Below are positions 1-64,000 of a stretch of DNA of 64,000 nucleotides, piece after piece. The position numbers and the translations under genes are program-made. The notes under the pieces are model-generated. The model was not told the origin of the DNA and searched no databases. It saw only the letters and a list, made by a program, of their open reading frames with translations. Where the stretch lies: assembly GCA_021820465.1 (NCBI GenBank), contig JAKADP010000005.1, forward strand, positions 9,661 to 73,660, in the 5' to 3' direction. Each line of letters begins with the position of its first letter. Position 1 is the first letter of the stretch. Source of the DNA: Bacillota bacterium (GTDB taxonomy: Bacteria > Bacillota > Sulfobacillia > Sulfobacillales > JAIMBI01).

Positions 1-1545
1 GAACCCGTGCAGCAGCGCGGTGACGCCGCCCACCCCCGTGCTCTGGCCGGGCAGCCAGTGGGATAGCTGGCGGTCCAGCCGCTGCACCAGCGCAAGCGTG
101 GCGGGAGAGTCGGGCCCCTGGCGGGACGTCACGTACAGCACCGCCAGATGGGGCCGAGCGGCCGGGGCGGCAAAGCTTCCCAGCGCGGTCGTGAGGGCTG
201 GCGGCACGCCCGGGGTCCGGCGTGCCGCCAGCGCCAGGGTGCGGGGGGGCGCAAGCGCCGTGGGGGACTCTACACTCTTCACGGTGGGGTCGTGGGCGAT
301 CAGGGCCGCAATCTGCTGAACCCGGCTCCAAGCGGCTGGCGTCGTCACCGGGTCCGGCAGGTTCATGACGACCACCACGGGTGCGGCGGACCCGGCCCCC
401 AGCACGCGCTGAGCTTCAAACACGGCTTCGCGGAGCGGATCGTGGGCGGGCAGGAGCACCGCGAGGTTGGCAGGCGTACTCATGCGGATGGCGGGACCCT
501 GGCTGGCGGGCACCCCCAGCAGCACCGCCGCGGCCAGAAAGGCCCAGCCGGGGTGGCGGCGCACGAAGCGGCCGAGGCGCTCCCAGAAGCGCGCTCCGGC
601 GCGGAGCGGGACTCGGCCCCAGTGGATGCGCGGGCCCAGGGCCCCCAGCACCGCTGGCAGCAGCGTGTGGGTGCAGACAAGCACCACAGCCACCGTGATG
701 GCACCGCCGACGGCGATGCCGCGCCAGTAGGAGTTGCCCCCCAGCGCCAGCGTGGCCAGCGCCAGGGCCACGGCTAAGCCCGAGAACAGCACCGAGCGCC
801 CGGCGTGTCCCATGGCTTCCCCCAGCGCCCCGACGGCGTCGGCCCCCGCGCGCCCCAGCGCCTGCCGATACCGCACGCTGATGAACAGCGCATAATCCAC
901 GCCGACGCCCAGCGCCAAGAAGCTTACGATGTCGGTCAAATAGGCCGACAGCGTCATGCTGTTCTCCAAGAGATCGATGACGCCCAGCGCCACCACCGTG
1001 CCGACTGCCGCCACGCCCAGCGGCAGTGTCGCGGACACGACCGTGCCAAACACCAACAGCAGGAGAACCAGCAGTAAGGGCAGGGCCACAGGTAAGCTGG
1101 TGGCGAGAGTGGATTTGGTATCGCGGATGACCCGCTGGCCCACCGAGAACTGGTTGACCGCGACGAGCTTGGCACCCCGGCGGGTGGCGTACGCCGAAAA
1201 GGCGTGCATCGTCGGCGCAGAGAGGTGCGTGGGGAAGACGACGGCGTTTCCGTCCGCGAGCCGGCGCACGTTCCCGGTCGGGATGTGAAACCGGACAGTC
1301 CATGCCTCGACGCGCCCAAACGGGACCCGTTCCACCAAGAGCGGCGACGCGGCTGGCGGGCCGTGCAGATGGGCGAGCTGGTTGTCGGCCCAGACCGCCC
1401 GGCTGCCGGGGGCGTCGAGGCCGGTCGTGGTCAGGTGGTGGGTGACGTTTTTGGCCAACGGCGCGGCCGCAGCCAGCACCAGCACCCACACGCCGATGAC
1501 CCACCAGCGGTGGCGGCCCATAAACACACCCATGCGTCCCAGCAT
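1..1545 (-). CDS. MMPL/RND-superfamily membrane transporter, N-terminal part (gene runs off the left edge)
   Basis: Absent from the ORF track because there is no stop inside the window. My own reverse-strand translation starts at ATG (complement of 1543-1545), preceded by AAGGAGGAA. It gives MLGRMGVFMGRHRWWVIGVWVLVLAAAAPL... and stays open to position 1. It shows TM-like hydrophobic runs and the MMPL-type motif LGVGVDYALFISVRYRQ. The listed 416..1825(-) ORF is an out-of-frame shadow. Confidence 0.7.
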   Translation of the reverse strand, partial: MLGRMGVFMGRHRWWVIGVWVLVLAAAAPLAKNVTHHLTTTGLDAPGSRAVWADNQLAHLHGPPAASPLLVERVPFGRVEAWTVRFHIPTGNVRRLADGNAVVFPTHLSAPTMHAFSAYATRRGAKLVAVNQFSVGQRVIRDTKSTLATSLPVALPLLLVLLLLVFGTVVSATLPLGVAAVGTVVALGVIDLLENSMTLSAYLTDIVSFLALGVGVDYALFISVRYRQALGRAGADAVGALGEAMGHAGRSVLFSGLAVALALATLALGGNSYWRGIAVGGAITVAVVLVCTHTLLPAVLGALGPRIHWGRVPLRAGARFWERLGRFVRRHPGWAFLAAAVLLGVPASQGPAIRMSTPANLAVLLPAHDPLREAVFEAQRVLGAGSAAPVVVVMNLPDPVTTPAAWSRVQQIAALIAHDPTVKSVESPTALAPPRTLALAARRTPGVPPALTTALGSFAAPAARPHLAVLYVTSRQGPDSPATLALVQRLDRQLSHWLPGQSTGVGGVTALLHGF

Positions 1546-2204
1546 GCCGTTCCTCCTTGGGGTCTGTCCGTGGTTCCCTCGTCGGCTCGAACGGGTCGGC
1601 GACCTTGCGGATCATGATACCCCCGCCCGGGGGGACGCACGGCGGCAGCGTCTCGCGCTGGCAGCTGAGTGACTGGTAGGCCGAGACCGATGACCCGCGA
1701 CGCGCCGGCGCAGATGTGTGCCTTTGACGGACCTCCTCGAGTAGGATCCCAAAGCCTGGCAACACAGCGCTTCGGGACCTGGGGCGAGCGAGAATCGGTC
1801 CAAGGCGACACTCGCCCTGGCACAAGCCGCGGCCACGTAGCTGCGACCAATCAGGGTCTTTCCTCGGGCCATGGCTATGATTGGTCTGTGGTAACCGCGC
1901 TCGCTGGTCGCAGCAGAGCGAGCACGCACGGTCGCCGAGCGAGAGGCCCCCGGGGCCCGCGTGCGCGACACTCCCCTTGGGCGGTGGCGACCTTCACCGA
2001 TGGACGGCATCAAGACGGCCGGAGTCGGCAAGGCGAGAGTGGGACTGCGATAGGCCGATCGGTGGCCTTAACAACCGGGTCCACTTCACCCTGATTCGTC
2101 AGACACCGTAATATGGTGGGTGCCAGCGGCACGGTCTTCCCCCCGGCCATGAGGACGACGCCTGATGGGAATGGCACGGGGGTGGAGGGGATCCACTGGG
2201 GGAG

Positions 2205-3101
2205 GTGCAGACCCTGAACGAGCGCAAGCGGCGGCTTTATCTCGCCCGGCTTGGCGTGGCCGCGGCCGAGCCCCCCTCAGCTGGCTTCCTGGCGCGCCTA
2301 CAGCGCGCGCATGTGGAGCGAATCCCGTGGGAGACCATCGACGTGTTTAACGGGCGGCCGGTGCCAATTGATGCTGCGAGCTGTGTGGGGCTCATCCTGG
2401 GCGGTCGCAGCGGATACTGCTTTCATCTCAACACGGCGTTTGCTGCGCTCCTGGTTAGTCTTGGCTTCACGGTGAACGTACATCGGGCGGGGGTCCAGGC
2501 ACGAGGGCGGCCCCCGGTGATCGATTCGCTCCACATGGGGCTCACGGTGGCATGCGACGGAGAAACCTGGCTGGTTGACGCGGGGCTGGGCGACATGCCG
2601 TACGAGCCCATCCCGCTTCGGTGGGGTGTCTATCCTCAAGGACCCTTGACGTACCGGCTTATACCATCCGTGGTGGCCGCCGGCGGATGGCGGCTGGTGA
2701 ACGACACGCGCGCCAGCTACGTCGGCGCAGACTTCTCGCCGACCCCTGTGCCGGCCCGCGCGGAGTTTCTGGACGCCCATCGCCGGCTCAGCACCGATCC
2801 TGACTCTCCCTGGGTGAATCGCCTAGTGGTCAAGAACCGCGACGCCCTAGGGTCCAGCGCGATGCAGGGCCTAGTGCTGACGCGCCTGGCTGATGGGGTC
2901 CCTCGGTCACAGGTCGTGGACCGCCGTGCCGAGTGGTTTGACGCCCTGGCCGACATTTTTGGCGAAAGGCTCTTGGCGTATGGGGTGGAAGGTCGGGCAG
3001 CCCTGTGGGATAAGGTGCTGCGCCGCCACGAGGAGTGGATGCGGGAGAGCACGGGCAGCGGTGCGGGCGCCGGCCGCGGGGGACCAAGGCACGTCTATTA
3101 A
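2205..3101 (+). CDS. arylamine N-acetyltransferase (NAT) family protein
   Basis: 298 aa. The N-terminus has the YLARLGV pattern. The catalytic Cys context GRSGYCFHLN matches the NAT RGGYCFELN motif. Confidence 0.85.
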   Translation: MQTLNERKRRLYLARLGVAAAEPPSAGFLARLQRAHVERIPWETIDVFNGRPVPIDAASCVGLILGGRSGYCFHLNTAFAALLVSLGFTVNVHRAGVQARGRPPVIDSLHMGLTVACDGETWLVDAGLGDMPYEPIPLRWGVYPQGPLTYRLIPSVVAAGGWRLVNDTRASYVGADFSPTPVPARAEFLDAHRRLSTDPDSPWVNRLVVKNRDALGSSAMQGLVLTRLADGVPRSQVVDRRAEWFDALADIFGERLLAYGVEGRAALWDKVLRRHEEWMRESTGSGAGAGRGGPRHVY

Positions 3102-3355
3102 TTAAGGGTACGACGGCCAAGCTCCCGGGTGCGCACTGGAAAACCAGCGCTGGCTTTGCGCAAAGCTCAACACTGCGTGTCGGCACCTGCCTCAGAACAC
3201 CACTGCCCACCTGGCGGAAGTACATCGGCCCCGATCGCCAGCACGCGGCGACGAGACCCGCACAGCAATCGTGATGCGCTAGGCCAACGAATTGGACCCA
3301 CCGCCGCTTCCTTCGGGACCCATTCCGCTGGTTTCGTCACAGAGCCAGCCCCGTC

Positions 3356-3384
3356 TTGATCCGGCCCCCGCATCCTGGTATAGT
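3356..3384 (+). promoter_or_regulatory. sigma-70-like promoter with extended -10
   Basis: TTGATC (3356-3361), a 17-nt spacer, then TGgTATAGT (-10 at 3379-3384). It lies about 75 nt upstream of the micro-ORF. Confidence 0.45.
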
Positions 3385-3458
3385 GGCCCCCGGCCTCAAC
3401 TGGGGCTGATGCTCACTCAAGCGCCCCTCAGGGCCCCTGAGCAAAGGAGGAACTTCCG

Positions 3459-3530
3459 ATGAAGATGGCTCGGCGGATTCGGCCGGTCGGCGGCATCGGT
3501 GTGTCTTCAGCTCGGGGTCCGACCCCCTAA
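3459..3530 (+). CDS. 23-codon micro-ORF (MKMARRIRPVGGIGVSSARGPTP): leader peptide or small protein
   Basis: ATG at 3459 is preceded by AAAGGAGGAA with a 6-nt spacer, and the stop is TAA at 3528-3530. It is below the size cut-off of the ORF track. It sits between a promoter-like site and an intrinsic terminator. Confidence 0.35.
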   Translation: MKMARRIRPVGGIGVSSARGPTP

Positions 3531-3547
3531 GGCCGTCACCTTTAGAC

Positions 3548-3580
3548 GCGCCGGTCGGCCAACCCGACCGGCGCTTTTTC
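3548..3580 (+). terminator. intrinsic terminator
   Basis: An 11-bp perfect stem GCGCCGGTCGG / CCGACCGGCGC with loop CCAAC, followed by TTTTTCT. Confidence 0.7.
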
Positions 3581-3675
3581 TGTGGGCTAGAGCCGCCGTG
3601 GGCAACGAGGTGCGGAGGCGAAGAGGCAAGAGGCGACGAGGGACGGGACGTGCAGGGAGGCAAGGAGGCAAGGAC

Positions 3676-4524
3676 GTGGCGACGGTTCCGGATATGTTGA
3701 CACCGCTGAACATCAGCCCCGGCACCCCGGCGCTTCGGGTAATGGGGGTTGCCAAGACGTTTCGCGAGAAGGACCCCGATACCGGCCGGTGGCGGCCCGT
3801 GGCCGCGGTGGCCGGCCTAGACCTAGAGGTGCCGCGCGGTGAGATCCTGGGCATCTTGGGTCCCAACGGGTCAGGGAAGTCTACCCTCATTCGGCTGGTG
3901 GCTACCCTGCTGCTGGCGGACGAGGGCCGCGTGGAGGTGTTTGGCTTCGATGTGGAGCGCCACCGCATGCTGGTGCGCCGGCTCATCAATCGGGTGTCGG
4001 TCGAGGCCAGCTTCTTCAAGAAGCTGACGGCCGCCGAGAACCTAGCCTACGCCACCGGCCTCTACGGCGTGCCCAACCGCGTTGCGCAGGTGCGGGCCCG
4101 CGAGATTTTGGAGCGCCTGGGCCTGCCGGCGAAGAAGCTCGTCGTGCCGTTGGAGCAGCTGTCGCGCGGCCAACAGCAGAAAGTGGCGATTGCGCGGGCG
4201 CTTTTGACATCGCCCACCCTGATGCTGCTGGACGAGCCGACCACGGGGCTCGACCCCAAGTCCCGGCGCGAGGTGCAGGAGTTTGTGCTGGAGGTGCGGG
4301 CCACCCACGACGCGACCATTGTGATTTCGACGCACGACATGGACGAGGCAGACCGCATCTGCGATCGGGTGGCGATTATCAACGCGGGGCAGTTTGCCGC
4401 CATCGACCGGTCGGACCGGCTGAAGGCGCTCTATGGGGGGCAGGCCGGCACCATGGAGCAGGTGTTCTTTACGCTCATCGGGGAGCAGTTGGATGAAGCC
4501 GACCAAGTGGAAGGAGGAGAATAA
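3676..4524 (+). CDS. ABC transporter ATP-binding protein (ABC-2/DrrA-like exporter ATPase)
   Basis: Walker A GPNGSGKST, signature LSRGQQQKV and Walker B LLLDEPTTGLD. The track ORF starts at 3499, but the N-terminal 59 residues are Arg-rich junk. GTG at 3676 has GGAGG 7 nt upstream. The alternative start is ATG at 3694. Confidence 0.9.
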   Translation: MATVPDMLTPLNISPGTPALRVMGVAKTFREKDPDTGRWRPVAAVAGLDLEVPRGEILGILGPNGSGKSTLIRLVATLLLADEGRVEVFGFDVERHRMLVRRLINRVSVEASFFKKLTAAENLAYATGLYGVPNRVAQVRAREILERLGLPAKKLVVPLEQLSRGQQQKVAIARALLTSPTLMLLDEPTTGLDPKSRREVQEFVLEVRATHDATIVISTHDMDEADRICDRVAIINAGQFAAIDRSDRLKALYGGQAGTMEQVFFTLIGEQLDEADQVEGGE

Positions 4525-5375
4525 TGGCATCCACCGGTGTGCCGGGCGCTCGGCGAAGACCCCTGTCCACCCTGGAGCGCGAGCTGAGGGGGATGTGGGC
4601 GCTGGTGCGCCGCAACTTTCATCTCATCCGCCGCTATCTGGGGTGGGAGATTGTGTTTCTGTTTTACAACGTGGTGAACACGCTCACGATTGGGCTGATT
4701 GGGCTGGCGCTGCCGGCGGGGGCCGCTCGCAATCGCGAGGTGGTGTACCTGGCCATTGGGGCGCTGCTGTGGAACTTTTTGTCCATCCTGTTTCAGGAGG
4801 TGTCCAACTCCGTCCAGTGGGAGCGGTGGGAGGGCACCATCGAATACAGCTTCATGGCCCCGATTCACCGCCTCACGTATCTGCTGGGGGTCTGCGTGTG
4901 GGCCGTCCTGTACGGCTTGGTGCGCACGCTGGTGGTGCTGGTGGGGGTCGCCCTGTTTTTCCACGTGAGCATTGCACGGGCTGACTTGGCGGGCGCAGGG
5001 CTCGTGCTGCTGGCCTCGAGCGTGCCGTTCATCGGGCTGGGCTTGGTGGCGGCGATTCTGCCGCTCCTGTCCACGGAGCGCGGCGCCCAGGCCACCCAGG
5101 TGATCCAGGGGGTGCTGCTGCTGATTTCAGGCGTCTACTATCCGGTATCCGTCCTGCCGGGGTGGATCGGCTGGGCTTCGGTGCTGTCGCCCGCCACGTA
5201 CACGCTGGAATACGTCCGGCGTGCCATTCTGAACGGCGCCAGCGTGGGTGCCGTGCTCCCCATCTCCGGGGTGCTCTTGCTGTGGGGACTGGTGCTCATT
5301 CCGGTGGGTCTCGGGCTGTTCATGCTGGCGGAGCGCCACGCGCTCCGCGTCGGGGCTCTGAAGCGCAACGGATAG
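4524..5375 (+). CDS. ABC-2 type transporter permease
   Basis: 283 aa multi-TM protein. Its ATG overlaps the ATPase stop (TAATG), which suggests an operon partner. Confidence 0.85.
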   Translation: MASTGVPGARRRPLSTLERELRGMWALVRRNFHLIRRYLGWEIVFLFYNVVNTLTIGLIGLALPAGAARNREVVYLAIGALLWNFLSILFQEVSNSVQWERWEGTIEYSFMAPIHRLTYLLGVCVWAVLYGLVRTLVVLVGVALFFHVSIARADLAGAGLVLLASSVPFIGLGLVAAILPLLSTERGAQATQVIQGVLLLISGVYYPVSVLPGWIGWASVLSPATYTLEYVRRAILNGASVGAVLPISGVLLLWGLVLIPVGLGLFMLAERHALRVGALKRNG

Positions 5376-5384
5376 ACTGCTCCC

Positions 5385-6302
5385 CTACGCCTGCGCGGCG
5401 GCTACGCGCTCGGGCAGCAACTCGGCCACGACCGGGGGCAGGGCGAACGCCGCCGCGTGGATGCGGGGGGTGTACCAGCGCGTGGGCGCCCCATGGGGCA
5501 GCCGCCGGATGGGTACGAGGGGCTCGGGCCCCAGGGACCCCATTGTGAACGTGAACAAGCTGCCGGGATAGGTGGGCACCGTGCACCAGTACACGCGGCA
5601 CACCGGAAACTCCCGGTCCACGTCGTGGGCGACGCGTGTCAGGACGTCGGGGTTGTAGATCGGTGTGCCACTCTGCTGCGCGTAGACGCCCTCGGGCAGG
5701 AGAGCGGCCCGAATGGCGCGGTGAAACTCGGTCGTGTACAGCACCTGCCCGGGACCGTCCCCTTCGGGATCGGTGGCGTCCACCAGAATGACGTCAAACG
5801 CGTCGGCCGCGTCCAGTGCCGCCACATACTGCACGCCGTCTTCGTACCGAATGGTGAGCCGCGGGTCGTCGAGGGCGGCCGTGTGGTGCGGAAGAAATTT
5901 TCTGGCGACCTCGACGACCGCGCGGTCGATCTCGACCATCACGACGTCCTGCACGCCAGGGACGCGCAGCACCTCGCGTGCGAGCCCGCCGTCGCCCCCT
6001 CCAATGATGAGCACGCGAGCCGGGTGCGGGTGCGATAGGAGCGGCACCAGCGCCAGCATCTCGTGATAGATGTACTCGTCTGCCGCTGTGGTTTGCAGGA
6101 TGCCGTCCAGCACCAGCGCGGTGCCAAACTGCTCTGTCTCCAGCACCTCGATATGTTGGTAGGGCGAGTCACCGGCATACAGCGTCCTCGTGACCTGCCA
6201 CTGCAGCCGGTGATGCGGAGACCCCGCCTCAGTAAACCAAGCCGGCGAGGAGCTCGGCGGGCACTGAGGGCTCGAGTGGATCCTTTCACTATCCATGGGC
6301 AA
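5385..6302 (-). CDS. speE: spermidine synthase (polyamine aminopropyltransferase)
   Basis: Motifs YQHIEVLET, LVLDG..Q, EYIYHEML, VLIIGGGDGG and MVEID. The start is TTG at 6302 or ATG at 6296. Confidence 0.9.
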   Translation of the reverse strand: MPMDSERIHSSPQCPPSSSPAWFTEAGSPHHRLQWQVTRTLYAGDSPYQHIEVLETEQFGTALVLDGILQTTAADEYIYHEMLALVPLLSHPHPARVLIIGGGDGGLAREVLRVPGVQDVVMVEIDRAVVEVARKFLPHHTAALDDPRLTIRYEDGVQYVAALDAADAFDVILVDATDPEGDGPGQVLYTTEFHRAIRAALLPEGVYAQQSGTPIYNPDVLTRVAHDVDREFPVCRVYWCTVPTYPGSLFTFTMGSLGPEPLVPIRRLPHGAPTRWYTPRIHAAAFALPPVVAELLPERVAAAQA

Positions 6303-6395
6303 GTCTGTCCCCTCTCCGGTGTGGGAGTGCTGCCGGTGACCGGCCTCAGGTTCTGCTCCGACCTTAGCACGGCGAGAAGTGGCGCGCCAAATGGC

Positions 6396-7364
6396 CTACG
6401 GGGCGTTGTTGAAGCCCAGGCGCCGGCAGAATTCGTGGAGGAACCGCGGCGCGTCGACGCCGACCGCCACGTCCACCGGATGCGTGGGGGCCGGGGCGCG
6501 CCCGCGTGCGTCCACCACGGTCATGCCCCGCGTGAGGGGGTCCTGCAAGGCGACCCGGACCGAATAGGGCTTGGTGGCCACGATGGTGGGGTCTTCAGCG
6601 GCGGCCACGGCCAGCGGGTCGTGGAGCGGGCATGACCGGTCCCCGGCGGGCGCCCCCGGATTGTACGCCTGCATGTAAAATTCGGTGGCTGTGGCCAGCA
6701 GGCTGGCGTAAGCCCGTTCCGGATCCGAGGCGCCAGGCCGGAGATGCCGGTCCGTCAAACACGCCTGGTGGGTGACGTCCAGCCCCACCATGGTTACGGG
6801 GATGCCGCTTTGAAATACCAGGTCGGCGGCTTCGGGATCACCCCAGATGTTGGCTTCGGCCACCGGCGTGACGTTGCCCGGGCAGAAGGCGGCGCCCCCC
6901 ATCACGACGACCCGTGGAATGCGCCGGGCCAGCTCGGGATAGAGGGCCAGCGCCAGCGCCAGATTGGTCAGCCGCGCTGTGGCGACCAGGGTTATGCCGC
7001 CCTCCGCCAGCGCGGACGCGAGGTACTCGGCCGCTGGCTCGGCCGCGGCGTGGCTGTGGACCGCCGGCAGGTCCGCGTCCCCCAACCCATTGGCGCCGTG
7101 AAACGCCTCGGCTGTCTCCACCCCCCCGCTGGCGAGCGGATGGGCGGCCCCTCGGTACACGGGCACCGACCGCCCCGACAGCTCCACGGCCAGCAGGGTG
7201 TTGCGGGTCGTGATCTCGATGCCGCCATTGCCGAAGCAAGTGGTGATGCCGCGGACATCCAGCCGGGGGGATGCCAGCGCGTACCAGATCGCCATGGCAT
7301 CGTCGATGCCCGTGTCCACGTCCAGAATCACCGGAGTTCGATCTCCCGCGCTTACGGGCTGCAT
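6396..7364 (-). CDS. inosine-uridine preferring nucleoside hydrolase family protein
   Basis: The N-terminal signature VILDVDTGIDDAMAI begins at the internal ATG 7364, preceded by AAAGGTGGGAG. The upstream part of track ORF 6396..7802 overlaps the neighbouring glycosyltransferase and is junk. Confidence 0.85.
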   Translation of the reverse strand: MQPVSAGDRTPVILDVDTGIDDAMAIWYALASPRLDVRGITTCFGNGGIEITTRNTLLAVELSGRSVPVYRGAAHPLASGGVETAEAFHGANGLGDADLPAVHSHAAAEPAAEYLASALAEGGITLVATARLTNLALALALYPELARRIPRVVVMGGAAFCPGNVTPVAEANIWGDPEAADLVFQSGIPVTMVGLDVTHQACLTDRHLRPGASDPERAYASLLATATEFYMQAYNPGAPAGDRSCPLHDPLAVAAAEDPTIVATKPYSVRVALQDPLTRGMTVVDARGRAPAPTHPVDVAVGVDAPRFLHEFCRRLGFNNAP

Positions 7365-7449
7365 AGTCTCCCACCTTTGACGAAAGCTGCAGCCGCTGAG
7401 CGGCTTGCGTGGCGCCATGATAGGCGAAGCGCCCGCCGCCCGCCACTCG

Positions 7450-8679
7450 TCACGGGCCCAGCACGACGCGCGCGGCGGCATCTGCACCGTCCTCCGCGGC
7501 GAGCCGAGCCGCCAGCGCTGCCGGAAACGGCCGGGCGAGCGCCGCCGCCACGGCGGCTGCCAGCCGGTCGGCGGTGAGTCGGCGCCGCGGCACCGAGACG
7601 CCCGCCTCAAGGTGCTCCACGCGCTCGGCCCAGAACCACTGGTCGCCAAAGTGGGGCACCACCACCGACGGGCACCCCGCAGACAGCGCGGCCGCGGTCG
7701 TGCCGGCGCCGCCATGGTGCACCACCGCCCCCACGCGCGGGAACAGCCAGGCGTGCGGGATGTCGTCGACCACGTGGATGGCGGGCGAACTGGCCCCGGC
7801 AATCCCGTTCCATCCCGAATGGATCACACCCCGGCGACCCACGCGCGCGAGCGCCGCCTCCACCAGCGTCCGCACCGCGGTGGGATCTGGCTGGGCCAGG
7901 CTGCCGAATCCCACGTAGATGGGAGGAGGGGTCTCCTCCACGAAAGCAACCAGGGCAGGCGGGGGCGTAAAGTCGGGTGGAGGCGGCAGGCGCCAGTAGC
8001 CGGTCAAGTGGGCCTGTGGCGGCCAGTCGCTGGGGCGCGGCACCACGGACGGACTCACCGCCACGATGCACTCCTCGTCGCGGAGCGCATGGGCGAAGGG
8101 CATGTCGCGCGGGATGACCAGGCCGGGAACCCGTGCCGCGAGGCGCAGGGCCCCTGGGCGAGCCTGCTGCCAAAAGAGGCGCAGCACGGCATCGTGGGAC
8201 CAGCGCTTCAGCAGGCGGCCAGGAACGGGAAACGGCATGGCTGGGCTGGCAAAGGCGCTGGTGGGCAGCAGCGGCTGTAGGTGGGCGGCCACCGCGCGGA
8301 CGCCCAGATGCTGCGCCAAGTAGTGGCCCTGAAAGGCAAACGTCGAGTACACCAGCACGTCACAGTCCTGCAGGGCGGCTTGCGCAGCGTCCCACGTGGG
8401 CAGCGCCAGATGTTCGGTGAGCTGCCGAAACGCGGTGAGAAAGCGCCCCACGTTCTTCCCGGAGGAGAGGGCGCGGCGGCCGGCCGGCGTCGCCATGAGC
8501 TCGGCCGGATCGCCCGGCAGGGGCGCAAACGCCACCTCATAGCGGTCGGCCAGCGGGCGAAATCGCTCGTGGGTGGCCAGGCGCACGTCGGCTCCGCGCC
8601 GCTTCAGGGCCAGCGCCAGCGCCACAAACGGCTCCACGTCCCCTCGGCTGCCGACGGTCATGAGGCCCACCCGGGTCAT
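7450..8679 (-). CDS. glycosyltransferase family 1 (UDP-glycosyltransferase, MGT/sterol-glucosyltransferase-like)
   Basis: The N-terminus GSRGDVEPFVALALAL and the C-terminal HHGGAGTTAAAL..G.P motif are typical of the GT1/GT28 UDP-sugar binding fold. Confidence 0.8.
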   Translation of the reverse strand: MTRVGLMTVGSRGDVEPFVALALALKRRGADVRLATHERFRPLADRYEVAFAPLPGDPAELMATPAGRRALSSGKNVGRFLTAFRQLTEHLALPTWDAAQAALQDCDVLVYSTFAFQGHYLAQHLGVRAVAAHLQPLLPTSAFASPAMPFPVPGRLLKRWSHDAVLRLFWQQARPGALRLAARVPGLVIPRDMPFAHALRDEECIVAVSPSVVPRPSDWPPQAHLTGYWRLPPPPDFTPPPALVAFVEETPPPIYVGFGSLAQPDPTAVRTLVEAALARVGRRGVIHSGWNGIAGASSPAIHVVDDIPHAWLFPRVGAVVHHGGAGTTAAALSAGCPSVVVPHFGDQWFWAERVEHLEAGVSVPRRRLTADRLAAAVAAALARPFPAALAARLAAEDGADAAARVVLGP

Positions 8680-8859
8680 ATGCCTACCTCCATTCGTCCG
8701 GTTGGTACCGGTCCCTTCGTCGCGTCTTCAGGGTAATAGATTGTGCCCATGGCGCGGACCGCGCCCCGTTTGTATACTGGGCGCAACCGGTGCGCTGCGG
8801 GCCGTCCGGGCGGACCGGTCTCCGCCCAAGATCACCGGAAGGCTGTGAGGTGCGCAAGG

Positions 8860-10353
8860 ATGCTCACAATTGGCGAGGCGCTGCGCTCGGCGAGTCAGCG
8901 GCATCGGAACAAGACCGCCCTGGTGTTTGGCGCCGAGACGCTCACCTATGGCGAGCTGGACCGGCGAGTGAATCAGTTTGCCAATGCGCTCGCGGCCTGG
9001 GGGGTGGCTCCGGGGGACCGGGTGGCACTGGTGCTGCCCAACGGGCTGTGGATGGCCGTGGCCTATTTCGGGGCCGCCCGGGCCGGCGCCGTGGCGGTGC
9101 CGGTGAACCTGCGGTGGGCCGCCCCGGAGGTGCAGTTCGTGCTGGCCGACGCCCAGGTGCGGCTGGTGCTGGCCGACGAAGATTTTCGGGGCCTGCTGCC
9201 GTCCGCCCCGCACATCCGCGTGGGCCGCGAGTGGCAGGACGCCGTGCTCGCCGCCAGCGCGGACGACCCGCGCGTGGTGGTGCACGAGGCTGACCCGTGG
9301 GTAATCGTGTACACGTCCGGCACCACGGGCCGACCCAAGGGGGCGGTGCGGGACCACCGGTCCAATCTCATGATTGCGCTGGTGCTGCTGGCCGAGCTGT
9401 CCATTACCACCGACGACGTCGGCATGGCGCTCTTGCCCATGTTTCATGTCAATTCCATGTGGTTTGTGACGCTGTCCCTGATCATTGGGACGACGTGCGT
9501 GATTTATCCACACCGCACGTTCCATCCGGGACATATCGTCGAGGCGTTCAACACGCACCAAGTGACCTATTCGATGTTTGTGCCCAGCATGCTGGCCATG
9601 TTGGCCGACGCCGCGGAGCGCGGCGCCCTGGAGCCGTCGCACCTTCGTGTCGCCTTGACGTCCTCGGCCCCGTTGGACCTGGCGCTGCGCGACCGCCTGC
9701 TGCGGGTGTTTCCGCACGCGCGGCTTTACGACATCTACGGGGCGACGGAGTACGGCGGGGTGACCCTGATGCAGCACGCCCCCGATGAGGCGGTGGGCAG
9801 CGTCGGCTGGCCCGTGGTGGGCGCATCGGTGCGCATCTTGAGCGAGCAGGGCCAGCCGGTCGCCCCGGGCCAGGTGGGCGAAGTGTACGTCCAAGCTCCG
9901 AGCCTCATGCAGGAATACTGGCAAAACCCCGAGGCGACGCGGGCCGCCCTGGACGCTGACGGGTACCTGACGCTGGGGGACATGGGCTATCAGGATGAAG
10001 CGGGGCGGCTGTGGCTGGTGGACCGCAAGCAGGACATGATGATCGTGGCGGGAGAAAACGTGTACCCCCGCGAGGTGGAAGACGTGCTGCTGGAAAACCC
10101 GGACGTGCTGATGGCCGCCGCCGTGGGCCTGCCCGATCCCAAGCGGGGCCAAGTGGTGGTGGCGGCGGTCGTGCCCCACGCCGGGCGGACCCCGGACGTC
10201 GACGCGCTGCGCGACGCGTGCCGGGCCAAGCTGGCCGACTACAAGCGGCCGCGAGAGATTCGGATCGTCGCGGAACTTCCCACCGGCCCGACGGGCAAAG
10301 TGGTGCGCCGCCTGGTGCGGGAGGGGTGGGACCAGACGGATCAGGGACGCTGA
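8860..10353 (+). CDS. AMP-dependent acyl-CoA synthetase/ligase
   Basis: AMP-binding motif YTSGTTGRPKG, plus a C-terminal GDMGY and the LPTGPTGKV motif. ATG at 8860 has GAGGTG 7 nt upstream. The track start at 8743 adds junk. Confidence 0.85.
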   Translation: MLTIGEALRSASQRHRNKTALVFGAETLTYGELDRRVNQFANALAAWGVAPGDRVALVLPNGLWMAVAYFGAARAGAVAVPVNLRWAAPEVQFVLADAQVRLVLADEDFRGLLPSAPHIRVGREWQDAVLAASADDPRVVVHEADPWVIVYTSGTTGRPKGAVRDHRSNLMIALVLLAELSITTDDVGMALLPMFHVNSMWFVTLSLIIGTTCVIYPHRTFHPGHIVEAFNTHQVTYSMFVPSMLAMLADAAERGALEPSHLRVALTSSAPLDLALRDRLLRVFPHARLYDIYGATEYGGVTLMQHAPDEAVGSVGWPVVGASVRILSEQGQPVAPGQVGEVYVQAPSLMQEYWQNPEATRAALDADGYLTLGDMGYQDEAGRLWLVDRKQDMMIVAGENVYPREVEDVLLENPDVLMAAAVGLPDPKRGQVVVAAVVPHAGRTPDVDALRDACRAKLADYKRPREIRIVAELPTGPTGKVVRRLVREGWDQTDQGR

Positions 10354-11219
10354 AACTGATATTCCTCCACATCGGCGACCGCACGGTAGCCTATCCGCTG
10401 ATACAGCCGGTTCGACGTGGGATTGGCCAAGTCTGTGAAGAGAAAGCACCGCTGGCGCCCGCTGTCCAGCAGGGCTTGGCTTAAGTTGGCCACCAGCGCC
10501 GACGCATAGCCGTGGCGCCGCGCCGCCGGGGGCGTGTAGACGGGGCCCAGGCGAATCCCGGTGGGCGTCGGACCCCCATACCCGGCCAGCGACACCGGCT
10601 CACCGTCCTCCCACAACTCGAGGCCGCCATGTTCGCGGCCGAGGCGCTGTCGCAGCGTCGCGGCCGCGGCGGCCCGTGCATCACCGCCCGTGCCCCCCGC
10701 ACCGGACTCCAGGAAAAACGCGGTCAGCCAGTCCATGAGGAGCTCCTCGTCCTCCGAGGTGGCGGACCGACGGCGTCCGGAAGCCGGTGGGGGTGGGATG
10801 ACGCGTGACAGCTCGTAGATGCGCTCGGCCATTGTCCGCAGGGAAACCTGGCCGGTGCGCCGCGACCAGCCGTCGGCCGCTCCCTCCGCCACGGCCCGCG
10901 GGCCCAGCAGGCCGGGCAAATCGGGGTACAGGGTCCAGACGTCGTCCAACAGCGCATTGGGAGCGCCCAGGTCCTCGCTGCGGGACAGTACCAGGAAGCG
11001 GGGTGGGGTTCGAATCGCGGCCATCGCCACGTCGCCGTCGGCGCGCTCCACGGTGGCCAGATAGGCAGGCAGGCTGTAGGCGTCGGGCTGGGTGTCGAGC
11101 GTGTGGGCCAAGCCCAACAAAAGGTTTTCGGCGGCCTCGTGCCGTGCCAGGAAGGGGCCGGCCCGAATGAGAAACTCCGCCGGCCGGTGGCGGTACACGG
11201 TCAGGCGCATGGTCGGCAT
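10341..11219 (-). CDS. GNAT family N-acetyltransferase (two-domain, Eis-like architecture)
   Basis: The C-terminal GNAT core is RRHGYASALVANLSQ...NRLYQRIGY. The start is ATG at 11219 or 11210, after AAAGGAG. Its 3' end overlaps the convergent ligase gene by 13 nt. Confidence 0.75.
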   Translation of the reverse strand: MPTMRLTVYRHRPAEFLIRAGPFLARHEAAENLLLGLAHTLDTQPDAYSLPAYLATVERADGDVAMAAIRTPPRFLVLSRSEDLGAPNALLDDVWTLYPDLPGLLGPRAVAEGAADGWSRRTGQVSLRTMAERIYELSRVIPPPPASGRRRSATSEDEELLMDWLTAFFLESGAGGTGGDARAAAAATLRQRLGREHGGLELWEDGEPVSLAGYGGPTPTGIRLGPVYTPPAARRHGYASALVANLSQALLDSGRQRCFLFTDLANPTSNRLYQRIGYRAVADVEEYQFQRP

Positions 11220-11311
11220 GTCTCCTTTCAGATCCGGAGGACAGTCGGGCGGGCGATGGGGCGATGATATCACGGCCTAGAGCCGCGGTGGGCCCAGGCG
11301 CGGCCGCATCC

Positions 11312-11983
11312 TTAGAAGGTGAGCCAAGCGGCCAAGCCCAGCCCCACCAGCATGGCGGCGGTGACTTGGTTGGCATGGTGTTCGAGCCAGTGCCCCTGCA
11401 GGCGGTAGCCGCCCCAGGCCGCCGCCACGGTGAGTCCGGCCATGGCGACAATGGTGACCACGGAGTAAGCCAGCAGCACGACCACGGCCGTGCGGACACT
11501 CACGGCGGCGGCGGCCAAAAAGACGGGCAGTATCGTGGGATCGGGGGACGCCGCGATGCCGACAGGCACGAGCCAGACGCTGCGGTGCCCGCCGACACCG
11601 CGATGGCTAGGGCCGTGTGGGTGAGGATGCTCGTGGGCATGGCCGTGCGGAGTCTCGTGCGGATGTGCGTGTCCTGGCTGTCGCCAGCTCCAGAGGAAGA
11701 TGGCTAGGCCGCTTGCCATCAACACCATGCCGACGATGGGGCCCTCGAAGCGCAGAATCCCTTTTAACCCATATCCCAAGGCAACAACCACCAGGCCTAG
11801 GGCGAAAGAGCCGAGCACATGGCCCACACCGGTCCACACGCCCATGCGGGCGGTGCGGGCCAGCGGCCACTGCTGCGCGCGCGCAATGACGGCGACCGGC
11901 ATCCAGTGGTCGGGCAGGATGGCATGGACCAGCGCCACACCGGCTGCCGCCAGCACGAGGACAACGACTGACACGGAAAGCAC
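11312..11983 (-). CDS. NicO/RcnA-like metal (Ni/Co-type) efflux permease
   Basis: Multi-TM protein with an H-x4-DH motif (HAILPDH) and a His-rich loop GHAHPHETPHGHAHEHPHPHG. GTG at 11983 is preceded by AAAGGAGGGAG. It is divergent from a CsoR/RcnR-family gene. Confidence 0.7.
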   Translation of the reverse strand: MLSVSVVVLVLAAAGVALVHAILPDHWMPVAVIARAQQWPLARTARMGVWTGVGHVLGSFALGLVVVALGYGLKGILRFEGPIVGMVLMASGLAIFLWSWRQPGHAHPHETPHGHAHEHPHPHGPSHRGVGGHRSVWLVPVGIAASPDPTILPVFLAAAAVSVRTAVVVLLAYSVVTIVAMAGLTVAAAWGGYRLQGHWLEHHANQVTAAMLVGLGLAAWLTF

Positions 11984-12048
11984 GGGCTCCCTCCTTTGCC
12001 GTCGGCCGACCGCACCGACTCCCGCGCGGTCATCTTCCGGGAGGCCAG

Positions 12049-12065
12049 ATCCCCCCTGGGGGGAT
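12049..12065. promoter_or_regulatory. CsoR/RcnR-type operator candidate (G/C-tract palindrome)
   Basis: ATCCCCCC-T-GGGGGGAT is a 17-nt palindrome, perfect apart from the single central T. It lies in the 215-bp divergent region between the permease and the regulator. Confidence 0.5.
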
Positions 12066-12198
12066 TTTATGGACGCGATGGGTTGAGCGCAAGCCTGCCC
12101 CATCACGCCACGAGGGGCCCTGCCTTGCCGGCGGCGCCACTAGGCGCTAGCCTCGGGGGGGAGGTGCCCGTATCGCGCGAGGACACAACCGGCGGGCC

Positions 12199-12444
12199 AT
12201 GATCAATCGGATGGCCCGCATCGAGGGCCATGCGCATGCTGTGCGCGACATGCTGGAGGCCGACCGGGACTGCCCGGAGATCCTGCTCCAGCTGGCCGCG
12301 GTGCGGTCGGCTCTGGACAAGGTGGCTCGGCTGGTTTTCGAGGACCACATGGACAGCTGCATCCTGGACGCGGTGGAATCGGGAGACGCCGAGGCCAAGA
12401 TTGCAGAAATCAAGGCCGCGTTTGCCCGGTACTTCGTTCCTTAA
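12199..12444 (+). CDS. CsoR/RcnR family metal-sensing transcriptional repressor
   Basis: 81 aa with RIEGHAHAV, and a C-x24-H-x3-C ligand pattern (DCPEIL ... EDHMDSC). Confidence 0.85.
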   Translation: MINRMARIEGHAHAVRDMLEADRDCPEILLQLAAVRSALDKVARLVFEDHMDSCILDAVESGDAEAKIAEIKAAFARYFVP

Positions 12445-12966
12445 AGGTGCGGGCTGCCGCGCTTCCTGTGTCGCGGCGCTGTGCGCCTCCCGATGCACCG
12501 GCGCCCGAAAGAGTGCCTTTTGCCCCCAAAAGCCCAGGCGCGCCCAACCGGGCGGCTCGTGGGCGTCCCCCGCCGCGAGCCAACGCTGTGTCTGGTGACG
12601 GCGATACGTGCGCCGGCCCGGCGTCGTGGCGCCATGCTCCCCGGGCCTCACTGCTTGTCTGGTTGTCCGGGCGCCGGAGTGCCTTCGCGCCCGCCAGGAC
12701 GTCCTGTTCAGTGCCCGATCCGGTGGTGCTGCCCTTCCCGCCCGCGTCGACGCGGCCAAGCTCAGCGATCCCACCACCGCCCGCTTGCAGCCCGGCCCGG
12801 CGTGCTGGTGAATGACCCGATCCGCCTAGATACGCTGCTCCGCCTGGGCTCAGAGCCGGCAGTGCCATCTAAATACAGCATTCGATCGGCGCACGGGCCG
12901 AGGCGCCTCATGCCCTGGCACCCCCGATGTACACTACGCCTACACACCAGCGTAGGAGGTTGATCC

Positions 12967-13206
12967 GTGGTTCGCAAGCAGTTGTTTTTGCGGCGAGATC
13001 AGGAGCGCTGGCTGAAAGAGCAGGCGTCCTGCAGCGGCAAGTCGGAGGGTCAGGTGCTGCGGGAGGCACTGGATGCCTACGTCGAGCACACCCGAGGCCA
13101 ACGCAGCGAATGGGACGGATTTCTGGACACCCTCGCGAAGATGCCCGCCGGCGGCGGCCAACGACACTGGACCCGAGACCAGTTGCACGAGCGCTCTGGC
13201 CGGTGA
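12967..13206 (+). CDS. vapB: ribbon-helix-helix (CopG/VapB-type) antitoxin
   Basis: 79 aa. GTG start after TAGGAGGT. The RHH-like N-terminus is KQLFLRRDQERWLKEQA...VLREALD. It overlaps the PIN gene by 4 nt (GTGA). Confidence 0.75.
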   Translation: MVRKQLFLRRDQERWLKEQASCSGKSEGQVLREALDAYVEHTRGQRSEWDGFLDTLAKMPAGGGQRHWTRDQLHERSGR

Positions 13207-13628
13207 TTAGGGCGCTGATCGACACCAACGTGCTGGTTTATGCATGTGGGCTGGACACCACCGCGGCCAAGAAGGCGGCCGCGGTGGCAGTCTTGGCCGA
13301 GCACCGCGAAACCGCCGTCCTGACGAGCCAGGTCCTCCACGAGTTTATGGACGTGGCATTCCGTCATCAGCAGTCCGTCGCGTGGATCGCAGACCAAGTG
13401 CGGTCGCTGACGCGGTTCTGGGCGGTGCTCACGCCCACGCTGCGGACGCCGGAGCTAGCCCTCGACGCGATCGCCACCCATCAGCTGAGCCTGTGGGACG
13501 CCCTCATTTGGGCCGTCGCGCGGGAGCACGGCATTTCAATCATCCTGTCCGAAGATGGGCCCACGGGCGCCACCATCGGTGGCATCACGTACGTCAACCC
13601 GCTCAGCCACGTTGCAGCCAACACATAG
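13203..13628 (+). CDS. vapC: PIN-domain ribonuclease toxin
   Basis: VIRALIDTNVLVYA ... LWDALIWAVAREHG ... ILSED gives the acidic PIN residues in the expected order. It is in frame with the 3' part of track ORF 12927..13628. Confidence 0.85.
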   Translation: MIRALIDTNVLVYACGLDTTAAKKAAAVAVLAEHRETAVLTSQVLHEFMDVAFRHQQSVAWIADQVRSLTRFWAVLTPTLRTPELALDAIATHQLSLWDALIWAVAREHGISIILSEDGPTGATIGGITYVNPLSHVAANT

Positions 13629-13975
13629 CGCGACTCGGCTCTGGCAGTTCTCTTGGCGGGGATGGCCCAGCGCACGGGCGCCTCTCGGCCCGAGCGAAGT
13701 GGACGTCAAGGCGCATGAGAATCCCCAGCGGCCGGACTTATTGGCGCCCCCGACACGACGCGCTCCATACCCAAACCGCCACGGCCCGGTTGCTTGTGGA
13801 GGCGACACCGGCGCAGGACGTGATGGCAGTCAGGTTCCCCATAGCCAGTGGGCGGTGAACTTTGTCCATCGCCACTCTCGACGCGGCGTGTTCCTCGGCG
13901 CCTAGGGCCGTCGCGAACCGACTACCGCTTGCTGCGGCCCCTTCTGACGTTGCCGTGATCGACGTTCGGCGGCGC

Positions 13976-14005
13976 TTGACGCCGGACGCGCCCTATTGGT
14001 ACACT
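13976..14005 (+). promoter_or_regulatory. sigma-70-like promoter upstream of rplM
   Basis: TTGACG (13976-13981), an 18-nt spacer, then TGgTACACT (-10 at 14000-14005). It lies about 80 nt upstream of the rplM start. Confidence 0.5.
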
Positions 14006-14083
14006 GACACGCGGCTTCAATGCGGGAGTACGCTTCGATCTGAACCGGCGCCCGCGACATGACCAAGACGACGGAGGGATCTC

Positions 14084-14518
14084 GTGTCGACCTACATGGC
14101 TCGTCCTGCGGAAATCACGCGGACGTGGTACGTGATTGACGCAGCGGGCAAGCCATTGGGCCGGTTGGCCACCGAGGTGGCCACGCTCTTGCGCGGCAAG
14201 CACAAGCCCATTTACACCCCGCACCTGGACACCGGCGACCACGTCATTATCGTGAACGCCGAAAAAGTGGTCCTGACGGGGCGCAAGCTTCAGCAAAAGA
14301 TTTACTTTCATTACTCGGGCTACCCCGGTGGCGGCAAGCGCGAGGTGTACAGCCGACTCATGAAGCGTCGGCCGGAATTTGCGGTGGAAAAGGCGATCCG
14401 CGGGATGCTGCCCAAGAACAGCTTGGGCCGGGATATGTTCCGGAAGCTCCGGGTGTACCGGGGCCCGGAACATCCGCATGCGGGTCAGCAGCCGACCGTG
14501 TGGGAGGTCAGAGGCTAA
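14084..14518 (+). CDS. rplM: 50S ribosomal protein L13
   Basis: [33 protein letters not shown] and the rest is unmistakably L13. Confidence 0.97.
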
Positions 14519-14519
14519 C

Positions 14520-14915
14520 ATGGCGGATGTTGTGCAAGTGTGGGGCACCGGCCGCCGCAAGAACGCGGTGGCACGGGTGCGCATCATGCCCGGCACGGGC
14601 GTGTTTCGGGTGAATGGCCGCACGGTGGAGCAGTACTTTCCCACCAACAACCAGCGGCTGGTCATTTTCCAGCCCTTAAAGGCGCTGTCCGCCGACGGGC
14701 GCTTTGACGTCATTGTCAAGGTGCACGGAGGTGGGGTGTCGGGCCAGGCTGGTGCCGTGCGCCATGGCTTGGCGCGGGCGCTGGTGAGCCTGGACCATAA
14801 TTTTCGCCCGCAGCTGAAGCGGGAAGGATATCTGACCCGCGACTCGCGCATGAAGGAGCGCCGCAAATACGGCTTGAAGAAGGCGCGCAAGCGCCCGCAG
14901 TTCTCCAAGCGCTGA
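14520..14915 (+). CDS. rpsI: 30S ribosomal protein S9
   Basis: An internal ATG at 14520 gives [20 protein letters not shown]...[17 protein letters not shown]. The track ORF start at 14379 lies inside rplM. Confidence 0.97.
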
Positions 14916-14919
14916 CCGA

Positions 14920-14946
14920 ACGCCGCCCATGGGGCGGCGTTTTTCT
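14920..14946 (+). terminator. intrinsic terminator after rpsI
   Basis: ACGCCGCC(CATGG)GGCGGCGT is followed by TTTTTC. Confidence 0.75.
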
Positions 14947-14971
14947 TAGGGCCTGGGATGCATACGCTGTC

Positions 14972-15706
14972 TTGGGGGGCGGCGTGTTGCACAAGATTTG
15001 GCGTGGCATAGCCGCCGTGGGACTGGCCGTGGCGGCGCTGGGCGCGGGCGCCCGTGCTTGGTCGGCGGGGGCTCAGGGCTCCGGCCCCCTGCCCTATGCG
15101 GGCATGCTGGCGGGCCGCACCGTCGTCATTGACCCAGGGCACGGGGGCTGGGACCCGGGCGCGATGAGTCGCGGGGCCCGCGAGGCCGACATCAATGTGG
15201 CCGTCGCCGACATGCTGCGCGGCCTCCTCTTGGGGACGGGGGCCCGCGTGCTGCTGACCTGGTCGCCCGCCCATCCCATCCCGGCGCACCGCAAGTATCG
15301 GGTGCAGGCCCGCTCGCGGTGGATCAATCGACAGCGGGCGGATGTGCTGATCGACATTCACACCAACATCGGGTCTGGGGGCGTGGGACCTCAGGTGTTT
15401 TACTGGGACGGTCTGTCGTCGCGCGTCTTGGCCGATGCGATCCAAGAAGAGCTCTCGGGGTTGACCGGCACGCATCGGCGGGTGACGCGCATCGACCAGT
15501 ATGTCCTGCGCCACAGCACCATTCCCGCGGTCAATGTGGAAGTAGGGTTTCTGTCGCATGCCCAAGAAGGGCGGCGGCTGACGGCGGGCCCGTACCAGCG
15601 GGATCTGGCCTGGTGCATCTTTGTGGGCCTGCTGCGCTGGTTTGTGGGCGGACCGGCCCCGCCCGAGTATCTGCCGCCGCCGCGCCCCGCCGAGCTGCTG
15701 CGGTAG
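14972..15706 (+). CDS. cwlD: N-acetylmuramoyl-L-alanine amidase, CwlD-type
   Basis: Amidase_3 motifs VIDPGHGG, SIHTN-like IDIHTN and VEVGFLS. It sits in the conserved rplM-rpsI-cwlD position of spore-forming Firmicutes. The start (TTG 14972, GTG 14984) is uncertain. Confidence 0.85.
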   Translation: MGGGVLHKIWRGIAAVGLAVAALGAGARAWSAGAQGSGPLPYAGMLAGRTVVIDPGHGGWDPGAMSRGAREADINVAVADMLRGLLLGTGARVLLTWSPAHPIPAHRKYRVQARSRWINRQRADVLIDIHTNIGSGGVGPQVFYWDGLSSRVLADAIQEELSGLTGTHRRVTRIDQYVLRHSTIPAVNVEVGFLSHAQEGRRLTAGPYQRDLAWCIFVGLLRWFVGGPAPPEYLPPPRPAELLR

Positions 15707-15776
15707 CCGCCCCGACGGCCTGAGACTTCGGGGCGGCAGGCGGTATACTACCGCTGGAGGGAGGCGGCCAACCACC

Positions 15777-16688
15777 ATGCATGGGCCATCAGTGGGAAAA
15801 AATGTTCGTGTGATCGGCGTGCCCCTAGATTACGGCGCAGACCGCCGAGGGGTGGACATGGGGCCCAGTGCCATTCGATATGCGGACTTGCATGAACGAT
15901 TGAAGCGCATCGGGCACACCGTCTCGGACGTGGGAAACCTCCCGGTGCCGGTTCCCGAGAGCCGCGATCCCCAAGACCATCACCTGAAGTTTCTGCCGGA
16001 GATCGTCAAGGTCAACCGGGTGCTGGCGCGGGCCGTCGAGCGCGCGTTTAGAGAGGGGGACTTTCCCCTCGTCTTGGGCGGCGACCACTCGCTCGCGATG
16101 GGCAGCATCGCCGGTCTGCTCCGGGTCAAGCCTCAGCCTGGGCTGTTGTGGGTGGACGCCCACGGCGACTTCAACACGGCCGAGACGTCCCCGTCGGGCA
16201 ACATTCACGGCATGCCGGTCTCGGCGGCCTGCGGACTCGGGCACCCCGAGTTGCTGGCCCCATTCAAGGGGCGCTTTCTAGACCCGCACCGCGTGGCGTA
16301 CATTGGGATCCGCACGCTGGACGCCGACGAGGAGCGCCTGATGCACCAGCAGGGCGTCACGGTGTTCAGCATGTATGAGCTGGACAAGTACGGCATGCGG
16401 GAGGTGGTGGCGCGCGCCTTGGACGTAGTGACGCGCGGCGCCGATGGGGTTCACGTCAGCTTTGACATCGACGCCGTCGACCCCCTGTTTGCTCCGGGTT
16501 CCGGCACGCCTTACTCAGGCGGCCTGACCGAGCGGGAGGCCCACCTGCTGCTGGAGCTGGTGGCGGAGGCCGGCGTCATGACCTCGATGGACATGGTGGA
16601 GGTCAACCCCATCTTGGACGAGCACAACCGCACCGCTGCGCTGGCCGCTGACCTGATTGCGTCGGCGCTGGGCCAGCGCATTTTTTAG
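15777..16688 (+). CDS. rocF: arginase
   Basis: Ureohydrolase motifs GGDHS, VDAHGDFNT and SFDIDAVDP. ATG at 15777 follows GGAGGGAGG. The track start at 15621 lies inside cwlD. Confidence 0.9.
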   Translation: MHGPSVGKNVRVIGVPLDYGADRRGVDMGPSAIRYADLHERLKRIGHTVSDVGNLPVPVPESRDPQDHHLKFLPEIVKVNRVLARAVERAFREGDFPLVLGGDHSLAMGSIAGLLRVKPQPGLLWVDAHGDFNTAETSPSGNIHGMPVSAACGLGHPELLAPFKGRFLDPHRVAYIGIRTLDADEERLMHQQGVTVFSMYELDKYGMREVVARALDVVTRGADGVHVSFDIDAVDPLFAPGSGTPYSGGLTEREAHLLLELVAEAGVMTSMDMVEVNPILDEHNRTAALAADLIASALGQRIF

Positions 16689-16742
16689 GCGCACAAATTG
16701 GCAGCGCCCCAAGGGCTGACCGCAGAGGGCAGGGGGGACCAC

Positions 16743-17897
16743 ATGGCAACCGGGGAAGCCGCGCAGTTGGTGGCTTGGCGGCGGGATCTTCACCGTCTGG
16801 CCGAACTGGCGCATGAGGAAGTCGAGACCGCGCAGTACGTGGAGAATCAGCTACGAGAGTGGGGGCTCGCGCCGCGCCGGCCCACCCGCACGAGCGTGGT
16901 GGCGGACATCGAGGGGCGCGAGGGTGCTGGGCCGCTGGTAGTCCTGCGAGCGGACATGGACGGGCTGCCGCTCACCGAAGACAGCGGGGAGTCGTTCAGC
17001 TCCATCCATCCAGGCATCATGCATGCCTGCGGGCACGATGGCCACATGGCCATCCTGCTGGGGACGGCTCAGGCGCTGCTGGCGCGAGACTTCGCCGGGA
17101 CGGTGCGGCTGTTGTTCCAGCCCGCTGAGGAGCGGCCGCCCGGCGGGGCCGTGGAGCTCATTGCGGCCGGGGAGCTCACCGGAGCGCGAGCGGTGCTGGG
17201 CCTGCACCTCCAGGCGGGGTGGCCGGTCGGTTGGGTGGGGCTGAAGCCCGGTCCCCTCATGGCGTACTCGGACCGGTTTCGCATCCGCATCCACGGGCGG
17301 GGCGGGCATGGCTCTGAGCCACAGAGCACCCAGGACGCGGTGCTCATTGCCGCTGAAACCGTAATGAGCCTGCAGACGATTGTGAGCCGCCGCGTGCCCC
17401 CGTCAGAGACGGTGGTGGTCACGTGCGGGACCATCACGGCGGGCCAAACGTTCAACATCATCGCGGAGACGGCGGAAATCACGGGGACAGTGCGCACCTT
17501 CGCCCGCGACATCCAGGCCCAAGTGGAGGAGGAAATTCGTCGGCGAGCCACCCACATCGCGGCCATTTACGGCGCCGTGGCAGAGTGCGAGTACCTGCCG
17601 GGGTACCCCGCGGTGATCAACGACCCAGGGGTCGTGGAGGAGTGGGCGCGCCTCTTGGGGGACGTGGCCACGGTGGAGCAGCCGCCGGCGATGCCGCAGG
17701 GAGAGGACTTCGCCTACTACCTGCAGAAGGTGCCCGGGGCGTTTTTGTGGCTGGGGGCCCATCCGGCAGGCGACGGGCACCCGCACCACTCGCCGCACTT
17801 TCGCATCCATGAGGACGCGCTGCCGCTGGGGGTTACGGTCATGGAGCGCGGGGCCCGCCACTTCCTGGCGCATCCGCCCGCGGTGAGGGTGCCCTAG
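16743..17897 (+). CDS. M20-family amidohydrolase (N-acyl-amino-acid/hippurate hydrolase type)
   Basis: Motifs WRRDLH..PE, MHACGHDGH and FQPAEE. Confidence 0.85.
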   Translation: MATGEAAQLVAWRRDLHRLAELAHEEVETAQYVENQLREWGLAPRRPTRTSVVADIEGREGAGPLVVLRADMDGLPLTEDSGESFSSIHPGIMHACGHDGHMAILLGTAQALLARDFAGTVRLLFQPAEERPPGGAVELIAAGELTGARAVLGLHLQAGWPVGWVGLKPGPLMAYSDRFRIRIHGRGGHGSEPQSTQDAVLIAAETVMSLQTIVSRRVPPSETVVVTCGTITAGQTFNIIAETAEITGTVRTFARDIQAQVEEEIRRRATHIAAIYGAVAECEYLPGYPAVINDPGVVEEWARLLGDVATVEQPPAMPQGEDFAYYLQKVPGAFLWLGAHPAGDGHPHHSPHFRIHEDALPLGVTVMERGARHFLAHPPAVRVP

Positions 17898-17957
17898 CGC
17901 CCAAGCGCCCCGGCTCCGGAGTCCGGCAGGGCCGCCCGTTCGGGCGGCCTTGCCCGT

Positions 17958-19106
17958 CTAAGGCGTGGCGGCAGGCGACAGCGTGAGGCGAAAGCTGGTT
18001 CCTGAAGCCGCCGTGGGCACCACTTCAATCCACGTCTGCCCGGGGTCGAAGCGGGCCGGCTGGCCGTTGGCGAGATAGAACCGCGTGGGGGCGCCCGGGC
18101 CTTCATTGCGCCAGGTGCCGACGTAGTATCGGTTGCCCAAAAACATCTTGGCCACGCCTTGGCCGTGGGTGTCGATGAGGATCCACCGGTCACTGGGGTT
18201 CGGGTTGGGGTCGCTGTTGTCCAGGTACTCGGTCGTGTATTGAAAAATAATGTTTTTGGCCACGACGGGGCGATGCGAGTTTTCCCCCATCACCTGGGTG
18301 TACCCGGTTTGACTGCACGACACCGGGCACATCACCCAGCGGGTATAGCCGGCGTCGGCGCTGTTCCAGCGCCACTGCTCAATGGTGTTGCGCGTGTTCC
18401 AGCGCATGGTAATCGTCTGATACGGGGGTGCGCTGGCGCCAGCCGGCGTGGGGGCGGCAAACGACCACTGCGGCGTCACCGCCGGATTGCCCCAGTGGCG
18501 CCGGGCATAGGCCATCAGGGTCGCCATGTTGGAGAAGAGGTTGTGCGGAGCGGGCAGCGCGGTGGTGCGATAGTAAAGCGACTGCGCGTTGGCCAGCCCA
18601 TCCATGTTGTGAATCCCGTCGGCGATAATGGCCTGGTCCCCTAAGGTGGAGCCGCCTGCATGCGCATACGCCGCGCCCCACGAATGCACCCAGCTGACAA
18701 AGTACGGCCGCGCCGACCGGACCGGGCCCACGACCTTGGGCGCGTGGCCCCAGTACAGCAGCATGAACCGGGTGTAGTAAAAGCTCTCCATGTACGCCTC
18801 GTACACGACATCCGCCGAGGACAGGCCAAACTGCGGGCGGGCGTATTCGGAGTTTTCGATCATGAGAGCCACCAGCGGGCCGTGCACGGGCGTCGGCAGG
18901 CCGGTGAGCGGGTCGCGGGGGCCGGTGTTCGTGGCGACGGGCGCGGCCGCCGGATGTCGGGCGTGATGGTGCGCCGGGCTCGCGGTCGGCGCGGGGCCGC
19001 CGCAGGCCGCCAACAACGTCATGCCGGCCGCGAGCAGCACCGGCCAGATGAAGCCGAGGTGCTCCCTCGCGCCGGACTCGGTGGCTGGGGTGAGAAAACC
19101 TTTCAT
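17958..19106 (-). CDS. DUF3048-family lipoprotein (YerB-like)
   Basis: An internal ATG at 19106 gives a signal peptide with lipobox LLAACGG. This is followed by DPLTGL...MIENS..ARPQ.GLS.ADVVYE, typical of DUF3048. The upstream 137 residues of the track ORF are junk. Confidence 0.75.
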   Translation of the reverse strand: MKGFLTPATESGAREHLGFIWPVLLAAGMTLLAACGGPAPTASPAHHHARHPAAAPVATNTGPRDPLTGLPTPVHGPLVALMIENSEYARPQFGLSSADVVYEAYMESFYYTRFMLLYWGHAPKVVGPVRSARPYFVSWVHSWGAAYAHAGGSTLGDQAIIADGIHNMDGLANAQSLYYRTTALPAPHNLFSNMATLMAYARRHWGNPAVTPQWSFAAPTPAGASAPPYQTITMRWNTRNTIEQWRWNSADAGYTRWVMCPVSCSQTGYTQVMGENSHRPVVAKNIIFQYTTEYLDNSDPNPNPSDRWILIDTHGQGVAKMFLGNRYYVGTWRNEGPGAPTRFYLANGQPARFDPGQTWIEVVPTAASGTSFRLTLSPAATP

Positions 19107-19370
19107 GCCGCAGCGGCCACGCCGCTCCCTCCTGCCGTAAGCTGTCTCTATCGAGCTGACGCTGTCGTCGACTGTCATTCCGTGAACGCCTGCGAGAGCC
19201 GCATGGTTACGTGAAGTGTACCACGGGGGGCCGGGCTCGACATCCCGACGTCCGAGCGGATCGCCGGGTGGCTGCCACCAGCGGGTTGGCCGATACCTCC
19301 TATGGGATTGCGTGCGGCCGGGAGTCCTTTTATGCTGGACCAACAAGCTTACGGGGCAAGGTGGTGGCCG

Positions 19371-19823
19371 ATGCAGCTGGCAGAGGTGTATCGGCGACTG
19401 GAGGCCGGGTCCCACCGGCTGACGCCGCAGCGGCACCTGCTCCTGCGCACGCTGGCGGGTCACGGGGACACACCCCTGTCTGCCGAGGAGCTGCAGGCGC
19501 GGGCGGAGGCGGAGCATCGCCTCCGGGTGGGACTGGCCACCGTATACCGCACGCTGGACCTCTTGGAGTCCTTAAACGTCGTGGCCCGAATTGAAGACCG
19601 CGGGGCCCAGGACACGTCCGCCCGGTTTGTCTGGGCAGGTGAGGACGGAGCCGGTCAGCCCAAGCGCGTGTGTGTGCGCTGTGGGGAGGTGGGCCCCATT
19701 CCGGCGGACTGGACCGCAAGCGTCTGGCAGCGGCTCAAGGACGAGCAGGGCTTCGAGGTTGTGGACCAGGAGGTGCGCGTCTATGGCGTGTGCCAACCGT
19801 GCCGGGGATCCACACTGGAGTAG
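19371..19823 (+). CDS. Fur-family transcriptional regulator (atypical: structural CxxC pairs only)
   Basis: A winged-helix region (RLTPQRHLLL...LSAEEL...VGLATVYRTLDLL) and two CxxC pairs (CVRCG, CQPC). ATG at 19371 follows AAGGTGGTGG. Confidence 0.85.
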   Translation: MQLAEVYRRLEAGSHRLTPQRHLLLRTLAGHGDTPLSAEELQARAEAEHRLRVGLATVYRTLDLLESLNVVARIEDRGAQDTSARFVWAGEDGAGQPKRVCVRCGEVGPIPADWTASVWQRLKDEQGFEVVDQEVRVYGVCQPCRGSTLE

Positions 19824-19833
19824 GAGGCGTGAC

Positions 19834-20193
19834 ATGATTCGCCTATACCACTACCGCGGGTGAAGCACGTGCGTGAGGGCGAAAGCGTGGCTTTCGCAGG
19901 CGTTGGCCGACCAGAAGCTGTCGGCCGCTTTGCTGGAGGAGCGGGATCTCATCCGCGACCCCCTGTCGGCCCACGAGGTGCACGACCTGGTGCGCCGGGC
20001 CGGCGGCATCGAGGCGGTGCTGGCGACCCGAAGCCCGGCGTACCGGGCGCGGGTGAGCGCCGTCGCCGATGAGGCCGGCTGGCTCTCAGCCATGGCCGAA
20101 GAGCCGCGGCTCATCCGCCGACCCATTCTGGAGACGGATCGGGGCATGGCGGTGGGCTTCTCCGAGGCCAATTGGCGGCGGCTGCTGGACTGA
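19834..20193 (+). CDS. ArsC/Spx-family thioredoxin-fold protein with in-frame TGA (19861-19863) at the first Cys of CxxC: candidate selenoprotein
   Basis: TAGGAGG (19821-19827), 6 nt, then ATG at 19834. The translation is MIRLYHYRG-[TGA]-STCVRAKAWLSQALADQ... and is open to 20193. It aligns with the Spx/ArsC N-terminus (M..LY....C..CRKA..WL). The track shows only the fragment starting at GTG 19873. Confidence 0.7.
19879..19897 (+). promoter_or_regulatory. SECIS-like hairpin
   Basis: GCGAAAGC-GUG-GCUUUCGC is an 8-bp perfect stem that starts 15 nt after the TGA. Confidence 0.55.
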
Positions 20194-20465
20194 CGGCCCC
20201 GCCCCGCGGCGGCCGGTCCCGCCACACCGTGCGCTCTACGACGGCCGCGAGCCTTCCAACACGGATGCCCCTGGCACTATCTTCCGCGGCAGCCGCCAGC
20301 CCCGCAGAGACGCCGTGCCGCGCAAAGCACGCGCCCTGCCTGGAGCATCTCCTGGAGCCGGGGACAAGCGGAAGCCGTCGGTCAGCGCCCGATCCATTGA
20401 CACGCCGCTATACTTAGAGAAGTGACTGGGGTTCTGAAGACGACGACAGCAAGGGGGTGGTGCGC

Positions 20466-21470
20466 ATGATGACGGAGCCGCTGACCCGACCCGCGCTGCA
20501 GGACAAGTTTGGACGGGTCGTCCACAAGCTGCGCATTTCCCTGACGGATCGGTGCAACTTTCGGTGTGTGTACTGCATGCCCGAGGATGCGGAGTTTCTT
20601 CCCCACGACGAGTTGCTGACCGCTGACGAGATTGTGCGGGTAGCCGGGCTATTTGCCGAAATGGGCGCGGACACGATTCGGCTTACCGGCGGGGAGCCGC
20701 TGATGCGGCCCGACGTTGTGGACATCACCCGGCGGCTGAAGCAGCTTCCCGGGGTGCATCGGGTGTCGATGACCACCAATGGGTTCATGCTACCGCGCCT
20801 GGCCGCTCCCTTGGTCCAGGCTGGCTTGGACGGCGTGAACGTGAGCCTCGACACCCTGGATCCGGTGCGGTTTCAAGTGCTGGCGCGCCGCCGCTACCTC
20901 AAGGAGGTGCTGGCGGGCATCCAGGCGGCCGAGGCGGCGGGGCTCACCCCGGTCAAAATCAACACGGTCGTCATGCGCGGTGTCAACGACAGCGAGATTG
21001 GGGAGTTTCTGGGGTGGGCCCGCGACACAGGGCACGTGGTCCGGTTCATTGAGTTTATGCCGCTGGACGCCGACAACATCTGGCAGCGGCAGACGGTGGT
21101 GACGCTGGCCGAAATTTTGGAGGTGGCGCGGAGCATCGGGCCGGTGGACGAAGTGGGAGAGGACAAGGCCAGCCCGGCGCGCCTGTATCGCTTTCGCGAC
21201 GGCCGCGGCACCTTCGGGGTAATCGCGTCGGTCTCGGAGCCGTTCTGTGCGGACTGCGACCGAGTGCGGCTCACGGCCGAAGGTCGGATTCGCAACTGCC
21301 TGTTTGCCACCGACGAGACCGACCTGCGGGCGCTGCTGCGCAACGGAGCAGACGACGAAGCGCTCGTCCAGCGGATGCGCGACGCGGTCGCCGAGAAGTG
21401 GGCCGGCCATCTCATTGCCCAGCCAGGCTTTGTCAAGCCGGAGCGCACCATGCACCGGATCGGCGGCTGA
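20466..21470 (+). CDS. moaA: GTP 3',8-cyclase (molybdenum cofactor biosynthesis protein A)
   Basis: The radical-SAM motif is LRISLTDRCNFRCVYCMP, and the C-terminal cluster Cys motif is CADCDRVRLTAEG. ATG at 20466 follows AAGGGGGTGG. The track start is GTG at 20457. Confidence 0.9.
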   Translation: MMTEPLTRPALQDKFGRVVHKLRISLTDRCNFRCVYCMPEDAEFLPHDELLTADEIVRVAGLFAEMGADTIRLTGGEPLMRPDVVDITRRLKQLPGVHRVSMTTNGFMLPRLAAPLVQAGLDGVNVSLDTLDPVRFQVLARRRYLKEVLAGIQAAEAAGLTPVKINTVVMRGVNDSEIGEFLGWARDTGHVVRFIEFMPLDADNIWQRQTVVTLAEILEVARSIGPVDEVGEDKASPARLYRFRDGRGTFGVIASVSEPFCADCDRVRLTAEGRIRNCLFATDETDLRALLRNGADDEALVQRMRDAVAEKWAGHLIAQPGFVKPERTMHRIGG

Positions 21471-22319
21471 TCACAGGGCCGTTGGCAGGCTCGTGAGCGC
21501 TTCGCGGTACTGGGACAAGCTTTCCGCCCGCTCGGGATCATTCTGGCTGTACAGCTGAATCAGGATCGTGAGCATGCGCACCAGCATGAACCGGGTGGGC
21601 GTGGGACTCAAGTACGAGGGATGATAGCCAAATCCGTTGGTCACCAGGAACTGCACGCAGTCGGCCCGGGACAAGATTTGGCCGCCATGGAACGGGTCAA
21701 TGAAAAAGGCGTCGTTGTACTGCAGCAGAAAGTGTCCCGGCATGCCAATGCCGGTCACAGGGAGCCGCAGCCGGCGCGCCAGCAGCAAGTAGACCGTGGC
21801 CAGCTGGATCGGCATCCCGAGCCGTCGGTCCAGCACGCGGTTCACATAGCAGTTGTCGGGATCGTAGTAGTTGTCTTCGTTGCCGCGAAACCCCAGCTCT
21901 CCGAAGAGATAGTCGTTCATCGCAGAAATCACGTCGCGTCCCTTGGGCAAGCCGCTCAGGCGAGTCGACAGGACGTCGGCCATCTCGTCGAGCTGCTGGT
22001 GGTAGTGGGCTCGGTCCAAGCCGGGGTATCCCGATTCGGCGACCAGCATGGCCCCGTCCTCCAAGTCCAGCCAGGGGGTGGGCAGGCTCGCAAACCGCTG
22101 AAACCGCGCGCCCAGCTCATCCAGCCGGAGTGTCTCCAAGATGCCGTACACGCGCGTGCGCACATGGGGGTCGTCCGCTTCCCGCGAAGCTTCCAGGTAG
22201 GGGCGAGCCTGCTGGCGCGCTTCCAATAAGGTTTGGCGCGCGATGCGGGCCGTCTTGATGTCGTCGTCGCCCAACAGCACAATCAGGGCCCGCAATTCGT
22301 TGTCGGTCCAGGTCTTCAT
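21471..22319 (-). CDS. transglutaminase-like / SirB1 (UPF0162) family protein
   Basis: 282 aa. The central segment NYYDP.N.Y.N.VL.RR.G.PI.L...Y....RRL..P..GIG.PGHF is characteristic of the SirB1/YchA family. Its stop abuts the moaA stop with no intergenic base. Confidence 0.7.
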   Translation of the reverse strand: MKTWTDNELRALIVLLGDDDIKTARIARQTLLEARQQARPYLEASREADDPHVRTRVYGILETLRLDELGARFQRFASLPTPWLDLEDGAMLVAESGYPGLDRAHYHQQLDEMADVLSTRLSGLPKGRDVISAMNDYLFGELGFRGNEDNYYDPDNCYVNRVLDRRLGMPIQLATVYLLLARRLRLPVTGIGMPGHFLLQYNDAFFIDPFHGGQILSRADCVQFLVTNGFGYHPSYLSPTPTRFMLVRMLTILIQLYSQNDPERAESLSQYREALTSLPTAL

Positions 22320-22504
22320 GCTCTCCCTCCCCCTTTGCCTCCGTGGACCCTATGAACCAGGTACGTCGGACAGACGGCTGCGGATTCACCAGCACTATAT
22401 GGCACGCGGCGATTCTTCGTCGACGCTCCTGGGGCTGCCATAGAAATTCGCCCTCCCAGCGCCGATTCCTGCTCCCGAGGCCATGGCCGTGCGAGCAATT
22501 GTTG

Positions 22505-22915
22505 TTAGAAGCCCCAGAGCCCGGTGGTGAATCCGCGGGCCGCCAGCAAAAACATCACAAAGATGAGAATAGCGTATACCAGCGGCTCGTTGAAGCGGCC
22601 GTAGTCCCGGGCCATGGCGTCGCGGAGCCCCCGCCCGGGCCTCAGGGCCTGCTCTACGAGGACGGCCAGCAGCAAGATGGCGCCGTACAAATAATGAAGC
22701 GGGTCCTTGGCGTGGCCCACGGTAAAATACAGCACGACGCCTGCCACCGCCTGGAGGCCGATGAGCCGGTCGACATGCGTGAGGCCGGTCCACACGGACG
22801 CCGGGACGGCCCCCGAGGGGCGGGCCCGAAACGTTGCGATGCTGAGCCCCAGCGTGCCAGCCATCAGCGCGATGGCAAACACCAGATGAACGTACACCAG
22901 CCACTGCACTTGCAT
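22505..22915 (-). CDS. small integral membrane protein, unknown function
   Basis: Four hydrophobic segments. The start is ATG at 22915 or GTG at 22909, after AGGAGGG. The upstream part of the track ORF is non-hydrophobic junk. Confidence 0.55.
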   Translation of the reverse strand: MQVQWLVYVHLVFAIALMAGTLGLSIATFRARPSGAVPASVWTGLTHVDRLIGLQAVAGVVLYFTVGHAKDPLHYLYGAILLLAVLVEQALRPGRGLRDAMARDYGRFNEPLVYAILIFVMFLLAARGFTTGLWGF

Positions 22916-23105
22916 CCCTCCTGGCCACTCGGGTCCAGGAGAGCTTCGCGCCCGGGGGCTGGGATCCTGCCGCCCCTGTCCCACAGGATTTCCCGCCGGG
23001 CTCTAAAAATTCCCCGGAGCCCAATTTTCGCCGAAGCAAGCGCTGGAGTAGAGTGGAGAGAGACTGGCCGGGCGGGCGTGACAAGGACCGCCAGAGGGGT
23101 GGACC

Positions 23106-24194
23106 ATGCTGACCGATGTCGTAATTGTCGGCGGAGGCCTCGTGGGCCTCATGACGGCCGAGCGCTTGGCGCGCGAAGGGTTGGACGTGACGCTGGTGGA
23201 CCGAGGGGAGCCCGGGGCCGGCTGGAGCGGCATTGGGCTGGTCGCGCCCGCCCTGGATGGTGCGGCTGCTCCCCCGCTGGTGGATCTGGTGGACGACGCG
23301 ATGCACCGATGGCCCGATTGGCTGGTGGATGCCGACCTGGCCGACCAGCTTCCCCTGGCAGCCGGGGTTCTGGCGGTGGCGGAGAGTCCCTTCCACCGCC
23401 AGGAGCTGGAGCGCGTGCGGCCGCGCGTGGAGCGGCGGCACCCCACGGCAGAGTGGCTGGCGGGCGGACACCTGGCGGAGGCGGTGCCGGGACTGGGGCG
23501 CCACATCGAGGCGGGCATGCTGCACCGCGACGCCCAGCGGGTGGACCCGCACCGCTTGGGCACGCTGCTGTGCGCCTCCCTCGTGCGCCGGGGGGGACGC
23601 GTTCGCTGGGGGACGCCGGCGCTGGCGCTCGACGTGCGCGGCGACCGCGTGCATGGCGTCCGACTGCCCGGCGAAATTCTCCCCGGCGGGGCCGTGGTGC
23701 TGGCCACGGGGGCTCAGGCGCCGGGACTGTGGCCAGAGGGGGCGGCTCCCTTGGCGTGGGCAGCCCAGCGCTGGACCACCGTCCTGCTGGACGGCGTGCC
23801 CGTGCCGCCGGTCGCGATTGTGGGGCGCGGGCGGCTGGTGGCGCCCCTGGACAGTGGCCACGTGGCGCTCGTGTCGGCCGCCGAGGGCAGCGACTACCGA
23901 GCCGGGGCGTCCGCGGCGACCCTCCGCCGGACGCTGGACGCGGCCGACCTTCTGCCGGCGGTGGCTGACGGGCGTGTGGTGGCCGTGGAGGCGTGGCTGG
24001 GCCCGGCGCCGGTGGACGGCCTGCCGCTGATGGGGGGCTGGGCGGGGCTGAGCGGGCTGGCAGTGGCGGTGGGGGCGGACGGGCATGGCCTCACGCTGGG
24101 CCCTCTCATGGCCGACGTGGTGTACGCGCTGCTGTTTGACATCGCGGTCCCGTTTAATTTGGCCCCATTTCGGCCAGACCGAGGGGAGGCATGA
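23106..24194 (+). CDS. FAD-dependent oxidoreductase (DAO/glycine-oxidase family)
   Basis: N-terminal dinucleotide fold DVVIVGGGLVGL, and a C-terminal GHGLTLGP motif. Confidence 0.8.
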   Translation: MLTDVVIVGGGLVGLMTAERLAREGLDVTLVDRGEPGAGWSGIGLVAPALDGAAAPPLVDLVDDAMHRWPDWLVDADLADQLPLAAGVLAVAESPFHRQELERVRPRVERRHPTAEWLAGGHLAEAVPGLGRHIEAGMLHRDAQRVDPHRLGTLLCASLVRRGGRVRWGTPALALDVRGDRVHGVRLPGEILPGGAVVLATGAQAPGLWPEGAAPLAWAAQRWTTVLLDGVPVPPVAIVGRGRLVAPLDSGHVALVSAAEGSDYRAGASAATLRRTLDAADLLPAVADGRVVAVEAWLGPAPVDGLPLMGGWAGLSGLAVAVGADGHGLTLGPLMADVVYALLFDIAVPFNLAPFRPDRGEA

Positions 24195-24297
24195 GGCCAA
24201 TCCCCGCGTCAGGAGGCCTCCGGGCGGTTTACGGCCGGGGGGAAGTTCGGTATCGTCTACCGATGCGTGCGGCCGGGCGATGGCAAGGGGGCTGGCG

Positions 24298-24909
24298 ATG
24301 AGCAACAATCCGTTCGATCGATCGGGGGCATCGGCCCCACAGGATCCGATGGAAGAGACGCGGCAAACGCTGGCGCACCTGGCGCGACTGACCATGGGGA
24401 TCCCCCCCGCCCACCTCATGGTGGGCTACCTGCTGGCCCATGCGGAGCGTGTGCGATTTACGCCTGCCTTAGATACCGAGGCGCCCTTGGCGATGGCATT
24501 TGGCGTACACCGCCGCATCGAGGTGCCGCTGGTTCCCTGGGAAGGGTTTGCCCACGGCGTGCCCATTCCCGATCCCCTGCTGTGGATTGAGGCGGCCCGC
24601 GGCCATACTCGCACCCCCATCGCCATCCGCGTCTCGACGGATGACCGGCTGCTGGGGGCCCTGCTGGCCCGGCACTTTGAGCGGCACCATGCCGGAGACG
24701 CCCGGCGCCAGCGCGAGGACCAGGTGCAGCGCCTGCGGCAGCAGGTGGATCAGACGCTGGACATCTACGCCGAGCTCAAGCGGCTGTTGGCGGACCCGGA
24801 CCGCGATGCCGACGGCCACCTCCCAGAATTTCTGCTGATGGCCGAGGAGCAGATGGCGCACCTCAGCCAAGAGCTGACCGCCTTGAAAGGGCAGATGAAC
24901 CCGTCGTAG
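24298..24909 (+). CDS. hypothetical protein with C-terminal coiled-coil-like segment
   Basis: ATG at 24298 follows AAGGGGG. The composition looks coding, and I recognise no motif. Confidence 0.55.
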   Translation: MSNNPFDRSGASAPQDPMEETRQTLAHLARLTMGIPPAHLMVGYLLAHAERVRFTPALDTEAPLAMAFGVHRRIEVPLVPWEGFAHGVPIPDPLLWIEAARGHTRTPIAIRVSTDDRLLGALLARHFERHHAGDARRQREDQVQRLRQQVDQTLDIYAELKRLLADPDRDADGHLPEFLLMAEEQMAHLSQELTALKGQMNPS

Positions 24910-24977
24910 CGGCTGGCCGAGTCTAGGAGACCCGCCGCAAAAAGCTTGTCCGGCGGGCGACGCGTGTCCGTGGGGGA

Positions 24978-25883
24978 TCAGCGCCGGCGCCCTATATCGA
25001 CTTGCCCCTGAATGCCCCGCACGCCGTCCCACCAGCCGCGCCAGGCCGCCGCCGCGGTGGTGGGACGGCGGCGGAGCCATGACCGGATCGGCACCAGGTG
25101 CGCCGCCACCTGCGCCCACCCGATCGGCGCGGCCGGCCCGTGCTTTCTGGCAAACAGCCACGCATTGCGCACCACGTAGTAGGCCAGCTGGTCCGGGCGC
25201 CGCGCGAGGGAGTTGCGGCCCGCGTGGACCGCCTCGGCGGCGGGCACCACCACCACGCTGTAGCCTCGGTGTGCCAGCTGGAGGCAGAAGTCGAGGTCTT
25301 CACCATAGTGAAAGAAGCGCTCGTCGAAGCCCCCGACCACTTCCATCACGGCACGGGGCACCAACAGCGCCGCGCCAATGGCAAAGTCGACCCGCCGCGG
25401 GCCCGTCGGTGCCTCGTCGTAGCGCCTGAGACGCCAGAAGCCCCACGACCCGCCGCTGGCGGCGTGGCGCCCGTCCGGCTCCCGGAGGACCGGGGCCGCC
25501 GCGCCGACGTCGGGATGCTGTCCCAGGTAGGTGGCCAGCTCCGCCAGCATGTAGCGGTCGACCACGGCGTCATTGTTGATGATCGCGATGGCATCGGGCG
25601 CCGGCTGCCGGGTCAGCACGTGCCGAATGCCGGCATTGTTTCCTCCGGCATACCCTAAATTGTTCGCACAGCGCACCAGATCGACCTCACGGGGCAAGTC
25701 CGGGATGGGCGGGGCCGACTCGTTGTCCACCACCACCACGCGGACCGCGACCCCGACGCGCTGGCCGTCTGGGGTCCTTGGCTCCGAGGCCGTGAGGGAT
25801 GCCACGGCGGAGAGGGTTTTGGGCCAATCGTGCCAGTTGACGACGATGGCCGCGATGGTCGCCGTCTCGGGGCGTTCAGGCAT
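24978..25883 (-). CDS. glycosyltransferase family 2
   Basis: Motifs IVVNWH, VVVDNES, NLGYAGGNN, IINNDA and GEDLDF. Its ATG at 25883 overlaps the upstream gene stop by 8 nt (ATGCCTGA). Confidence 0.8.
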   Translation of the reverse strand: MPERPETATIAAIVVNWHDWPKTLSAVASLTASEPRTPDGQRVGVAVRVVVVDNESAPPIPDLPREVDLVRCANNLGYAGGNNAGIRHVLTRQPAPDAIAIINNDAVVDRYMLAELATYLGQHPDVGAAAPVLREPDGRHAASGGSWGFWRLRRYDEAPTGPRRVDFAIGAALLVPRAVMEVVGGFDERFFHYGEDLDFCLQLAHRGYSVVVVPAAEAVHAGRNSLARRPDQLAYYVVRNAWLFARKHGPAAPIGWAQVAAHLVPIRSWLRRRPTTAAAAWRGWWDGVRGIQGQVDIGRRR

Positions 25884-26469
25884 GGGGCGCCGCACGGAGT
25901 CCGGCCTGCCAGGCGGCCACCGTTCGGACGTCGGCCTGGCGCGGGAAGATTTTTTCGATGAGCATGCGATGCACGTCGGGGTCCATGTCCAAGCAGGCGT
26001 CCGACAGGACGGTGAGGTAGTAGTCTCGGTCAGCCGCCTCGCGGACCGTGGAGAGCACGACGCCACTGGTGGCAATGCCGGCCAGCACCAAGTGGGTCAC
26101 ACCCCGAGCACGCAGCAGCACCTCGAGGTCGCTGCCGGCAAAGGCACTCACCCGCAGCTTGGTGACCACGATGTCGTCGGGACGCGGGTCGACGGCCGGG
26201 TGAATGGCGGCCATCTCGGGGTCCGTCGCCCATGCCCCTCCTTGGGCGATGGCTGCAAACGAGCGATTGGCCGGGCTGACTTCGGGGAAGCCCGGTCGGA
26301 ACGCCACGCGGACGAACATCACGGGGATGTTGGCGGCGCGTGCGACATCCACCGCGGACCGCATGGGTTCGAGCCGAGTCGGATCGCCGGCAAATCGGGC
26401 CACGATACCGGTTTGAACATCCATAACCAGCAGCGCGGTGTGCGCTCCCGGAACGTTGGCGACTGCCAT
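25876..26469 (-). CDS. isochorismatase-family cysteine hydrolase
   Basis: Motifs ALLVMDVQ, VTKLRVSAF and LVLAGIATSGVV. Confidence 0.85.
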   Translation of the reverse strand: MAVANVPGAHTALLVMDVQTGIVARFAGDPTRLEPMRSAVDVARAANIPVMFVRVAFRPGFPEVSPANRSFAAIAQGGAWATDPEMAAIHPAVDPRPDDIVVTKLRVSAFAGSDLEVLLRARGVTHLVLAGIATSGVVLSTVREAADRDYYLTVLSDACLDMDPDVHRMLIEKIFPRQADVRTVAAWQAGLRAAPHA

Positions 26470-26550
26470 CGCGGGACCCTCCCCTTCGATTTCTTCAGGA
26501 TGGCTTCTGCAACTTTCTGCTAGTGTCCCCCCGGCCGGCTGCGCACGCGT

Positions 26551-27024
26551 TTATGGAGCGGGATCCGTGGGGACCGCTGCGCGCATCACGGGCAGCGTGC
26601 GGCCCGGAATGGAGCCGGACGGCGCCTGACCAATGACCTCGGCCCCCATCCGGGCATAAAACGGCACGGCGTGGGGGTCCGCATCCCATGTGAGGGTTTG
26701 TGCCCCGGCCCGGGCCGCGCGGCGCAGGGCCGACAACCAGAGCCTGCGCCCCACACCGCGGCGCTGGTGGTCGGGGGACACATAGAGCTTGTCCAGCCGT
26801 GCGTCCGGGCGTGACGGGTCCAGCACGTAGAATCCGATCGCCGCGTCGCCCGGGCCGTCGATGGCCACCTCCACGATGAGCGTCGCGATGTCCGCCCGCG
26901 TGACCGCGAGCTCGTCGCGGCACTGCTCCAGGAAGCCCGCGTCGTAGCCCCAAACGCCCTTGGATGCTAAGGCCAGGCGCGAGAGGATTGGAGCGTCCTG
27001 TGGCTGGGCCGACCGCATGCGCAT
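26551..27024 (-). CDS. GNAT family N-acetyltransferase
   Basis: GNAT motif A is DKLYVSPDHQRRGVGRRL, followed by FYARMG. Confidence 0.8.
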   Translation of the reverse strand: MRMRSAQPQDAPILSRLALASKGVWGYDAGFLEQCRDELAVTRADIATLIVEVAIDGPGDAAIGFYVLDPSRPDARLDKLYVSPDHQRRGVGRRLWLSALRRAARAGAQTLTWDADPHAVPFYARMGAEVIGQAPSGSIPGRTLPVMRAAVPTDPAP

Positions 27025-27536
27025 GGCTCCCCTCCCTTCACGACCAGTCTACCATCGCCCGGTCGGTGCGCTCATCAGGCAGCGGGGCCCGGGCGGAGTC
27101 CGCAAGCGTTGTGTAAGGAAGCCGGGCGTTCGAGAAGGACCCAGGTGGTCCTGCGCACACGCCATCCCTCCGGGGATGTCCTCGGTGAATCACCCGCCGC
27201 GCGGGCGTCCGCCTGTCTCTTGCCCTTCGCTTCGGGCTCACTTCGCCTAGCTCTGGTTCCGCTGCGGATGGGGAGACCGACTTTTATCCCTGGCTGCGGA
27301 CGTCACCTGGAGTTCACCGCGCAGCAGGAGGAAGGCGCGTCGTGGGGGCACCCGCCGGGGCCATCGTGCTTGATGAAACCCTCGGCGACTGATACGTTAG
27401 GGCAGGCGGTGGTGTCTCGCGAAGACACCAGATCCGGAGCCCACTAGGCTTAGGAGGGATTCCCGTGGTTGGCATTAGGCTCTTAGAAGCTTTGGGCCCA
27501 CCGCGGGAGACGTGCGCCCTTAAGGCGGTTTAAGGC

Positions 27537-27577
27537 CACTCCCCGCGTCGACACCGACGAAGGGGAGTGAGGTTTTT
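27537..27577 (+). terminator. SD-sequestering hairpin with U-tract at the end of a long leader
   Basis: CACTCCCC (27537-27544) pairs with GGGGAGTG (27562-27569). There is an inner stem CGTCG/CGACG, then TTTTT at 27573-27577. The 3' arm is the AAGGGGAG Shine-Dalgarno of the MFS gene. Confidence 0.5.
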
Positions 27578-28751
27578 GCGTGCGTCCGCGTCTAGCTCCC
27601 GCTGGTGGCGCTGGCTCTATCTCGATGAAGGGCTCGTAATGTCGGGCGCCCAGTTCCGTGAAGTGGCCCTCGCGCTGCTGATGCTGACCTTGTGGCCGAA
27701 TCCCAAGAGCTATGCCCTGGCGATGGTAGCCCAGATGCTTCCCCGGGTAGGGCTGGCCCAGGTGTGGAGTGCGATGGCCGACCGATATTCCCCCAAACGC
27801 ATCCTAGTGGCGTCGTACCTCCTGAGGGCGGGGGTCGTGCTGGTCCTAGCCACTGCCGCGGGCATCCCGACGGCGATGGGCGCGCTCGCGGTGATGGGCG
27901 CCGCCACCGGGGTGGGCACGGTGGCCATGGCCCACTATCTTGTGGATCCCGACGGCCGGCGGGTGACGGCCCTAGTGAGTCGCCTCAGGGTGGTGGGCAG
28001 CCTGGCTTCGGGGGTCATGCCGCTGGCGGCCGGCCTGGCCCTCCGCCTCTGGGGGGCCAAGCTTGGCTTTGACGTGAGCGCGGCGGCGTATCTCTTGGCC
28101 GCCCTGGCGCTCGCTCAGCTGCCCGCCCGGCAGGCCCTCCGGATGGGCCGCGTCCGCCGCGCGGGGGCTGCGCGCAGCGTCGAGGCGCCACTCCGGCGCC
28201 AGATGGCCGTCGTGGGCGCGGTCAACGCGCTGATGTGGGTGGCCAATATCCTGTACACGGACTACATCCTCGTGCGGCTGTCGGCCGGTCCCTTGGGATT
28301 CGGCGTGGCCCTCGCCCTTTGGTACGGAGCCGGCCTGCTGGCCGCGTGGTGCCTGCCGCGGCTCGCCCTCGACCGGGTGACGGGGGTGGTCGGGAGCCTC
28401 TGTCTGCTTGTGGCCGCCCTCTGGCTGGTGATGACGGAGCCCGTGCCGTTCTGGGTGGTGGCGGCGGTGGGGGTGCCGGAAGGCTTTGCCCTTTGGCTGC
28501 TGACCGACCTTGTCCAGAGTCGCGTGCTCGTGGCGGCGCCTGAAGCCGGCCGCGGCGCGCTGGTCGCGGCGGCGCAGGCGTGGGCCACCGGCGGCCGGCT
28601 CGTTGGACTCGGCGCGGCCATCGCGGTGCCGGTGTTTCAGCACGTGCATGCCGGATTCGCCGTGCTGGCCGTGGGGGCGCTGGGGGTGGCTGGGGTTTGG
28701 ATGGGGTTTGGATGGGAGAGGAGGTCAGCAGGCGCCGCCCAAGGCTGCTGA
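27576..28751 (+). CDS. MFS transporter
   Basis: About 12 hydrophobic segments. TTG at 27576 lies 8 nt after GGGGAG. The track start is GTG at 27567. Confidence 0.8.
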   Translation: MRASASSSRWWRWLYLDEGLVMSGAQFREVALALLMLTLWPNPKSYALAMVAQMLPRVGLAQVWSAMADRYSPKRILVASYLLRAGVVLVLATAAGIPTAMGALAVMGAATGVGTVAMAHYLVDPDGRRVTALVSRLRVVGSLASGVMPLAAGLALRLWGAKLGFDVSAAAYLLAALALAQLPARQALRMGRVRRAGAARSVEAPLRRQMAVVGAVNALMWVANILYTDYILVRLSAGPLGFGVALALWYGAGLLAAWCLPRLALDRVTGVVGSLCLLVAALWLVMTEPVPFWVVAAVGVPEGFALWLLTDLVQSRVLVAAPEAGRGALVAAAQAWATGGRLVGLGAAIAVPVFQHVHAGFAVLAVGALGVAGVWMGFGWERRSAGAAQGC

Positions 28752-28776
28752 CGCCCTCTCGTGAGGGACTGTCCGC

Positions 28777-30042
28777 CTACAGCGCGACGGACGACGCGTG
28801 CGCCTGGACGCGCGACAGTCCCATGTAGGCGGTGAGCGCCCCGCCCACCGTCAAGATGGCCGCCAGCCACAGCATGGCCTGCAGTCCCCAGGCGTCCACG
28901 GCCGCCGTGCCCAGCAGGGGACCCATGAACCAGGATAGCTGCTGGGGCAGGATCGAGAGGTTCATGATGGAGCTCTTGCGGTCTGGCGGGCTGACCTTGG
29001 CTAGGAGCGTCATCAGGTTGGCGGAGACGCCCCCCTGAAAGAGCCCTTGGACCGTCCGGCTGACGGCGATGACGTCCAGGATGGCCACCCATGCCTGACC
29101 CACCATGCCCACGGCGTTGCCCAAAAGCGACAGCCGAAGGCTCGTGAGCGCCCCGGTGCGGTCCCCGAGCCATCCCAACAGCGGGGTGCCAAGCGCCAGC
29201 GCCGCCCCGGCCACCCCAAACACGAGGCCAATCACCACGGGCAGCGGCGTCGTCAGGTGGGCGTGCCGGTACGCCACGCCCACCCAGAGAGGCAGGAACG
29301 GCTGCACCATGCCGATGCCCAGCGCGAATAGGAAGAACACCAGAAACAGCTGGCGCACGGCCGGCGTCCGCATCACGTCCTTGACCGCCGAGAGCGCCAG
29401 CTGCCCGGTCTTGGCGGTGCTTCTCTGACGCGGCTCCTCCTTCAGAAACGCCATCAGCAGCAGGGCGCCGGCCGCGCTGGCGGCGCTGTCGATCCAAAAC
29501 AGCGTGCGCAGCCCGGGGCCGGCGGCGATGAAGCCCCCAATGAGCGGGCCGACGGCGGCGGCCACGGAGGATCCCGAGGCCACCAGCGCGATGGCCAGCC
29601 CGGTGCGGCGGGCGGGGGTGATGTCCGACTGCACCGCCAGCATGACGCCGGTGTTGCCCATGGCCAGGGCCGACAGCATGCGCGCCGCCGCCAGCTGCCA
29701 GGGCGTCTGCGCCATGGCCGCGACCGCAAACAGCACCGCCTCGACAACCGAGCTGCGGACAATCACGGGCTTTCGCCCGTAGCGCTCGGCCCAAGCCCCC
29801 CAGAATGGCAGCAGGGGCAGCCCTACCAAGCCGAGAGCCCCCATGAGCCCGGTCCAGGTGGCCACCGCGTCGGCCGGCACGTGCAGCTGGCGGAGATACA
29901 GGGGGGTGAAGGCGGTAAAGTGGCCCCAGGCCAGCGATTCGGCGAAGCTAGCGGCCATGAAGAGCGCGACAGTCACCGGCCAGCGGTTTCTGTGCCGCTG
30001 GCCGGTTTCGCTCGATGGGTGGTCCGGGGTCCTGGGTCCCAC
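28777..30042 (-). CDS. MFS transporter
   Basis: MFS loop motif WGAWAERYGRKPVI and 12 TM-like segments. GTG at 30042 follows GAGGAGGG with a 5-nt spacer. The track start is at 30057. Confidence 0.85.
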   Translation of the reverse strand: MGPRTPDHPSSETGQRHRNRWPVTVALFMAASFAESLAWGHFTAFTPLYLRQLHVPADAVATWTGLMGALGLVGLPLLPFWGAWAERYGRKPVIVRSSVVEAVLFAVAAMAQTPWQLAAARMLSALAMGNTGVMLAVQSDITPARRTGLAIALVASGSSVAAAVGPLIGGFIAAGPGLRTLFWIDSAASAAGALLLMAFLKEEPRQRSTAKTGQLALSAVKDVMRTPAVRQLFLVFFLFALGIGMVQPFLPLWVGVAYRHAHLTTPLPVVIGLVFGVAGAALALGTPLLGWLGDRTGALTSLRLSLLGNAVGMVGQAWVAILDVIAVSRTVQGLFQGGVSANLMTLLAKVSPPDRKSSIMNLSILPQQLSWFMGPLLGTAAVDAWGLQAMLWLAAILTVGGALTAYMGLSRVQAHASSVAL

Positions 30043-30075
30043 AGGCGCCCTCCTCATCCGATGGGGCTCGAGGCG

Positions 30076-30897
30076 CTAGTCCGTCAGGGGAAGCACCATC
30101 TGGGGCTCCGGCACCACATGATCCGCGCGGCCCTGCACCACGCCAGTGCCGATGGAGAAGTATTCGATGACGTGGCTGCCCCAGCCGTGGCTCTTCTCTT
30201 GAATGCGGACCGCCACGATGCCCTCGGCCCCCATTTCGGCCGCTTCGGTCTGCATCCGCTCCATGGCCAGCTCCCGCGAGTCGTAAAGCGCCTGGGTGAA
30301 GTTGGCCATCTCCACGTTTTGGCCCATGGCGCGCACGCTCTGCGCGATCGTCTGATGCGCCACGTGGTAGACGCAGTTGCCCATGGTGAGGCCTACGGGC
30401 TTGTACCCGGCCTTTAAGAGCGTCCAGAAGTCCTGGCCCGACAGGTCACTGGTAAAGGGCTTGCCGTGGGCCGGCCGGTGGCTCTCGCCCAGGGACCGCA
30501 CGGCCGTGCCGACGGCCATGAACTCGGCGAGGCCCGGGCCCCACTCGTAGCGGTTCACGTCCAGCCGCACGCCGATAACCCCGTCCGCTCCCAGCTGGTC
30601 CGCCTCTTCCTCCATGCGGGACATCGCAAGCTCGCGCGCGTGGTACATGGCCTGCGTCAGCACCGTCAGCTCTTCGTTCTTGCGGAACATCTGAGACTGG
30701 TAGCCAATGTGGTAAATCGAACTCCCCACGACGAGGCCCAGCGGCTCGAAGCCTGCCTCGCGCACCAGCAGGAACTCGTTCACGGTGAGGTCAGAGGTCC
30801 ACAGGCGGTGCTCGCTCTGGCGCATGCGATTGAGCCGCTCCAACGCATGCTGCGGCAGATCGCTCGCTCCACTCGATGCCGGCGTGTCCGAAGTCAT
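30076..30897 (-). CDS. tandem YbjQ/UPF0145 (putative heavy-metal-binding domain) protein
   Basis: Two YbjQ-like repeats: GLVVGSSIYHIGYQ ... ADGVIGVRLD ... MAVGTAV, then GLTMGNCVYHVA ... AEGIVAVRI ... FSIGTGV. ATG follows GGAAGGAAGG. Confidence 0.8.
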   Translation of the reverse strand: MTSDTPASSGASDLPQHALERLNRMRQSEHRLWTSDLTVNEFLLVREAGFEPLGLVVGSSIYHIGYQSQMFRKNEELTVLTQAMYHARELAMSRMEEEADQLGADGVIGVRLDVNRYEWGPGLAEFMAVGTAVRSLGESHRPAHGKPFTSDLSGQDFWTLLKAGYKPVGLTMGNCVYHVAHQTIAQSVRAMGQNVEMANFTQALYDSRELAMERMQTEAAEMGAEGIVAVRIQEKSHGWGSHVIEYFSIGTGVVQGRADHVVPEPQMVLPLTD

Positions 30898-30951
30898 AGT
30901 TCGCCTTCCTTCCAGAGTCCAGAGTTATCTGATCGTCGGGTGCCATCGAAT

Positions 30952-31998
30952 CTAGGGCTCTACGGGCGCCCCCTCCGTGTTGGCGAGGGTCTCGCCAGAC
31001 TCCACGGGGCCCGCATTGAGGTCCAAGGCGTGGTCCGCCAGATTCACCACCGGCCGGACAGCTGGCGCGGGATGCTTGCCGTCGAGCCGTCCGACGGCCG
31101 TGCCAATCACCGTCAGGTGAATGATGTGGTCCCGAAAGCTTTGCATAGTGCCGTACCCCATTCCGTACCCGCTGCCATAGCCGCCGCCCCAGCCGCCCAT
31201 GGCCGGCCGCTCTACCTCAATTTCGTCGACGGTCATATGCCACTCGGCGCCCAGCACCCCGTCGGCCGCCACCTCGCGGGCTTGGGCGCGCAGTCCGCCC
31301 ACCACGAAATCCCGAGCTTCATACACGGCGCGCGAGAAGTCGGGCACCTCCTGGTTGGTCCAGCTATTTTCGGAGTAGTTGGCTTGCCACGTGGTCATCA
31401 CGTAGTAGGCGGTGGTGGAAAACGACAGCGTGAGGGGTATGTAGCCCGCGCGGAACAGCGCCAGCGTATCTTCGGCCGTCATGCCGCCCATAAAGGGCCG
31501 GGCGGGGGCGGGCTGGCCCTCAAATGCGACGGCGGTCCCAAACGCCGTGAACTCCGACAGGCCGGCCCCCCACTCCGGGTACCGCACCTCGACGCGGCAG
31601 TTCACCACGCCGTGGGCGCCCAGCATCGCCGCTTCCGCCATGAGGCGGTCGATGGCCGTCTGGCGAGCGGTCGTAATGGCCAGGGTGAAGGGGCGAATGT
31701 CGCCATTGCCCCATGAGTTGGTGAGCCAGCCGGGATAGAAGGCCGCATGCATCACACAGGACCCGGCCACCTGGCCCAGTGCCCTCAAGCGCAGGTGGCG
31801 CGAGACGGCAAAGTCGGGCGCCGTGAGCGTGCTGGTCCACGGCGCCTGGCCGGACTTCAGTCGGTTCAGGCGGTCAATGGCGTCGACGGGGAGCCGCCCC
31901 GCCTCGAGTGCCTCGATGCTCGCGGCTTGCCGTGCCAGCCGCGCCGCCTCGTCGTGGGGGTCCGGCCGGGGGCCGGACCGCCTGCTCCAAATCGGAAT
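30952..31998 (-). CDS. tandem YbjQ/UPF0145 protein, paralogue of 30076..30897, with a probable AUU start
   Basis: The track gives only 30952..31788 (TTG). The frame is open upstream to a TGA at 32025-32023, and that stretch encodes LPVDAIDRLNRLKSGQAPWTSTLTAPDF. This is homologous to LPQHALERLNRMRQSEHRLWTSDLTVNEF in the paralogue. There is no ATG, GTG or TTG in that stretch. ATT at 31998 lies 6 nt after AAGGAGGT. Confidence 0.7.
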   Translation of the reverse strand: MPIWSRRSGPRPDPHDEAARLARQAASIEALEAGRLPVDAIDRLNRLKSGQAPWTSTLTAPDFAVSRHLRLRALGQVAGSCVMHAAFYPGWLTNSWGNGDIRPFTLAITTARQTAIDRLMAEAAMLGAHGVVNCRVEVRYPEWGAGLSEFTAFGTAVAFEGQPAPARPFMGGMTAEDTLALFRAGYIPLTLSFSTTAYYVMTTWQANYSENSWTNQEVPDFSRAVYEARDFVVGGLRAQAREVAADGVLGAEWHMTVDEIEVERPAMGGWGGGYGSGYGMGYGTMQSFRDHIIHLTVIGTAVGRLDGKHPAPAVRPVVNLADHALDLNAGPVESGETLANTEGAPVEP

Positions 31999-32046
31999 AA
32001 GCGCACCTCCTTGGGGACAGCGTCAGCTGCCGCGCGCCGCCGCAGC

Positions 32047-32430
32047 CTACAACAGGAACTGCTCCAGCGCCGTGCGGGCAGACTCGCTCGCCTGGGCATG
32101 TTCCCACAGCGCGGTGGTCAGCTCGTGCAGCCAGTGGTCGAGCGTCGCCGGCTCGGTCTTGAGGGCGATGCCGCGGACCACCTTCGCGATGCGATACGTG
32201 AACTCGCCATGCGCGTGCTCGGCCGTGAACGTTTGATCGCCCAGCGTCACCGTGATGTGCACCACCGGCCGCTGGGCTTTCTGGAACGGAAAGCCGCCGT
32301 GGCGCAACACGACCGCCCCGGCGGGCAGCGCCTGCGTCAACTTATCCGCCAGCACTTCGTGGAACGTGCTGAGGTCGCTGCTGGCGGAGCGCAGCGCTCC
32401 GGCCAGGGTGTCGAATGACCAGTCCTCCAT
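32047..32430 (-). CDS. hypothetical protein (operon member, unknown family)
   Basis: ATG at 32430 follows AGGAGG with a 6-nt spacer (track start 32445). The composition looks coding, and I recognise no motif. Confidence 0.6.
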   Translation of the reverse strand: MEDWSFDTLAGALRSASSDLSTFHEVLADKLTQALPAGAVVLRHGGFPFQKAQRPVVHITVTLGDQTFTAEHAHGEFTYRIAKVVRGIALKTEPATLDHWLHELTTALWEHAQASESARTALEQFLL

Positions 32431-32448
32431 GTCTGCCTCCTGCATCCC

Positions 32449-32694
32449 TTAACGGCCGAGCCGCCGCTCCATCTCCTGGCGATTGAACCCGATGATCAGG
32501 TCCTCCCGCCCGTCCGGCCACTGCAGCACGGTGGTGGGCGTGGACCGGGATCCCAGCGCCATCAGCTGGTCAATGTACTCCGGATTGTCGGGCAGATTCA
32601 GCTCGGTGAACACATAACCCGCTTGAGAAAGCCACGCTTTCTCCGTTTCGCAGGCACCTCACCCCGGTTGGGTGAATACCCGGATGACTGGCAT
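32449..32694 (-). CDS. glutaredoxin/NrdH-like protein with in-frame TGA (complement of 32659-32661) at the first Cys of CxxC: candidate selenoprotein
   Basis: My own translation is MPVIRVFTQPG-[TGA]-GACETEKAWLSQAGYVFTELNLPDNPEYIDQLMALGSRSTPTTVLQWPDGREDLIIGFNRQEMERRLGR. This is the glutaredoxin fold pattern (beta1, CxxC, a cis-Pro region TP, then GF). Both halves are below the track size cut-off. Confidence 0.7.
32625..32643 (-). promoter_or_regulatory. SECIS-like hairpin
   Basis: GAGAAAGC-GUG-GCUUUCUC is an 8-bp perfect stem that starts 15 nt after the TGA. The geometry is the same as at 19879-19897. Confidence 0.55.
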
Positions 32695-33022
32695 CGTCGT
32701 CTCGCTGGCCACCTATCTCACATCTTTTCTGTTCCAATTCGACTTGGCCGAATGCGCGGAGCCGCCAATCTTCTGCCTCTCGGCAGCGCCGTGGCTCTAT
32801 TATACGATAGTGGGGGGCGCCGGCCGCCCGGGTCCACGCGTCTCTGATCTTCGGAAAGTGCCAGGATGGCCGAACATGCCGTTCGCTCCGGAGCAGGACC
32901 CGGGCCGGGCGGCGCGAAGCCGGGCGATGGGAGCCGGAGATGCGGCGGCCGGGGCCGCTCCCGCACCCACGGGGAGAGCGCGGAGTCCAGCGAGCACGAC
33001 GAGAGCGAGGAGCGTGACACAT

Positions 33023-33367
33023 ATGGCATTGGCGGGATTGGGTGCGTTGGACCATGTGGCGGTGCGGGTGGAGGACCCTGAGGCGCTGACCGGATTTTTG
33101 ACGGACGTCCTGGGAGTGGAGCGCCGCGGCACCGACACGCGGCGGCTGTTTGGGCTGCCCGGCGGCGTGACGCTGGCGGTGTTCCCGGTGGGCGCCGACC
33201 AGGGCGGCATCGGCGACCGCAGCGGCACACGCCTGCCGGACCACCTGGCGCTCAGGGTGGACAGCCTGGAGGGCGTGCGCCGGCACCTGGCGGAGCATGG
33301 GTACCAGTTGGACGGAGACATGGTGGCGGCACCGGGCGGCTTGGTGCTGCAGTTTGTCGGGGATTGA
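33023..33367 (+). CDS. VOC/glyoxalase-family protein
   Basis: 114 aa with LDHVAVRVED ... PDHLALRV, the paired beta-alpha-beta-beta-beta metal motif. The start is the internal ATG at 33023. Confidence 0.8.
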   Translation: MALAGLGALDHVAVRVEDPEALTGFLTDVLGVERRGTDTRRLFGLPGGVTLAVFPVGADQGGIGDRSGTRLPDHLALRVDSLEGVRRHLAEHGYQLDGDMVAAPGGLVLQFVGD

Positions 33368-33472
33368 CCCCAAAACCGGCGCTCGACTGCGAAGGTTATG
33401 GTTAGGTAAGAATACGGCCCACTGCGGTGGGCCGCCTTCCCTACCAAACTGAGGGGTGCAGGAGGTGCAGCG

Positions 33473-33943
33473 ATGCGAGCGGTGGCCGAGATGGGGGTCC
33501 GAGGTGACCAGGCGAGCTTGGTTGACCTGATGTGGGAATTTGACGACGCGGTGAGTGCTTACTGGAAGCAGCTCCATCACGATTTGCGCGAGCTGCCCTG
33601 TCGGGTAGGGGAACTGAGAGTGCTGTGGCACATTCTCCAGGACGACACGGCTACGGGAACGGACCTAGCCCGCCGCCTCGGCATTAGCCGCGCGGCGACG
33701 TCGAATCTGCTGAAGCGCCTGACGGAATCCGGCTACCTGACGTCGGCCACCGACGAGCAGGATCATCGGCGGCGCCGCTGGGTCTTGACGGCCTCGGCGC
33801 GGCGCCTCTTGGAGCGCGTCGCACAGCGGCGGCTTGCCGTGTGGGGCCCGCTGTGGCAGAGCTTGTCGCCCACTGATCAGCAGAGGCTGGTGCGCTCCAT
33901 GGAGCAGCTGGGCTCTGGCCGCGGCACGGCCGCCTGGAAGTAG
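33473..33943 (+). CDS. MarR family transcriptional regulator
   Basis: The winged HTH is LRVLWHILQDDTATGTDLARRLGISRAATSNLLKRLTESGYL...D.RRRRW.LT. Confidence 0.85.
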   Translation: MRAVAEMGVRGDQASLVDLMWEFDDAVSAYWKQLHHDLRELPCRVGELRVLWHILQDDTATGTDLARRLGISRAATSNLLKRLTESGYLTSATDEQDHRRRRWVLTASARRLLERVAQRRLAVWGPLWQSLSPTDQQRLVRSMEQLGSGRGTAAWK

Positions 33944-34128
33944 CGGATGGCGGATCCGGCAAGTTTCCACGCCTGAGTGCGATCCTGGACGCCGGCCCAT
34001 TCGTGCCCGCCTGCCCGACTCGCTGGGCATGTTACACTCGCTCTGGGCCAAGCGCTGCCGCAGACGACGGGTCTGCGGTGCGGGGGGCCTCTGGCGTTGG
34101 AGGGACGAGCCCGAGGGGAGGTCGCACG

Positions 34129-35094
34129 ATGGCGAACAAGATCGGCAAGGGATTGGCGGCCGTCATGGCTGGCGGAATGGTTGCGGCGCTGGCCGCGTGT
34201 GGCACCAGTGCCCAGGCCAGTTCGCCGCCCGTGGCGACGGTGGGTCACGACGTCATCAGCAAGCAAGAGTGGCTGTCGACGGTGAAGAGTCTCGGCATGT
34301 TAAACGGCAGCCCGCTGTCGACCAACAAGGCAGCAGAGTACAGCCAGGTAAAGCAACTGATGGTCTGGTCGGCGGTGGAGCAGTATGTGCTGGCGCACCA
34401 CTGGACCACCAATGCCAAGGCGAGCCGGCAGGCGGCGACCGCACTGAGTCAGATTGAAAAGCAGGCGGGCAGCAAAACCGCGCTCGTAAAGCAGCTCAAA
34501 ACCCAGGGGCTGACCCTGGCGAATTTCTCCAGCTTTCTGACCAACCAAGAAATTTTGCAGGCGGCGTACGCCCGGGTGACGAAGAGCGTGAAGAAGCCCA
34601 CCACGGCCGCCATCCAGGCGTACTACAACCAGAACAAGAGCAGTTTTGTCCAGCCGGCCACGGATACGGTCCAGGCCATCCTGGTGAAGACCCGGGCCCA
34701 GGCCACGGCGCTGGAGGCCGAGCTGAAGGCGGGCAAGGCCACGTTTGCCGCGCTGGCCAAGGCGGACTCCCTCGACAAGGCCTCGGCTGCCAGTGGAGGC
34801 CAGATGGGTCCGATTCCCACCTCGGTGGCCACGGCGGCTTCGTCGGGCATTCCGGCGTCCTTCGTCACAGAGATGGACACCCTCAAGGCGGGCCAGTACG
34901 GCATCGCCGCGACGACGGCCGGGTACTACCTGATGCAGGTGACGGCGGTGACGCCGCAGAGCACCCAGTCGTTTAATGCCGTCAAGAGCCAGATTGCGAG
35001 CCAGTTGCTGTCCACCGCCCAAAGCAACACCTTTCAGAGCTTTGGCCAGCAGCAGCTCAAGAAGATGGCACACAGCATCAAGGTGAAGGCGTAG
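34129..35094 (+). CDS. prsA: parvulin-type peptidyl-prolyl isomerase lipoprotein (PrsA-like)
   Basis: ATG at 34129 follows GGGGAGGT. The lipobox is VAALAACG. The parvulin core is VQAILV...FAALAKADSLD..SAASGGQMG. Confidence 0.8.
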   Translation: MANKIGKGLAAVMAGGMVAALAACGTSAQASSPPVATVGHDVISKQEWLSTVKSLGMLNGSPLSTNKAAEYSQVKQLMVWSAVEQYVLAHHWTTNAKASRQAATALSQIEKQAGSKTALVKQLKTQGLTLANFSSFLTNQEILQAAYARVTKSVKKPTTAAIQAYYNQNKSSFVQPATDTVQAILVKTRAQATALEAELKAGKATFAALAKADSLDKASAASGGQMGPIPTSVATAASSGIPASFVTEMDTLKAGQYGIAATTAGYYLMQVTAVTPQSTQSFNAVKSQIASQLLSTAQSNTFQSFGQQQLKKMAHSIKVKA

Positions 35095-35124
35095 GCGCTG
35101 CGAGCGCCCCGGGTTCGTGGCTTG

Positions 35125-35160
35125 GCCCCCGGCCAGCGGCATGCTGGCCGGGGGCTTTGT
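35125..35160 (+). terminator. intrinsic terminator after the prsA-like gene
   Basis: A 13-bp perfect stem GCCCCCGGCCAGC / GCTGGCCGGGGGC with loop GGCAT, followed by TTTGT. Confidence 0.75.
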
Positions 35161-35232
35161 GGCGTGCCGCGAGGCAAGCCCGTGGGAGACGGCCGATGGG
35201 TGTGCTATCGTGCGGGCAGAGGGGGTCGACGC

Positions 35233-35982
35233 ATGGGAGAGCCGATCGAGACGCTGGATGGATGGTTCGTGTGGCACCAGCTCACCACGGTGGACTGGCC
35301 CACGTGGTGGGGGTGGCCCCCGGCGGATCGGGACGCGGCGATGGCCGAGCGGCTGCTCCTGTGGGAGGCATGGACCGCGCTGGCGGGCAACCAGCAAGGC
35401 AGTGTGGGTGTATATCAAATGGCGGGCGACCGCGCCGACTTCCTGACGATTCACCTGCGGCCGACGCTGGATGAGCTCATTGATCTGAAGGCGTCGCTGC
35501 AGCGAACAGCGTTTTACGCCGTGGAGCGGCCGCACTACTCGTACATATCCGTTGTCGAACTGGCGACCTACGTGGCCAAGGGCAACCCGGATCCCGAAAC
35601 CAATCCGGAGCTTCGGGCGCGCCTGCACCCGAGCCTGCCGCCCCGGCACGCCGTGTGCTTCTACCCCATGTCCAAGCGGCGCCAAGGGGCGGACAACTGG
35701 TACATGACGGATCGGGCGGCGCGAGCCCATCTCATGCGAGGCCATGGCGCCGTGGGACACAAGTACAGCCAGCAGGTGACACAGATCATCTCCGGATCCC
35801 AGGGGCTGGACGACTGGGAGTGGGGCGTCACCCTGCTGGCCGACGACCCCATCTGGTTTAAAAAGTTAGTGTACGAAATGCGCTTTGACGAGGCCAGCGC
35901 CCGGTTCGCGGAGTTTGGCCCGTTTTACGTGGGCACGCGGCTGGATCCCCAGGGATGGACCCGGCGCCTGGGGGGGCGGTGA
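35233..35982 (+). CDS. hemQ: coproheme decarboxylase (HemQ/ChdC, chlorite-dismutase-like)
   Basis: The internal ATG at 35233 gives MGEPIETLDGWFVWHQL... The protein also shows CFYPMSKRR..G.NWY and the MRFDEASARFAEFGPFYVG C-terminus. Confidence 0.9.
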   Translation: MGEPIETLDGWFVWHQLTTVDWPTWWGWPPADRDAAMAERLLLWEAWTALAGNQQGSVGVYQMAGDRADFLTIHLRPTLDELIDLKASLQRTAFYAVERPHYSYISVVELATYVAKGNPDPETNPELRARLHPSLPPRHAVCFYPMSKRRQGADNWYMTDRAARAHLMRGHGAVGHKYSQQVTQIISGSQGLDDWEWGVTLLADDPIWFKKLVYEMRFDEASARFAEFGPFYVGTRLDPQGWTRRLGGR

Positions 35983-37037
35983 GCCGCCGGCCGACCCCGC
36001 GACTGCTCACGGCCCTGGCGGGGGGAGTTCCTGACCGCACGCCGGTGTGGTTCATGCGGCAGGCGGGCCGGTATCAGCCGGCCTATCGGGCGCTGCGCGC
36101 CCGCTACAGCATGCTGGAGCTGGCCAGCACGCCGGCGCTGGCCGCCGAAGTGACGGTGGCGCCCGTGAGGGATCTGGGGGTTGATGCCGCGATCTTGTTT
36201 TCCGACATCATGGTGCCCATGGGCCCCGCAGGCGTCGCCTTTGAGATTCAAGAGGGGGTTGGGCCCGTGGTGGCCCGCCCCATCCGCGACGCGGCGGCGG
36301 TGGCGGCGCTGCGCGAGGTGGACCCCGCGCGCGATTTGCCGGAGGTGCTGGAAGCGGTGGAGCGCTCGACGGCCGCCCTGGGGGGGGTGCCGCTGATTGG
36401 CTTTGCCGGGGCGCCGTTTACGCTGGCGAGCTATCTCATCGAAGGCCGCCCCAGCCGGCAGTACGTGGAAACGAAGCGCCTCATGTGGAGCGACCCTGGG
36501 CTGTGGGACGCCCTCATGGAGCACTTGTCGCGCGTCGTGGGCGCGCACCTGGCGGCCCAGGCCCACGCCGGGGCGTCGGTGCTGCAGGTGTTCGACAGCT
36601 GGGCGGGCGCGCTGTCGCGGGCGGACTACCAGGCCCGGGTGGCGCCTCACATGCGGCGCCTGTTTGCCCAGCTGGCCCCGCTGGGCGTGCCGGTCATTTC
36701 CTTCGCCGTGGGCGCGTCCCATCTGGTGGAGGTGATGGCCGACGGCCCCACCGCCTTGTCTGTGGATTGGCGAGAGCCCCTGGGGCATGTCCGGCAGCGG
36801 GTGCCGCGGGGCATGCCCCTGCAAGGCAATTTGGACCCCGTGGCGCTGTTGGCGCCATGGCCCCATCTGGTCAGCCAGGCAGAAGCCGTGCTGGCCGAGG
36901 GAGGGAGCCAGGGATTCGTCTTCAACCTGGGCCATGGCATTCTGCCGTCCACGGATCCGGACACGGTGCGGCGGCTGGTCCAGTGGGTTCATGATGCGGC
37001 GGCGCCCGGTCGGACAGACGGGGGGGCCCGCCCATGA
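35979..37037 (+). CDS. hemE: uroporphyrinogen decarboxylase
   Basis: Motifs PVWFMRQAGRY and ILFSDI. GTG at 35979 overlaps the hemQ stop (GTGA). The track start is at 35955. Confidence 0.9.
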   Translation: MSRRPTPRLLTALAGGVPDRTPVWFMRQAGRYQPAYRALRARYSMLELASTPALAAEVTVAPVRDLGVDAAILFSDIMVPMGPAGVAFEIQEGVGPVVARPIRDAAAVAALREVDPARDLPEVLEAVERSTAALGGVPLIGFAGAPFTLASYLIEGRPSRQYVETKRLMWSDPGLWDALMEHLSRVVGAHLAAQAHAGASVLQVFDSWAGALSRADYQARVAPHMRRLFAQLAPLGVPVISFAVGASHLVEVMADGPTALSVDWREPLGHVRQRVPRGMPLQGNLDPVALLAPWPHLVSQAEAVLAEGGSQGFVFNLGHGILPSTDPDTVRRLVQWVHDAAAPGRTDGGARP

Positions 37038-37978
37038 CGCGCGAAGGCCCGGTGGGGGTGTTGGTGATGGCGCACGGGGTGGCCGCGGGCGTGGAGGACA
37101 TTCCCCGCTACTATGCCCACATTCGCGGCGACCGGCCCCGAAACCCCGCCGTGGAGCAGGAGCTGGTGGACCGGTATCGGGCCATCGGCGGACATTCGCC
37201 CCTCATCGAGATCACGGCGGCCGTGGCGCGCGGCCTAGAGGAGGAGCTGGCGCGGCGCCACGGTCCGGCCCGGTATCGCGTGGCCTTCGGATTTCGCCAT
37301 GCCGCACCGTCGATCGAGGACGCCCTCTTAGAGCTCCAGACGCGTGGAGCCGTGCGCTACATCGGCCTGGTGCAGGCTCCGCACTATTCCGCGATGAGCG
37401 TGGGGGCGTATGAGCGGGCGGCCAGTGCCGGCCCGCTGCCGGGCCACACCATTGGGGCGTGGCACGTGGAGCCCCGCCTGATGCACCTGCTGGCGGACCG
37501 GGTGCGGGAGGCGTCGGCGTCGCTGCCGGTGCCACTGGAGGACACGGCGGTGGCGTTCACCGCGCACAGCCTGCCGGAGCGGATCCTGAGCACGGGCGAC
37601 CCATATCCGGGGCAGCTGGCCGAGACGGCTGCCGCAGTCGCCCGCATCCTGGGGCTCACCACCTACGACGTGGGCTGGCAGAGTGCGGGACGCACGCCGG
37701 AGCCCTGGATGGGCCCCGATGTGCTGGAGCTTTTGCGCTCGTGGGCCGCCGCCGGGCGGCGGGCGGGGCTGATCGCCCCCGTGGGGTTTGTATCGGACCA
37801 CTTGGAGGTGCTGTACGATCTCGACGTGGAGGCGCGGGCTTTGGCGGAATCGCTGGGGCTCGCCTTCGCGCGCACGCGGTCGCTGAACGCGGACCCGGAG
37901 TTCATCCGGGTGCTGGCCGACGTGATCGACCGGGACGAGCGGGATCGGGAGCCGGGCGGGGGTGAGGGCCGTGCGTGA
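37034..37978 (+). CDS. hemH: ferrochelatase (coproporphyrin ferrochelatase type)
   Basis: Motifs LVMAHG, YY.HIR and GFVSDHLEVLYDLD. There is an ATGA overlap with hemE. Confidence 0.9.
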   Translation: MTREGPVGVLVMAHGVAAGVEDIPRYYAHIRGDRPRNPAVEQELVDRYRAIGGHSPLIEITAAVARGLEEELARRHGPARYRVAFGFRHAAPSIEDALLELQTRGAVRYIGLVQAPHYSAMSVGAYERAASAGPLPGHTIGAWHVEPRLMHLLADRVREASASLPVPLEDTAVAFTAHSLPERILSTGDPYPGQLAETAAAVARILGLTTYDVGWQSAGRTPEPWMGPDVLELLRSWAAAGRRAGLIAPVGFVSDHLEVLYDLDVEARALAESLGLAFARTRSLNADPEFIRVLADVIDRDERDREPGGGEGRA

Positions 37979-39365
37979 GTTGGCCGTGGTGGGGGCGGGG
38001 ATGGCTGGTCTGGCGGCGGCCCACCGATTGGAGCAGCTGGTGCCTGATGCCCGCGTGACCGTGTACGAGGCGGCGGATCGGGTGGGGGGCGCCGTGCGAT
38101 CCGAGGCGGTGCCCCCGGGTTCGGTGGTGATGGAGGCGGGGCCGGATTCCCTCTTGGCCCGCAAGCCCGCCGGAGTGGCGCTGGCGGAGGCGGTGGGCTT
38201 GGCCGGCGAGCTGGTGCCCTCCCACCCCGGGGCCCGCGGGGCCCTCTTGTATCTCGACGGCCAGCTCTGGCCACTGCCCCCGGGCGTGGTGGCGGGGGTG
38301 CCTCTTCAGCCTGAGCGCCTGGAGGGGTCGCCCCTGCTGACGGCCGAGGGCCGGGCAGCCCTCCTGGCGGATTTGGACGCGCCGCCGGAGTCTGTGACGG
38401 CAGACGTCAGTCTGGGCGGGTTTCTGGCACGGCACCTCGGGGATGAGTGGGTCGACCGCGTCGCGTCCGCCTTGCTGTCGGGAATCTACGCAGGCCACAT
38501 TCGCGAGCTGTCCCTGCTGGCCACCTACCCCGAGCTGGCGGCTGCCGCCCGCCACGGAAGCCTCATGCGCGGCTTGGCCGCCGAGCGCCGGGCCCACCCG
38601 CCGCGGCCGGGTCCGGTATTTGTGACGCTGGTGGGCGGGCTGGAGACGCTGCCGCGCCGGGTGGCTGCGCGGCTCCGGACTCCGGTGCACACCGGAGTGG
38701 CCATCCGGAGCGTGACGGCCGAAGGCGCCCGCTATCGGCTCACCGGCGACCGCGAGGACCACGTCGTGGACGGCGTCGTGGTGGCGACGCCCGCTTGGGT
38801 GGCGGCGGGCCAGCTTCAGCGGCTGGCGCCGGCGGCGGCCGCGCGGCTGCGCGAGGTGCCCTACGCGAATCTGGCGGTGGTGACGCTGCGATATGCCTCA
38901 GGCGTTGTGCCGCCCCCCGGCATGACGGGGGTGCTGGTGCCCGCGGGCAGCGGGGTGGCGCTGACCGCCATCACGTTTGTGGGTCAAAAGTGGGCCCACC
39001 GCACGGACCCGGTGGACGTGCCGGTGCGCGCGTTTTACGGGCGTGCGGCCACGAGTCGGGGAGAGGACAACGTGCTCACGTGGTCTGACGACCGGTTTCG
39101 CCGCGAGGTGGCCGCTGACCTGCGCCAGGTGCTGGGATGGACGGCCGACCCCTACGCAGTGCAGGTGCATCGGCATCCGGCGGCGATGCCCCAGTATCTG
39201 GTGGGCCATCGGGATCGGGTGGCCGAGGTGGAAGCCGAGGTGGCACGCTGGCCGGGACTGGCCCTGGCGGGCGCCGCTCTGCATGGGGTGGGCATCCCTG
39301 ATGTCATCCGCAGCGGCGAGGAAGCGGCCGAGCGCGTGGCTCGCTCGGGGGAGTTGCGGCCCTAA
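37971..39365 (+). CDS. hemY: coproporphyrinogen/protoporphyrinogen oxidase (HemY/CgoX)
   Basis: FAD fold LAVVGAGMAGLAAAHRL, in the hemEHY order. GTG at 37971 overlaps the hemH end. The track start is at 37962. Confidence 0.85.
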   Translation: MRELAVVGAGMAGLAAAHRLEQLVPDARVTVYEAADRVGGAVRSEAVPPGSVVMEAGPDSLLARKPAGVALAEAVGLAGELVPSHPGARGALLYLDGQLWPLPPGVVAGVPLQPERLEGSPLLTAEGRAALLADLDAPPESVTADVSLGGFLARHLGDEWVDRVASALLSGIYAGHIRELSLLATYPELAAAARHGSLMRGLAAERRAHPPRPGPVFVTLVGGLETLPRRVAARLRTPVHTGVAIRSVTAEGARYRLTGDREDHVVDGVVVATPAWVAAGQLQRLAPAAAARLREVPYANLAVVTLRYASGVVPPPGMTGVLVPAGSGVALTAITFVGQKWAHRTDPVDVPVRAFYGRAATSRGEDNVLTWSDDRFRREVAADLRQVLGWTADPYAVQVHRHPAAMPQYLVGHRDRVAEVEAEVARWPGLALAGAALHGVGIPDVIRSGEEAAERVARSGELRP

Positions 39366-39374
39366 GCGAGGGGC

Positions 39375-40217
39375 CTATTTTTGATACCAAAAGTAGCCGC
39401 TCTCGCTGATCACCGTGAATACGCCGTCGCGGGCAATGGCGTCCGCAATCCGGTGGCGGACCAGGTCGACCAGTTCGGACTTGTGCTGCCGGGCCACCTC
39501 CGGCTCCAGCCCTTGGCGGTAGAACCCCGAATCATAGTAGGCGGCTGCGGGCTCGGCGGCCGGGAAGCGAAAGCCCCCCGCATGGGATTCCACCTGGACG
39601 ATGCGGTCGGCGGGGAAGAATCGCCGGCCATTGCGCAGGGAAAAGCGCAAGGGACCTCCGTCGGGCACCGTGGGAAGGCCGAGGGCGGCCACGGCGGCCC
39701 GGTGCAGCTCCATGAGCTCGCGGTACTGCAGCGGCCCGTTGGTGGCGGCGGACAAAATGCCCCCCGGCTTCAACACCCGGTCTGCTTCCGCCAGCGCGCC
39801 GGCAATGTCGGGTACGTGGTACAGCATGAAGTGGAGGCCCACCCAGTCGAAGGTGTGGTCGGGCCACGGGAGATGCTGCGCGTCGCCCACCTGGCAGCTG
39901 GCGGCCGGGTCGCCGTTTAGCCGATCGGCCAAGGCGGCCGCCATCGCGGGTGACTGATCCAGGCCGGCGTACACGACAGCCGGGCCCAGTTCGTCACGAA
40001 TCGCCGCATACCAGTTTCCGATCCCCGCGCCTACGTCCAACACCGATGCCGGCGCGGCTACCCGGGACAGCTGGCGCGTCAGGGCGCCAAAGATGTCCCC
40101 CTGCCCCAAGCCATAGCGGCGGTGCGTCATGATGCGCACCTGAAGGGGATCCACGATGCCGTACGCCGTCTGCATGAACACCGGATCGGTGAAGCGGTCG
40201 ATGTGCTCGGCCATCAA
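39375..40217 (-). CDS. class I SAM-dependent methyltransferase
   Basis: SAM motif I is VLDVGAGIGNW, and the post-I motif is YAGLDQS. Confidence 0.8.
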   Translation of the reverse strand: MMAEHIDRFTDPVFMQTAYGIVDPLQVRIMTHRRYGLGQGDIFGALTRQLSRVAAPASVLDVGAGIGNWYAAIRDELGPAVVYAGLDQSPAMAAALADRLNGDPAASCQVGDAQHLPWPDHTFDWVGLHFMLYHVPDIAGALAEADRVLKPGGILSAATNGPLQYRELMELHRAAVAALGLPTVPDGGPLRFSLRNGRRFFPADRIVQVESHAGGFRFPAAEPAAAYYDSGFYRQGLEPEVARQHKSELVDLVRHRIADAIARDGVFTVISESGYFWYQK

Positions 40218-40414
40218 GGGTCCACCCTTCCTGTGGGGCGCCGCTCGGCGACGGCCCGCCGGACTCGTATGCCGGGGCGTGCGAATTGCCGGCTAAGGCG
40301 CGTCTCTTCGGCTCATCCTAACACGTCAGCAACGCGTCAGCGTTGGTGCGGCGCCCTTTTTGCCGACATCGGTCTGGTGGGTGCCGGCCAGCTGGGCGCA
40401 GCGGGAGGCGCAGT

Positions 40415-41158
40415 ATGGCCATCACGAGCGGATCCGGCCCTCGACCCCCCCGCGTGCGGGCGGGCGGGCGGCGGCGGTCCCGCCAGCGAGCCGGGATTCT
40501 GCGCGAGTCGATTTTTGGCGTCAACGATGGCCTCGTCGCCACGGTGGGCCTGGTGTCGGGCGAAGTGCTGTCCCACCAGCCCCATGGCGCCGTCCTCGTG
40601 GCGGCGCTGTCTGCCATGGGCGCCGCCACCGTATCGATGGGCATTGGCTCCTTCTTGGCGTCTTCGACGCAAAATGCGTTTCTGCAAAAGCAAATCCGGG
40701 ATCAGGAGGCGAAGCTGGCTCGCTGGCCCGCCCATGAGCGGCGCCATGTGGTCCAGCTGCTGTCGGCCATTGGGCTGTCGCGCCACACGATCCCCCGCGC
40801 GGCCCGCGAGATCACCCGCTCCCGCCCCCGGTGGCTCCGATTCATGGTGCGTGAGCGGCTGGGGGTGCATGAAAACCAGTGGGAGAGTCCCGTGGCCAAT
40901 GCCGTCGTGATGGCGGTGGCCGTAGTCGTCGGGTCCATCCCGCCCGTCTTGCCGTTTCTGCTGCCGCTCTCCGTGCTGGCGGCCCGGAACCTGGCATGGG
41001 GGGCCTCTCTGGCCGCCGCCTTTGCCATCGGGTACGGCAAGGGGGTGATGACCGACAGCCCCCGCCTCAAAAGTGCGGTGCAGTTTCTGCTGCTGGCGGG
41101 CGCCTCCGCGGCCGTGGGGGCCAGCATTGGGCTGCTGCTGGGTCACGCGGGGGCATAG
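40415..41158 (+). CDS. VIT1/CCC1-family iron/manganese transporter
   Basis: The signature IFGVNDGLVATVGLVSG is present. ATG at 40415 follows GGGAGG with a 6-nt spacer. Confidence 0.85.
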   Translation: MAITSGSGPRPPRVRAGGRRRSRQRAGILRESIFGVNDGLVATVGLVSGEVLSHQPHGAVLVAALSAMGAATVSMGIGSFLASSTQNAFLQKQIRDQEAKLARWPAHERRHVVQLLSAIGLSRHTIPRAAREITRSRPRWLRFMVRERLGVHENQWESPVANAVVMAVAVVVGSIPPVLPFLLPLSVLAARNLAWGASLAAAFAIGYGKGVMTDSPRLKSAVQFLLLAGASAAVGASIGLLLGHAGA

Positions 41159-42366
41159 AAGCGCCCGGGGTCCAGCGAGCGGGGGAGCGGTGCGCCGTCG
41201 AGCAGATGGCGCGCCACCAAGTCCCCGACCGCACCGGTCATGGCCACGCCATGGCCACTGAAGCCGCCGGCGACCCAGACGCCGGGAGCCACGGCACCGA
41301 CGACAGGCCGACGGTCGGGGGTGAACCCCATGATGCCGGCCCAACGATGCGCCACGGTGACCGGCCCGCCGGCCAGGCGACTCGCCAGGGCGGTGAGCGC
41401 CGCTTGAATGCGGGGATTGAGGGCCAGCGTGTCGGTGGCCTCGGCGTCGGGGTCCAGATCCCGGCGTCCGCCCAGCACCAAGGTTCCGTTCGGGCGGGGC
41501 CGCCAATAAAGGTATCCGTGGTCGGCATACACCGGGTACGCGTAGTCAAGCGACACCGGGCCGGTGGCCAGCACCTGGCCCCGGGTGGGCCTTACGACGT
41601 CCGCCAGGGCCGGCACCAGCTGCCCCAGCCAGGCATTGGTGCACAGGACGACCCGCTTCGCCCACACGTGGTCCCCACCCACCGAGAGACGCACTCCCAC
41701 CCCCTCCTGCACGGCCCACCCGTCAACCCGCGCCCCGGCATACCAGCTCACGCCAGCGCCCTCGGACTGGCGCACCAGCGTGGCGGCCAGCTGCACCGGC
41801 TGCACCGCACCATCTTCGGGGAAGAAGGCGGCGTGAGGCAGCCCCAGCGACTGGAGGCGCGCCGGCACGCGAGAGAGCGGGAGAGACTCGGCCGGCACGC
41901 CGTCCTCCGTGAGCCATTGCACGGTGTGGGCCAGTGTCTCGCCTTCGTCCGGCGCGCCCAGGTATAGGCTGCCGGTTTCCCGGTATTCCGCCCCATGGCC
42001 CGCTGCCCTCAGCACCGTGCGCACAAACTGGCGATTTTGCTGGGAGAGGGCCAGCAGCTCCCGAGCTGCTGGGCGGCCCACTTGGCCCACCAGGGTGGCA
42101 TACAGCTCGCTGGTGCCGCCCAGCACGAAGCCCGCGTTCCGCCCGCTGGCTCCGTGGGCCAGCGGGCCGTCACTGAAGGCGGCGATGGCCCACCGGCCAG
42201 CGGCGCGGCGGCTGGCATGGTACGCCAGCCAGGCGGCTGTGAGCCCCCCACCCACGATGGCCAGGTCCACCGGCGCGGGGGTGGGGCCGCGCCCCCAGCA
42301 GGCCGCCGGCACCGAGGCCTCGTGCTGCCAGACGCTGGGGAGGTCTGCGGCGGTCGGGCTACGCAT
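41143..42366 (-). CDS. FAD-dependent oxidoreductase (DAO family)
   Basis: Motifs DLAIVGGGLTAAW, ASGRNAG and GFSGHGV. ATG at 42366 overlaps the stop of the upstream GNAT by 8 nt (ATGCGTAG). Confidence 0.8.
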   Translation of the reverse strand: MRSPTAADLPSVWQHEASVPAACWGRGPTPAPVDLAIVGGGLTAAWLAYHASRRAAGRWAIAAFSDGPLAHGASGRNAGFVLGGTSELYATLVGQVGRPAARELLALSQQNRQFVRTVLRAAGHGAEYRETGSLYLGAPDEGETLAHTVQWLTEDGVPAESLPLSRVPARLQSLGLPHAAFFPEDGAVQPVQLAATLVRQSEGAGVSWYAGARVDGWAVQEGVGVRLSVGGDHVWAKRVVLCTNAWLGQLVPALADVVRPTRGQVLATGPVSLDYAYPVYADHGYLYWRPRPNGTLVLGGRRDLDPDAEATDTLALNPRIQAALTALASRLAGGPVTVAHRWAGIMGFTPDRRPVVGAVAPGVWVAGGFSGHGVAMTGAVGDLVARHLLDGAPLPRSLDPGRFYAPA

Positions 42367-42931
42367 GCCGAGTCGCCCGCCACTCCCGCTCCAACAGTCC
42401 GTAGAGCAGCATGTCGTGGGGCTGGCCGTCCCGCACCAGAAACTCCCGATGGGATCCTTCGCGGACGAATCCCATCCCTTCGTATAGGCGAATGGCGCGG
42501 GTGTTGTAGGCAAAGACCGTCAGCGACAGCCGCCTGAGGTTCACTTCATCGAAGGCGAAGCGCAGCAACAGACCCAGCGCCTCGCGGCCAAATCCCTGGC
42601 CCCACTCGCTTGGGGCAATCTCCATCGCGATCCAGCCAACGCGCTGGGCCCAAAGAATTTCGTCCAAGGCCACGAGGCCCACCAGCCGGGGGGCCTCCCC
42701 CTGGGTGCGCACAGCAAAGGGAAAGCCACCGGCCGCTTTGAGCGTGCTCCACGCGGCCGTCAGGGCCTCGGCTGCCGGCGGCGCGGCGGGCGCGGCATCC
42801 AAGTGGCGCAAGAACATCCCATCACGGTGCCAGGCCGCCACCGCCGGCCCATCGTCGGCCGCCACGGCATCGAGGTACAGCCGCGGCCCGGCCAGGTGGT
42901 TGGACACCCGGTCGGCCTTGCTCCTGTCCAA
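42359..42931 (-). CDS. GNAT family N-acetyltransferase (RimJ/RimL-like)
   Basis: Motifs GQGFGREAL, NLRRLSLTVFAYNTRAIRLYEGMGF and EG..RE. Confidence 0.8.
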   Translation of the reverse strand: MDRSKADRVSNHLAGPRLYLDAVAADDGPAVAAWHRDGMFLRHLDAAPAAPPAAEALTAAWSTLKAAGGFPFAVRTQGEAPRLVGLVALDEILWAQRVGWIAMEIAPSEWGQGFGREALGLLLRFAFDEVNLRRLSLTVFAYNTRAIRLYEGMGFVREGSHREFLVRDGQPHDMLLYGLLEREWRATRHA

Positions 42932-43010
42932 ACCGTAAGCCCCCTCTCTGCCACGCGGCAGTCGCTCCTGTTATGATACCGGCATCGGTGCGCGATGGGG
43001 AGGCAAGCGA

Positions 43011-43484
43011 ATGGAGCCCCGCATCATCCCCGAGTTTCAAACCGAAGACATTCACGGCACGCCGTTTCGGGCCTCGGATTTGGTGGCGCGCGCGCCCGTG
43101 CTGGTGGTGATGCTGCGCGGGCTGTTCTGACCGTACTGCCGGCGGCAGCTCGTGCAGCTGCGCGACCAGTACGCGGCCTTGCGGGCGGCGGGCATCCAGG
43201 TGGTGGCTATCGGGCCGGACCGCCCGCAGGCGCTCCGCGCCCACTTTGAGAAGGAGCGCCTGCCCTTCGAGGCGATTGCGGACCCCTCCCAGCAGGTGCT
43301 GAAGGCGCTGGGCCAGCAGTATCGGTGGTACACGGTGGGGCTCCTGCCCGCCATGCTGGCCATTGCCCCGTCGGGGGCGGTCGTGTGGCAGCACTATGCG
43401 AAGAGTCCTCAGGATCTCCCCAGCCTGACCGAGGCCGCGGCGGCCCTGGGCCGGCGGCTGGACCATCAGGGCCAGGACGCGTAG
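43011..43484 (+). CDS. AhpC/TSA (peroxiredoxin-like) thioredoxin-fold protein with in-frame TGA (43128-43130) at the first Cys of CxxC: candidate selenoprotein
   Basis: GGGGAGG, 7 nt, then ATG at 43011. The translation is MEPRIIPEFQTEDIHGTPFRASDLVARAPVLVVMLRGLF-[TGA]-PYCRRQLVQLRDQYAALRAAGIQVVAIGPD... This matches the family pattern vvLvFyRG.WCPyC..qL. The track lists only 43152..43484. Confidence 0.7.
43145..43161 (+). promoter_or_regulatory. SECIS-like hairpin
   Basis: GCAGCU-CGUGC-AGCUGC is a 6-bp stem that starts 14 nt after the TGA, with GUG in the loop. Confidence 0.4.
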
Positions 43485-43647
43485 CAGCCCCTCAAGGCCG
43501 TATCCGTGACCGTGCCCCTCGTGCCAAGGGCGTCGTCCCGGCGGCGGGCTTGCTGCGCTCCGCGCACATGGGGCGACCGCTCGCTCCGGCCAGCAGGCTG
43601 GACAAGCTGATGAGGTCCAACGGACGCAGGCGGACCCGGCGCACCCA

Positions 43648-43676
43648 TTGATCCACCGGGCCGGCTCGGTTATACT
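43648..43676 (+). promoter_or_regulatory. sigma-70-like promoter upstream of the pirin gene
   Basis: TTGATC, a 17-nt spacer, then TATACT. Confidence 0.5.
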
Positions 43677-43723
43677 ATACAAAGTAAAGTTGTGCTCTGG
43701 GAGTGCGGCAGAGGAGGGATGGC

Positions 43724-44716
43724 GTGTCAGCGGTCACGGTGGAAAATTGGTTGGTTCTCCCACGGGTGGCGGAGCCTAGGGTCGATGTGGTGGAGCGCCC
43801 CGTACAGCAGGTGGCGGAGGCTCAGCGGCTCACCGAGGGGGCCGGGTTTCCGGTGCGCCGACCCTTTCCGGGCCCGCGCCTCGCGCTGCGGGCAGTGGAT
43901 CCGTTCCTGCTGCTGGACCAGATGGGACCCGTGGATTATGGCCCCAAAGAGGCCAAGGGCGCGCCGTGGCACCCGCATCGAGGCTTCGAGACGGTGACCT
44001 ACCTGATGGACGGGGTCATGCGCCACCAAGACTCCAACGGGGGCGGCGGCCTCATCCAAGACGGAGGCACCCAGTGGATGACCGCGGGCAGCGGCATTTT
44101 GCACGACGAGATGCCCACCGAAGAGCTGGTCATGGCCGGCGGCTATTTTCATGGGATTCAGCTGTGGGTGAACTTGCCCAAGCGGCTCAAGTGGACGGCT
44201 CCACGCTACCAGGATATTGGGGGCAGCCGACTCCTGCTCTTGACATCGCACGATGGATCCAGCCTGATTCGCGTTATCGCCGGGAGCCTCGGAGGGCACG
44301 AGGGGCCGGGCTCGACATGGACGCCCATCGTCCTCGCGCACGCCAGCGTGGCGCCGGGCGCCCAGCTGCACCTGCCATGGAACCCGGCATTTAGCGCGAT
44401 GGCTTATACGCTGTTGGGCCAGGGCACCGCCGGCCGGGAGGGAGCCCCGCTGGCGGAGGGCCACCTGGCCGTCTTTGGCCCGGGAGACGCCATCACGGTG
44501 ACGGCCGGGGCGCGCCAGAGTGAGCGGAGCCCCAACATGGAAGTGCTTCTGCTGGGCGGTGAGCCTATTTGGGAGCCCATTGCGCACTGGGGGCCCTTTG
44601 TGATGAATACGCGTGAGGAGATCGTGCAGGCCGTCGAAGACTTTCACGCAGGGCGCATGGGCATTATTCCCGCCACCACACTCGATGCGCCAGGGGCCCC
44701 GTCGCCGAAGGCGTGA
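43724..44716 (+). CDS. pirin family protein
   Basis: HPHRGFETVTYLMDG ... QWMTAGSGILHDE. GTG at 43724 follows GAGGAGGG with a 5-nt spacer. Confidence 0.9.
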   Translation: MSAVTVENWLVLPRVAEPRVDVVERPVQQVAEAQRLTEGAGFPVRRPFPGPRLALRAVDPFLLLDQMGPVDYGPKEAKGAPWHPHRGFETVTYLMDGVMRHQDSNGGGGLIQDGGTQWMTAGSGILHDEMPTEELVMAGGYFHGIQLWVNLPKRLKWTAPRYQDIGGSRLLLLTSHDGSSLIRVIAGSLGGHEGPGSTWTPIVLAHASVAPGAQLHLPWNPAFSAMAYTLLGQGTAGREGAPLAEGHLAVFGPGDAITVTAGARQSERSPNMEVLLLGGEPIWEPIAHWGPFVMNTREEIVQAVEDFHAGRMGIIPATTLDAPGAPSPKA

Positions 44717-44743
44717 TGGCCGAGCGGCGGCGGCCGTGAGAGA

Positions 44744-44784
44744 CACCCCCGCCGGCGGGCCTGGGCGGCCGGCCGGCGGGGGTG
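44744..44784 (+). terminator. strong hairpin downstream of the pirin gene (no U-tract)
   Basis: A 13-bp perfect stem CACCCCCGCCGGC / GCCGGCGGGGGTG with a 15-nt loop. Confidence 0.4.
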
Positions 44785-44989
44785 ATGCGCGTGGGCACAT
44801 CAGGGGACGGGTCTGCGAGCCCCATTTCTCAGACGACCCGATAAGGGGAGGCCGTCCTGGCCACCGGACGAGTCGCCAAGCGGCTGCCGGTGTGCGCCGA
44901 TGAGGTGTCCGCGAGGGAGGCGGGGCGCCCCGGTCCTGGGGGCCTGCCCGGCGACAGCGCCGCCTCCCGGGAGATGGCCCGCCGCGCGG

Positions 44990-46054
44990 TCACAAGAGAA
45001 AGTGCGCCACCACGCCCGTGAGAAGACCGGCCACCAGCACCAAGGTGGCCAGCCGCGCCAAGTCCGCCTTCGAGATGGCCTGGCTCACCATAGCCATGGA
45101 CGGCAGGCTGATGGCGGGCAGCGTCATCATGAGGGCGCCACCCGCCATGCTGGACAGGCCATAACTCATGAGGGACGAGACGATGGGAATTTCCCCCGCG
45201 GTGGGAATGACAAACAGCGTGCCCGCGATGGCTAGGCCGAAAAACAGCAGGACGCTCTCCCCGAGCCCCGGACCCATCGCGGGAAACAGCCAGGCGCGCA
45301 CCGCGCCCAGCACCCCCACGATGATGAGGTACTCCGGCACCAAGGTCCGCGCCAGCCGCGCCAGCGCCTTGAAGAACCGCGCCGGCCGCGAGCCGGTCTG
45401 CGCGGGGGCGGGCACGTCAACCTGGTGGGCGACGGCGGCGGCTTCGGCCCTCGTGGCCCAGCGGTTTCCGATGTACGCAGCACCCGCCACCAGGAGGAGT
45501 CCCATCCCAATCCGCAGGAGCGCCCAATTCCATCCCAGCACGAAGCCCATAAAGACGATGGTGGCGGGGTTCAGCACCGGGTTGCCCACCCAGTACGCAA
45601 AGACGGCGCCGGTGGACACGTTCTGGCGCTTCAAGCTCACGGCAATGGGGGCCGAGCAGCACGTGCACATCATGGACGGCACGGCCGCAGCGGCCGCGAC
45701 GCCCGCCGCCCCCCAGTTGGCCCGGCCCAGCAGCGTCACCAGCCAGCCGTCCGGCAGGAGCGACTCGATGCCGGCGGCAATGACCATGCCAGCAATAAAC
45801 GCGATCCAAATGTCCTTCACGTAGGCGACGGCATAGGATATGGCGGCGGCCACGCCCACGGGGGGGGCGGCGCGATGCGTGCCCGTCACGATGGACGCCC
45901 CCAGCGTGTGCGAGGTGGCGACCGCAAACGCCTTCACGAAGTAGGGGCTCCACTTGGCGATGAAAATCCCCGCCAGCGCCAGCAGGATGAACGCCACCAC
46001 CGGCCATACGCCGGACGGCCTTGCCGGGCGGACGGGCGTTTCCAGTGAATTCAC
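44990..46054 (-). CDS. predicted permease (ArsP/DUF318-type, Cys-rich TM motif)
   Basis: Multi-TM protein with VPSMMCTCCSAPIAVSL. GTG at 46054 follows GGGGAGGA with a 6-nt spacer. Confidence 0.8.
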   Translation of the reverse strand: MNSLETPVRPARPSGVWPVVAFILLALAGIFIAKWSPYFVKAFAVATSHTLGASIVTGTHRAAPPVGVAAAISYAVAYVKDIWIAFIAGMVIAAGIESLLPDGWLVTLLGRANWGAAGVAAAAAVPSMMCTCCSAPIAVSLKRQNVSTGAVFAYWVGNPVLNPATIVFMGFVLGWNWALLRIGMGLLLVAGAAYIGNRWATRAEAAAVAHQVDVPAPAQTGSRPARFFKALARLARTLVPEYLIIVGVLGAVRAWLFPAMGPGLGESVLLFFGLAIAGTLFVIPTAGEIPIVSSLMSYGLSSMAGGALMMTLPAISLPSMAMVSQAISKADLARLATLVLVAGLLTGVVAHFLL

Positions 46055-46245
46055 GGTGTGTCCTCCCCAATAGCTCATTGTCGCGTGGCTATCGTATCGG
46101 CGGTGCATCCCGTCCGCGCCGGTTCATACGATGGTTGCATTCCTACGCTTTACGCCTGCATGCTACTTGTCGGATTGGCCCCGTCCCGGTATGATCGCCC
46201 CAGCAGAGGGTGGGCGCCGGGGTGTTGTCCTTTAGGGAGGTGCGC

Positions 46246-47187
46246 GTGGAGCTACAAGATTTGGCTCTCTTCAAGTCGATCATCGAGTGCGGCAGCATGA
46301 CGCGGGCGGCGGACGCGTACGGCATGACCCAGCCCTCGGTGAGTCGACATTTGCAGAGGATGGAGCAGGAGATGGGGACCCTCCTGATCGACCGCGCCGG
46401 CACGCCGCTGGTGCCGACGCCAGAAGGGCGGCAGTTTTTGGCCTTCGTGGAGTCGGTGCTCGGCGAGTGGGTGGGCCTGCAGCAGAAGCTGGGTCGGCCC
46501 GATCGGATCACGGGAGACCTCAGGCTGGGGGTGACCGCCTCGTATGCGGGCGGGGCGGCCGTGACCCGGTGGATGGGGCGCTTTGTGGACCAGTACCGCG
46601 GGGTGCGGCCGCACCTCATGACCATGGATTCACGGGCCGTCGAAGCGGCCGTGGGACAGCATCGCGTGGCGGCGGGCTTTATGGGGTGCCCGCCCCAGGA
46701 CTGTTGCCTCGACAGCGTCCCGGTCGAGCGGGACACCCTCGTGCTGGTGACGCCTGCCACGGGGGAGTGGGCCAGCCTCACGGACCCGGTCCATCCCGAT
46801 GCGCTCGCCTCTATGCGGTTTGTGCGGCGCGAGCGCGGCAGCGGAACCTGGGAGACGGTGGAGCGCGCGCTGGTCGAGGCGGGCCGGTCGCCCCACCTGA
46901 GCGTCGTCATGGAGGCCGACTCGGTCGAGGCCGTCTTGGCGGCGGTGGAGGCCGGCGTGGGGGCCAGCTTCGTCTCAGCGGCCGCCGTCGCACGCCGCGA
47001 TGGCCCCGAGTTGCGGTCGTTCCACGTGCGCGGGGTCGTGCTGCGGCGGCAGGTATACTTGGTGTACGACCCCACGGTCCTGATGCGCGATCCGCTGGCG
47101 GCACTGTTTTGCCGCTTCATGGAGCAGGCGGCCGCGGCCGACGCCGGGGCGGTTCGCCCGCTGCCGCGGCCGCGCCGCATCGGCTGA
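46246..47187 (+). CDS. LysR family transcriptional regulator
   Basis: The HTH is LALFKSIIECGSMTRAADAYGMTQPSVSRHLQRMEQEMG. It is divergent from the permease. Confidence 0.85.
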   Translation: MELQDLALFKSIIECGSMTRAADAYGMTQPSVSRHLQRMEQEMGTLLIDRAGTPLVPTPEGRQFLAFVESVLGEWVGLQQKLGRPDRITGDLRLGVTASYAGGAAVTRWMGRFVDQYRGVRPHLMTMDSRAVEAAVGQHRVAAGFMGCPPQDCCLDSVPVERDTLVLVTPATGEWASLTDPVHPDALASMRFVRRERGSGTWETVERALVEAGRSPHLSVVMEADSVEAVLAAVEAGVGASFVSAAAVARRDGPELRSFHVRGVVLRRQVYLVYDPTVLMRDPLAALFCRFMEQAAAADAGAVRPLPRPRRIG

Positions 47188-47286
47188 CCGCTTTGGCCGG
47201 CAGGGGTCGACGATGACGGATCGGGACCGGATGGATTTCCGACAGACGCCGGATGACGGACGCAGGTACGCGAAGGGGATGGTCTG

Positions 47287-47601
47287 ATGAGTGATGTGAT
47301 GGAAATGGGGCAGGCCACATTTGACGAAGTGCTGGCGTCGGGGCGCCCCGTGGTGGTGGACTTTTGGGCACCCTGGTGTGGGCCGTGCCGCGTCCTGTCG
47401 CCACTGGTCGAAGAGGTGGCGGCGGACCAGCGAGGGGCGGTCACCGTGGGCAAGGTGAACGTGGACGAGCACCCAGACTTGGCCAGCCGCTACGGCGTCA
47501 TGAGCATCCCCTCGGTGATACGCTTCGACGAGGGCCGTGAAACCCACCGGGTGGTGGGGGCCGTCAGCAAGCCTGAACTGCTGCGCCGCCTGGGACTGTA
47601 G
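47287..47601 (+). CDS. trxA: thioredoxin
   Basis: The active site is VDFWAPWCGPCR, and GVMSIPSV carries the cis-Pro. Confidence 0.9.
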   Translation: MSDVMEMGQATFDEVLASGRPVVVDFWAPWCGPCRVLSPLVEEVAADQRGAVTVGKVNVDEHPDLASRYGVMSIPSVIRFDEGRETHRVVGAVSKPELLRRLGL

Positions 47602-47645
47602 AGCCCGGACCGGCGAGGTGCCGACACACGAACGGAGGGATCCCC

Positions 47646-48053
47646 ATGGCAGAAGTTACGGCGACCAAAAAGGGTACCCACTACACGGTGGCCGAAGCGG
47701 GCAACCTTGGCGAGTTGACGAAGAAAGAGTTTATTGCCCAAACGCTGGGGTTCACAGGGATGCAGGTGTCGCTGAACCGGGCGACGCCCGGTCAGGCGTC
47801 GCCCTACCTCCATGCCCACCGCCAGCACGAGGAGCTGTACCTGTTTCTGTGGGGGACGGGGGAGTTCCAGGTGGACGGAGAGGTGTTGCCGGTGAAGCCG
47901 GGCACCATGATTCGGGTCGCGCCCGAAGGGAAGCGGGCTTGGCGCAACAACTCGTCGAGCGATCTGCTGTTCATCGTGGTGCAGGCCAACGTGGGAACCC
48001 TGACGGGCGAGGACGGCATTCGCTTGGATGGGGATCCGACGTGGCCCGCGTAG
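47646..48053 (+). CDS. cupin domain protein
   Basis: The cupin motif is HAHRQHEELYLFLWG.G...DGE. Confidence 0.8.
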   Translation: MAEVTATKKGTHYTVAEAGNLGELTKKEFIAQTLGFTGMQVSLNRATPGQASPYLHAHRQHEELYLFLWGTGEFQVDGEVLPVKPGTMIRVAPEGKRAWRNNSSSDLLFIVVQANVGTLTGEDGIRLDGDPTWPA

Positions 48054-48090
48054 CATCGGGCCGCTGGGGCGCAAGCTCGTCCGGCTGAAG

Positions 48091-48142
48091 CCCCGCATGC
48101 GAGAGAGGCGCACCCCAAGGTGCGCCTCTCTCGCATGCGGGG
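48091..48142. terminator. perfect 24-bp inverted repeat between convergent genes (bidirectional terminator candidate)
   Basis: CCCCGCATGCGAGAGAGGCGCACC - CCAA - GGTGCGCCTCTCTCGCATGCGGGG. It ends 2 nt before the ptrB stop. Confidence 0.7.
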
Positions 48143-48143
48143 C

Positions 48144-50258
48144 CTAGGCGTCGATGCCGAGGGCATGCAGGACAAAGGCATCTTCCTGCGCGCGGTCCCG
48201 CAGGCGGTGGTACCGCCCGGACGGCCCACCGTGTCCTGCCCCCATCTCGGTTTTCAGGACGAGGATGTGCTGGTCGGTCTTGGTGGCCCGCAGGCGTGCG
48301 ACCCACTTGGCCGGTTCGAAGTACCCCACCCGCGGGTCGTTCAAGCCGGTGTGCACGTAAAGGTGGGGGTACGCCTGCGCGGCCACATTGTCATAGGGGC
48401 TGTAGGTGGCCATATAGGCAAATGCCTCGGCGTCATGCGGGTTGCCCCATTCATCCCATTCGAGGCTGGTCAGCGGAATGGAGTCGTCCAGCATCGTGGT
48501 GAGCACGTCGACGAACGGCACGCCCGCCACAATGACCTGAAACAGCGGCGACGCCAGGTTGGCGACTGCGCCCATGAGCAGGCCGCCCGCGCTGCGGCCG
48601 CGCGCCGCCAGCCGCTGGGGCGTGGTGTAGCCCCGCTCGACCAGGGCTTGTGCCACGTCGATGAAGTCGGTGAAGGTGTTGCGCTTATTCATCAGCTTGC
48701 CGCCCTCGTACCAGGCACGGCCCATCTCGCCCCCTCCGCGCACGTGGGCAATGGCCATGATGATGCCCCGGTCCAACAGGGGCAGACGCGTGCTGGTGAA
48801 GTAGGGATCTGAGGGCGCCCCGTAAGACCCATACGCGTCCAGGATGAGGGGCGCGGGCCCGCCGTCCCGCGCCCCGCGGCGATACACCAGGCTGACAGGC
48901 ACCTGGGTCACACCGTCCTGGGCGGTCACCGCCAGGCGCTCTTGGACGTAGTCCTCGGGTTGGTAGCCGCCCAGCACCGGCTCCTGCTTGAGGAGCCGGC
49001 GCGTGAGGTCCGCCAGCGTGACCTCAAACACGGAGGGCGGCGTGACGAGCGACGCGTAGCGCACCTGGACCACCCCCGTCGGATAGGCCCGGTTGTCTCC
49101 CGGCGAGACGGTATAAGCCGCCTCGGGCCAGCTGAGGCGCCGCAAGCCGTCAGGATAGAGCACCCACAACTGGGTCAAGCCGCCCTCGCGTCCTGATACC
49201 AGGACGGCGTCGCCCAAGGGCATCACGTCGTCCAGGGGGCGGCCCGCCTGGTGCCCGATAAGCTCGGTCCAGGCGGAGGGGTCGTCCAGGTGGGCCATCG
49301 GCGCCGCCCAAAGCTTCATGTCCGGCGCCTGGTCGTCGGTGAGCACCAGCAGCTTGTCCCCCCAATGCTCGAGGGTGTACCGCACTCCGCGCCGGCGCGG
49401 CTGAAACACGTGCCACGTGCGTCCCGCCGTGGCGGTATCCAGGTAGCGCACCTCGTGGGTGGTGGTGCTGTGGGACGTCGCGAACAGGAATCGGCGGCTC
49501 TGGGAGCGCGTGATGTGGAGCGTATAGGTCACATCGGCTTCGTCGTACACGACCTCGTCGGCCGACGCCTCAGTCCCTAGGCGGTGGCGAACCAGCCGGT
49601 GGGCGCGCTGGGTGACAGGGTCGACCGTGATGCAATAGAGGCCGTCGCCCTGGGGATCCCACTCGAGACTGCCATATAGCGTCACGTCGTCCCGCGTGTC
49701 GGCCAACATTTCGCCGGTGGCCAAGTTCTTGATGTGCAGCGTGTAGCGGTCCGTGCCCGTCTCATTGTCCAGGTAGGCGAGCAGGGTGTGGTCGGGACTG
49801 ACGCGCTGGACCGTTAAGCTGTAGAACGCCTTCCCCGCCGCCAAGGCGTTTTGGTCCAGCAGCACTTCCTCGGGGACTCCATCCAGCTCCTCGCGGGCAT
49901 CAGCGCGCTTGCGAGCAAAGATGGGGTACGCCGCCCCTTCTTCGGTGCGCCGATAGTAGAAAAAGGGGCCGTCCTGCACGGGCACGTCGCTGTCGGTTTG
50001 CTGGAGGCGCGCCAGCTGTTCTTCATACAGGCGCTGGACCAGCGGTTCGAGCGGAGCCATCACGGCGTCGTAATACGCATTCTCCTCGGTGAGATATTGG
50101 ATCACTGCGGGATTGTCCCGCTCGCGGAGCCAATAGTAGTCGTCCGGGCGGGTCACGCCATGCAGGACGTGCGGGTGTGGGATGCGCGGGGCTTGGGGCG
50201 GCGCGGATATGTTGGGCAAGATGCTACACTCCCTTGGGCCGCATGCGTGCGGCTGCAC
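48144..50258 (-). CDS. ptrB: oligopeptidase B / prolyl oligopeptidase family S9A
   Basis: The N-terminus is RPDDYYWLRERDNP, and the catalytic Ser context is GRSAGGLLMG. Confidence 0.85.
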   Translation of the reverse strand: MQPHACGPRECSILPNISAPPQAPRIPHPHVLHGVTRPDDYYWLRERDNPAVIQYLTEENAYYDAVMAPLEPLVQRLYEEQLARLQQTDSDVPVQDGPFFYYRRTEEGAAYPIFARKRADAREELDGVPEEVLLDQNALAAGKAFYSLTVQRVSPDHTLLAYLDNETGTDRYTLHIKNLATGEMLADTRDDVTLYGSLEWDPQGDGLYCITVDPVTQRAHRLVRHRLGTEASADEVVYDEADVTYTLHITRSQSRRFLFATSHSTTTHEVRYLDTATAGRTWHVFQPRRRGVRYTLEHWGDKLLVLTDDQAPDMKLWAAPMAHLDDPSAWTELIGHQAGRPLDDVMPLGDAVLVSGREGGLTQLWVLYPDGLRRLSWPEAAYTVSPGDNRAYPTGVVQVRYASLVTPPSVFEVTLADLTRRLLKQEPVLGGYQPEDYVQERLAVTAQDGVTQVPVSLVYRRGARDGGPAPLILDAYGSYGAPSDPYFTSTRLPLLDRGIIMAIAHVRGGGEMGRAWYEGGKLMNKRNTFTDFIDVAQALVERGYTTPQRLAARGRSAGGLLMGAVANLASPLFQVIVAGVPFVDVLTTMLDDSIPLTSLEWDEWGNPHDAEAFAYMATYSPYDNVAAQAYPHLYVHTGLNDPRVGYFEPAKWVARLRATKTDQHILVLKTEMGAGHGGPSGRYHRLRDRAQEDAFVLHALGIDA

Positions 50259-50415
50259 AATTGGAACGGCTCCCTTCTAATCGTTCGCGCCGGACGGGCC
50301 GGTTCCTGCCCTGAGTCGGCAAATTGATCGGCCGTCGTCGGTGGGGCGTGGCGTCTTGCGATGGCCGTGGGGCCATCGCAGCCGGGATCGTGGGTGCCTC
50401 GGAGAGGGGGAGCGC

Positions 50416-51303
50416 ATGCCGGATCGCAAGACGCTGGCGTACGTCGGCGCCACGCTGCTGTTGTGGTCGTCGGCGTTTGCCGGCATTCGCAGTGCGCTGG
50501 GGGGGCTGTCGCCGGGGCACGTGCTCCTGCTGCGGTTTGGCATCGCGTCGTTAGTTCTCCTGGGATGGACCCGGGCCGCCCGGCTGCCCTGGCCGCCTCG
50601 GCGGCTCGTCGCCCGCCTGGCTCTGATTGGCGTCGTGGGCATTTCCCTCTATCAAGGCTGCCTCACCTTTGGGGAGCAGATGGTCCCGGCGGGGACCGCC
50701 AGCTTCATCGTGGCAGCCGCCCCGGTGTTCACGGCGCTGCTGGCGGCGCTGTGGCTGGCCGAGCGGCTCTCCCGCCGGACCCTACTCGGGCTGGCGGTCA
50801 GCATGCTGGGCGTGGCGGTCATCAGCTTCGGATCGGGATCGGCAGCGTTTCATCAGCGTGCGCTCCTCATCGTGGCGGCGGCCATCGCGACTGCCGTCTT
50901 CTTTGTGGCGCAGAAGCCACTGTTGGGCCAATATCCGGCCCTGGCGGTGACGGCCTGGGTGACCTGGGCGGGGACGCTGCCGCTCTTGGTGTTTGCCCCA
51001 GGCCTGGCGGCCAACGTGGCGCACGCCCCGCCCGCCGCGGTCTGGTCGGTGGTGTATTTGGGCGTGCTGCCTGCGGCGGTCGCGTATGTGCTGTGGGCGC
51101 ACGCCCTCCAGCGGGCCCCGGCTGGGCAGGTGTCCACCTGGCTCTACCTGAACCCCTTTCTCGCGACAGCCATTGGGTGGGTGTGGCTGGGCGAGGTGCC
51201 AGCCTGGACAGCGCTGGCAGGCGGCGTGGTCGCCGTCGCGGGCGTGGTGCTGGTGAACTGGCGGCCTGTGCGTGCGACACCGCCCTCTGCCGCCCCGTCT
51301 TGA
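50416..51303 (+). CDS. EamA/DMT family transporter
   Basis: Ten TM-like segments, with LLWSSAF at the N-terminus. The start is the internal ATG at 50416, after GGGGGAG. Confidence 0.85.
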   Translation: MPDRKTLAYVGATLLLWSSAFAGIRSALGGLSPGHVLLLRFGIASLVLLGWTRAARLPWPPRRLVARLALIGVVGISLYQGCLTFGEQMVPAGTASFIVAAAPVFTALLAALWLAERLSRRTLLGLAVSMLGVAVISFGSGSAAFHQRALLIVAAAIATAVFFVAQKPLLGQYPALAVTAWVTWAGTLPLLVFAPGLAANVAHAPPAAVWSVVYLGVLPAAVAYVLWAHALQRAPAGQVSTWLYLNPFLATAIGWVWLGEVPAWTALAGGVVAVAGVVLVNWRPVRATPPSAAPS

Positions 51304-51345
51304 CGCCCTGGGGGCCCTCTGGTACAGCTACGGCCATACCATGCC

Positions 51346-51801
51346 GTGGGGAGGCGCGCGGTGGACCGATCGGTGGGGCAGTGGCTCGGGGTGGCGGGTG
51401 CCATTGGCGCGGTGGCGGCGCTCGTCATGGGGAGTTGGGGGGCGGCCCCCCTGGCGGCCTATATCGGCGACGCGCTGCAGCTCGCCCTGCTCGTGGTGGC
51501 GTTTTTGGTGGGGCGGCGTGCCGGGCGCGAGCGGAGGCGGCCCGGCTGGCTCGGAGGACTGGCCGGCGTGGTGGGCGGCTTGGTGGCCAGCCTCGGGGAC
51601 TTTGCGGTTCACTTTCCGGTGTCGCGGTTCCACACCGTCGTGAACGCCGGCCAAACCGTGACGGCGAGTCAGCAGGCGGCCGTGGCCAACAGCGTGGGTG
51701 GCCGCGTGACGGAGCTGGTGGTGCTCACGCTGGTCATGGGGGTGTTCGGCATCATCGCGGGGACCATCGGCGGAGCCACCGGCAAGCCCTCGGCCGTGTA
51801 G
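51346..51801 (+). CDS. hypothetical membrane protein
   Basis: Hydrophobic segments and coding-like third-position bias. I recognise no motif. Confidence 0.5.
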   Translation: MGRRAVDRSVGQWLGVAGAIGAVAALVMGSWGAAPLAAYIGDALQLALLVVAFLVGRRAGRERRRPGWLGGLAGVVGGLVASLGDFAVHFPVSRFHTVVNAGQTVTASQQAAVANSVGGRVTELVVLTLVMGVFGIIAGTIGGATGKPSAV

Positions 51802-51841
51802 CCGGCCCCCCGCGGCCAGGCGCTGAGCATCGCAGGATGCG

Positions 51842-52165
51842 TCAGCGGCGGATGACAAACGGGGGCACCACCGCCGACTCGGCGTGGCGGGGGGGCACGG
51901 CGCGCGACTGGACACTGCGCACCGCGGCCAGGGGCGGTCCGTGGTGCAGGATCTGAGCAAACCGGCGCACGGCGCTGGGGTCGCCTTCCACTTCGGCCTC
52001 GACCAGGTCGCCGGCGCCGCAGTTCATCACGTAGCCCGACAGCCCCAAATCGTTGGCGGCCTCGGCGGCCCAGGCTCGAAACCCGACCCCCTGGACTCGG
52101 CCCTGCACCAGCAGGCGCAGGCGAAGGCGGGGCGCATGCGCCTTCTCATCGCTGGCCATCGCCAT
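51842..52165 (-). CDS. acyP: acylphosphatase
   Basis: The signature is V.GRVQGVGFR, followed by L.G.V.N. Confidence 0.85.
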   Translation of the reverse strand: MAMASDEKAHAPRLRLRLLVQGRVQGVGFRAWAAEAANDLGLSGYVMNCGAGDLVEAEVEGDPSAVRRFAQILHHGPPLAAVRSVQSRAVPPRHAESAVVPPFVIRR

Positions 52166-52314
52166 ACTCCTCTCCGTGACGTCCCTGAGTCGGCCCCTGA
52201 GTGGAGCCGTGGCCCCATTCTATAATGGGAGAACGGACAGCGCATCTGACCCCGGGCGCTGCCCGGGTGCCTCCTGACGGCAGAGACCGCAGGCATGAGC
52301 GAGCAGGGAGGCCG

Positions 52315-53175
52315 GTGGCGGTGCTGAATGAGGTGTTTCACCAGGCATGGGATGTCGCTTGGAGCCGGCGAGACACGTGGTGGCTGGCGCTTTGGCTCGG
52401 TCTCTTGGGCGTTGCGCTGCTGGCCGGCCTCGCGGCCCTTCTGGCGGCGTCCGGGGTGGCCGTGCCGGGGTCCGCCTTCGGGGTGGGGTCTTCGCCATAT
52501 GGCACACTGGGGCCGCCTGCGGGCGTGCCCAGTGGATCGCTGGCACCGCTGGTGGCTGGGGCGGGGCTGCCGGCCGCGGCGGGAGGGCTTCTCGCGGCAG
52601 GCGGACTGCTGGTGGGGCTGGTGGCTCCCTTCATGGGCGCCGGCGCTTATGGGGTGGTGGCCCGAGCCATGACCAGCCCGGATCGGCTCCCGGCCGCGGC
52701 ATTTTGGCAGGAAGGCTGGCGCAACTGGGGCCGCGGGTATGGCGTCCTGCTCCTCGGGCTGGTGATTGGGGCCGCCGCGGCGGTGGCGGCCGTGCTTCTG
52801 TTTGCCGTGCTGCACCTCCTCGGGGGCTTCGGCGTCGTGCTGGCCGTGCTGGGCAGTGCGGCGGCCTTCGTCGGCGCGGGCCTCTGGATGTACTGGAGCA
52901 TCGCTCACCTGTTTTTGGGGCGGTGGACGTGGCGGCGCGCCTTAGCGGGAGGACTCCTGGATGCCTGGAGCTACAAGTGGCCCTCGCTCGGGGTCGTGGC
53001 CGTCCTGGCGCTGGGAACCTTCGTGGTCAACCTCGTGACCACGCCCCTGATGCAGCTGTGGGCGCCCCTGGGCATCGCCGTGGGGGTGGCCGTGTCGGGG
53101 TGGATCGGGTTATTTTCGGCGGCGGTGGAGCTGGGATTTCACGCGTACGGCGCCCGGCATGGAGGGGCGCCCTAA
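52315..53175 (+). CDS. hypothetical polytopic membrane protein
   Basis: Multiple Ala/Gly/Leu-rich TM segments. The start is GTG at 52315 or 52321, after GGGAGG. The track start is at 52201. Confidence 0.55.
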   Translation: MAVLNEVFHQAWDVAWSRRDTWWLALWLGLLGVALLAGLAALLAASGVAVPGSAFGVGSSPYGTLGPPAGVPSGSLAPLVAGAGLPAAAGGLLAAGGLLVGLVAPFMGAGAYGVVARAMTSPDRLPAAAFWQEGWRNWGRGYGVLLLGLVIGAAAAVAAVLLFAVLHLLGGFGVVLAVLGSAAAFVGAGLWMYWSIAHLFLGRWTWRRALAGGLLDAWSYKWPSLGVVAVLALGTFVVNLVTTPLMQLWAPLGIAVGVAVSGWIGLFSAAVELGFHAYGARHGGAP

Positions 53176-53397
53176 GCGCGCATCCCCAGTCAGCGGACAC
53201 GTCGCATCCGGTGCATTGGGCGTGGGCCGCCGGATCGCCCCATCCCACGGCGTGGCGCTATGGTGGGCTTCTGGGGCGCCAGCCCCAACTTCTCATTCCC
53301 CCCCTCCGCCGGGTTGCGGCGCTGGATCACCGCAAATCTTGATAATTTTTATACAGTGGCCTGCCACACTGCGAACGTTCGGACCCCAAGATGAGCC

Positions 53398-54924
53398 GTG
53401 GGGAGAGGGATCAGCAGCGTGTCAACCTCGGATGCCATGGGGATGCCGGAGCCGAGAGCGCGTCGGGGCTTGGCCATGCCGCGGGTGGTGGCGCTCGCCG
53501 GCGGCACGACGATCGTGCTGGCGGGCTTGGTGTATGCCGTGGTGGCGGCCGGCCATCCACCGACGACGGGCAAGTATCTCACAGCGCCGGTGCGTCGCGG
53601 TTCGGTGTCTCTGACGTATCAAGCGACGGGAGATTTGGTCCCTGCCCAGACGGATGCTGTTGATATGCCGCCCAATGCGTCGCTGACGTCGCTTCCGGTG
53701 CACGATGGTCAGCTGGTCAGCTCCGGGCAGGTGCTGGCGACGTTTTCGGATCCCACGCTCGCCGCCAAGCTGGCCGCGGCCGAGGCCAGCTTGCTGACCG
53801 CCGAGGACCAACTGGCCGCCCTGCAGTCACCGACGCACACGGCCGCTGCCAGCAGCGCGCTCCAAGTGGCGCAGGCCTCCCTGGCCGTGGCCAGTGCAGC
53901 GGTGGCCTCAGATCAGGCGGCCGTGAACGCGCTGACGGTGACCAGCACCGCAGCCGGCCCGGTGACGCTGTTGGTGTCTGCGGGCCAGGCCGTGGCGGCT
54001 GGCCAGCCGCTGGCCACGGAGGGGCGCACCACCTACACGAGTCCCGTCGCGGGCACGGTGGGATCGGTGCATGTGTCCTCCGGGGCGCAGGTGAGGGCGG
54101 GCCAGCCGATTGCCACGATCAGCGATCCGTCTCTGCTGGCGAAGTTGGCCGCCGATCAGGCGAGCGTGGTTCAGGATCGCGTGGCGGTGGCCAGCGCCGA
54201 GGCGGCAGATGGCAGCGCCAGCCAGGCGGCAGCGCTGGCGGAGGCCGAGGCCACCGTCTCCGCCGACCAGAACAGCGTGGCGTCACTGCGGCAAGCCGTC
54301 GCGGCGCTTGACGCGACGGCTCCGTTCCCGGGAGAGGTGGTCTTCGCCTCATCCTCGGGCTCCACCGCGAAGGTGGTGGCGGTGGACTCCCTAGACCGAC
54401 AGGTCACCGTGCCGGTGCCGGAGACCGAGCTGCCGTCGGTGCACGCGGGACAAACCGTGGCCGTCACGCTGCCGGCCTATCCCGGCCAGAAGTTTTCCGG
54501 TTCCGTCGAGAGCGTGGCGCCCGTGGGAACCTATGCGAACGGCGTGTCGTCGTTTGCGGTGCAGGTTGCGGTGGCGAACATGCCCCACGTGGCGTACTAC
54601 GGGCTCAGCGCCAACGTCACCATCGGCCTCAAGTCCGTGCATGGCCAGCTGGTGGTGCCGCTGGCTGCGCTCATGACGCGGCGGGGACACACGGCGGTGC
54701 GCGTGCTGCAGGGCAGCCAGGTGACGGTGGTGCCGGTGAAGGTGCTGCTGGAGTCCACGGCGGCGGCCGCGGTCGCTTCGCCGCACCTTTCGGTGGGCGC
54801 GCGGGTGATCATTGCGCAGCCGACATCGGCCGCGGGGGCGAAGAAGCTTCGCACCAAGGGCCGCACCGTGCGGGGCGGCGGCGCCCGCAAGGGCCACGGG
54901 GGCCGCGGAGCGGGCAAGCCATGA
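53398..54924 (+). CDS. efflux adaptor subunit (HlyD/MacA-like membrane fusion protein)
   Basis: An N-terminal TM segment, a biotinyl-lipoyl-like hairpin motif, a long Ala-rich coiled region and a beta-barrel C-terminus. It overlaps the downstream ABC ATPase. Confidence 0.75.
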   Translation: MGRGISSVSTSDAMGMPEPRARRGLAMPRVVALAGGTTIVLAGLVYAVVAAGHPPTTGKYLTAPVRRGSVSLTYQATGDLVPAQTDAVDMPPNASLTSLPVHDGQLVSSGQVLATFSDPTLAAKLAAAEASLLTAEDQLAALQSPTHTAAASSALQVAQASLAVASAAVASDQAAVNALTVTSTAAGPVTLLVSAGQAVAAGQPLATEGRTTYTSPVAGTVGSVHVSSGAQVRAGQPIATISDPSLLAKLAADQASVVQDRVAVASAEAADGSASQAAALAEAEATVSADQNSVASLRQAVAALDATAPFPGEVVFASSSGSTAKVVAVDSLDRQVTVPVPETELPSVHAGQTVAVTLPAYPGQKFSGSVESVAPVGTYANGVSSFAVQVAVANMPHVAYYGLSANVTIGLKSVHGQLVVPLAALMTRRGHTAVRVLQGSQVTVVPVKVLLESTAAAAVASPHLSVGARVIIAQPTSAAGAKKLRTKGRTVRGGGARKGHGGRGAGKP

Positions 54925-55604
54925 TCCGGGTCGAGCGCCTCGTCAAGGACTACCCCATGGCCGGGGGCACTGTTCGCGCGCTCCATGACGTGAGCTTCGA
55001 AATTCCCACGGGGTCGCTTGCGGCCATCATGGGGCAGTCGGGCTCGGGCAAAACCACGCTCTTGAACCTGCTCGCCGGCCTCGATGGGCCCACATCCGGG
55101 CGATACTGGCTGAATGGCCGCGACGTCAGTGGCTTCGGCGTGGTGGACTGGTCGCGCGAGCGGAACCGGACCATTGGGTTTGTGTTTCAAGCGTTCAACC
55201 TGTTGCCGACCCTGTCCGCGCTGGGCAATGTGGAGCTGCCCCTCGTGTATCGGCGCGTCCCGCCGCGCCAGCGGCGGGAGCGGGCCCAAGCCGTGCTGGA
55301 GGCCATGGGCCTTGCCCACCGCGCCCACCACCGCCCTACCGAGCTTTCGGGGGGGCAGCAGCAGCGCGTGGCCATTGCGCGGGCGCTCGTGGGAGATCCG
55401 CCCCTCTTGCTGGCCGATGAGCCCACGGGCAACCTGGATGCGGAGACGGGGGACGAGATCTTGAACCTGCTCGCGGCCCTGAATGGCCAAGGCCGCACCA
55501 TCGTGATTGTGACACACTCCCCCGAGGTGGCCGCGCGCTGCCGGATGGTGCTGCAGATGCGGGACGGCCGGCTGTTGCCGACTGCGGGTGGGGTCGGCGC
55601 ATGA
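54921..55604 (+). CDS. ABC transporter ATP-binding protein (MacB/LolD type)
   Basis: Motifs [27 protein letters not shown] and [11 protein letters not shown]. Confidence 0.9.
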
Positions 55605-56767
55605 CGTGGGCGGACAGCCTGCGCACGGCGTGGGCGGGCATGTGGAGCAGCAAGTTGCGTGCTCTGCTGACCATGCTGGGGGTCATTATTGGAGTGGCCG
55701 CGGTGATTACCCTCGTGGCCATCGGCAACGGAGCTTCCCAGGCGGTGGCGTCTCGCATCGAGACGCTGGGCACCAATGTCTTGTTTGTGACGCCCGGACC
55801 CGGAACTCCCTTCACCACGCGCCAGGTGGCCTACATTCGCGACAACACGCCCGTGGCGCGCGTGGTGGTGCCGCTGTTGAACAGCGGCGGCCAGCTGTCG
55901 GTGGGGACCAGCACCCTATCGGCACTGGTGGTGGGCACCACGCCCGGGTATCAGGCGCTGGGCGCCATCCACTTGGCCGCCGGGCGATTCCTGGCGCCCG
56001 CGGACCTCGCGCTCAATCGCGACGCGGTGGTGCTGGGCGCCAATGTGAGTCAGGCGCTCTTTGGCGGGGGCAATCCCGTCGGCGCGCATGTGTCGCTGTT
56101 GGGGCAGCGCTTCACGGTGGTGGGGGTGCTGCAGCCCGTGGGCCAAGGGCCGGGCACCAGCCAGGACAATTCGGTGTTCATCCCGCTGCCGGTGGCGCAG
56201 TTTCTGCTGAGCACGCAGAAGCTGTCGGCCGTGCTCGTCGGCGCGAGCTCCCCCTTGGCCGCCTCGCAGGCGCAGGATTTGCTGACGAACCTGTATACCA
56301 ATCGCTTTGGATCCGCGTCGTCGGTCACCGTGGCCTCCGAGGACCAGGTGCTGGCCACGCTGTCGGCCACCCGCGCCACCTTCACCAATCTCTTGGCCGG
56401 CACCGCCCTCATCTCGCTGGTGGTGGGGGGCATCGGCATCATGAATATCATGCTGGTGTCCGTCACGGAGCGCACACGCGAGATCGGGGTGCGCCGAGCC
56501 GTGGGGGCCGTGCCGGAGGATGTGGTGCTGCAGTTTTTGCTGGAGGCCATGGTGCTGAGCCTCACCGGGGGTGCGCTGGGCGTCGGCGCGGGGCTGGTGA
56601 TGGTGCGCCTCGCCCCGGTGTTCCTAAAGACCCCCGCCGTCTTCACGCCCTCAGCCGTGGTGCTGGCCTTCGTGTTCAGCACGCTGGTTGGCCTCGTGTT
56701 CGGATTGTATCCGGCCGTTAAGGCGTCTCGGCTCCATCCGATTGATGCCCTGCGCCACAGCGGGTAG
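55601..56767 (+). CDS. ABC transporter permease (FtsX/MacB_PCD type)
   Basis: N-terminal MacB periplasmic core domain and a C-terminal FtsX fold. It shows the motif [15 protein letters not shown]. Confidence 0.9.
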
Positions 56768-57110
56768 CCGGACGCTCGGGCCCCATCGCAGGGGATCGCC
56801 GCGCCTCGCCGTGCTGCACGCGCCCGGGGAGGTCCGCCGTGGCTGGTGCGGTCCGGGGATTCCCGCCGGGGACGGACCCCTGCGCCCGGCGCCACAACAC
56901 ATAGCGCATTGCGCATCCGCGCGCAGGGGCGCGAAAATGGGCGAATATCGCGTGCCATCGGCGCCAGGGCGCTCCAGGCTGCGATGCACACCGGCGGGGG
57001 CCCGTGTACCCTGGCAAGCGCAGCGACCGGCCACCCAGCCGCCGCCAAGCAGGAGTGAACCAGCCCCAGGGCATCAATGTACGGATCCGTGGAGAGATTG
57101 AGGTGGCAGC

Positions 57111-57437
57111 GTGACCGTCTTAGTACTGGATGATGATGCAGGCGTCGTGCGCCTGCTGACGGTGATGCTGGAGGCCCAGGGCTACCGGGTGGTGGGGGCG
57201 CAGCGGTGGGAGGACGCGCTGCTGGACCAGCATTACGACGCCGCGCTAGTGGACTGGCACATCGGGAGCGCCGATGGGCGGTTGGCCGCCGATCGGCTGG
57301 TGCAGGCCGGGCTGGACCAGTCCCGGGTGGCCGTCATGTCAGGCCAGCATGGGCTCGAGGCCGGTCCGTACCGGCTGTGGGCCAAGCCGTTTTCGCTTGG
57401 CGAGCTGGCTTCTTGGATTCAATCGCTGGAACCCTAG
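57111..57437 (+). CDS. stand-alone response-regulator receiver domain
   Basis: The pattern is VLVLDDD ... ALVDWHI ... KPF (acidic pocket, phospho-acceptor Asp, conserved Lys). Confidence 0.75.
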   Translation: MTVLVLDDDAGVVRLLTVMLEAQGYRVVGAQRWEDALLDQHYDAALVDWHIGSADGRLAADRLVQAGLDQSRVAVMSGQHGLEAGPYRLWAKPFSLGELASWIQSLEP

Positions 57438-57446
57438 CGTGGCACG

Positions 57447-58196
57447 TCAAGCCGGCGGCGCTCCGCCCGGATGGATGCCGCATTCGGTTTTGTCGAGATT
57501 GGCCCAGCGCCCCGCGCGCGGGTCGTCGCCGAGCCGGACGGGCCGCGTGCACGGAACGCAGCCGATAGACGGATAGCCCTGGTCGTGCAGGGGGTTGTAC
57601 GGCACCCGGTGCTGCCGGACGTACCGCCAAACTTGCCCGGTGGTCCAGCGCACCAGCGGGTTGATCTTGATGAGGCCAAACTTGCCGTCGAGCTCCACCA
57701 CCCGGGCTCCGGCACGAAATGGAGTCTGGTCGCGGCGGATCCCCGTGATCCACGCGTCCAGTCCCTTTAACATCTGCCCCAGTGGCTCCACCTTGCGCAT
57801 GCGGCAACATGCATCGGGATCCCGCTCCCAGAGGCGGTCGCCGTAGTGCTCGGCTTGGCGGGCCAGCGTCAGCGCGGGCCGGCGGCGCTCCGGCACGAAC
57901 CCGTACCGCGCGGCCACCGCGTCGGCCAGCGCGTAGGTTTCGGGAAACAGCAGCCCCGTGTCGAGGTAAAACACTCGCGGCGTCGGGGTGGCCCGCACCA
58001 GCATGTCGATGAGGCACATGTCTTCCACGCCGAAGCTGGACGCCAGGGCCACCTTGTCTCCAAATGTGGAGACGGCCCAGGCACAGATGGCCTGGGGATC
58101 GGCCGCTTCCAGCTCGTCCGCCCACTGCGCCACCGACCCCTGCAGGTTGATCGCTCTCTGGTGCACCATTGTCGTCGTCGGCTCCTCTCTCGTCAT
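57447..58196 (-). CDS. cysH: adenylyl-/phosphoadenylyl-sulfate reductase (thioredoxin-dependent)
   Basis: The C-terminus is KTECGIH, the PP-loop-like segment is ALASSFG, and the Cys pairs are CC...CxxC. The start is ATG at 58196 or 58169. The track start is at 58247. Confidence 0.85.
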   Translation of the reverse strand: MTREEPTTTMVHQRAINLQGSVAQWADELEAADPQAICAWAVSTFGDKVALASSFGVEDMCLIDMLVRATPTPRVFYLDTGLLFPETYALADAVAARYGFVPERRRPALTLARQAEHYGDRLWERDPDACCRMRKVEPLGQMLKGLDAWITGIRRDQTPFRAGARVVELDGKFGLIKINPLVRWTTGQVWRYVRQHRVPYNPLHDQGYPSIGCVPCTRPVRLGDDPRAGRWANLDKTECGIHPGGAPPA

Positions 58197-58360
58197 CCAC
58201 GGCCTCGCGGTGCCTGGCGCCTGGCGCTGCCGCCGGGCACGCACCACGTCCGTAGGCTACGCGGCCGCCCGACTTCTGCCACCGGCGTATTTCGGGACGC
58301 GCCTGCATACAGCACACCGACCCGGAGCGATAGGGTGCCGGGCAGGGGGGACGTGCACGC

Positions 58361-59089
58361 ATGCAGCGGGAACCGGCGTGGCGATGGCTGGCCGCGGCCG
58401 CAGGGCTTGCGGTGGCGCTGGCGGCTTACGGGATGGGGTCGCGGCTGTCGGCGGCGGCCAGCCGGCCCGCGCCGGTCATCATTCGGGCGCCCATCGCCGA
58501 GCGGGTGCTGGCGCTGACGTTTGACGACGGGCCCACCGCCCGATGGACGCCGAAAATTCTGCGAGTGCTGCGGCAGAGCCACATCCCGGCCACGTTTTTT
58601 GTGATTGGGCGGCAGGCCGAGCGCTATCCGGCGCTCGTAGCCCAGGAAGTTCGGGACGGAATGGAAGTGGGAAGCCACGGGTACAACCACCTGGGGCTCT
58701 TCGGCCGGAGCGCCGCTGTGGTGGCTGCCGAGGTGGAGCAGGCCCAGCAGGCCATCGTGGCGGCCGGCGCGCCGGCGCCCACGCTGTATCGCATGCCGGC
58801 AGGGATTTACGATCAGACGGCGCTGTCGGTGCTGGGCGGGCTCCACTACGTGGTGGTGGGCTGGAGCATCGATCCGAGGGACTGGCGGCACCGCTACACC
58901 GCGGCGGCCATGGCGACGCTGGTGGAAAATCAGGCGGAACCCGGCGCGATCATTATTTTCCACGATGGCCCCACTGGCGGCCCGGCCACCGTGGAGGCCG
59001 TCCAGCAGCTGATTCCCGTGCTCCAGCGCGAAGGGTACCGCTTCCTCACGGTGTCTGCCATGGTGAAGCTGGTCAAGGGCCGCCTATAG
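58361..59089 (+). CDS. polysaccharide deacetylase (NodB family)
   Basis: Motifs TFDDGP, HIPATFF, GSHGYNH and LYRMP. Confidence 0.85.
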   Translation: MQREPAWRWLAAAAGLAVALAAYGMGSRLSAAASRPAPVIIRAPIAERVLALTFDDGPTARWTPKILRVLRQSHIPATFFVIGRQAERYPALVAQEVRDGMEVGSHGYNHLGLFGRSAAVVAAEVEQAQQAIVAAGAPAPTLYRMPAGIYDQTALSVLGGLHYVVVGWSIDPRDWRHRYTAAAMATLVENQAEPGAIIIFHDGPTGGPATVEAVQQLIPVLQREGYRFLTVSAMVKLVKGRL

Positions 59090-60188
59090 CGCCTTGGGGA
59101 TTCAGCGTCCCCGGCATTTGATGGTCGAACGCCAGGACGTCCACCGTGGGAGCAATGGTCCCATAACCCCAATTCAGCAGGGATTCGGCGTCCGCGTACT
59201 CGGTGGCAAACAGCTGCGCATGCAGCAGCACGCCCACCAGCGTCACAGGGTAGCCGTTGACGGTCCGCTGGGCTGCGAACACCAGCGTGCAGGCCGCCTG
59301 GCTCGTCCACCCGGTCTTCAGTCCAATGACCGTGGGGTCGCGCCACAAAATGCCGTTGATGTTAATCACGATCGGGTTATTGGGCAGGCTTGCGGTTTTG
59401 GTGCGCATAATCTGGCGCAGCACCGGGATCTGGAGGTCCAGCTCGGCCAGCCGCAGCAGGTCGCCGGCGCTGGACGAGGACCCAGGAGAGATGCCGTCGG
59501 GGTCGGCGTAGTGCGTGTGGTGCAGGCCGAGCGACTGGGCGGTGCGGTTCATGAGGGCCACAAAGGCCGCCGTGTGGCCCGAGACGGCCTGGGCCAGCGC
59601 CACGGCTGCGTCGTTGGCCGATACCATCAGCATGCCGGTCAGCAGCTGGCGCACCGTGAACCGCTCTCCGGGATACATGCGCATGTCCGAGCCGCCGGTC
59701 GCGGCCGCGGATGGGGAGATGACCACGACTTGGTTCATGGGGAGGCTTTCTGCCACCAGATAGGCCGTCATCAACTTCGTGGTGGACGCGATGGGACCCT
59801 GCTGCGTAATGTTTTTGGCGTAAAGGAGCTGGGGTTGGCCATAGATGGCCAGAACGGCATCGGGCTCGTGCAACGGGAACGGGAGGGACGTCCCCGCGGG
59901 GATCCAGCGAATGGGGCGGGTCGACCGGGCGGCGTGGGCGGCGGCCACGGCTCGGAGCGCGGCCCGTCCCGGGCGGGGCGGGGCGGCGGCCCGCGAGGAG
60001 TGCCACGCGAGGGATCCCAAGATGCCGCCGGCGGCCAGCACAGCCAGGGTTGCAGCGACGCGGTGCCCCAACGAACGGCGGAATGATGTACGGCGTGCCA
60101 CCGGTGTCCCCCCGGACTTGAGATGTGGGGGCCGCCCGCCGCGCTGGTGCGGACGCTTGGGCTCCCCCAGGGGATGGCGTCCGGCCAT
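59073..60188 (-). CDS. D-alanyl-D-alanine carboxypeptidase (S11 penicillin-binding protein)
   Basis: ASTTK is the SxxK motif, SAND is the SxN motif, and KTG appears in LKTGWT. Confidence 0.85.
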   Translation of the reverse strand: MAGRHPLGEPKRPHQRGGRPPHLKSGGTPVARRTSFRRSLGHRVAATLAVLAAGGILGSLAWHSSRAAAPPRPGRAALRAVAAAHAARSTRPIRWIPAGTSLPFPLHEPDAVLAIYGQPQLLYAKNITQQGPIASTTKLMTAYLVAESLPMNQVVVISPSAAATGGSDMRMYPGERFTVRQLLTGMLMVSANDAAVALAQAVSGHTAAFVALMNRTAQSLGLHHTHYADPDGISPGSSSSAGDLLRLAELDLQIPVLRQIMRTKTASLPNNPIVININGILWRDPTVIGLKTGWTSQAACTLVFAAQRTVNGYPVTLVGVLLHAQLFATEYADAESLLNWGYGTIAPTVDVLAFDHQMPGTLNPQGAIGGP

Positions 60189-60227
60189 CCCACGGTGCTG
60201 GACCGATTCTGGACCGATTGTACACAG

Positions 60228-60686
60228 TCAGGGGTCGGTCTGCATGGGCGGGGAGGCGGGGCGCGTCCCCGCGCGCTGTCGCTGATGGGCCACAAAGCGC
60301 TCCCACCAGGCGGGATCTCGGTCCGCCAGATCCAACAGCGCCTCGATGGCGGACAGCGCCTCCCCATCGATGAAGTGCTCGATGCCCTCGACAATGTCGT
60401 GGATGCGGGCGGGATCCCGGAGGCCCAACTGCTGCAGAAACCGCTCCAGCATCTCATGGCGCGCCGCCAGCGACCGCCCGCGCCCCTCGCCCAGGGCGGT
60501 GAGGGTCAGTCCCCGATAGCGCTCATATTTCAACAGGCCGTCTTGGTCCAAGCGGCGCACCATCTTGCTGGCCGACGCGACAGACAGATGGAGGCGGGCC
60601 GCAATGTCGCTCACTCGTGCCGCGCCGCGGTCACGGGTCAAAATCCAAATGGCCTCCAAATAATCCTCGCGGCTGGGGCTGGCCAT
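60228..60686 (-). CDS. mntR: MntR/DtxR-family metal-dependent transcriptional regulator
   Basis: Motifs REDYLEAIW, VSDIAARL.VS..S..KMV.RL...G.L and HE.LE.FL. Confidence 0.85.
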   Translation of the reverse strand: MASPSREDYLEAIWILTRDRGAARVSDIAARLHLSVASASKMVRRLDQDGLLKYERYRGLTLTALGEGRGRSLAARHEMLERFLQQLGLRDPARIHDIVEGIEHFIDGEALSAIEALLDLADRDPAWWERFVAHQRQRAGTRPASPPMQTDP

Positions 60687-60826
60687 CTCATCGCCTCCTC
60701 GCGGCGGGCCGGTTCATTGGTTCCTAGAATATGGGAATATGTGGCGGGCGAACCCTCTGGGCGCACTTTGTTTGCAGGTTCTTCATGTTTGAGCGGCGTC
60801 GGGAGGTTAGAATACGCCCGGGAGGG

Positions 60827-62020
60827 ATGGCGACGGACGTGCTGACGCGGCTGGTGCATCCGCCGCGGGTGACGGTGGTGGATTCCCCGACGGTGCCGCC
60901 GCTGTATGCCTCGACCACGTACAGCACAGAGGCGCTGGATCGAATTGACGACGTGCTGGGAGGGCGCGAGGCGGGCTTTCAGTACAGCCGGCAGGGCAAC
61001 CCGACCGTGGCGGCCCTGGAAGGAGCGCTGGCTGACCTGGAAGAAGCCAGCTGGGCCGTGGTGGTCGCGTCCGGCATGGCCGCCATTGCGGCGGCGCTGG
61101 AGGCTGCCGTGCCGCCCGGGGCCACGGTGCTGGCGGCCGAGGAACTTTACGGCGCGACCGACGGGCTGCTGACGCGCTGGCGGGACCGGGGGCGCATCAC
61201 CTTGGCGCGCGCGTCCGTCGGCAGCCAGGGGGCCTTTCTCGACGCGATTGCGCGAGAGCGGCCCGCGGTCGTATTTGTGGAGAGCGCGTCGAATCCTTTG
61301 TTGCGGGTTGCCGACGTGCCAGCCTTAGCCGATGCGGTGCACCGGGTGCAGGGTCGCCTGGTGGTGGACAACACATTTCTATCGCCGCTGGTGCTGGCGC
61401 CCGTGGCCTCGGGTGCTGATGTAGTGGTGGAGAGCCTCACCAAGTTCGTGGGCGGCCATGGGGACGTGACTGCCGGCGTCGTGGCCGGGGTGGATCCCGC
61501 GTTGGGGCGCGCCGTCTTGGCGCACCGCACGCACGCGGGTGCGGCGGCGTCGCCGTTTGACGCGTGGCTGGCGGCGCGCGGCCTGAAGACGCTGGGGCTG
61601 CGCCTCGAGCGCCAGATGGCGAGCGCGGCGGCGCTGGCGGCGCGATTGGCCGCCGCGGGGATCGCGACCTGGTATCCCGGGCTCGCGAGCCATCCGGATC
61701 ACGCCACGGCGGCGCGGCTGTGGCGGGGAGGATTTGGTGCGCTGCTGTCCGTGGACCTTGCGGGCGGGCGCCCGGCCGTCGAGGCGGCATGGCGGGCGTT
61801 TCGGCTGTGGGGGCGAGGCACGACGCTCGGGGACGTGGAGTCCCTGGCGCTGTACCCTGCGGTGGCGAGCCACCGTGGATTGTCCCCAGAGGAGCGGGCG
61901 GCGCGGGGCATCGGCCCGGGGCTGTTGCGGCTGTCTGTGGGAATAGAGGCCGTGGACGATTTGTGGGGAGATTTGGCGATGGCTCTGGGTGTTCCTCGGC
62001 GGCCGAATGCTGTACCCTAG
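60827..62020 (+). CDS. PLP-dependent Cys/Met-metabolism enzyme (cystathionine gamma-synthase/lyase family)
   Basis: Motifs YSRQGNPT, DNTF and SLTKFVGGH (the PLP lysine). The start is the internal ATG at 60827. Confidence 0.8.
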   Translation: MATDVLTRLVHPPRVTVVDSPTVPPLYASTTYSTEALDRIDDVLGGREAGFQYSRQGNPTVAALEGALADLEEASWAVVVASGMAAIAAALEAAVPPGATVLAAEELYGATDGLLTRWRDRGRITLARASVGSQGAFLDAIARERPAVVFVESASNPLLRVADVPALADAVHRVQGRLVVDNTFLSPLVLAPVASGADVVVESLTKFVGGHGDVTAGVVAGVDPALGRAVLAHRTHAGAAASPFDAWLAARGLKTLGLRLERQMASAAALAARLAAAGIATWYPGLASHPDHATAARLWRGGFGALLSVDLAGGRPAVEAAWRAFRLWGRGTTLGDVESLALYPAVASHRGLSPEERAARGIGPGLLRLSVGIEAVDDLWGDLAMALGVPRRPNAVP

Positions 62021-62127
62021 AGAAATATCGTATACGAATGGTTGGCACGTGGTTGACACGTGGTTGGCAGGGCGCGGCGCGCGCCGAGGTCCGCTTGAGT
62101 CAGTCGGCAGCTGGAGGGACAGAACTA

Positions 62128-63297
62128 GTGCGAGTGTTGGTGTTGGGCGCAGACGGATATTTGGGGTGGCCGACGGCGCTGCATCTGTCGGCGCGCGGTT
62201 TTGATGTGGGTGTGGCCGACAATTTTGTGCGGCGCCTCTGGGATCAGGAACTGGGTGTGGACAGCTTGGTGCCCATCACCGGCTTTCACGAGCGGATTCG
62301 CGCGTGGAAGGATGTGAGCGGCAAAACCCTGGAGCCATTCGTGGGCGACTTGAACAACTATCCCTTCGTGGCCGATATGCTGGCCCGCTTTCGACCGGAC
62401 GCCATCGTGCACTTTGCGGAGCAGCGCTCCGCGCCTTATTCGATGATTGACCGCGACCATGCCGTGTTCACGCAGGTCAACAATGTCGTGGGGACGCTGA
62501 ACCTGCTGTACGCCATGGCTGACGTGGTGCCCGCGTGCCACCTGGTGAAGCTGGGCAGCATGGGGGAGTACGGCACCCCCAACATCGATATCGAAGAAGG
62601 CTTCATCGAAATCACGCACAAGGGGCGGCGGGATGTCCTCCCGTTTCCCAAGCAGCCGGGCTCGTTCTACCACTTGTCCAAAGTTCACGACAGCCACAAC
62701 ATCATGTTTGCCTGCCGGACGTGGGGGCTAAAGTCTACCGATCTGAACCAAGGCATCGTGTACGGGGCGGAGACCGAGGAAACGGCACTGGATCCACGCC
62801 TAGCCACGCGCTTTGACTATGACGGCGTGTTTGGGACAGTGCTGAACCGATTTTGCGTCCAGGCGGTCGTCAACCATCCGCTGACCGTGTATGGCACCGG
62901 CGGGCAGACGCGTGGGATGCTGGACGTGCGGGACACGGTGCGGTGCATCGAGCTCGCATGCGTGAACCCTCCGGCCCAAGGAGAGTACCGCGTGTTCAAC
63001 CAGTTCACGGAGGAGTTCACGCTGACCCAACTGGCCCAGCTCGTGAAGGAGCTCCGTCCCGCGACCCAGATTGAGTACCTGGAAAATCCTCGCGTGGAGG
63101 CGCCTGAGCACTACTACCACGCGCAGCACACCCACCTGATGGACTTGGGCCTAGAGCCTCATCTGCTGTCGGACACCTTGCTGCACCAGGTATTTGGCGT
63201 GGTGGAGCGCCATCGCGACCGCGTCAACCTGGCGGCGATCCGCCCCGCGGTGAACTGGCGCCAGGCGCACCAGCTGGCCGGGTCCCCGCGCGGCTAA
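62128..63297 (+). CDS. sqdB: UDP-sulfoquinovose synthase-like NAD-dependent epimerase/dehydratase
   Basis: Motifs VLGADGYLGWP, SMGEYGTPNIDIEEG, LPFPKQPGSFYHLSKVHDS and LNQGIVYG, as in SQD1/SqdB. GTG at 62128 follows GGAGGG. The upstream part of the track ORF is junk. Confidence 0.8.
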   Translation: MRVLVLGADGYLGWPTALHLSARGFDVGVADNFVRRLWDQELGVDSLVPITGFHERIRAWKDVSGKTLEPFVGDLNNYPFVADMLARFRPDAIVHFAEQRSAPYSMIDRDHAVFTQVNNVVGTLNLLYAMADVVPACHLVKLGSMGEYGTPNIDIEEGFIEITHKGRRDVLPFPKQPGSFYHLSKVHDSHNIMFACRTWGLKSTDLNQGIVYGAETEETALDPRLATRFDYDGVFGTVLNRFCVQAVVNHPLTVYGTGGQTRGMLDVRDTVRCIELACVNPPAQGEYRVFNQFTEEFTLTQLAQLVKELRPATQIEYLENPRVEAPEHYYHAQHTHLMDLGLEPHLLSDTLLHQVFGVVERHRDRVNLAAIRPAVNWRQAHQLAGSPRG

Positions 63298-63300
63298 GCG

Positions 63301-63349
63301 CCGTGCCCGTCGAGGGAGGGTGGCTCCTCCCTTGATGGGCGGCGCACGG
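63301..63349. terminator. hairpin between convergent sqdB-like and peroxiredoxin genes
   Basis: The outer stem is CCGTGC/GCACGG. The inner stem is AGGGAGG/CCTCCCT with loop GTGGCT. Confidence 0.5.
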
Positions 63350-63350
63350 G

Positions 63351-63812
63351 TCACGGCAGCGCGGCAAGCACCTCCTCGGGCTCCGGCAGTTCCTCCGCGC
63401 CGTACACGTTGACAAACTCGAGGGTGCCATCGGCACCCACCACCAGCACGGCGCGGTCGGCCATGCCATCGTCGCGGAGCACGCCATAACGTTTCAGCAT
63501 CGCCCCGTGGGGCCAAAAGTCACTGGCCAGCGGATAGGTGAGCCCGCCCAGACTTTTCGCCCACGCTTCGTTGCAGGGAACAGAATCGACACTAACGCCC
63601 ACGACCTGGGCGCCCACCGCTCTAAAGCGCGCCTCGGCGCGGCTGAAGGCGGGAATCTCATTGGTTCAGACAGGCGTCCAGGCCAGCGGGTAGCATACCA
63701 GCACGAGCCGGTGCCCCGCATAGTCCGCCAGCCGAATGGCTCGGCCACCCGTGCCGGGCAGGGTGAACGCCGGTGCCCGGCTGCCCACCTTCAAGGTCTT
63801 CGTGTGATTCAT
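63351..63812 (-). CDS. AhpE/PrxU-like peroxiredoxin with in-frame TGA (complement of 63666-63668) at the peroxidatic Cys: candidate selenoprotein
   Basis: AAGGAG, 6 nt, then ATG at 63812. The translation is MNHTKTLKVGSRAPAFTLPGTGGRAIRLADYAGHRLVLVCYPLAWTPV-[TGA]-TNEIPAFSRAEARFRAVGAQVVGVSVDS... It matches the Prx motif YPLAFTPVCT.E. The track lists only 63351..63617. Confidence 0.7.
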
Positions 63813-63967
63813 GCCCATCTCCTTGCGCGTCTACGCGCGTCCCGTCTCTCACTCAGTTGCAGCCGATGTCGAACCCCCGCTCCCTAGCCCCCGCGAGCGC
63901 CCGCCCCTTTGCTAGGATGAGCGGACCTAGGATGGGCCCAACGGGCCCTCCGCATGCAGGAGGCGTG

Positions 63968-64000
63968 ATGGTGCTGGGGGCAGGTGTCGTGCTGGTGGTG
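63968..64000 (+). CDS. 5' end of an unidentified ORF (MVLGAGVVLVV...)
   Basis: AGGAGG, 4 nt, then ATG at 63968. Only 11 codons are visible. Confidence 0.25.
   Translation, partial: MVLGAGVVLVV

What the first reader, a model, noticed from the sequence alone, without database searches (positions are those of the whole stretch)
32449..32694. Unannotated glutaredoxin/NrdH-like gene with TGA at the CxxC position (U-G-A-C)
The reverse-strand translation from ATG 32694 gives MPVIRVFTQPG-[TGA]-GACETEKAWLSQAGYVFTELNLPDNPEYIDQLMALGSRSTPTTVLQWPDGREDLIIGFNRQEMERRLGR (81 codons). This is a complete glutaredoxin-like fold: beta1, redox motif, helix, the TP cis-Pro region and GF. The TGA (complement of 32659-32661) replaces the N-terminal Cys of CxxC. 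The gene is invisible in the ORF track because each half is under 60 aa. Its TAA stop lies 3 nt before the first ATG (32445) of the next ORF, and 18 nt before the start I prefer (32430), at the head of a five-gene minus-strand cluster.
Basis: partly seen in the sequence, partly recalled or inferred. Interest (0 to 1): 0.8.

Follow-up and report, generated by a model that had tools for sequence, protein, structure and literature searches.

The report
Unannotated selenocysteine glutaredoxin-like gene
A small redox protein gene that looks broken by a stop codon is most likely a real gene in which that stop codon is read as the rare amino acid selenocysteine; this kind of protein is already known, so it is a missed annotation and not a new kind of biology.

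Summary
The minus-strand frame 32712/32694-32449 encodes a glutaredoxin-fold protein with an in-frame TGA (32661-32659) where the first Cys of CxxC would be, giving U-G-A-C.

- **Conservation:** the TGA is present in near-identical contigs from three other samples. It is also present in two orthologues that are only 76-84% identical in DNA. The 8 codons before the TGA carry only synonymous changes, and changes elsewhere fall mostly on third codon positions.
- **Cys homologue:** more distant orthologues in the same operon carry TGC.
- **Hairpin:** GAGAAAGC-GUG-GCUUUCUC starts 15 nt after the UGA and meets the four published bacterial SECIS criteria. It is built from rare codons, keeps pairing through changes on both sides, and is absent or decayed in the Cys, Gln and Trp forms.
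- **Second gene:** the same 15-mer occurs only once more in the window, 20 nt after an in-frame TGA at the Cys position of an ArsC/Spx-family gene (19834-20193).
- **Not a reassigned codon:** TGA is the commonest true stop in the window.

This is not a pseudogene or an error. It is not an NrdH member. Sec machinery could not be checked; none is in the window. Sec-glutaredoxins are already known, so this is a new member of a known kind.

The parts
32449..32712 (-). Coding sequence of the glutaredoxin-like selenoprotein, stop TAA 32451-32449.
32659..32661 (-). In-frame TGA, the predicted Sec codon and first position of the U-G-A-C redox motif. The second Cys of the motif is TGC at 32652-32650.
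   Evidence: It aligns to TGC in L003 and L012.
32625..32643 (-). bSECIS-like hairpin GAGAAAGC-GUG-GCUUUCUC: 8-bp stem, loop 32635-32633, starting 15 nt after the UGA. A possible lower stem GCCUGC/GCGGGU extends it to 32655-32617.
   Evidence: criteria quoted from PMC13188914
32796..32811 (-). 16-mer ACTATCGTATAATAGA, invariant in the window, L001 and L002, about 85 nt upstream of the start. It contains TATAAT and the inverted repeat CTAT...ATAG. It is a candidate -10 element or operator; function was not tested.
   Evidence: The simple promoter scan did not call it.
32047..32430 (-). Conserved 127-aa protein with no Cys, no Pfam or NCBIfam family and no structural match. It always follows the redoxin gene.
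30952..31788 (-). YbjQ_1 (UPF0145) domain protein A. Public gene calls start it at 31770 (272 aa).
30076..30897 (-). Tandem YbjQ_1 domain protein B (273 aa).
28777..30057 (-). MFS transporter, the last gene of the minus-strand cluster.
19834..20193 (+). Second candidate selenoprotein gene in the window, of the ArsC/Spx family: MIRLYHYRG-U-STC. TGA lies at 19861-19863 and hairpin GCGAAAGC-GUG-GCUUUCGC at 19879-19897. It is indirect evidence that this organism decodes Sec.

Best explanation
This is an intact, expressed gene for a roughly 9-10 kDa glutaredoxin-fold thiol/selenol oxidoreductase whose first active-site residue is selenocysteine (U-G-A-C).

Shown from sequence and comparison:
- The UGA lies in a reading frame that is conserved on both sides.
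- It pairs with Cys in homologues.
- It is followed at a fixed distance by a conserved hairpin.

Inferred from established knowledge of bacterial Sec decoding:
- During translation the hairpin, whose GUG loop lies 23 nt after the UGA, is bound by SelB-GTP-Sec-tRNA(Sec).
- This delivers Sec to the UGA instead of release factor 2 terminating the chain.

Inferred by analogy with Sec- and Cys-glutaredoxins:
- The selenolate attacks a substrate disulfide or sulfenic acid.
- Cys at motif position 4 resolves the intermediate to a selenenylsulfide.
- A thioredoxin reductase or a low-molecular-weight thiol re-reduces it.

The physiological substrate is unknown. The gene is the first of a conserved operon: redoxin, a 127-aa unknown protein, two YbjQ-domain proteins and an MFS transporter. 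Its partner is probably encoded there.
For: 1. Fold and motif. Pfam Glutaredoxin is above its cut-off with U read as C. An AlphaFold model of the Cys orthologue P0003 has a beta-alpha-beta-alpha-beta-beta-alpha layout (pLDDT 73). Its best PDB match is 7c10, cGrx1 of Clostridium oremlandii, which is natively a UPxC selenoprotein (PMC7642778).
2. Sec/Cys pair. TGA in the window, L001 and L002 aligns to TGC in L003 and TGT in L012.
3. Purifying selection across the TGA. The 8 codons upstream carry 1-5 synonymous and 0 non-synonymous differences. Overall differences by codon position are 3/2/15, 11/6/28 and 12/4/30.
4. Not an assembly error. The TGA is present in L014, L015 and L016, contigs from three other samples that are 99.6-99.7% identical to the window.
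5. Hairpin. It has an 8-bp stem, a GUG loop, 23 nt between UGA and loop, and -8.8 kcal/mol, which meets all four bSECIS criteria quoted in PMC13188914.
6. Rare codons. The hairpin uses AAA (11.5% of Lys), CTT (4.3% of Leu) and TCT (5.3% of Ser).
7. Covariation. All 56 stem cells pair across 7 TGA-bearing sequences, and 2 pairs change on both sides: A-U to U-A or U-G, and A-U to C-G.
8. Link to the TGA. The hairpin is absent from the Cys and Gln forms, although the Gln forms keep the EKAWL peptide, and it is decayed in the TGG form.
9. Second gene. The exact 15-mer GAAAGCGTGGCTTTC occurs twice in 64 kb, against 0.06 expected. Each copy lies 20 nt after an in-frame TGA at the Cys position of a thioredoxin-fold gene.
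10. No codon reassignment. TGA ends 13 of 25 Pfam-backed genes in the window.
11. Wider family. Further TGA-bearing relatives with the same hairpin exist in other genomes and are annotated as truncated 'MAWLSQ...' stumps.
Against: - No selA, selB, selD or tRNA-Sec lies in the 64-kb window or in the fetched loci. The rest of the genome could not be searched.
- No literature in the held library links Thermaerobacter-like organisms to selenocysteine.
- A hairpin of this class is not rare by itself in this GC-rich DNA. About 4% of all TGA triplets in the window have one at the right distance.
- The 81-nt region as a whole does not fold better than shuffles (z = -0.87).
- Orthologues tolerate Gln at this position and one relative has Trp. 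The position is therefore not strictly a redox nucleophile across the family.
- There is no expression or selenium-incorporation data.
Confidence: 0.85

Rival explanations
1. The UGA is read through without the Sec machinery, for example by near-cognate Trp or Cys tRNA, possibly stimulated by the hairpin. The product would be a full-length protein carrying Trp or Cys instead of Sec.
For: One relative (L018, P0019) has a true TGG codon at this position, W-G-A-C, so Trp is tolerated somewhere in the family. Sec machinery was not found in the window.
Against: The hairpin matches the SelB-type bSECIS consensus in loop sequence and spacing. It is shared with a second gene whose TGA sits at the catalytic Cys of an ArsC/Spx fold. 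In the TGG relative the hairpin has decayed to -3.8 kcal/mol, as expected when a Sec codon is lost. The closest solved relative is a proven selenoprotein.
Confidence: 0.06
2. The TGA is a real stop. The functional product is only the C-terminal piece started at an internal codon such as GTG 32613 (54 aa), as public gene callers annotate it, or the locus makes a short leader peptide.
For: Gene callers report a 54-aa ORF here and 62-68-aa 'MAWLSQ' ORFs in relatives.
Against: The upstream segment IRVFTQPG is conserved with only synonymous changes. It supplies strand beta-1 and the active-site motif of the fold. A 54-aa fragment would lack beta-1 and helix alpha-1. The internal start is not conserved as a start.
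Confidence: 0.04
3. The gene is a decaying pseudogene inactivated by a nonsense mutation.
For: There is an in-frame stop in a short gene. Orthologues show a non-conserved active site (CAAS, QGAC), which could suggest relaxed constraint.
Against: The same TGA is kept in lineages only 76-84% identical in DNA, with no frameshift or second stop. Substitutions are dominated by third positions. The C-terminal half is invariant across the whole clade. Rare codons are maintained to keep the hairpin.
Confidence: 0.03
4. The TGA is a sequencing or assembly error for TGC or TGT.
For: None beyond the a priori possibility.
Against: The identical codon is found in the window and in contigs from three other same-species samples, ERR3200804, GCA_027447405.1 and ERZ27237466. 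It is also found in the two MAGs JAJZWS and JAJZWV.
Confidence: 0.01

Closest known systems
Selenoprotein glutaredoxin cGrx1 of Clostridium oremlandii (PDB 7c10/7c12; the Sec-Grx family, PF00462 with UxxC, listed among prokaryotic selenoproteins in PMC13188914)
   Same: Small single-domain glutaredoxin fold. Sec is the first residue of a UxxC motif at the N-terminus of helix alpha-1. It comes from a Bacillota organism. It is the best structural match of the family model (Foldseek E 1.9e-4, TM 0.61/0.73) and a top sequence match in the PDB.
   Different: Identity is only about 26-28%. The motif is U-G-A-C, not U-P-x-C. There is an inserted WPDGRED turn between the last two strands and an invariant LGSRSTPTTV stretch. 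The partner is unknown, whereas cGrx1 reduces the selenoprotein MsrA. The operon context is different.
NrdH-redoxin / YruB-family glutaredoxin-like proteins (TIGR02194, TIGR02196), and the thioredoxin-like protein BC3987 of Bacillus cereus (PDB 3zij)
   Same: About 75-85 residues. They share the 'TP...GF' layout in place of the glutathione-binding GG-x-dD of classical Grx. They are the best NCBIfam and PDB sequence hits.
   Different: Scores are far below the curated cut-offs: 41.2 against 88.55, and 37.6 against 85.75. There is no CVQC motif, no WSGFRP motif and no nrd genes nearby. Those proteins use Cys, not Sec.
ArsC-family (seleno)proteins (NF041106; 'ArsC-like' in PMC1794560)
   Same: The window's second TGA gene (19834-20193) belongs to this superfamily. 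It carries a near-identical SECIS-like hairpin and the same KAWLSQA peptide after the UxxC motif.
   Different: It is a different fold subclass (ArsC/Spx, 119 aa) and is not an orthologue of the gene under study. It also scores below the NF041106 cut-off (28.4 against 85).
UXX-star glutaredoxin-like selenoproteins (NF041212, NF041211, NF041114)
   Same: Glutaredoxin-like selenoproteins with weak profile similarity (34.3 bits).
   Different: The score is below the cut-off of 66. By its name (read from my own knowledge; not tested here) that family is defined by a Sec three residues before the C-terminal stop. Here the Sec is the N-terminal active-site residue.

Membership tests
Bacterial selenoprotein gene (Sec decoded at UGA) | In-frame UGA that aligns with Cys in homologues (Sec/Cys pair) | tested here: met
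   TGA in the window, L001 and L002 aligns with TGC in L003 and TGT in L012 at the same column
Bacterial selenoprotein gene (Sec decoded at UGA) | UGA conserved in orthologues, with protein-coding constraint on both sides | tested here: met
   0 non-synonymous against 1-5 synonymous changes in the 8 upstream codons, and an excess of third-position changes. The TGA is present in L001, L002, L014, L015 and L016.
Bacterial selenoprotein gene (Sec decoded at UGA) | [quoted passage not shown] | tested here: met
   GUG loop, 8 bp, 23 nt, -8.8 kcal/mol. Pairing is kept at 100% across 7 sequences, with 2 pairs changed on both sides. The chance baseline is about 4% of TGA triplets.
Bacterial selenoprotein gene (Sec decoded at UGA) | selA, selB, selC (tRNA-Sec) and selD present in the genome | not testable with these tools
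   None were found in the 64-kb window or the fetched loci. Indirect support comes from a second TGA gene with the same hairpin.
Bacterial selenoprotein gene (Sec decoded at UGA) | Selenium shown in the protein | not testable with these tools
   Needs 75Se labelling or mass spectrometry
Glutaredoxin (Pfam PF00462) | Profile score above the gathering threshold | tested here: met
   32.5 bits against 22.9, with U replaced by C
Glutaredoxin (Pfam PF00462) | Thioredoxin fold, with the CxxC/CxxS motif at the start of helix 1 and a cis-Pro loop | tested here: met
   The AF2 model of orthologue P0003 has elements E15-21, H26-36, E41-46, H53-58, E66-70, E76-80, H84-92. The invariant S-T-P-T-T stretch sits at the cis-Pro position. 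The model is of moderate confidence (pLDDT 73).
Glutaredoxin (Pfam PF00462) | Glutathione-dependent chemistry (CPYC-type motif, GG-x-dD glutathione site) | tested here: inconclusive
   The motif is UGAC, and the sequence has IIGFNR instead of GG-x-dD. The reductant cannot be inferred from sequence.
NrdH-redoxin (TIGR02194) | Score above the curated cut-off | tested here: not met
   37.6 bits against 85.75
NrdH-redoxin (TIGR02194) | C-V/M-Q-C motif, WSGFRP motif and linkage to nrdI/E/F (these features are taken from my own knowledge of the family) | tested here: not met
   The motif is UGAC and the sequence has IIGFNRQ. The neighbours are a 127-aa unknown protein, YbjQ proteins, an MFS transporter, a glyoxalase and MarR.
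YruB-family glutaredoxin-like protein (TIGR02196) | Score above the curated cut-off | tested here: not met
   41.2 bits against 88.55
Uxx-star glutaredoxin-like selenoproteins (NF041212) | Score above the cut-off. (Family-name reading, from my own knowledge: Sec three residues from the C-terminus.) | tested here: not met
   34.3 bits against 66. Sec is residue 12 of 81, not C-terminal.

The most novel reading that the evidence does not exclude
Within strictly syntenic orthologues of this operon the 'catalytic' position is unusually labile. The forms are U-G-A-C, C-A-A-S and Q-(G/A)-A-C, plus W-G-A-C in a relative. The Cys form and the Gln form keep no redox residue in common, while the C-terminal half (LGSRSTPTTV..W.DGR.DLIIGF) is invariant. 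This could mean the conserved job is not classical dithiol exchange. It could instead be a dedicated, partner-bound role with the co-transcribed 127-aa and tandem-YbjQ proteins, for example a single-residue chalcogen relay or sensor, with Sec as an optional upgrade. Replacement of Sec by Gln or Trp rather than Cys would be an unusual evolutionary route.
Probability: 0.15. Interest if true: 0.55.

Novelty: new member of a known kind. Interest (0 to 1): 0.35.

Why it matters
**Annotation.** This gene is systematically mis-called in public assemblies. It appears as a 54-68-aa stump, is missing altogether, or has its TGA translated as Trp. No NCBIfam model reaches its cut-off. A profile together with the conserved hairpin GAGAWRGC-GUG-GCUNUCUC would recover a set of Sec-glutaredoxin-like genes in high-GC, Thermaerobacter-like Bacillota.

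**Biology.** The gene adds a selenoprotein, and with 19834-20193 probably two, to a lineage for which the held literature records no selenium use. The U, C, Q and W forms in one conserved operon offer a natural series for asking what Sec contributes. The finding does not change what is known about Sec decoding or glutaredoxins.

Tried and rejected
- **RNA and tRNA scans.** Rfam at gathering thresholds on the whole window and at E <= 10 on the locus gave nothing meaningful. ARAGORN found no tRNA-Sec in the window or in 7 loci.
- **Sec machinery.** Pfam scans of about 38 window ORFs found no SelA, SelB or SelD.
- **More selenoprotein genes.** A home-made scan for other in-frame TGA plus hairpin sites in coding-like frames gave only junk frames besides this gene. 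A covariance model of the UGA-plus-hairpin region found no instance beyond its own training sequences. The best new hits were the decayed TGG form (35.6 bits) and noise.
- **Metagenome scan.** It returned only one distant relative, L013.
- **The 127-aa neighbour.** It has no Pfam or NCBIfam family. An AF2 model with pLDDT 78.5 had no PDB match at E <= 0.001. The operon's function therefore stays unknown.
- **Literature.** Searches for the MAG accessions and for Thermaerobacter with selenocysteine or selenium found nothing.
- **Whole-region fold.** The 81-nt region is not more stable than shuffles, so whole-region stability was not used as evidence.
- **Codon reassignment.** Genome-wide reassignment of TGA was rejected because TGA is the commonest stop in the window.

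Full report
**1. What is in the sequence**

The TGA occupies 32661-32659. The ORF lister sees only a 54-aa piece, 32449-32613. With Cys in place of the stop, the 81-residue protein passes the Pfam Glutaredoxin model at 32.5 bits against a gathering score of 22.9.

In NCBIfam the best models all fall far below their cut-offs:

| Model | Score (bits) | Cut-off (bits) |
|---|---|---|
| YruB-family | 41.2 | 88.55 |
| NrdH | 37.6 | 85.75 |
| Uxx-star | 34.3 | 66 |

The window is 64-72% G+C. The gene heads a minus-strand cluster:
- the redoxin;
- a 127-aa protein of no known family, which starts at ATG 32430 behind a GGAGG;
- two YbjQ_1-domain proteins;
- an MFS transporter.

A glyoxalase-family gene, a MarR regulator, a PpiC-type rotamase and hemQ-hemE-hemH-hemY lie divergently upstream.

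**2. Is the TGA real and maintained?**

Contigs from three other samples are 99.6-99.7% identical to the window and carry the same TGA: Logan ERR3200804, NCBI GCA_027447405.1 and ENA ERZ27237466. A fourth contig of the same species (SRR25885109, 99.5%) starts inside the gene, downstream of the TGA.

Two MAG contigs labelled 'Bacillota bacterium' hold orthologues of 89% and 79% protein identity. These are L001 (JAJZWS010000040) and L002 (JAJZWV010000051), and they are only 76-84% identical to the window in DNA. Both have the same TGA and an otherwise open frame.

Between the three lineages, the eight codons before the TGA carry 1-5 synonymous and no non-synonymous differences. Over the whole gene, differences by codon position are 3/2/15, 11/6/28 and 12/4/30. 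Both halves are therefore translated in one frame under purifying selection. This excludes a sequencing error, a pseudogene and a product that starts after the TGA.

GTG 32712 is preceded by TAG in the window, and L001 has ATA where the window has ATG.

**3. Sec/Cys pair and the rest of the clade**

A word-indexed search of 5.8 billion proteins found only four full-length relatives. An exhaustive profile search of 1.84 billion cluster representatives found a single representative at E <= 1e-30, followed by a drop to generic glutaredoxin-like proteins. The clade is therefore small.

All relatives sit in the same operon, with the same 126-127-aa gene directly downstream and, wherever the contig reaches far enough, the YbjQ genes after it and glyoxalase, rotamase and HemQ upstream.
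- P0001 and P0003 have Cys at the TGA position, encoded by TGT or TGC, but their motif is C-A-A-S.
- P0002 and P0004 have Q-G-A-C and Q-A-A-C, with Gln encoded by CAA in one and CAG in the other.

So a Sec/Cys pair exists. The motif is nevertheless unusually variable among orthologues, while the stretch LGSRSTPTTV..W.DGR.DLIIGF is invariant.

**4. The hairpin**

Fifteen nucleotides after the UGA lies GAGAAAGC-GUG-GCUUUCUC (32643-32625). It has eight Watson-Crick pairs and an energy of -8.8 kcal/mol. A recent review quotes the consensus bacterial SECIS model (PMC13188914). All four of its criteria are met:

| Criterion | Consensus model | This hairpin |
|---|---|---|
| Apical loop | 3-9 nt | 3 nt |
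| Upper stem | 4-16 bp | 8 bp |
| UGA to loop | 16-37 nt | 23 nt |
| Energy | <= -7.5 kcal/mol | -8.8 kcal/mol |

On its own this is weak evidence. About 4% of all TGA triplets in this GC-rich window have such a hairpin at the right distance, and the 81-nt region does not fold better than shuffles. The weight comes from four further observations.

- **Codon choice.** The stem is made with codons that are rare here: AAA is 11.5% of Lys codons, CTT 4.3% of Leu and TCT 5.3% of Ser, in 25 Pfam-backed genes. These codons are kept in L001 and L002. The only change there is A to G, which gives a G-U pair.
- **Link to the TGA.** The hairpin is absent from the Cys and Gln orthologues, even though the Gln forms keep the peptide EKAWL.
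- **More TGA-bearing relatives.** The exhaustive search returned short proteins beginning 'MAWLSQ'. Their DNA shows a TGA upstream in frame and the same hairpin at the same distance:

| Locus | Peptide around the TGA | Hairpin |
|---|---|---|
| L019/L020 | VVVYTQPG-U-SACRAEMAWLSQ | GAGAUGGC-GUG-GCUGUCUC |
| L021/L022 | VIVYHQPG-U-HACQDEMAWLSQ | GAGAUGGC-GUG-GCUGUCUC |
| L024 | VIVYSQPG-U-GPCHAEMAWLSQ | GAGAUGGC-GUG-GCUAUCUC |

  Over seven TGA-bearing sequences, all 56 stem cells pair. Two pairs change on both sides: A-U to U-G or U-A, and A-U to C-G. Only 4 of 500 column shuffles reach the observed covariation score. The sample is small and the sequences are related, so this supports the structure but does not prove it.
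- **Decay when the TGA is lost.** One relative, L018, has a true TGG codon (W-G-A-C). Its hairpin has decayed to -3.8 kcal/mol.

Two low-GC relatives also carry TGA at this position, with their own G-led hairpins:
- L013: SRPD-U-PPC, with UGAAAGA-GGU-UCUUUCA.
- L023: SNG-U-GPC, with CAACCAA-GGG-UUGGUUG. Its annotators translated the TGA as Trp.

**5. Does this organism decode Sec?**

This could not be tested directly. No tRNA was detected at all, there was no Rfam hit, and no SelA, SelB or SelD was found among about 38 scanned ORFs. Two indirect points bear on the question.

- TGA is the commonest genuine stop codon in the window, ending 13 of 25 Pfam-backed genes. The codon is therefore not reassigned genome-wide.
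- The window holds a second gene of the same type. At 19834-20193 (+), an ArsC/Spx-family protein reads MIRLYHYRG-TGA-STCVRAKAWLSQ. The hairpin GCGAAAGC-GUG-GCUUUCGC again begins 15 nt after the TGA. The 15-mer GAAAGCGTGGCTTTC occurs exactly twice in 64 kb, at these two places, against 0.06 expected.

The simplest explanation is two genes adapted to one SelB.

The 127-aa neighbour has a 91%-identical homologue that NCBI names as coming from a Thermaerobacter sp. MAG (lineage). The host is therefore probably a Thermaerobacter-like thermophilic member of the Bacillota. The held literature says nothing on selenium use in that genus.

**6. Mechanism**

*Shown.* The gene has a conserved single reading frame across the UGA, a Sec/Cys pair, a conserved hairpin of SECIS type and a glutaredoxin fold.

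*Inferred from established knowledge of bacterial Sec decoding.* SelB-GTP-Sec-tRNA(Sec) binds the hairpin loop as the ribosome reaches the UGA and inserts Sec in competition with release factor 2.

*Inferred by analogy.* The selenolate at motif position 1 attacks an oxidised substrate. Cys at position 4 (TGC 32652-32650) resolves the intermediate to a selenenylsulfide. A thioredoxin reductase or a low-molecular-weight thiol then regenerates the protein.

The AlphaFold model of the Cys orthologue P0003 (pLDDT 73) matches best 7c10, 'dithiol cGrx1' (Foldseek E 1.9e-4), and then the thioredoxin-like BC3987, 3zij. cGrx1 of Clostridium oremlandii is natively a selenoprotein with a U(C)PxC motif and reduces the selenoprotein MsrA (PMC7642778).

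The substrate here is unknown. The downstream 127-aa protein has no family and no structural match, and YbjQ_1 is an uncharacterised domain.

**7. Comparison with what is known**

Sec-containing glutaredoxins (PF00462, UxxC) have been listed among bacterial selenoprotein families since 2005-2006, and one has been verified experimentally (PMC1794560; PMC13188914). ArsC-like selenoproteins are also listed.

The gene works like a Sec-glutaredoxin and passes the Pfam family test. It is not a member of NrdH, YruB or Uxx-star, because their curated scores and defining motifs are not met.

Three things are new, and all are modest:
- a narrow, unannotated subfamily with its own well-conserved SECIS;
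- its occurrence in a lineage with no recorded selenium use;
- the U, C, Q and W variation in one operon.

**8. Verdict**

| Explanation | Probability |
|---|---|
| Genuine selenoprotein gene | about 0.85 |
| Read-through without Sec | 0.06 |
| Truncated product | 0.04 |
| Pseudogene | 0.03 |
| Sequencing or assembly error | 0.01 |

Novelty: a new member of a known kind. Interest: 0.35.

Noticed in passing
window 19834-20193 (+); TGA 19861-19863; hairpin 19879-19897: Second candidate selenoprotein gene, of the ArsC/Spx family (MIRLYHYRG-U-STC). Its SECIS-like hairpin is nearly identical to the one under study, and it has the same KAWLSQA peptide after the motif. It scores below all NCBIfam cut-offs, including the ArsC (seleno)protein model NF041106 (28.4 against 85).
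   Followed up: partly
L019/L020 (GCA_027335425.1, GCA_021788705.1) 1480-1698; L021/L022 (GCA_027449225.1, GCA_027418525.1) 1480-1689; L024 120-347: A wider set of glutaredoxin-like genes reading ...QPG-TGA-xxC...E-M-A-W-L-S-Q, with the hairpin GAGAUGGC-GUG-GCUNUCUC. Public annotation shows them as truncated 62-68-aa ORFs starting 'MAWLSQ'. Their gene neighbourhoods differ from the one in the window.
   Followed up: partly
L009 2956-3231, L011 378-707 (Gln forms); L003 6001-6282, L012 1618-1896 (Cys forms); L018 1501-1755 (Trp form): Orthologues in the same operon have C-A-A-S or Q-(G/A)-A-C instead of U-G-A-C. Each has a single Cys, but at a different motif position. A more distant relative in a different gene neighbourhood has W-G-A-C, encoded by a real TGG. 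Replacement of Sec by Gln or Trp rather than Cys is unexplained.
   Followed up: partly
window 32796-32811 (-); L001 5851-5866; L002 5901-5916: The 16-mer ACTATCGTATAATAGA is invariant in an otherwise poorly conserved intergenic region upstream of the redoxin gene. It contains TATAAT and an inverted repeat CTAT...ATAG, and occurs once in the window. It may be a -10 element or an operator; a MarR gene lies nearby at 33473-33943.
   Followed up: partly
L023 744-989 (ENA ERZ23495077 scaffold_129676): A low-GC (34%) glutaredoxin gene whose in-frame TGA was translated as Trp by the depositor's gene caller (P0007, 'SNGWGPC'). It is very likely another Sec codon mis-read under an alternative genetic code.
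   Followed up: no
L013 about 5990-6230 (Ga0310344_10001463): A distant YruB-like glutaredoxin with TGA at the first motif position (SRPD-U-PPC). A 7-bp hairpin with a GGU loop starts 16 nt downstream.
   Followed up: no
L018 212-739 (-): A 175-aa GRDB (glycine reductase B family) fragment lies next to the Trp-form redoxin. It may be another selenoprotein gene truncated at its TGA, which would mean that genome still decodes Sec.
   Followed up: no
window 35122-39365 (+): A hemQ (chlorite-dismutase-like), hemE, hemH and hemY cluster, preceded by a PpiC-type rotamase gene (34003-35094). This arrangement is conserved next to the redoxin operon in all related loci. I read it as the coproporphyrin-dependent haem pathway, from my own knowledge.
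   Followed up: partly
window 32047-32430 (-): A conserved 127-aa protein with no Cys, no known family and no PDB structural match. The model has two N-terminal helices, a five-stranded sheet and two C-terminal helices (pLDDT 78.5). It always lies immediately downstream of the redoxin gene.
   Followed up: yes

What the first reader, a model, noticed from the sequence alone, without database searches (positions are those of the whole stretch)
63351..63812. AhpE/PrxU-like peroxiredoxin with TGA at the peroxidatic Cys
AAGGAG, 6 nt, then ATG at 63812. The translation is ...HRLVLVCYPLAWTPV-[TGA, complement of 63666-63668]-TNEIPAFSRAEARFRAVGAQVVGVSVDS... and runs on into the track ORF 63351..63617. 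The universal Prx motif P-x-x-x-T-x-x-C places the TGA on the peroxidatic residue. A Sec-containing Prx (PrxU) is an established precedent. The downstream structure is less clear than in the other three genes. The best candidate is an imperfect long hairpin whose apical stem CGCGC-CGAG-GCGCG starts 24 nt after the TGA.
Basis: partly seen in the sequence, partly recalled or inferred. Interest (0 to 1): 0.75.

Follow-up and report, generated by a model that had tools for sequence, protein, structure and literature searches.

The report
Selenocysteine-containing AhpE-like peroxiredoxin gene
This is an intact peroxide-detoxifying enzyme gene in which a UGA "stop" codon most likely encodes selenocysteine at the catalytic position; gene callers split it in two, but this kind of selenoprotein is already known.

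Summary
A minus-strand gene (63812..63351) with a good RBS encodes a complete 153-aa AhpC/TSA peroxiredoxin, interrupted only by TGA at codon 49 (complement of 63666-63668). That codon aligns with the peroxidatic Cys of every Cys homologue and of M. tuberculosis AhpE. The TGA is not a lesion. It is conserved in at least six Bacillota-MAG lineages (60-99 % identical) with mostly synonymous substitutions on both sides, in a Prx-Grx fusion, and in about 75 metagenome contigs only 41-51 % identical. In the window's own GC-rich gene the hairpin is not statistically exceptional, and its CGAG loop is atypical. Three other U-x-x-C redox genes lie in the window, and TGA is a normal stop elsewhere. The Sec machinery genes could not be checked. 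The best reading is a genuine, unannotated selenoprotein: AhpE-like, not a PrxU orthologue. Sec-peroxiredoxins (PxxxTxxU) are an established family, so this is a new member of a known kind.

The parts
63819..63824 (-). Shine-Dalgarno sequence AAGGAG, 6 nt upstream of the start codon
   Evidence: Read directly from the sequence. Gene callers on orthologous contigs use the same MNHTK/MDHTK start.
63351..63812 (-). Complete coding sequence of a 153-aa AhpE-like peroxiredoxin (ATG 63812; stop TGA 63353-63351), with Sec at codon 49
   Evidence: Translation. Pfam AhpC-TSA E 1e-32 over the full domain. Best solved-structure matches are MtAhpE. Orthologues have the same frame and length.
63666..63668 (-). 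In-frame TGA (codon 49), the proposed selenocysteine codon at the peroxidatic position of P42-x-x-x-T46-x-x-U49
   Evidence: Aligns with Cys in all full-length homologues and with Cys45 of MtAhpE. TGA is conserved in 93 of 98 related loci that my pattern matched.
63617..63652 (-). Candidate bacterial SECIS: a two-tier hairpin at nt 17-52 counted from the U of UGA. Lower stem CCGC/GCGG (63652-63649 with 63620-63617); upper stem nt 25-32 with 37-44
   Evidence: MFE fold. 93 % of cells paired against 28-47 % for slid controls, with both-side changes at pairs 30-39 and 31-38. Codons 49-66 are nearly invariant among four lineages, p = 6e-5.
63628..63641 (-).
   Evidence: Meets the four published bSECIS constraints (against PMC13188914). 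Replaced by CCGAUC-ACUG-GAUCGG at the same position in L011.
63573..63575 (-). TGC codon for Cys80 (motif SVDSVPCNEAW), a candidate resolving cysteine
   Evidence: Conserved in all six Bacillota lineages and in the Prx-Grx fusion, which were found by protein search. Aligns with a Thr in the 1-Cys MtAhpE. The resolving role is an inference.

Best explanation
The gene encodes a selenocysteine-containing peroxiredoxin of the AhpE-like subfamily.

Shown: the gene is one intact 153-codon reading frame. Its only interruption is UGA at the peroxidatic position of the Prx motif P-x-x-x-T-x-x-(C/U). That UGA and the frame on both sides are conserved under purifying selection across many lineages.

Inferred from the established bacterial Sec pathway: during translation, a SelB-GTP-Sec-tRNA(Sec) complex is tethered by the mRNA hairpin that starts about 14-17 nt after the UGA (apical loop 29 nt downstream). 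It inserts Sec at codon 49 instead of terminating. The gene's real stop, also UGA, has no such hairpin and terminates normally.

Inferred chemistry: the selenolate of Sec49 is activated by Thr46 and Arg120 and attacks a hydroperoxide to give a selenenic acid. This is then resolved either by the conserved Cys80, forming a selenenylsulfide, or directly by an external thiol or Grx-like reductant. The second route has two parallels: MtAhpE is reduced by mycothiol/mycoredoxin, and some homologues carry a fused glutaredoxin domain.
For: 1. Complete AhpC-TSA domain across the TGA. The catalytic Pro, Thr, Cys and Arg of MtAhpE align with P42, T46, U49 and R120.
2. All 19 full-length homologues in the alignment have Cys at the TGA column.
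3. The closest database relatives are all C-terminal fragments, because gene callers split the gene at the TGA. Their contigs show TGA at the same codon in conserved synteny, in several independent assemblies and samples.
4. Substitutions on both sides of the TGA are mostly synonymous and third-position. For window against L005: 21 synonymous to 3 non-synonymous upstream, 29 to 16 downstream.
5. 93 of the 98 related loci that my pattern matched carry TGA at this codon, including about 75 metagenome contigs at 41-51 % identity and a Prx-Grx fusion.
6. RNA evidence. The named hairpin is 93 % paired against 28-47 % for slid controls, with two pairs compensated. Only 4 of 18 codons vary in codons 49-66, against 98 of 136 elsewhere, p = 6e-5. 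Across 81 Sec-form genes the 42-nt window just after the TGA has a median of -18.3 kcal/mol against a gene mean of -9.7, and the most stable window of the gene starts at offset +12 in 48 of 81. Five Cys forms of similar GC give z = +0.7.
7. The hairpin meets the published bSECIS constraints.
8. The organism appears to use Sec elsewhere. Three more genes in the window have TGA at the first position of a U-x-x-C motif (AhpC-TSA, Glutaredoxin, ArsC), each followed by a hairpin.
9. TGA is an ordinary stop codon here: 14 of 30 long ORFs end with it, so there is no genome-wide reassignment.
10. Sec-Prx with the PxxxTxxU motif is an experimentally verified family (PMC13188914; PMC1794560).
Against: - No tRNA-Sec, selA, selB or selD was found in the window or in the flanks of related loci, and the rest of the genome could not be searched.
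- No Rfam SECIS model matches, even at E = 10.
- In the window gene itself the hairpin is not exceptional. It has z = -0.78 against dinucleotide shuffles. 633 of 2000 synonymous recodings of the same peptide fold as well. 33 of 96 other codon positions in the gene also pass the literal bSECIS constraints.
- The apical loop CGAG lacks the usual G-G/U dinucleotide. The L011 loop ACUG has no G in its first two positions. Most soil-type hairpins fail that rule in my strict scan.
- RNAalifold found no single consensus for the mixed 10-sequence set, because stem registers differ.
- The covariation rests on only six sequences.
- There is no experimental evidence for Se incorporation.
Confidence: 0.88

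Rival explanations
1. The TGA is a nonsense mutation, and the locus is a pseudogene or a gene split into two non-functional fragments, as current gene calls imply.
For: Gene callers annotate a 48-aa and an 88-aa fragment. The Sec machinery has not been demonstrated.
Against: The TGA sits at the same codon in at least six lineages that differ at 12-40 % of residues, and in about 75 distant metagenome homologues. Both fragments stay in frame with mostly synonymous substitutions. There are no further lesions. The stop falls precisely on the one catalytic Cys column.
Confidence: 0.02
2. The UGA is read through or recoded as something other than Sec. This could be Cys or Trp by near-cognate decoding, or a lineage-specific reassignment of UGA, giving a full-length thiol peroxiredoxin without selenium.
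For: The Sec machinery was not found in the sequence available. The loop of the hairpin is not the canonical G-G/U type.
Against: TGA ends 14 of 30 long ORFs in the window, including this gene itself, so it is not reassigned. In-frame TGAs in the window occur specifically at redox-Cys positions of four thioredoxin-fold genes, which is the signature of Sec. A conserved, position-specific hairpin follows TGA forms but not TGC forms.
Confidence: 0.04
3. The gene is a true selenoprotein, but the functional SECIS is not the exact structure proposed. It could be a different register (C28 bulged, pairs 25-43/26-42/27-41), only the apical stem-loop, or a longer element including the second hairpin at nt 58-72.
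For: MFE predictions for the window and L005 use the bulged register. The C27-C42 pair is unpaired in 4 of 6 sequences. Related sub-clades place the loop 1-4 nt differently. A second conserved hairpin GCCCA..UGGGC follows in nearly all sequences, although it is also present in some Cys forms.
Against: The five apical pairs 28-41 to 32-37 and the lower stem 17-20/49-52 are paired in all six close sequences, apart from one A-C mismatch at pair 30-39 in L014, and they carry the compensatory changes. The spacing and loop size fit the bSECIS model.
Confidence: 0.2
4. The TGA is a sequencing or assembly error in a normal Cys (TGC/TGT) peroxiredoxin gene.
For: The window comes from a metagenome-assembled genome.
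Against: The identical codon is present in 23 contigs carrying P0001 alone, from independent NCBI, ENA and Logan assemblies and samples, and in every related lineage.
Confidence: 0.005

Closest known systems
Selenoprotein peroxiredoxin family (Prx, PF00578, motif PxxxTxxU), as catalogued in prokaryotic selenoproteome surveys (PMC13188914; PMC1794560)
   Same: AhpC/TSA fold, Sec at the peroxidatic position of PxxxTxxU, Cys-containing homologues, and a hairpin immediately downstream of the UGA. The family is already known to have arisen by repeated Cys-to-Sec conversion and to occur in Firmicutes, including high-GC Symbiobacterium.
   Different: Nothing categorical. This copy, and its clade in uncultured Bacillota MAGs, is unannotated and split by gene callers. 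I found no paper that specifically describes Sec forms of the AhpE-like subfamily.
PrxU of Eubacterium acidaminophilum (Sohling et al. 2001; NCBIfam NF040737 peroxi_PrxU)
   Same: A peroxiredoxin with Sec replacing the peroxidatic Cys; a Gram-positive host; the experimentally verified precedent.
   Different: A different subfamily and size. The PrxU model is 233 positions long, and the window protein (153 aa) scores 54 bits against a 270-bit cut-off. It is therefore not an orthologue.
AhpE of Mycobacterium tuberculosis (Rv2238c; PDB 1XXU, 1XVW, 4X0X)
   Same: Best match among solved structures (E 5e-22, 36 % identity over 131 columns). Same length (153 aa). Catalytic Pro/Thr/Cp/Arg align. Shared DFWPHG motif. 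Some homologues are fused to a Grx-like domain, which parallels the mycoredoxin-dependent reduction of AhpE.
   Different: AhpE has Cys, not Sec, and is a 1-Cys enzyme. The window protein has a second, clade-conserved Cys80 where AhpE has Thr. The host is Bacillota rather than Actinomycetota.
Bacterial SECIS consensus (bSECISearch model, Zhang and Gladyshev, as summarised in PMC13188914)
   Same: A stem-loop inside the coding region just 3' of the UGA: 4-nt apical loop, upper stem of at least 5 bp, G at loop position 2, 29 nt spacing, and an MFE well below -7.5 kcal/mol.
   Different: The loop is CGAG rather than the prevalent G-G/U pattern. Relatives have ACUG, GGUG, GUU and CGCUU, so no loop sequence is conserved. 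The other three Sec candidates in the window have G-U-G loops.

Membership tests
Sec-containing peroxiredoxin (selenoprotein Prx, PF00578, PxxxTxxU) | Complete AhpC/TSA (thioredoxin-fold peroxiredoxin) domain | tested here: met
   Pfam PF00578 E 9.8e-33, 113 bits against a cut-off of 26, profile positions 1-123 of 124, spanning the TGA.
Sec-containing peroxiredoxin (selenoprotein Prx, PF00578, PxxxTxxU) | In-frame UGA at the peroxidatic position of P-x-x-x-T-x-x-U, aligned with Cys in homologues (Cys/Sec pair) | tested here: met
   P42-L-A-W-T46-P-V-U49. All 19 full-length homologues and MtAhpE Cys45 align with the TGA.
Sec-containing peroxiredoxin (selenoprotein Prx, PF00578, PxxxTxxU) | TGA-containing homologues in other organisms, with conservation on both sides of the TGA | tested here: met
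   At least six Bacillota lineages, one Prx-Grx fusion and about 75 metagenome contigs carry TGA at the same codon. Substitutions both upstream and downstream are mostly synonymous.
Sec-containing peroxiredoxin (selenoprotein Prx, PF00578, PxxxTxxU) | Bacterial SECIS stem-loop immediately downstream of the UGA (3-9 nt loop, 4-16 bp stem, G in the first two loop positions, 16-37 nt spacing, MFE of -7.5 kcal/mol or lower) | tested here: met
   5-bp stem, loop CGAG, spacing 29 nt, -8.1 kcal/mol for the apical stem and -21.7 for the whole hairpin. Caveat: 33 of 96 background positions in this GC-rich gene also pass, so passing is weak evidence by itself.
Sec-containing peroxiredoxin (selenoprotein Prx, PF00578, PxxxTxxU) | Evolutionary support for the hairpin (covariation; an RNA-level constraint on the coding sequence) | tested here: met
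   Two pairs have changes on both sides, and 93 % of cells are paired against 28-47 % for slid controls. Codons 49-66 are nearly invariant, p = 6e-5. The hairpin is specific to TGA forms family-wide. Negative controls: the recoding test was not significant, and RNAalifold gave no consensus on the mixed set.
Sec-containing peroxiredoxin (selenoprotein Prx, PF00578, PxxxTxxU) | Sec-decoding machinery in the genome (selA, selB, selC/tRNA-Sec, selD) | not testable with these tools
   None in the 64-kb window or in the flanks of related loci. Indirect support comes from three other U-x-x-C genes in the window.
Sec-containing peroxiredoxin (selenoprotein Prx, PF00578, PxxxTxxU) | Selenium actually incorporated at the UGA position | not testable with these tools
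   Requires 75Se labelling or mass spectrometry.
PrxU (NCBIfam NF040737 equivalog) | Score at or above the curated equivalog cut-off (270 bits) | tested here: not met
   54.2 bits; the match covers model positions 32-173 of 233. Not a PrxU orthologue.
AhpE subfamily of peroxiredoxins | Closest to M. tuberculosis AhpE rather than to the Prx1/AhpC, Prx6, PrxQ/BCP, Tpx or Prx5 representatives | tested here: met
   The top seven PDB matches are all MtAhpE (81 bits, E 5e-22), against 66 bits or less for Prx1-type and 57 bits or less for BCP-type. Identity is 36 %, similar to the 35 % of accepted Deinococcus AhpE homologues (PMC8945050).
AhpE subfamily of peroxiredoxins | 1-Cys mechanism (no resolving cysteine) | tested here: inconclusive
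   A second Cys (Cys80) is conserved in the clade where MtAhpE has Thr. Whether it acts as a resolving residue was not testable. In the metagenome set its conservation is partly an artefact of the search pattern SVDSVPCN.
AhpE subfamily of peroxiredoxins | Formal active-site-profile or phylogenetic assignment (PREX-type classification); A-type dimer | not tested
   No such classifier was available, and no structure was predicted because coordinates cannot be inspected with these tools.

The most novel reading that the evidence does not exclude
The window gene may represent a large clade of Sec-containing AhpE-like peroxiredoxins that is unannotated and not specifically described. The clade includes uncultured aerobic Bacillota, Prx-Grx fusions and at least 75 soil or sediment metagenome contigs, and no curated NCBIfam selenoprotein model covers it. 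In this reading the clade works by a two-residue Sec49/Cys80 selenenylsulfide mechanism, in a subfamily otherwise defined as 1-Cys. Its reductant might be the Sec-containing Grx-like protein encoded 31 kb away.
Probability: 0.25. Interest if true: 0.5.

Novelty: new member of a known kind. Interest (0 to 1): 0.35.

Why it matters
In practice, this gene and its whole clade are mis-annotated in public data as two short fragments, so antioxidant capacity and selenium dependence are under-counted in these Bacillota and in many soil metagenomes. A curated model for this subfamily would fix hundreds of gene calls. Biologically, it adds an AhpE-like branch to the known Sec-peroxiredoxins. Together with three other U-x-x-C genes in the same 64 kb, it also points to a selenoprotein-rich, apparently aerobic, high-GC Bacillota lineage; the aerobic reading rests on cytochrome c oxidase genes that lie next to the locus on the same contig. 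This does not change what is known about Sec decoding or peroxiredoxin chemistry.

Tried and rejected
- **Rfam.** Neither the gathering search nor a permissive search (E up to 10) over 63300-63900 gave a SECIS or any other meaningful hit.
- **ARAGORN.** No tRNA-Sec in the window or in 37 related loci.
- **Motif search for SelB, SelD and SelA in six frames of the window.** Nothing credible.
- **Single-sequence fold against dinucleotide shuffles.** Not significant, z = -0.78.
- **Synonymous recoding of the window's post-TGA peptide.** The native fold is not more stable than the recodings (633 of 2000 fold as well), so the peptide RAEAR in GC-rich codons itself dictates the hairpin. I therefore rejected 'selection on synonymous sites within this one sequence' as evidence, and used cross-lineage invariance instead.
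- **RNAalifold on 10 mixed sequences.** No sensible consensus, because stem registers differ by 1-4 nt.
- **Strict contiguous-stem bSECIS scan.** The window passes, but so does 34 % of the background in this gene, and only 11 of 81 family members pass. I rejected it as a discriminating test.
- **Other in-frame TGA-joined ORF pairs (50281-51801, 59073-60713, 37902-39374, 34245-34622).** These are adjacent genes or antisense frames, not selenoproteins.
- **PrxU orthology.** Rejected.
- **Structure prediction.** Not run, because model coordinates cannot be inspected to measure the Sec49-Cys80 distance.

Full report
**Observation.** On the minus strand, AAGGAG (63824-63819) is followed after 6 nt by ATG at 63812. 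The frame then runs to a TGA stop at 63353-63351, interrupted once by TGA at the complement of 63666-63668, which is codon 49. The read-through product (153 aa) matches the whole Pfam AhpC-TSA domain (E 1e-32, profile positions 1-123 of 124). The local sequence is P42-L-A-W-T46-P-V-[TGA]49, the universal peroxiredoxin motif PxxxTxxC with the TGA on the peroxidatic residue. The mechanical ORF 63351..63617 is simply the tail of this gene.

**Is the TGA a lesion or a codon?** A search of 5.8 billion proteins was decisive in an indirect way. Every close relative (60-99 % identical) is an 84-100 aa fragment covering only the part after the TGA, whereas full-length relatives with Cys are at most 52 % identical. 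I fetched the contigs behind those fragments. The same split appears everywhere: a 47-52 aa AhpC-TSA piece, a stop, and then the fragment. Synteny is conserved (methyltransferase | prx | epimerase | Cys/Met-metabolism enzyme | Fe-dependent repressor).

Translating through the stop gives an uninterrupted protein with TGA at the same codon in six lineages (window/L001-4, L005-7/L017, L018, L008-10, L011-13/L019, L014, and the more distant L015). Substitutions between lineages are mostly synonymous and third-position on both sides of the TGA. For window against L005, there are 21 synonymous to 3 non-synonymous changes upstream, and 29 to 16 downstream. A pseudogene would not behave this way. An assembly error is excluded because the same sequence appears in independent NCBI, ENA and Logan assemblies: 23 contigs for P0001 alone.

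**Breadth.** A scan of representative genomes found three loci, all titled 'MAG: Bacillota bacterium'. The window is 100 % identical over 3,650 nt to contig DAHWKI010000005.1 of GCA_027343685.1. A metagenome scan returned 80 loci only 41-60 % identical to the window protein, and about 75 of them also carry TGA at the peroxidatic codon (FYPLAWTPV-U-T[ASV]QMP[AS]YEADL...). Five carry TGC. A Prx-glutaredoxin fusion (L016) has TGA there as well. One caveat applies. TGA forms could only have been retrieved through the search pattern SVDSVPCN, so the TGA:TGC ratio and the 76/76 conservation of Cys80 in that set are ascertainment-biased. The existence of many distinct Sec forms is not affected by this.

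**The column.** In an alignment of the Sec forms with 19 full-length homologues, every homologue has Cys at the TGA column. The seven best matches among solved structures are all M. tuberculosis AhpE (Rv2238c; E 5e-22), ahead of Prx1/AhpC-type (about 1e-17) and BCP-type chains. Identity to MtAhpE is 36 % over 131 columns. P42, T46, U49 and R120 align with its catalytic Pro, Thr, Cys45 and Arg, and the DFWPHG motif is shared. The NCBIfam PrxU equivalog model scores only 54 bits against a 270-bit cut-off, and no NCBIfam model reaches its cut-off. So the protein is AhpE-like and not a PrxU orthologue.

**The RNA element: what does not distinguish it.** Taken alone, it is unimpressive in this 67-69 % GC context:
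- Against dinucleotide shuffles it has z = -0.78.
- 633 of 2000 synonymous recodings of the same peptide fold as well.
- 33 of 96 other codon positions in the gene also satisfy the literal bSECIS constraints.
- No Rfam model matches.

**The RNA element: comparative evidence.** This is what supports the hairpin.
1. In L011 the apical stem is CCGAUC-ACUG-GAUCGG at exactly the same position. On the six sequences that share the register, the named structure is 93 % paired against 28-47 % for slid controls. Pairs 30-39 (C-G, A-U, U-G) and 31-38 (G-C, U-A) change on both sides.
2. Among four close lineages, 102 of 154 codons vary, but only 4 of the 18 codons 49-66 do (Fisher p = 6e-5). The three longest invariant runs in the gene all lie there, and one of the few changes (CGC to CGU in L018) keeps a G-U pair.
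3. Across 81 non-identical Sec-form genes, the 42-nt window starting 9-18 nt after the TGA has a median of -18.3 kcal/mol against a per-gene mean of -9.7, and the most stable window in the gene starts at offset +12 in 48 of 81. In the five Cys forms of similar GC, the same region is less stable than average (z = +0.7).

The hairpin also meets the published bSECIS constraints: a 3-9 nt loop, a 4-16 bp stem, a G in the first two loop positions, 16-37 nt spacing, and an MFE of -7.5 kcal/mol or lower (PMC13188914). Its loop is not the prevalent G-G/U type, however, and loops differ among relatives (ACUG, GGUG, GUU, CGCUU). RNAalifold found no single consensus over the mixed set, because registers shift by 1-4 nt. 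The review notes that a subset of bacterial SECIS elements do not fit the consensus model.

**Does the organism decode Sec?** The window contains no tRNA and no recognisable selA, selB or selD. The flanks of 37 related loci hold no tRNA-Sec. The rest of the genome could not be searched, so this criterion remains untested. Indirect evidence is good:
- The window holds three more genes with TGA at the first position of a U-x-x-C redox motif. These are an AhpC/TSA-like gene (43011..43484, TGA 43128-43130), a glutaredoxin-like gene (32694..32449, TGA complement of 32659-32661) and an ArsC-family gene (19834..20193, TGA 19861-19863). Each is confirmed by Pfam and followed by a hairpin starting 14-15 nt after the TGA, with a G-U-G-containing apical loop.
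- TGA is otherwise a normal terminator: 14 of 30 long ORFs end with it, including the prx gene itself. That excludes a reassigned code and means a local signal is needed to distinguish codon 49 from the real stop.

**Mechanism.** The following is inferred from the established bacterial Sec pathway and from peroxiredoxin chemistry. SelB carrying Sec-tRNA(Sec) binds the hairpin as the ribosome reaches UGA49 and inserts Sec. The Sec49 selenolate, positioned by Thr46 and Arg120, reduces a hydroperoxide and becomes a selenenic acid. Recycling is less certain:
- Cys80 (TGC at 63575-63573) is conserved in all Bacillota lineages, in the Grx fusion and in many Cys homologues, and it aligns with a Thr in the 1-Cys MtAhpE. 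It could form a selenenylsulfide with Sec49.
- Alternatively, a Grx-like reductant may act directly. MtAhpE is reduced by mycothiol/mycoredoxin-1 (PMC8113037, PMC8945050), and several homologues are fused to a Grx domain. The window's own Sec-Grx-like protein resembles that domain (30 % identity over 53 residues, E 3e-6, redox motifs aligned). This link is speculative.

**Comparison with what is known, and novelty.** 'Peroxiredoxin (Prx), PF00578, TxxU' is listed among the experimentally verified prokaryotic selenoproteins, with the motif PxxxTxxU and the precedent of E. acidaminophilum PrxU (PMC13188914). A 2006 survey already counted 12 Sec-Prx genes and five independent Cys-to-Sec conversions, including one in the high-GC Symbiobacterium thermophilum (PMC1794560). 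Literature searches found no paper that specifically describes Sec forms of the AhpE-like subfamily, and no curated NCBIfam model covers this clade. The finding is therefore a well-supported, currently mis-annotated new member of a known kind, possibly a newly noticed sub-clade.

**Verdict.** Confidence that this is a genuine Sec-encoding gene is about 0.88. Confidence in the exact SECIS structure is lower, at about 0.7. Interest is moderate to low (0.35): the result is useful for annotation and for mapping selenium use in soil and aerobic Bacillota, but it would not surprise a specialist.

Noticed in passing
window 43011-43484 (+), TGA at 43128-43130: AhpC/TSA-like thioredoxin-fold gene with in-frame TGA in the motif ...RGLF-U-PYC... 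(Pfam AhpC-TSA 3e-20 with U written as C). A hairpin GCAGCU-CGUGC-AGCUGC follows 14 nt after the TGA. Probably a 'Prx-like thiol:disulfide oxidoreductase' type selenoprotein.
   Followed up: partly
window 32449-32694 (-), TGA at complement of 32659-32661: Glutaredoxin/NrdH-like gene with MPVIRVFTQPG-U-GAC... (Pfam Glutaredoxin 1e-7). A hairpin GAGAAAGC-GUG-GCUUUCUC follows 15 nt after the TGA. It resembles the Grx domain fused to Cys-form homologues of the Sec-Prx (E 3e-6), so it could be its reductant.
   Followed up: partly
window 19834-20193 (+), TGA at 19861-19863: ArsC/Spx-family gene with MIRLYHYRG-U-STC... (Pfam ArsC 9e-13). Its hairpin GCGAAAGC-GUG-GCUUUCGC is nearly identical in form to that of the Grx-like gene. 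That makes four candidate selenoprotein genes in 64 kb.
   Followed up: partly
L016 1-640 (GCA_002049765.1, MTKZ01135041.1); protein cluster P0047, P0125-P0129: A peroxiredoxin-glutaredoxin fusion (about 245 aa when read through) with TGA at the peroxidatic codon (TPI-U-TEQIP). Close Cys-form fusions (P0002, P0003, P0013, L034, L046) have TGC. JGI names the truncated product 'glutaredoxin'.
   Followed up: partly
L020-L099 (metagenome contigs, many from soil): About 75 distinct contigs encode 155-160 aa AhpE-like peroxiredoxins with TGA at the peroxidatic codon (FYPLAWTPV-U-T[ASV]QMP[AS]YEADL). Each has a strong hairpin starting about 12 nt after the TGA. Most have DFEPKG or DFHPKG in place of DFWPHG. 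Their taxonomic origin was not determined.
   Followed up: partly
L001/L002 1-1643 (same contig as the window, beyond window position 64000): Cytochrome c oxidase subunits I and II lie just beyond the divergent methyltransferase next to the prx gene. This suggests an aerobic lifestyle for this Sec-using Bacillota lineage.
   Followed up: no
window 59073-60713 (-) and 50281-51801 (+): Adjacent genes happen to be in the same frame and are separated only by TGA (a DtxR-type Fe-dependent repressor followed by a D-Ala-D-Ala carboxypeptidase-like protein; an EamA-like permease followed by a membrane protein). These look like ordinary stops, not Sec codons: there is no redox motif at the TGA.
   Followed up: partly
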